DNA of 7,974 nt from a virus (lineage: Duplodnaviria > Heunggongvirae > Uroviricota > Caudoviricetes), in the IMG/VR virus record IMGVR_UViG_2681813313_000001. The stretch is one strand, 5' to 3'. The notes under the pieces were generated by a model that was not told the origin of the DNA, made no database searches, and saw only the letters and a program-made list of their open reading frames with translations. Each line of letters starts with the position of its first letter. Positions within the stretch are counted from its first letter, which is position 1. Both the position numbers and the translations under genes were made by a program. Shown piece by piece: positions 1-7,974 of the stretch.

Positions 1-80
1 TCATATTCATCCTGACTTTCCAGAACCATACGAATCGCCCGCTGACGGACTTCGGGGGAAAAACGAGTATTTTTAGTCAT
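1..80 (-). CDS. IS3-family transposase OrfA, N-terminal fragment (runs off window)
   Basis: Minus-strand ATG at 80..78; translation MTKNTRFSPEVRQRAIRMVLESQDEYD matches the N-terminus of IS3-group OrfA proteins (helix-turn-helix region) as I recall them. Confidence 0.8.
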   Translation of the reverse strand, partial: MTKNTRFSPEVRQRAIRMVLESQDEY

Positions 81-134
81 CCTGTTTACCTCTTTCTCAG
101 GGAGTTTAGTCTCCAGGATTTCCGGGGCGGTTCA
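1..134 (-). mobile_element. IS3-family insertion sequence (IS629/IS3411-like), terminal ~134 bp including inverted-repeat end; element continues beyond window start
   Basis: Reverse complement of 1-134 begins TGAACCGCCCCGG (IS3-family TG... terminus) and is followed by an SD (GAGG) and the orfA start; lambda P homology stops abruptly at ~134/135. Identity to IS629-like elements is from memory, not a search. Confidence 0.8.
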
Positions 135-727
135 GGTTCAGGGATCGCCTCACCACGGTTAATTCTCGCAGTCATATGGACAAGCTCATCTGCGGCCTTA
201 CGGCGTAATTCCGCATCAGTAAGCGCATTGGCCCGCATGTTCTGATACAGGTTGGTAACCAGCCAGTAGTGCGCGTTTGATTTCCACGGATAAGACTCCG
301 CATCCGGATACAGGCCTCGCTTCCGGCAATACTCGTAAACCATATCAACCAGCTCGCTGACGTTTGGCAGTCCGGCGGTAACGGATGCTTCTTCCCGGCA
401 CCATGCAACAAACTGCCCGGGTGATGGCAGAAATGGTCGATTCTGCCGACGGGCTACGCGCATTCCTGCGTTAACCTGTTCCATCGTGGTGATCCCGTTT
501 TCCCGAAAAGCCAGAACCCACTGGCGACGGATTTCGTTCACTTCGTTCTGGTCACGGTTAGCCAGGCTCGCCGGGAAAGTTGCCAGTAACTGGCTGAACA
601 CACCGTTGATGATCTGCGCTACCTGCTGTACCTGCGGCTTTTCGTCGTACTGTTCCGGCATGTTGTTGGCGATCCGACGCATCTGCTCACGGTCAAAGTT
701 AACCATCTGTGCGGCGATGTTTTTCAT
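86..727 (-). CDS. P: lambda replication protein P, C-terminally truncated; last ~15 codons are IS-derived (fusion tail)
   Basis: ORF translation MKNIAAQMVNFDREQMRRIANNMPEQYDEKPQVQQ... matches lambda P through ...RINRGEAIPEP, then diverges (EPPRKSWRLNSLRKR) exactly where the IS terminus starts. ATG at 727..725 overlaps the O stop (ATGA) as in lambda. Lambda P is 233 aa from memory; here ~198 P-derived residues. Confidence 0.9.
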   Translation of the reverse strand: MKNIAAQMVNFDREQMRRIANNMPEQYDEKPQVQQVAQIINGVFSQLLATFPASLANRDQNEVNEIRRQWVLAFRENGITTMEQVNAGMRVARRQNRPFLPSPGQFVAWCREEASVTAGLPNVSELVDMVYEYCRKRGLYPDAESYPWKSNAHYWLVTNLYQNMRANALTDAELRRKAADELVHMTARINRGEAIPEPEPPRKSWRLNSLRKR

Positions 728-1623
728 AGATCCACCCCGTAAATCCAGTCTGTGTTTGTCAGGTCGAGTTTTGGTTTGCTGGCTGTCACGCCTGCCTGTT
801 GCTTGTTACGGTTGATTTCGAGTTGGGTCCACTTATCGCGGAGTTTGGCCGGGCTCAGCACGTTACCGGACCAGAAGTTGTCCTGGCATGCCCAGCGGAA
901 CAGCACGCACATGTCGCGGTGGTTACGTCCGTCACGTTCACGCATCAGGCGGATATCGTTAGCCCACCCAGCAAAATTCGGTTTTCTGGCTGATGGTGCG
1001 ATAGTCTTCACCATGTCAAACATCCACTCTGCGGCGGTCAGGTCTTCTGCTGTCCCCCACTTGCTGCCGCTCTGAATTGCAGCATCCGGTTTCACCACAG
1101 AAAGGTCGTTTTCTGGCTGGTCAGAGGATTCGCCAGAATTCTCTGACGAATAATCTTTTCTTTTTTCTTTTGTAATAGTGTCTTTTGTGTCCCCCTGTTT
1201 TGAGGGATAGCAATCCCCCAATTTGAGGGATGTTTTATCCCTCGTTTTAGGGGATTTTCCCTCGTTTTGAGGGATGCACCATTCTGAGATGTTTTTATTT
1301 GGTCCAAACATGCCGCCTTGCTGCTTGATAATATTCATTCTGACGAGTTCTAACTTGGCTTCATTGCACCGTTTGACGGGTAACTTTGTAATCTCGCTAA
1401 GTTGAGAATCGGTGATTCTGTCCATTGGTTTATTCCACCCATAGGTTTTACGCAGAATGGCAAGCAGCACTTTAAACTGTCGCTTGGTCAGATCTGCGCC
1501 CGAATAAGCCTCAAGCAGCATATTTGATAGTCTGGCGTAACCATCATCGAGATCTGCCACATTACGCTCCTGTCCGGCAAAGTTACCTCTGCCGAAGTTG
1601 AGTATTTTTGCTGTATTTGTCAT
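724..1623 (-). CDS. O: lambda replication initiator protein O
   Basis: 299-aa translation MTNTAKILNFGRGNFAGQERNVADLDDGYARLSNMLLEAYSGADLTKRQFKVLLAIL... recognised as lambda O; SD AGGAG upstream of ATG at 1623; contains ori iterons internally as expected. Confidence 0.95.
   Translation of the reverse strand: MTNTAKILNFGRGNFAGQERNVADLDDGYARLSNMLLEAYSGADLTKRQFKVLLAILRKTYGWNKPMDRITDSQLSEITKLPVKRCNEAKLELVRMNIIKQQGGMFGPNKNISEWCIPQNEGKSPKTRDKTSLKLGDCYPSKQGDTKDTITKEKRKDYSSENSGESSDQPENDLSVVKPDAAIQSGSKWGTAEDLTAAEWMFDMVKTIAPSARKPNFAGWANDIRLMRERDGRNHRDMCVLFRWACQDNFWSGNVLSPAKLRDKWTQLEINRNKQQAGVTASKPKLDLTNTDWIYGVDL
1145..1276. repeat. ori-lambda: four ~19-bp O-binding iterons (about 1190-1276) plus adjacent AT-rich unwinding region (about 1145-1190), inside the O gene
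   Basis: Four tandem imperfect copies of the TCCCTC-AAAACG-AGGGA type palindrome seen at ~1191-1208, 1214-1232, 1236-1254, 1256-1274 (plus-strand reading: ccccctgttttgagggat / atcccccaatttgagggatg / tatccctcgttttaggggat / ttccctcgttttgagggatg), followed by a T/A-rich tract (taatcttttcttttttcttttgtaatag). Confidence 0.9.
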
Positions 1624-1633
1624 AATGACTCCT

Positions 1634-1712
1634 GTTGATAGATCCAGTAATGACCTCAGAACTCCATCTGGATTTGTTCAGAACGCTCGGTTGCCGCCGG
1701 GCGTTTTTTATT
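1634..1712 (+). ncRNA. oop: OOP antisense RNA (overlaps 3' end of cII), with intrinsic terminator ending in a T-run
   Basis: Sequence gttgatagatccagtaatgacctcagaactccatctggatttgttcagaacgctcggttgccgccgggcgttttttatt matches the lambda oop RNA as I remember it; GC-rich stem then TTTTTTATT at ~1695-1712; located antisense to cII 3' end. Exact ends approximate. Confidence 0.8.
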
Positions 1713-1949
1713 GGTGAGAATCGCAGCAACTTGTCGCGCCAATCGAGCCATGTCGTCGTCAACGACCCCCCATTCAAGAACAGCAAGCAGCATTGAGAAC
1801 TTTGGAATCCAGTCCCTCTTCCACCTGCTGATCTGCGACTTATCAACGCCCACAGCTTCCGCTGTCTTCTCAGTTCCAAGCATTGCGATTTTGTTAAGCA
1901 ACGCACTCTCGATTCGTAGAGCCTCGTTGCGTTTGTTTGCACGAACCAT
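1656..1949 (-). CDS. cII: transcriptional activator CII
   Basis: Translation from internal ATG (1949..1947): MVRANKRNEALRIESALLNKIAMLGTEKTAEAVGVDKSQISRWKRDWIPKFSMLLAVLEWGVVDDDMARLARQVAAILTNKKRPAATERSEQIQMEF (97 aa) = lambda CII; SD AAGGA upstream. The tool ORF 1656-2009 carries a 20-codon upstream extension that I reject. Confidence 0.95.
   Translation of the reverse strand: MVRANKRNEALRIESALLNKIAMLGTEKTAEAVGVDKSQISRWKRDWIPKFSMLLAVLEWGVVDDDMARLARQVAAILTNKKRPAATERSEQIQMEF
1927..1940 (+). promoter_or_regulatory. CII-binding site TTGC-N6-TTGC at the -35 region of pRE (promoter directed toward cI)
   Basis: ttgcgtttgtttgc read directly at 1927-1940, inside the first codons of cII on the opposite strand, the canonical lambda pRE arrangement. 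Confidence 0.85.
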
Positions 1950-2028
1950 ATGTAAGTATTTCCTTAGATAACAATTGATTGAATGTATGCAAATAAATGC
2001 ATACACCATAGGTGTGGTTTAATTTGAT

Positions 2029-2060
2029 GCCCTTTTTCAGGGCTGGGATGTGTAAGAGCG
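2029..2060 (-). promoter_or_regulatory. nutR (boxA CGCTCTTA at 2060..2053, boxB GCCCTGAAAAAGGGC at 2043..2029, minus-strand reading)
   Basis: Reverse complement of 2029-2060 reads cgctcttacacatcccagccctgaaaaagggc; boxB is a perfect 5-bp stem hairpin; located immediately downstream of cro stop. Confidence 0.9.
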
Positions 2061-2068
2061 GGAATGTC

Positions 2069-3424
<1,356 letters not shown>

Positions 3425-3474
3425 TCCCCACCTCAATCTCGATAACCAAAAAACAAACTATTTTCCGTTTAAAA

Positions 3475-3543
3475 ACAATGGAGTTTGTTTTTCATGCCCC
3501 CTTTTTACAATATTTCTTGTTTACAACATACAATCTTTCTTGT
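3475..3543. promoter_or_regulatory. Left operator OL1-3 (434-type) with pL promoter directed rightward (plus strand) toward N
   Basis: Three 14-bp ACAA-N6-TTGT sites: acaatggagtttgt (3475-3488), acaatatttcttgt (3507-3520), acaatctttcttgt (3530-3543); positioned between the cI-operon end and nutL/N. Confidence 0.8.
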
Positions 3544-3587
3544 AATTTTAAGCCATCAGCAGGACGCACTGACCACCATGAAGGTGA

Positions 3588-3618
3588 CGCTCTTAAAAAT
3601 TAAGCCCTGAAGAAGGGC
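3588..3618 (+). promoter_or_regulatory. nutL (boxA CGCTCTTA 3588-3595; boxB GCCCTGAAGAAGGGC 3604-3618)
   Basis: cgctcttaaaaattaagccctgaagaagggc read directly; boxB forms a 5-bp stem hairpin; upstream of N in the pL transcript. Confidence 0.9.
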
Positions 3619-3776
3619 AGCATTCAAAGCAGAAGGCTTTGGGGTGTGTGATACGAAACGAAGCATTGGCCGGAAGTGCGATTCCGGATTAGCTGCCAAT
3701 GTGCCAATCGCGGGGGGTTTTCGTTCAGGACTACAACTGCCACACACCACCAAAGCTAACTGACAGGAGAATCCAG

Positions 3777-4100
3777 ATGGATGCACAAACACGCCGCCGC
3801 GAACGTCGCGCAGAGAAACAGGCTCAATGGAAAGCAGCAAATCCCCTGTTGGTTGGGGTAAGCGCAAAACCAGTTAACCGCCCTATTCTCTCGCTGAATC
3901 GCAAACCGAAATCACGAGTAGAAAGCGCACTAAATCCGATAGACCTTACAGTGCTGGCTGAATACCACAAACAGATTGAAAGCAACCTGCAACGTATTGA
4001 GCGCAAGAATCAGCGCACATGGTACAGCAAGCCTGGCGAACGCGGCATAACATGCAGTGGACGCCAGAAAATTAAGGGAAAATCGATTCCTCTTATCTAG
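3777..4100 (+). CDS. N: antitermination protein N
   Basis: From ATG 3777: MDAQTRRRERRAEKQAQWKAANPLLVGVSAKPVNRPILSLNRKPKSRVESALNPIDLTVLAEYHKQIESNLQRIERKNQRTWYSKPGERGITCSGRQKIKGKSIPLI (107 aa) = lambda N with arginine-rich motif; SD AGGAGA upstream. The 133-aa tool ORF from 3699 is an upstream extension. Confidence 0.95.
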   Translation: MDAQTRRRERRAEKQAQWKAANPLLVGVSAKPVNRPILSLNRKPKSRVESALNPIDLTVLAEYHKQIESNLQRIERKNQRTWYSKPGERGITCSGRQKIKGKSIPLI

Positions 4101-4652
4101 TTACTTAGATATTGGCCTTGGCTTTATCTCAATATTATATGGATCATAGCTGGCAACTAATTCAGTCCAGTAAATATCCTCAATAGGGAATAATATATGC
4201 TTCCCATTCCATCGGGAAAAAGTTTTGTTCAACACACCAAGCTCAATCAACTCACTAATGTATGGGAATTGTTTTGATGTAACCACATACTTCCTGCCTT
4301 CATTAAGGGCTGCGCACAAAACCATAGATTGCTCTTCTGTAAGGTTTTGAATTACTGATCGCACTTTATCGTTTTGCATCTTAATGCGTTTTCTTAGCTT
4401 AAATCGCTTATATCTGGCGCTGGCAATAGCTGATAATCGATGCACATTAATTGCTAGCGAAAATGCAAGAGCAAAGACGAAAACATGCCACACATGAGGA
4501 ATACCGATTCTCTCATTAACATATTCAGGCCAGTTATCTGGGCTTAAAAGCAGAAGTCCAACCCAGATAACGATCATATACATGGTTCTCTCCAGAGGTT
4601 CATTACTGAACACTCGTCCGAGAATAACGAGTGGATCCATTTCTATACTCAT
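4101..4652 (-). CDS. sieB: superinfection exclusion protein SieB-like (membrane protein)
   Basis: Position (convergent with and abutting the N stop, between N and ral) and size match lambda sieB; hydrophobic N-terminal segments (MYMIVIWVGLLLL..., HVWHVFVFALAFSLAI) suggest membrane helices. First ATG is at 4652..4650 (the tool start at 4655 is a TTG). Assigned by synteny and memory, not sequence search. Confidence 0.7.
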   Translation of the reverse strand: MSIEMDPLVILGRVFSNEPLERTMYMIVIWVGLLLLSPDNWPEYVNERIGIPHVWHVFVFALAFSLAINVHRLSAIASARYKRFKLRKRIKMQNDKVRSVIQNLTEEQSMVLCAALNEGRKYVVTSKQFPYISELIELGVLNKTFSRWNGKHILFPIEDIYWTELVASYDPYNIEIKPRPISK

Positions 4653-4779
4653 CAAACTGTAGGGGTTGTAATAGTTTATCCGATTTCTCGCTGTAGGGGT
4701 ACACGAGAACCACCGAGCCTGATGTGGTTAAAAGACAGGCACAATCTTTACTACCGCAATCCACTATTTAAGGTGATAT

Positions 4780-4866
4780 ATGGAAGAAGAATTTGAAGAG
4801 TTCGAAGAGCATCCTCAGGATGTGATGGAACAATACCAGGACTATCCGTATGACTACGACTATTGA
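4780..4866 (+). CDS. small acidic ORF (28 aa), lambda orf28-like
   Basis: ATG 4780, translation MEEEFEEFEEHPQDVMEQYQDYPYDYDY, stop TGA 4864-4866; preceded by aaggtga SD-like; overlaps ral start by 17 nt in another frame. Tiny ORF; coding status uncertain. Confidence 0.45.
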   Translation: MEEEFEEFEEHPQDVMEQYQDYPYDYDY

Positions 4867-5050
4867 TAAAAATCAATGGTGTGGACAATTCAAGCGATGC
4901 AATGGATGCAAGCTGCAATCTGAATGCATGGTTAAGCCTGAAGAAATGTTTCCTGTAATGGAAGATGGGAAATATGTCGATAAATGGGCAATACGAACGA
5001 CGGCAATGATTGCCAGAGAACTTGGTAAACAGAACAACAAAGCTGCCTGA
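4850..5050 (+). CDS. ral: restriction alleviation protein Ral
   Basis: 66-aa translation MTTTIDKNQWCGQFKRCNGCKLQSECMVKPEEMFPVMEDGKYVDKWAIRTTAMIARELGKQNNKAA recognised as lambda Ral; Cys-rich. Confidence 0.88.
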   Translation: MTTTIDKNQWCGQFKRCNGCKLQSECMVKPEEMFPVMEDGKYVDKWAIRTTAMIARELGKQNNKAA

Positions 5051-5186
5051 TAGTGGCCTTTATTTTTGGCATAAATAACAGAATAAACACTGCACTGTGT
5101 ATTCATTCCAACGAGTGAATACACGGAGCAATGTCGCTCGTAACTAAACAGGAGCCGACTTGTTCTGATTATTGGAAATCTTCTTT

Positions 5187-5213
5187 GCCCTCCAGTGTGA
5201 GGGCGATTTTTTA
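5187..5213 (+). terminator. predicted intrinsic terminator hairpin in the pL operon (between ral and ea10-like gene)
   Basis: gccctc-cagtgt-gagggc perfect 6-bp GC-rich stem (5187-5192 / 5199-5204) followed by gaTTTTTTa (T-run 5207-5212). Expected to be read through by N-modified polymerase. Confidence 0.6.
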
Positions 5214-5232
5214 TCTATGAGGATATGAATAG

Positions 5233-5601
5233 ATGTCAAACATCAAAAAATACATCATTGATTACGACTGGAAAGCATCAATAGAAATTGAAATCGACCA
5301 TGACGTAATGACAGAGGAAAAACTTCACCAGATTAATAATTTCTGGTCAGACTCTGAATACCGACTCAATAAACACGGCTCTGTATTAAATGCTGTATTA
5401 ATCATGCTGGCGCAACATGCTCTGCTTATAGCAATTTCAAGCGAATTAAATGCATATGGTGTTGTGTGTGAGTTCGACTGGAATGATGGAAATGGTCAGG
5501 AAGGATGGCCTCCAATGGATGGTAGCGAAGGAATAAGAATTACCGATATCGATACATCAGGAATATTTGATCCAGATGATATGACTATCAAAGCCGCCTG
5601 A
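5233..5601 (+). CDS. ea10: Ea10-like early protein (122 aa), function unknown
   Basis: 122-aa ORF at the position and with the length of lambda ea10 (between ral and cIII, 72 bp upstream of cIII); acidic, AT-rich codon usage. Identity to lambda Ea10 is inferred from synteny and size; the sequence itself was not recalled. Confidence 0.6.
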   Translation: MSNIKKYIIDYDWKASIEIEIDHDVMTEEKLHQINNFWSDSEYRLNKHGSVLNAVLIMLAQHALLIAISSELNAYGVVCEFDWNDGNGQEGWPPMDGSEGIRITDIDTSGIFDPDDMTIKAA

Positions 5602-5673
5602 GCGCGGCGTTACCGCATACCAATTACGCTTCACTCGAGGCGTTTTTCGTTATGTATAAATAAGGAGCACACC

Positions 5674-5838
5674 ATGCAATATGCCATTGCAGGGTGGCCT
5701 GTTGCTGGCTGCCCTTCCGAATCTTTACTTGAACGAATCACCCGTAAATTACGTGACGGATGGAAACGCCTTATCGACATACTTAATCAGCCAGGAGTCC
5801 CGAAAAATGGATCAAACAATTATGGCTATCCAGACTAA
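5674..5838 (+). CDS. cIII: CIII protein (FtsH/HflB inhibitor, stabilises CII)
   Basis: ATG 5674 after SD taaggag; translation [54 protein letters not shown] (54 aa) = lambda CIII. Below the size cutoff of the supplied ORF track. Confidence 0.92.
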   Translation: MQYAIAGWPVAGCPSESLLERITRKLRDGWKRLIDILNQPGVPKNGSNNYGYPD

Positions 5839-5950
5839 ATTCACTATCGCCACTTTTATTGGCGATGAAAAGATGTTTCGTGAGGCCGTCGACGCTTATA
5901 AAAAATGGATATTAATACAGAAACTGAGATCAAGCAAAAGCATTCACTAA
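5807..5950 (+). CDS. kil: host-killing protein Kil (cell-division/FtsZ inhibitor)
   Basis: ATG 5807 (SD AGGAG upstream), translation [47 protein letters not shown] (47 aa) = lambda Kil; overlaps the 3' end of cIII in another frame. The tool ORF 5681-5950 is its upstream extension. Confidence 0.88.
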
Positions 5951-6025
5951 CCCCCTTTCCTGTTTTCCTAATCAGCCTGGCATTTCGCGGGCGATATTTT
6001 CACAGCCATTTTCAGGAGTTCAGCC

Positions 6026-6322
6026 ATGAACGCTTATTACATTCAGGATCGTCTTGAGGCTCAGAGCTGGGCGCGTCACTACCAGCAGATCGCCCGTGAA
6101 GAGAAAGAGGCAGAACTGGCAGACGACATGGAAAAAGGCCTGCCCCAGCACCTGTTTGAATCGCTATGCATCGATCATTTGCAACGCCACGGGGCCAGCA
6201 AAAAAGCCATTACCCGTGCATTTGATGACGATGTTGAGTTTCAGGAGCGCATGGCAGAACACATCCGGTACATGGTTGAAACCATTGCTCACCATCAGGT
6301 TGATATTGATTCAGAGGTATAA
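6026..6322 (+). CDS. gam: Gam, RecBCD inhibitor (short GamS form, 98 aa); the upstream long-form (GamL) start at 5905 is in a different frame in this sequence
   Basis: Translation [98 protein letters not shown] recognised as lambda Gam; SD AGGAG 7 nt upstream of ATG 6026. Confidence 0.92.
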
Positions 6323-6327
6323 AACGG

Positions 6328-7113
6328 ATGAGTACAGCACTCGCAACGCTGGCTGGGAAGCTGGCTGAACGTGTCGGCATGGATTCTGTCGACCCACAGG
6401 AACTGATCACCACTCTTCGCCAGACGGCATTTAAAGGTGATGCCAGCGATGCGCAGTTCATCGCATTGTTGATCGTCGCCAACCAGTACGGCCTTAATCC
6501 GTGGACGAAAGAAATTTACGCCTTCCCTGACAAGCAGAACGGCATCGTTCCGGTGGTGGGCGTTGATGGCTGGTCCCGCATCATCAATGAAAACCAGCAG
6601 TTTGATGGCATGGACTTTGAGCAGGACAATGAATCCTGCACATGCCGGATTTACCGCAAGGACCGTAATCATCCGATCTGCGTTACCGAGTGGATGGATG
6701 AATGCCGCCGCGAACCATTCAAAACCCGTGAAGGCAGAGAAATCACGGGGCCGTGGCAGTCGCATCCTAAACGGATGTTACGGCATAAAGCCATGATTCA
6801 GTGTGCCCGTCTCGCCTTCGGATTTGCGGGTATCTATGACAAGGATGAAGCCGAGCGCATTGTCGAAAATACCGCATACACTGCAGAACGTCAGCCGGAA
6901 CGCGACATCACTCCGGTTAACGATGAAACCATGCAGGAGATTAACACTCTGCTGATTGCCCTGGACAAAACATGGGATGACGACTTATTGCCGCTCTGTT
7001 CCCAGATATTTCGCCGCGACATTCGCGCATCGTCAGAACTGACACAGGCCGAAGCAGTGAAAGCTCTTGGATTCCTGAAACAGAAAGCCACTGAGCAGAA
7101 GGTGGCAGCATGA
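6328..7113 (+). CDS. bet: Bet (Red-beta) single-strand annealing recombinase
   Basis: 261-aa translation [156 protein letters not shown]... = lambda Bet, full length. Confidence 0.95.
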
Positions 7114-7733
7114 CACCGGACATTATCCTGCAGCGTACCGGGATCGACGTGAGAGCTGTCGAACAGGGGGATGATGCATGGCACAAATTACGGCTCGGCG
7201 TCATCACCGCTTCAGAAGTTCACAACGTGATAGCAAAGCCCCGATCAGGAAAGAAGTGGCCTGACATGAAAATGTCCTACTTCCACACCCTGCTAGCTGA
7301 GGTTTGCACCGGTGTGGCTCCGGAAGTTAACGCTAAAGCGCTGGCCTGGGGAAAACAGTACGAGAACGACGCCAGAACCCTGTTTGAGTTCACTTCCGGC
7401 GTAAATGTTATTGAATCTCCGATCATCTATCGCGACGAAAGTATGCGCACCGCCTGCTCTCCCGATGGTTTATGCAGTGACGGCAACGGCCTTGAACTGA
7501 AATGCCCGTTTACCTCCCGGGATTTCATGAAGTTCCGGCTCGGTGGTTTCGAGGCCATAAAGTCGGCTTACATGGCCCAGGTGCAGTACAGCATGTGGGT
7601 GACGCGAAAAGATGCCTGGTACTTTGCCAACTATGACCCGCGCATGAAGCGTGAAGGCCTGCATTATGTCGTGATTGAGCGGAATGAAAAGTACATGGCG
7701 AGTTTTGACGAGATGGTGCCGGAGTTCAGGTGA
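7110..7733 (+). CDS. exo: lambda exonuclease (Red-alpha), 3'-truncated by IS1 insertion (about 206 of 226 codons retained; stop supplied by IS1 end)
   Basis: Translation [134 protein letters not shown]... matches lambda Exo up to ...VPEF, then the IS1 terminus (ggtgatgctgcc) supplies R-stop. ATG 7110 overlaps bet stop (ATGA). Confidence 0.9.
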
Positions 7734-7974
7734 TGCTGCCAACTTACTGATTTAGTGTATGATGGTGTTTTTGAGGTGCTCCAGTGGCTTCTGTTTCTAT
7801 CAGCTGTCCCTCCTGTTCAGCTACTGACGGGGTGGTGCGTAACGGCAAAAGCACTGCCGGACATCAGCGCTATCTCTGCTCTCACTGCCGTAAAACATGG
7901 CAACTGCAGTTCACTTACACCGCTTCTCAACCCGGTACGCACCAGAAAATCATTGATATGGCCATGAATGGCGT
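7729..7974 (+). mobile_element. IS1 insertion sequence, left end (IRL) and 5' part of insA; continues beyond window end
   Basis: ggtgatgctgccaacttactgatttagtgtatgatggtgtttttgaggtgctccagtggcttctgtttctatcagctgtccctcc... matches the IS1 left end as I recall it, starting exactly where exo homology ends. Confidence 0.9.
7784..7974 (+). CDS. insA: IS1 InsA (transposition repressor / N-terminal part of InsAB' transposase), partial, runs off window
   Basis: GTG start at 7784; translation [63 protein letters not shown]... = IS1 InsA zinc-finger N-terminus. Confidence 0.88.

Follow-up and report, generated by a model that had tools for sequence, protein, structure and literature searches.

A natural lambda/434-like prophage in which IS1203/IS629 truncates replication gene P, very probably at the cost of helicase loading

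In a natural prophage related to phages lambda and 434, with an immunity region of the imm434 type, replication gene P is truncated by an insertion sequence (IS) of the IS1203/IS629 group, and the shortened product has very probably lost the capacity to load the replicative helicase. The window, by which we mean the whole 7,974-bp stretch of DNA analysed here, is the entire draft contig CXZW01000051.1 of assembly GCA_001285525.1, the single record returned by an exact look-up of the P'-IS fusion protein. Both contig termini lie inside IS elements, each of which cuts a phage gene, IS1203 in P and IS1 in exo. Multicopy repeats are points where short-read assemblies stop, and it is for this reason that the contig ends within both elements; its termini are assembly breaks in repeats. 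The features on which the argument rests are collected in Table 1.

Table 1. Positions in the window of the features discussed in the text
Feature	Position	Strand	Basis or remark
IS1203/IS629 left end: IRL, leader and first 26 codons of orfA	1..134	minus	Cut by the contig end
IS1203 orfA N-terminus (MTKNTRFSPEVRQRAIRMVLESQDEY...)	3..80	minus	Translation; ATG at 80-78
P'-IS fusion ORF, 213 aa	86..727	minus	ORF list, alignment to lambda P PDB chains, codon listing
IRL (TGAACCGCCCCGGAAATCCTGGAGA)	110..134	minus	Pairs over about 25 bp with the IRR of the complete 1,310-bp element in strain 2009C-3133
P-derived part of the fusion ORF, lambda 39582-40174	135..727	minus	Zero nucleotide differences from lambda
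O, replication initiator, intact	724..1623	minus	Protein with zero amino acid differences from lambda O
Four ori-lambda iterons (lambda 39034-39118)	1191..1275	minus	No mismatches
cro-434	2069-2284	minus	434-type immunity region
cI-434	2391-3023	plus	434-type immunity region
hex	3020-3424	plus	Annotated as repressor-protection protein Hex in lambda imm434; downstream of cI-434
Truncated exo', which keeps 206 of 226 residues and ends with R and a stop from IS1	7110..7733	plus	Translation against lambda exo
IS1 left end with insA N-terminus	7729..7974	plus	Cut by the contig end

The junction of P with IS1203/IS629

Read on the minus strand, window 1700-135 corresponds to lambda 38609-40174 with 1564 of 1566 nucleotides identical (2 mismatches), and the homology ends inside P codon 198, at window 135 (lambda 40174). 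At the junction ...ATCCCTGAACC is followed by TGAACCGCCCCGG..., whereas lambda instead goes on AGTAAAAC; in a longer read, ...ATCCCTGAACC is followed by TGAACCGCCCCGGAAATCC..., and the lambda counterpart beyond the break is AGTAAAACAACTT. The first-pass annotation had placed the switch at about position 134 and had counted about 198 P residues and 15 IS-derived ones, and all of these figures prove exact; the agreement with P on one side and the IS on the other goes far beyond chance. The fusion ORF consists of P residues 1-198, 15 residues encoded by the IS (EPPRKSWRLNSLRKR) and a TAA at 88-86, so that the product lacks residues 199-233, the last 35 of P, and IS-encoded residues stand in their place. 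P and the transposase gene of the IS are co-directional, and a ribosome translating P therefore continues into the IS repeat for 15 codons. Aligned to lambda P, residues 1-198 of P' are identical except at residue 2 of PDB construct 8v9t, and nothing matches beyond 198. P' belongs to the lambda replication protein P family (PF06992, Phage_lambda_P), with a score of 209 bits and the whole model covered by its residues 38-198; it is not a complete protein with domain IV (193-233).

A natural variant of the P C-terminus was also considered and is refuted: the tail and the next 86 nt are 100% identical to IS1203 and run into orfA. At the break point, lambda, lambda imm434, 434 and many other phages continue with VKQLPVMGG....

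IS1203/IS629 is an IS3-family element common in E. coli and Shigella, either of which would suit the IS content of the contig as its source. The minus strand of window 1-134 matches its left end at 134 of 134 positions (E=4e-63) and is base for base the same as an intact 1,310-bp IS1203 copy from E. coli strain 2009C-3133, which bears out the earlier claim of an IS3-family element at 1-134. By its terminal repeat and its near-identity to the reference copy, the element is a member of the IS3 family, IS629/IS1203 group. Among 5,426 complete E. coli genomes, 3,613 carry it, at more than 23,000 places in all. The end that faces P begins 5'-TG, window 134 downward being TGAACCGCCCCGG..., and it is recognised as the IRL, as opposed to the IRR, by CCGGAAATCC in place of CCGGGTTTCC and by the orfA start that follows. 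With no more than 26 aa of it in the window, the orfA fragment reaches 19.6 bits against HTH_Tnp_1 and so falls short of the Pfam cut-off of 24.1; the annotation of intact copies is IS3-like IS1203 transposase, made by a programmed -1 frameshift (orfA HTH, orfB DDE). Since the join sits precisely where the IS begins (TG...), it is a product of transposition. The earlier description of the IS as inserted in P holds as far as its joining within codon 198 is concerned; the insertion itself we infer, because one IS end is present and the draft contig stops inside the element.

The IS had also been described as presenting an outward-facing end to the replication module. Its IRL does adjoin P, but a promoter scan for an outward-reading IS promoter gave no sigma-70-like promoter in window 1-900. 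The transposase gene at the IRL end reads away from P, in P's own direction, and because the two are co-directional the P-side end of the IS is where transposase expression starts and not an end that fires outward. Window 1-900 holds two weak terminator-like sites, at the level of shuffled sequences. The P' stop TAA (window 78-88 region, minus strand) overlaps the orfA Shine-Dalgarno (AAGAGGTAA), 5 nt before the ATG, and the RNA fold of a read-through transcript across the junction (z = +0.78) has no structure above shuffled sequences and gives no sign that the orfA ribosome-binding site at the junction is either hidden or unusually accessible. As no significant RNA structure or convincing terminator intervenes, pR read-through with stop-start coupling into orfA is possible. 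Upon SOS induction the 434-type repressor would be cleaved, N-antiterminated pR transcription would then read through O and P' into IS1203, and coupled translation of orfA could set off stress-triggered bursts of transposition, a course of events that we consider quite improbable.

The segment between the two insertion sequences

The 7.6 kb between the two IS elements carry exo', bet, gam, kil, cIII, ea10, ral, sieB, N, hex, cI-434, cro-434, cII, O and P'. This segment is 98.8% identical to lambda imm434; most of the differences, 84 mismatches and 5 gap openings in total, fall in the red/gam region and on either side of the immunity region. Contamination by laboratory lambda imm434 is ruled out by these 84 mismatches and 5 gap openings, and the DNA is therefore that of a natural lambda/434 relative and not of a laboratory phage. 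The immunity region (2069-3424) is of the phage 434 type and the N, cII, O and P genes that flank it are lambda-like, which is the same mosaic as in laboratory lambda imm434, although here it occurs in a natural isolate. Divergence from lambda and lambda imm434 is uneven, with 3 mismatches in 1,928 nt over O-P-cII and about 5-10 differences per 250 nt over gam-bet-exo (window 5500-7728), a pattern consistent with mosaic recombination among lambdoid phages.

The origin and the initiator have been left in order. Within lambda 38609-40174 the only mismatches are at 38931 and 39402, both in O and both synonymous, so the O protein is identical to that of lambda. With iteron coordinates carried over from the J02459 annotation, lambda 39034-39118 is unchanged, and the first-pass annotation was right to call O and the ori iterons intact.

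At the other end of the contig, homology to lambda and imm434 stops at window 7728, inside exo, and the IS1 terminal repeat takes over at the very next base, window 7729, opening with GGTGATGCTGCCAACTTACTG. The element is identified as IS1 by its terminal repeat GGTGATGCTGCC... followed by insA, with the Pfam domains Zn_ribbon_InsA and HTH_Tnp_IS1, and its end has IS1A and IS1B matches in E. coli genomes. The exo/IS1 junction was absent from the 5,426 complete E. coli genomes, where no place covers 80% of the query. This second IS, which cuts exo at the end of the contig opposite to P, had been overlooked in the first-pass annotation.

Insertions near the site and what lies beyond the element

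As a contiguous match, the P/IS1203 junction was absent from the 5,426 complete E. coli genomes, in which the query matched only as 12 two-piece joins, the IS lying elsewhere in each, and the exact junction had 0 matches in IMG/VR viral contigs, GTDB species-representative genomes and JGI metagenome contigs. A simple insertion predicts the reciprocal junction CCCGGGGCGGTTCA-ACC-AGTAAAACAACTTCC, that is, the right end of the IS, a duplicated ACC and lambda 40175 onward. Searching viral and genome contigs for the IS right end followed by 0-8 nt and lambda 40175 onward gave 0 matches.

Three finished genomes served as comparators, and in all of them IS1203 sits slightly further downstream as an independent, clean 1,310-bp insertion with a 3-bp duplication: in ren of strain 2009C-3133 (locus L001, duplication GTC), in ninB of strain 24AR0357 (locus L002, duplication TAC) and in P, after codon 225, of strain 61_150228 (NZ_AP026099.1, locus L006, duplication AAG). 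The ren and ninB insertions, 0.3-0.55 kb downstream in lambda-like prophages, are copies of this element, with 100% identity across the 134 bp, but P is untouched by them and the genes they interrupt are dispensable for replication. In 61_150228 the 1,310-bp element, oriented as here relative to P, likewise interrupts the 3' end of a prophage P gene of the lambda type; there both IS ends and the AAG duplication are visible, whereas our contig has one IS end, and full-length P reappears when the IS is taken out together with one of the two AAG triplets. The eroded element of 61_150228 adjoins icd and comprises int, xis, a partial O, P, the IS, ren and emrE. Its truncated P (225 aa, WP_032285615.1; L006 2674-3351) is named "replication protein P" in RefSeq, with no pseudogene flag.

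The IS1203/IS629 left end also lies in the same orientation about 0.1-0.55 kb downstream of our site in 12 complete E. coli genomes, a count that includes clonal repeats such as four CFT073 assemblies. These ends occupy at least six different sites within ren, ninB or the 3' part of P, and the cluster may reflect a regional preference for insertions or a tolerance of them.

For the event in P itself, we lean somewhat towards a simple insertion with an ACC duplication, the form taken by three of three finished-genome comparators near the site, each with its 3-bp duplication. These comparators speak against another reading, to which we give serious weight while holding it to be somewhat short of probable: IS1203 would be the edge of a deletion or rearrangement, and IS1203 and IS1 would together bound a 7.6-kb relic running from exo' to P'. 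The late region, ren-nin-Q and the int/xis/att side would then have been lost or moved by IS-mediated events, and P would be truncated as well, with no other half of the gene adjoining the IS. That both ends of the contig are in IS elements cutting phage genes fits such a relic, as does the position of the P-IS1203 locus of 61_150228 in a heavily eroded element. In O157:H7, 62% of IS629 copies are in prophages or prophage-like elements (PMC3271280). In that survey, which concerns the same IS group, fewer than half of the sites, just 21 of 47, have matching 3-4 bp duplications and many copies are at rearranged sites (PMC3271280), and this makes a deletion or rearrangement boundary a serious possibility. 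The predicted reciprocal junction, too, had no match anywhere searched, but this weighs little against insertion because the left junction is missing from the collections as well. P is truncated whether the IS arrived by insertion or marks a deletion or rearrangement.

A fault of assembly, in which the P read path was misjoined to an IS copy from elsewhere, would suit a short draft contig that ends in repeats and a junction that is unique among all the collections searched. The switch, however, coincides exactly with the opening base of the IS terminal repeat, as it also does at the IS1 end, which argues strongly against a chimeric mis-join because a random join would not land on both IS termini. 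Two samples are moreover listed for this contig, and we think a chimera extremely unlikely.

Consequences of losing P residues 199-233

The 2.66 Å structure of the DnaB-lambdaP complex defines domain IV of lambda P as residues 193-233, a C-terminal lasso or grappling hook (PMC12661323). The lasso helix, 211-227, lies alongside the DH and LH helices of neighbouring DnaB subunits in five of five protomers; it buries about 1400 Å^2 per protomer, shears the DH-LH interface during ring opening and is the sole element structurally common to lambda P and the DnaC loader (PMC12661323). Domain III and the N-terminal lasso of P likewise contact DnaB (PMC12661323), and a P fragment spanning 103-233 suffices for robust DnaB binding (PMC6391071). 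A 66-aa tag at the C-terminus of P is tolerated (PMC3640518), so the C-terminal end itself is not sterically critical. The residues lost at the junction comprise the entire lasso helix and most of domain IV, and the earlier claim that the missing part of P is the region that interacts with DnaB agrees well with the DnaB-lambdaP structure. In 61_150228, by comparison, P is shorter by 8 residues and retains most of the lasso helix, whereas the break here comes after codon 198.

We found no published test of a P deleted for 199-233 in the literature. Loss of helicase loading can nonetheless be soundly inferred, because nearly all of domain IV, with the helix that wedges into DnaB, is missing. P' keeps its O-binding and oligomerising N-terminal parts and domain III, and so may still bind O, oligomerise and touch DnaB, but it would be unable to open and load the helicase. 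With no DnaB loaded at the intact O/ori-lambda, the prophage would not replicate upon induction, and a replication defect through truncation of P is, on these structural grounds, highly likely.

Residual activity of P' is conceivable, because the Pfam P domain, domain III and the N-terminal lasso are kept. At its strongest, this would mean that the truncation is functionally mild and that P(1-198) loads DnaB adequately for prophage replication: the Pfam domain is entirely retained, DnaB is bound by domain III and the N-terminal lasso as well, and in strain 61_150228 a P that stops 8 residues short carries the annotation of an ordinary protein. We regard this outcome as unlikely, as the helix 211-227, which shears DH-LH in five protomers and is the only DnaC-like feature, is wholly absent from P'.

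Insertion of an IS in P is a classic escape from replicative killing (PMC4926192). The spontaneous P::IS2 mutant 566a, in a trapped lambda prophage fragment, is replication-defective and survives replicative killing (PMC4926192); as here, an IS lies in lambda P, and in that mutant P function and ori-lambda replication are abolished (PMC4926192). The two cases differ in that IS2 of 566a is at lambda 39690, near the 5' end of P, and was selected in the laboratory and functionally tested (PMC4926192), whereas IS1203 here is at lambda 40174 in a natural isolate and the defect in P function is predicted. The lesion is real and is ordinary prophage decay, of which comparable IS lesions are well known; the specific P/IS1203 site is new to the collections searched, and the kind of lesion was known already.

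The significance of the finding is only local. It carries a warning for annotation, as a P truncated by an IS can be called a normal "replication protein P" in finished genomes. The natural P(1-198) allele drops the C-terminal lasso almost exactly at the boundary between domains III and IV, which makes it a ready construct for probing the role of the lasso in helicase loading, though one that could trivially be made on purpose. For the isolate itself, the lesion is of use in annotation and in judging whether the prophage is inducible: it is very probably defective in replication, and the IS1 break in exo has deprived it of the Red exonuclease too.

Follow-up and report, generated by a model that had tools for sequence, protein, structure and literature searches.

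The stem-loop between ral and ea10 in this phage DNA (the window, i.e., the whole 7,974-nt stretch that was analysed) is very probably a functional RNA structure tied to PreS/LPR1, the small RNA (sRNA) that lies next to it. Whether it is, in full, an RNase III-type signal for processing the PreS 5' end is an evenly balanced question. Five unrelated stem sequences that keep the same pairing, the same base, nearly the same cap and the same position relative to PreS carry most of the evidence.

Between positions 4800 and 5300 the window was 99.4% identical to phage lambda (J02459); its + strand is that of leftward transcription from pL, and a window position x converts to lambda coordinate 39137 - x. 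The genes ran in the order N, sieB (opposite strand), ral, spacer, ea10, cIII, kil, gam, bet, and exo, and the spacer was 100% identical in phages ev207 and PhiR63_2. No annotation was present at the hairpin in any of the examined records of lambda and related phages. An Rfam scan of 4700-5700 (E <= 10) gave no family match to the hairpin or to PreS; the sole real match in this interval was Lambda_thermo (cIII) at 5661-5700. An antisense open reading frame at 4873-5124 (83 aa, with a GTG start within the 3' arm of the hairpin) was set aside: the sequence upstream is replaced in most relatives and the hairpin stays. The features used below were as follows.

4850 to 5050, + strand: ral, a 66-codon open reading frame, upstream on the pL transcript
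5087 to 5134, + strand: extended helix in the lambda context, predicted by folding
5092 to 5095, + strand: conserved 5' side of the helix base, GCAC, kept in all five hairpin types
5095 to 5126, + strand: RNA stem-loop of 14 pairs with a CAAC tetraloop, predicted by folding
5097 to 5105 and 5116 to 5124, + strand: arms of the perfect 9-bp inverted repeat, read from the sequence
5105 to 5107, + strand: conserved apical 5' nucleotides AUU, from the alignment
5114 to 5116, + strand: conserved apical 3' nucleotides AGU, partners of 5105-5107, from the alignment
5126 to 5213, + strand: PreS/LPR1, 88 nt, placed by the published primers and 100% identical to lambda
5161 to 5178, + strand: seed region of PreS; these 18 nt are missing from the published lpr1-delta-seed mutant (primers P970/P971)
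5185 to 5212, + strand: tL2a intrinsic terminator, an 8-bp GC-rich stem and T-run found by the terminator scan, which forms the PreS 3' end
5233 to 5601, + strand: ea10, the downstream gene

Silverman et al. (bioRxiv 10.1101/2024.10.31.621285) described PreS/LPR1 as an Hfq-dependent sRNA 'between ea10 and ral' that terminates at tL2a. Two bands are seen, one of ~88 nt and a processed one of ~68 nt that is the stronger, and the RNA is expressed only in the lytic cycle, from 10 min post induction, and is silent in lysogens; acting in trans, it activates host dnaN, raises DnaN, and promotes lytic growth (bioRxiv 10.1101/2024.10.31.621285). Neither the biogenesis of PreS nor the hairpin is dealt with in that paper, in which, as regards an RNase, the 5' end, or coordinates, only the primers were informative. 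In the window, a match to the published lpr1 (88 nt, GAGCAATGTCGC...GCGATTTTTTA) lay between ral and ea10 and ended at tL2a. The cloning and T7 primers of Silverman et al. start with GAGCAATGTCGC, at window 5126; the homology arm for their full deletion ends in ...GAGTGAATACACG (also given as ...GAATACACG), at window 5125; and their reverse primer ends at window 5213. The PreS 5' end was taken from these primers and is perhaps accurate only to within a few nucleotides. The ~68-nt form begins in an A/U-rich loop, at ~5145.

By this placement PreS nucleotide 1 is G5126, the 3' partner of C5095 in the bottom pair of the 14-bp stem. That the stretch from the hairpin to tL2a is the sRNA, and that its first nucleotide belongs to the last pair of the stem, had been missed in the sequence-only reading of the window. 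The simplest account of the PreS 5' end is processing of the pL transcript, because a promoter scan of 4700-5700 found no sigma-70-like match on the + strand and PreS is silent in lysogens. As a separate observation, when the whole spacer was folded, positions 5074-5086 formed 13 bp with the PreS seed. Masking of the seed by this stretch stays speculative and is not conserved, given T5076C in many loci and a different upstream sequence in other contexts.

The repeat itself was as the sequence-only reading had described it: gtgtattca (5097-5105) and tgaatacac (5116-5124) are a perfect 9-bp inverted repeat around the 10-nt spacer ttccaacgag, and it begins 46 nt past the ral stop. The RNA stem of 9 bp with a 10-nt loop that it implied did not hold, and gave way to a stem of 14-20 bp with a tetraloop. 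On the + strand, 14 contiguous pairs joined 5095-5108 to 5113-5126 around a CAAC tetraloop at 5109-5112, with two wobbles among them (U5096.G5125 and U5106.G5115). The helix was prolonged to 5087-5093/5128-5134, which left 20 of 22 positions paired over 5087-5134 and two 1x1 mismatches, at 5090/5131 and 5094/5127. RNA folding, which had been proposed as a check, gave -24.9 kcal/mol (z = -6.2), with none of 200 shuffles as stable, and the minimum-free-energy folds of the entire spacer between ral and ea10 and of five other contexts all contained the hairpin. The - strand RNA folded at -25.0 kcal/mol against -24.9 for the + strand, and total energy does not separate the strands. As DNA, the strand folded at -12.8 kcal/mol (z = -4.1).

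Dinucleotide-shuffled windows contained on average 0.29 perfect 9-bp repeats with loops of 3-12 nt, and 22% of them contained at least one; at that rate the 9-bp repeat alone is not significant. An RNA stem of 14 pairs was seen in 5.7% of the shuffles; the real window has one at this site only and on the + strand only. What makes the hairpin significant is the comparison with related phages.

A strong terminator had been thought unlikely from the outset, and the hairpin does not qualify as a terminator. The repeat is followed by GGAGCAATG, in which there is no T-run, as had been stated, and the stem by GGAGCAAUG rather than the U-tract that follows the GC-rich stem of an intrinsic terminator. 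The terminator scan flagged tL2a (stem 5185-5206 and T-run), which is the separate GC-rich terminator predicted further on, and a second site at 5626-5643, and left the hairpin unflagged.

The PreS 5' core served as the anchor for two IMG/VR scans, which found 259 loci. In 258 of them a hairpin ended 0-2 nt before GAGC, the first four nucleotides of PreS, and these hairpins fell into five unrelated stem types.

Type A, as in lambda, ~150 loci: 5' arm CTGTGTATTCATTC, 3' arm GAGTGAATACACG
Type B, as in P22, ~40 loci: 5' arm CTATAGCAGATT, 3' arm AGTCTGCTATGT
Type C, as in ES18, ~27 loci: 5' arm TTAATGCGGATT, 3' arm ATTCCGCATTGC
Type D, no example named, ~27 loci: 5' arm CTAATGACCATT, 3' arm AGTGGTCATTGT
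Type E, no example named, ~3 loci: 5' arm CTTATCGACTTT, 3' arm GAGTCGATAGT

A MAFFT alignment of the 29 distinct hairpin versions (alignment A1) had gaps in the loop only. Within it 94.4% of cells paired, compared with 69.5 +/- 1.5 after shuffling (0 of 500 as high) and at most 49% in controls with the partner slid. Nine of 16 pairs were altered on both sides, and the covariation score was 0.579 against 0.145, a value that none of 500 shuffles reached. The five cassettes count as about six independent events, not 29. Even on that count, the pattern is hard to account for unless pairing was selected. Three type B loci (L217, L228, and L233) carried a clean A:U to U:A swap, and point variants lay mostly in the loop (CAAC, CAAT, CAGT, CAGC, CGGT, and others) or were one-sided with pairing kept. 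In two loci, L058 and L150, the 5094/5127 mismatch and the 5096.5125 wobble are both gone, L058 and L150 having changed in opposite arms; these could be one-step quasi-palindrome template switches and not a product of selection. Conservation among lambda relatives, another check that had been proposed, was in sum strong, came with covariation, and went beyond chance.

Spacer homology, followed by BLAST, began at window ~5092 in 933W-type Stx phages (where the upstream gene is not ral), at ~5081 in HK629 and ev099, and at exactly 5126 in APC_JM3.2 and mEp043; homology starting at 5126 means a different hairpin in the same place. At the other end it often stopped at 5212-5214, the end of the tL2a T-run. 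Diverged PreS homologues, ~80-85% identical, were found in P22, ST-29, ES18, and SEN22, with a second or third hairpin type. Altogether, the hairpin and PreS module occurred in at least eight upstream contexts, its conserved part beginning ~11 nt upstream of the hairpin. The distance from the upstream stop codon varied (46 nt in lambda, ~8 nt in P22-like phages), and the register was fixed to PreS (0-2 nt).

Types A and B without an adjacent PreS were not found in IMG/VR, and a search of IMG/VR for further cassette types or PreS-free hairpins yielded only point variants of type A. A seed scan of genome contigs returned mostly low-coverage lambda contamination in unrelated taxa and four chance matches, and added only L150. 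A half-hairpin match in an ETEC genome (H142) was an IS3-family insertion and uninformative. Among complete E. coli genomes 2239 of 5426 carried the hairpin and PreS module, in up to six copies and never annotated; carriers also included Stx-converting phages and P22-like and ES18-like Salmonella phages.

Two islands were constant among the types, and the eight pairs between them and the loop were replaced. The base island consists of GCAC (5092-5095) with GAGC, PreS +1 to +4 (5126-5129), as G:C, C:G, AxA, and C:G, with a U.G pair directly above; the AxA mismatch was present in all types, and types B-E had an additional pyrimidine-pyrimidine mismatch (YxY). The apex island consists of A:U, U.G, and U:A at 5105-5107/5114-5116. 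Its U:A pair (U5107:A5114 in the window) was found in 29 of 29 distinct sequences and its U.G pair (U5106.G5115) in 26 of 29, type C having UxU instead. Above the annotated PreS end, each of the five types had an upper stem of 11-12 bp, those of B-E being of the minimum length, 11 bp. In B and D contexts a conserved upstream AGCGA paired with PreS UCGCU, and the rod spans about two turns.

In every conserved wobble the U was on the 5' arm. The functional molecule is taken to be the pL-sense RNA, because these U.G wobbles become A.C on the other strand; the strand assignment follows from the wobbles and from the 14-pair run on the + strand only, not from folding energy.

Escherichia coli RNase III requires, in a minimal substrate, an 11-bp helix between the cut and a tetraloop, and reads two sets of pairs along it (PMC1540722). 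The distal box, beside the loop, consists of U:A (position 1) and U.G (position 2), the requirement for U.G being stringent; the proximal box prefers G:C, A:U or U:A, A:U, and A:U or U:A at positions 1-4, and G:C or C:G at positions 2 and 4 is inhibitory there, as a binding and catalytic antideterminant in the minimal substrate (PMC1540722). Internal loops can limit cleavage to one strand and leave a protective 3' hairpin (PMC1540722). When RNase III makes staggered cuts in vivo, base pairs usually occupy the two positions between them, with a G:C among these pairs (PMC6212723).

The helix was long enough by this measure (14 contiguous pairs, 20 of 22 positions), and the apical U:A over U.G had the order and orientation of a distal box, 10-11 bp above the base. 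In types B-E no pair separated this box from the loop, and it stood 11 bp above the base; the proximal box had A:U or U:A at position 2, mostly A:U at 3, and U.G at 4, with no G:C at positions 2-4, and on the 3' arm the cut is predicted one nucleotide into PreS as annotated. Type A has one extra C:G pair between the U:A/U.G box and the loop, and two registers can be drawn. Counting 11 bp below the CAAC tetraloop, the predicted cuts lie between 5097 and 5098 and between 5125 and 5126, the latter being the published PreS 5' end; in this register, which yields G5126, the distal box is C:G/U:A, and the proximal box has U:A at positions 2 and 4 and G:C at 3. With U:A/U.G as the distal box, the predicted cuts lie between 5096 and 5097 and between 5126 and 5127, and proximal positions 2 and 4 are G:C. 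Proximal position 1 was never G:C in any type. The pairs between the predicted cuts would have a compatible geometry in either register (U5096.G5125 with G5097:C5124, or C5095:G5126 with U5096.G5125). As a predicted RNase III substrate, the hairpin matches well in geometry and distal box, and the match of the lambda proximal box is mixed. Mismatches were also observed to flank the predicted cut site, and mismatches of this kind can limit RNase III to a single cut.

Under the processing reading, RNA polymerase started at pL would transcribe N, ral, the hairpin, PreS, and tL2a, and the hairpin would fold, in lambda as 14 bp with the lower helix and in relatives as an 11-12 bp upper stem on the GCAC/GAGC base. 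RNase III would bind the helix of about two turns, with the apical U:A/U.G as distal box, and cut the 3' arm at the base of the upper stem (5125/5126 or 5126/5127); a staggered partner cut in the 5' arm (5097/5098 or 5096/5097) would be optional. This would release a 5'-monophosphate PreS of 88 nt, ending at tL2a and later trimmed to ~68 nt. The same cut would set the 3' end of the upstream ral message: a cut in the 3' arm only would leave a protective 3' hairpin on that message, and a double cut would remove it. The analysis itself shows the structure and its strand, the covariation, the fixed PreS register, and the fit to RNase III geometry and distal box. We infer both cleavage at this site and the enzyme, and on RNase III as the enzyme the balance is near even. 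Of the interpretations that the sequence-only reading had put forward, an RNase III-type processing structure was the one best supported.

The main rival, credible if tentative, is that RNase E (or RNase G) cuts the single strand just 3' of the hairpin. The hairpin would then be a boundary that blocks 3'-to-5' exonucleases, protects the ral mRNA, and prevents mispairing of the PreS 5' end with upstream sequence; stable 3' hairpins can indeed protect mRNAs (PMC1540722). The start of the ~68-nt form in the A/U-rich loop at ~5145 is typical of RNase E, AAU at 5130-5132 is a possible site a few nucleotides from the annotated end, and the proximal-box G:C pairs of type A are of a kind that inhibits RNase III in vitro. 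Most Hfq sRNAs of E. coli and other enterobacteria that are excised from longer transcripts are RNase E products, which also favors this rival. RNase E prefers RN↓WUU (arrow, cut), however, and 5124-5128 (CG↓GAG) does not fit. A generic exonuclease block would also leave unexplained an invariant apical U:A/U.G amid variable stems and loops, as well as the conserved GCAC/GAGC pairing that buries PreS +1 to +4 in a helix, and the register of the hairpin is fixed to PreS and not to the upstream stop codon.

Other readings placed the function in the DNA, in a promoter, or nowhere. The palindrome could act as DNA, as a protein-binding site, a cruciform, or a recombination joint at a mosaic module boundary: mosaic breakpoints cluster at the hairpin edges (~5092 and 5126), the DNA strand folds, the two strands are equally stable as RNA, and the resemblance of L058 and L150 to template switches points to a DNA process. 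Such a role is quite improbable given that the U of each U.G wobble is always on the 5' arm (T.G in DNA, A.C on the other strand, at two positions), that the 14 contiguous pairs form on the + strand only, and that the element was never found without PreS. The protein-binding palindrome suggested in the sequence-only reading, an operator in effect, is not supported because the arms are unrelated in A-E while their complementarity and register are kept; five unrelated arm sequences rule out a single sequence-specific protein. Still less probable is a primary transcript, with a promoter in or just upstream of the hairpin starting PreS at G5126, or with the hairpin as the 5' domain of a longer precursor with its own promoter. 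G is a common start nucleotide, which G5126 fits, and no report of the 5'-phosphorylation state of PreS was found. Against it stand the promoter scan, the position that -10 and -35 elements would occupy (inside arms that differ wholly among the five types), the conserved module that extends only ~11 nt upstream of the hairpin across at least eight contexts, and the appearance of PreS within 10 min of induction after silence in lysogens, like a pL product. Almost no credence can be given to a functionless chance palindrome or weak terminator. The frequency of single 9-bp repeats in shuffled windows would allow it, but covariation across five cassettes, a folding z of -6.2, a hairpin in 258 of 259 PreS loci, and a stem with no U-tract past it do not.

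Read as a processing signal, the hairpin would have its nearest functional counterparts in the early-region RNase III signals of T7 (R1.1 type) and in the RNase III sites already known in lambda. As with R1.1 and uR1.1, it is a hairpin in a polycistronic phage early transcript, with an upper stem of ~11 bp under a tetraloop, a U:A/U.G distal box by the loop, and mismatches at the level of cleavage above a lower helix; the cut, which in lambda is predicted, parts functional RNAs and can leave the upstream one with a 3' hairpin (PMC1540722). It differs in that the lambda proximal box has G:C pairs that are inhibitory in uR1.1 and in having an Hfq sRNA instead of an mRNA as its downstream product. 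Lambda has known RNase III sites in the N leader, in the cIII 5' region, and at sib downstream of int, where a cut downstream of the gene exposes its 3' end (retroregulation). These share with the PreS hairpin the phage, mostly the pL transcript, and the use of host RNase III on stem-loops to tune expression, and a double cut at the PreS hairpin could likewise expose the ral 3' end, as at sib. Unlike them, the PreS hairpin lies at lambda 34003-34050, and its proposed main product is a trans-acting sRNA.

The closest sRNA precedent would be DicF of the lambdoid prophage Qin. Faubladier et al. are said to have found in 1990 that RNase III and RNase E produce it from the transcript of the dicB operon, reportedly RNase III for the 3' end and RNase E for the 5' end. 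Both would be Hfq-binding sRNAs internal to a prophage operon and released from a long transcript by host endonucleases (for PreS, as proposed); they have no sequence relation, and the PreS 3' end, unlike that of DicF, is an intrinsic terminator. CpxQ, SroC, and similar sRNAs resemble PreS in sharing the terminator of a long transcript and in an endonucleolytic 5' end (again proposed for PreS). Their sites differ in being single-stranded and A/U-rich, with no conserved covarying hairpin abutting +1. The ~68-nt form of PreS probably arises by RNase E processing of the CpxQ/SroC kind.

PreS itself is published. In the literature surveyed, its relation to the hairpin, the covariation of the five cassettes, and the distal-box match were not found described, and the hairpin (lambda 34003-34050) was not found among mapped RNase III sites; the older S1-mapping literature on pL lies outside this survey, and prior mapping there is possible.

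A wider reading, unlikely as a whole, is that of a modular 'sRNA release cassette' in lambdoid phages. It would combine an interchangeable stem (at least five versions) with a fixed GCAC/GAGC base and a fixed distal-box cap and travel with PreS by mosaic recombination, and a single RNase III event would free PreS and set the 3' end of the upstream gene. If this were true, that event would liberate and 5'-monophosphorylate PreS, would determine the 3' end and hence the stability of the upstream gene's message, would in lambda part the seed from the masking stretch 5074-5086 of the precursor, and would tie sRNA activity to host RNase III status.

Overall, the hairpin offers a concrete, conserved candidate signal for the PreS 5' end. 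If RNase III is confirmed, it would add one more RNase III target to those of the best-studied phage and be a natural case in which the distal box stays constant and the rest of the stem is swapped, and it would link host RNase III to the control of phage replication.

Two independent variants of the hairpin, the RNA stem-loop downstream of ral, changed opposite arms with the same outcome. Variant L058 carried A5094T and T5096C (window numbering) in the 5' arm, and variant L150 carried G5125A and A5127T in the 3' arm; in each, the 5094/5127 mismatch and the 5096·5125 wobble both became Watson-Crick pairs. Changes of this kind bear the signature either of mutation by quasi-palindrome template switching or of selection favouring a perfect helix. 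In a single genome, an E. coli ETEC chromosome (NZ_LR882997.1, locus L279), the hairpin was matched only in its 5' arm and loop (window 5087-5117), and a pseudogene of the ISEc52 (IS3-family) transposase was annotated approximately 70 nt downstream of the end of this match.

Besides the hairpin core at 5097-5124, the sole perfect inverted repeat of at least 9 bp in the window was a 10-bp repeat at 2425-2450 (ttcagcttgg/ccaagctgaa). This repeat falls within the open reading frame at 2391-3023, which we take, from its N-terminus (36 residues), to be the cI repressor of phage 434. Hence the window appears to be a lambda backbone with a 434-type immunity region.

The scan of genome contigs also recovered the exact lambda sequence of PreS, the Hfq-dependent sRNA at 5126-5213, on short contigs of approximately 1x coverage from unrelated bacteria, including Pseudoxanthomonas, Shewanella, Bradyrhizobium, Arthrobacter and others (L127, L129, L131, L133, L137, L146, and further loci). 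These contigs most likely represent lambda DNA contamination of the assemblies and not real prophages.

Two smaller structures lie at the edges of the ral-ea10 spacer:
5042-5067: weak site resembling a terminator, in which a 5-bp GCUGC/GUGGC stem (5042-5057) precedes CUUUAUUUUU (5058-5067)
5214-5233: small 5-bp hairpin, UCU(A)U/A(U)AGA, whose 3' end is the A of the ea10 ATG

The terminator-like site overlaps the ral stop codon and is distinct from tL2a, the terminator at the PreS 3' end, being located 5' of it. The second structure encloses the ea10 Shine-Dalgarno sequence (GAGGA). Here the window differed from lambda exactly at two partnered positions: 5217 (A in the window, G in lambda) and 5230 (T in the window, C in lambda). 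Among 59 loci this pair was G:C in 34, A:U in 17, G·U in five and an A×C mismatch in three, a pattern of covariation. Because the pair covaries, the sequences suggest that the hairpin is a translation-control stem for ea10.

When the whole ral-ea10 spacer was folded, its minimum-free-energy structure paired AAUAACAGAAUAA (5074-5086, just 5' of the hairpin) with the PreS seed region UUGUUCUGAUUAUU (5160-5173) in a 13-bp helix with one bulge, and through this pairing 5074-5086 would mask the seed in the unprocessed pL transcript. Comparison across loci revealed no conservation of the pairing: T5076C, within the stretch that pairs with the seed, was common, and other upstream contexts retained only GAAUAA. 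When folded in the 933W context (hairpin and PreS downstream of a gene other than ral), the PreS 5' end GGAGCAA (5126-5131) paired with UUGUUCU (5160-5166), where the seed region starts. The resulting helix directly adjoins the hairpin, on which it could stack coaxially. Trimming of PreS to its approximately 68-nt form would remove the GGAGCAA/UUGUUCU pairing and free the seed.

Follow-up and report, generated by a model that had tools for sequence, protein, structure and literature searches.

Introduction

The Red region of phage lambda (gam-bet-exo, NC_001416 31348-33232) is a close counterpart of the locus described here, a 7,974-nt stretch of DNA that we refer to as the window. Gene order and strand logic are the same in both, but in the window exo ends at codon 206, where it meets an IS1 element, the long 138-amino acid (aa) Gam frame is broken, and the immunity region is of the phage 434 type rather than the lambda type. 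A closer relative is the prophage that occupies the lambda attachment site beside ybhC in Escherichia coli Z1322HEC0005 (L001, NZ_CP148578.1), which has the same 434-type cI and cro genes and the same 98-aa gam as the window. Unlike the window, it encodes full-length P (233 aa) and Exo (226 aa), carries no insertion sequence (IS) at either site and continues from orf60a to xis/int.

A third point of comparison is the decayed lambdoid prophage of E. coli NCTC9040 (NZ_LR134247.1), the Red region of which is 97.7% identical to the window over positions 6665-7728 and also carries a copy of IS1 (IS1A). In NCTC9040, in contrast to the window, exo is intact, and the IS1A occupies a zapA-like gene 0.6 kb further downstream, with a 9-bp duplication, CGCTGATGG, on either side. 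The same stretch (NZ_LR134247.1 2436-5093) also bears a deletion by which a remnant of ren has been joined to a bet gene that lacks its 5' part. NCTC9040 is, then, a case of independent decay of the same region.

Two insertion sequences complete the picture. A complete IS1 is 768 bp long and usually generates a target duplication of 9 bp, the range for the family being 8-9 bp. The window shares the first 246 nt of the element; the contig stops short of the frameshift site, insB', the right inverted repeat and the target duplication. Of IS1203/IS629 the window shares the terminal 134 nt, the remaining element again being outside the contig; we take IS629 to be a near-synonym of IS1203. Insertion of IS elements into prophage genes is a routine route to cryptic lambdoid prophages, and a single case carries little biological weight.

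Results

IS1 truncates exo within codon 207

The positions of the features discussed below are collected in Table 1. The first-pass annotation of this DNA had proposed that Exo homology ends at ...DEMVPEF and that the IS1 left end, followed by insA, begins at position 7729, leaving Exo without its last ~20 residues and with an IS-encoded stop. Our results bear this out to the nucleotide. Residues 1-206 of the truncated protein are identical to those of the 226-aa Exo of the uninterrupted Z1322HEC0005 prophage, and residues 207-226 are missing. A comparison with lambda exo, which the same annotation had suggested, gives 202 of 206 identical residues, with four positions that differ, and the segment aligns to residues 1-206 of lambda exonuclease, itself 226 aa at full length, in the structures 6M9K, 1AVQ, 3SLP and 3SM4 (E ~1e-140; 3.6e-140 to 6M9K and 1AVQ). 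Residue 207 is an Arg in place of the Ile of the full-length proteins and is directly followed by a stop. The junction reads ...GAG TTC A/GG TGA, the slash marking the boundary: codon 207 consists of the last exo base and nucleotides 1-2 of IS1, and the stop codon of IS1 nucleotides 3-5. In every genome that bears the gene among 5,426 complete E. coli genomes, nucleotide homology to exo stops at position 619 of the query, that is, at position 7728 of the window.

Table 1. Features at the two IS junctions and in the Red region (window coordinates)
Feature	Position	Strand	Description
IS1203/IS629-type terminal 134 nt (IS3 family)	1..134	-	First transposase ORF from its start at ~80 down to 1; runs off contig end
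P, IS-interrupted	86..727	-	198 native codons, 15 IS-encoded codons, stop; native gene resumes at 135
gam, 98-aa form, intact	6026..6322	+	Host RecBCD nuclease inhibitor; Pfam Gam match
bet, 261 aa, intact incl. C-terminal domain	6328..7113	+	Single-strand annealing protein; TIGR01913 match
exo, IS-truncated	7110..7733	+	ORF of 207 aa; codons 1-206 native, codon 207 AGG (Arg) across junction, TGA stop from IS1
Predicted target duplication	7720..7728	+	CGGAGTTCA, 9 bp, inferred from the usual 9-bp duplication of IS1
IS1, first 246 nt	7729..7974	+	Left inverted repeat starting GGTGATGCTGCC, then 5' part of insA; runs off contig end
insA, first 63 codons	7784..7974	+	PF03811, PF12759 and NF033558 matches

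The first-pass annotation had also allowed that the segment beyond exo might be something other than IS1. It is IS1: the segment starts with the left inverted repeat of the element and matches the annotated IS1A of NCTC9040 at 245 of 246 nt, counted from the first base of the element. Just inside this left end, insA encodes an InsA zinc ribbon (PF03811, Zn_ribbon_InsA, E 9e-22) and a helix-turn-helix domain (PF12759, HTH_Tnp_IS1, E 6e-11), and a partial match to NF033558 (transpos_IS1) stays below the cut-off of that model, only 63 codons of insA being present here. IS1 and exo share the same orientation. Neither the exo/IS1 junction nor the truncation is attributable to chance.

The junction itself was not found by exact-pattern searches of GTDB representative genomes, IMG/VR and JGI metagenomes, nor by megablast among the 5,426 complete E. 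coli genomes. NCTC9040 was the sole full-coverage megablast match to the exo/IS1 query and was rejected as an instance of the same junction, since its IS1 occupies a different site.

An exact-protein look-up among ~15 billion proteins returned the truncated 207-aa Exo sequence from one contig only. This rarity, and the location of the junction in a draft assembly, 246 nt from a contig end and beside a multi-copy repeat, would fit an assembly artefact in which exo and IS1 were joined as a chimera while the real exo is intact. A random misjoin is not what the sequence looks like, though: the switch coincides to the nucleotide with the start of the IS1 inverted repeat, and on the other side of the window with the IS1203 terminus, which is the pattern left by transposition, and exo and IS1 have no sequence in common that could mislead an assembler. 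Because both breaks fall on a terminal IS nucleotide, we consider an assembly chimera very unlikely.

The window is a complete draft contig

The same look-up revealed that the window is identical over its whole length (1-7974) to the entire contig CXZW01000051.1 (7,974 bp) of assembly GCA_001285525.1, an E. coli draft assembly whose protein records CTS63763.1, WP_053905225.1 and CTS63350.1 are named Escherichia coli. These names set aside Shigella, which the IS load had made a candidate. The contig begins and ends inside IS sequence, with 134 nt of IS1203 at one end and 246 nt of IS1 at the other. Multi-copy repeats halt short-read assemblers, and IS1 is such a repeat: a query that includes the IS1 segment has matches in 5,304 of the 5,426 complete E. 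coli genomes, at a median of 10 places per genome. The contig ends in an IS on both sides because short-read assemblers could not pass these repeats.

The first-pass annotation had described the early region as bracketed by two different IS elements, in line with a decaying or immobilised prophage. Both the IS in P and the IS1 in exo are real, and this part of the description stands; the bracket, in turn, is weakened: because the window equals an entire draft contig, the bracketing says less about the prophage than appears. Partly or even largely, the two-IS bracket reflects repeat collapse in the assembly and not biology. The lesson is a general one: windows with IS fragments at both ends may be whole draft contigs, and their bracketing is easily over-read.

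Note that the sole mismatch to the reference IS1A in the 246 nt is at window position 7855, with T for C at IS1 position 127. Copy-specific IS1 variants such as this one may account for the contig reaching 246 nt into the repeat.

IS1203 interrupts the replication gene P

At the opposite end of the contig, positions 1-134 belong to an IS1203 terminus: E. coli 24AR0357 carries an element annotated as 'IS3-like element IS1203 family transposase', the end of which agrees with the window at 135 of 135 nt (100%). The first transposase ORF begins a short way inside this terminus, and the fragment also gives a weak HTH_Tnp_1 match. P, for which PF06992 is recorded, agrees fully with lambda P (233 residues) up to residue 198 and diverges from residue 199, the junction lying between positions 134 and 135, and the resulting fusion ORF encodes 213 aa. 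An exact look-up of this P-IS fusion protein returned CXZW01000051.1 alone. While the P/IS1203 junction in one piece was absent from the 5,426 complete E. coli genomes, other IS3-family insertions near P, ren or ninB were present in 12 of them. Since P is broken, the prophage is incapable of lytic replication, whether exo was cut by a simple insertion or by a deletion.

A lambda-backbone prophage with 434-type immunity lies between the two elements

Between the two IS elements (positions 135-7728), the window is identical at 7593 of 7594 nt to the uninterrupted prophage of Z1322HEC0005. The single difference is at position 1765, in codon 62 of cII; as translated by hand, this codon is the lambda-type Val in the window and would be Gly in the Z1322HEC0005 prophage. 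As the 7.6 kb between the insertions differ from an intact prophage by one base, both insertions are recent.

Sequence comparison identifies the interior as a natural lambda-backbone, 434-immunity prophage, so that the laboratory hybrid lambda imm434 has a natural counterpart here. Identity to lambda is 99.8% in the O-P segment and, at the nucleotide level, 98.5% in the segment from N to exo (3554-7728); N is identical to lambda N, nutL lies at 3603 and O is identical at 299 of 299 residues. Between these segments lies the immunity region (2063-3553), with cro, cI, the operators and the gene that follows cI. It matches phage 434 and lambda imm434 at 98.8% identity, and Sf6, Sf101 and HK633 have it as well.

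One further reading frame is found in this region: an ORF of 134 aa (3020-3424, plus strand) overlaps cI at its end, in the place of the rexA/rexB genes of lambda. Its product has a hydrophobic N-terminus and matches phrog_2651, a family of unknown function (E 7e-59), with no match in Pfam or NCBIfam. In records of phage 434, the features given for this region include a 'repressor protection protein', to which the 134-aa ORF might correspond.

Gam and Bet are intact

The view of the first-pass annotation that Bet (261 aa) and the short form of Gam are intact agrees well with profile matches and with the comparison with lambda. Bet is identical to lambda Bet at 260 of 261 residues (A255T), scores 169.5 bits against the TIGR01913 bet_lambda equivalog (cut-off 76.95) and has the C-terminal Exo/SSB-binding domain. 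The 98-aa Gam is identical at 96 of 98 positions to the C-terminal 98 residues of the annotated 138-aa Gam of lambda, and PF06064 covers its full length (1-98 of 98 profile positions, E 3e-65).

Compared with lambda, one extra nucleotide at window positions 5985-5990 (near 5987; upstream ORF 5905-6057) interrupts the long Gam frame. The window reads CAGCCATTTTCAGG here and lambda CAGCTA-TTTCAGG; the 98-aa form remains, with its own AGGAG ribosome-binding site. The uninterrupted Z1322HEC0005 prophage has the same additional nucleotide in the gam region, and its annotation lists no gam other than the 98-aa gene. Because this relative shares the change, the short Gam is a feature of the lineage and not a sign of decay.

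If Exo is inactive, Gam and Bet would be the sole working Red functions left. Bet alone is reportedly sufficient for oligonucleotide recombination. Expression of gam and bet would first need inactivation of the 434-type repressor and then N-mediated antitermination of pL transcription, a logic that we infer because cI, N and nutL are intact.

The truncation probably inactivates Exo

The truncated protein retains the catalytic core of the lambda exonuclease (YqaJ / PD-(D/E)XK) family, whose full members act as a toroidal homotrimer that degrades dsDNA processively in the 5'-3' direction. The YqaJ domain (PF09588) matches residues 24-167 with 103 bits against a cut-off of 22, and the catalytic and 5'-phosphate-binding residues that we checked are all present: D119, E129 and K131 of the catalytic site as well as R28, E85 and Q157. 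What the protein lacks is the full length of 226-232 aa, with the conserved C-terminal helix and the FGxQW tail. The product is a truncated allele of an Exo family member and not a full member.

The lost segment is under evident constraint. Almost all Exo homologues at 58-99% identity are 226-232 aa long. In an alignment of 20 Exo homologues, 8 of the 20 positions of segment 207-226 are invariant (I207, M210, D211, L214, G218, G222, Q224 and W225) and three more are at least 90% conserved (K209, F219 and F221), giving 11 of 20 in all. Mean column identity is 0.83 in the lost segment versus 0.80 in residues 1-206. Conservation of the lost segment does not exceed that of the remaining protein (Fisher p = 0.65); the two are equally constrained.

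As to structure, an AlphaFold model of full-length Exo places the C-terminal helix at residues 193-216, and the IS cuts it at 206; the model, built from 20 close homologues, is of low confidence overall (mean pLDDT 59; C-terminal helix blocks 78-88) and was used for helix position only. In the trimer of the homologue LHK-Exo, one subunit contributes alpha3, the loop from alpha3 to alpha4 and the last helix, alpha7, to the subunit interface, in which Glu194, Lys199 and Ala202 take part (PMC3239189). In a HMMER alignment, lambda residue 212 pairs with LHK-Exo residue 193; by extrapolation beyond the aligned part, interface residues 194, 199 and 202 would roughly correspond to lambda residues 213-221, in the deleted region. 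All solved structures of lambda Exo comprise residues 1-226. The residues of Exo that bind the C-terminal domain of Bet are those of helix E (83-95), L184 and Y186 (PMC6393309), all of which lie within the retained residues 1-206. The searchable literature returned no experiments on C-terminally truncated lambda Exo/Red-alpha.

Since the lost residues are conserved and belong to the C-terminal helix, and since the corresponding helix of a homologue is at the trimer interface, the truncated Exo is probably inactive. This judgement draws on conservation, on the modelled helix and on analogy to LHK-Exo. Could the truncated Exo still be active and the Red system functionally complete, the last 20 residues being dispensable or only modulatory? 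The preserved catalytic and 5'-phosphate-binding residues and the preserved Bet-binding helix E would allow it, as would the fact that the Pfam YqaJ domain model stops at residue 167. We nevertheless consider it unlikely: conservation of the lost segment equals that of the core, the lengths of the homologues are tightly fixed, and the cut falls in the middle of a helix whose LHK-Exo counterpart belongs to the trimer interface. The description of the Red system as reduced to Gam plus Bet follows from the probable inactivity of Exo and shares its strength.

Discussion

In this study we have examined a prophage early region in which two known insertion sequences meet known phage genes. As the best explanation, which we regard as very likely, IS1 transposed into exo of a lambda-backbone, 434-immunity prophage, a separate IS1203 entered P, and the assembly broke at the repeats. 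IS1 would have inserted between the first and the second base of codon 207, in the orientation of the leftward (pL) operon, and a separate IS1203/IS629 insertion cut P at codon 198/199. The product, Exo(1-206) plus Arg, keeps the catalytic core and helix E and loses the C-terminal half of the last helix along with the conserved tail; most likely it would not fold or trimerise properly.

What lies beyond the IS1 left end can be approached in two ways. We lean towards a simple insertion, in which another contig would hold the final 60 nt of exo and the remaining left arm, beyond IS1. Such an insertion is the most elementary event, and the element shows no other damage. A simple insertion would place the IS1 right end (...GAGTCATTACC) beyond the end of the contig, followed by CGGAGTTCA, then by TCGAAAAAATGGACGAGG... 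and on into orf60a. Exact-pattern searches of IMG/VR and GTDB representative genomes for the right junction expected in this case (IS1 right end, a gap of 0-12 nt, then TCGAAAAAATGGACGAGGCACTGGC) gave no match.

Alternatively, the IS1, and perhaps the IS1203 as well, might be the scar of an adjacent IS-mediated deletion or inversion. The 3' end of exo would then be gone or displaced, as would the left arm from orf60a to int/attL, and only a 7.6-kb immunity-plus-Red block would be left. Adjacent deletions promoted by IS1 are well established, and the related NCTC9040 prophage displays decay of this kind, with its ren-bet deletion and its IS1A downstream of exo. The contig ends in an IS on both sides, and no partner junction surfaced in GTDB, IMG/VR or JGI metagenome searches; this absence from public collections says little, however, about the sibling contigs of GCA_001285525.1. 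A single difference from the intact prophage in 7,594 nt leaves little time for secondary rearrangement, and a simple insertion remains the elementary event. We therefore treat a deletion or inversion as possible but the less probable of the two.

Either way, the event is of an already known kind, namely ordinary prophage decay, and the elements and processes involved are all known; the IS and phage genes are near-identical to textbook elements. A more far-reaching reading would be that the 7.6-kb block (434-type immunity, sieB, ral, N, gam and bet) is the sole remnant after two-sided IS deletions and has been kept for the benefit of the host, through superinfection immunity or exclusion together with SOS-inducible, Exo-independent Gam/Bet annealing, or else that Exo(1-206) persists as a non-trimeric Bet binder via helix E. 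We deem this very unlikely. As a more immediate point of interest, the exo allele is a natural test of the need for lambda Exo residues 207-226 in trimer formation. The truncated product is represented in RefSeq and UniRef as WP_053905225.1 / UPI0006A1576C under the name 'lambda exonuclease family protein', which gives no sign of the IS truncation.
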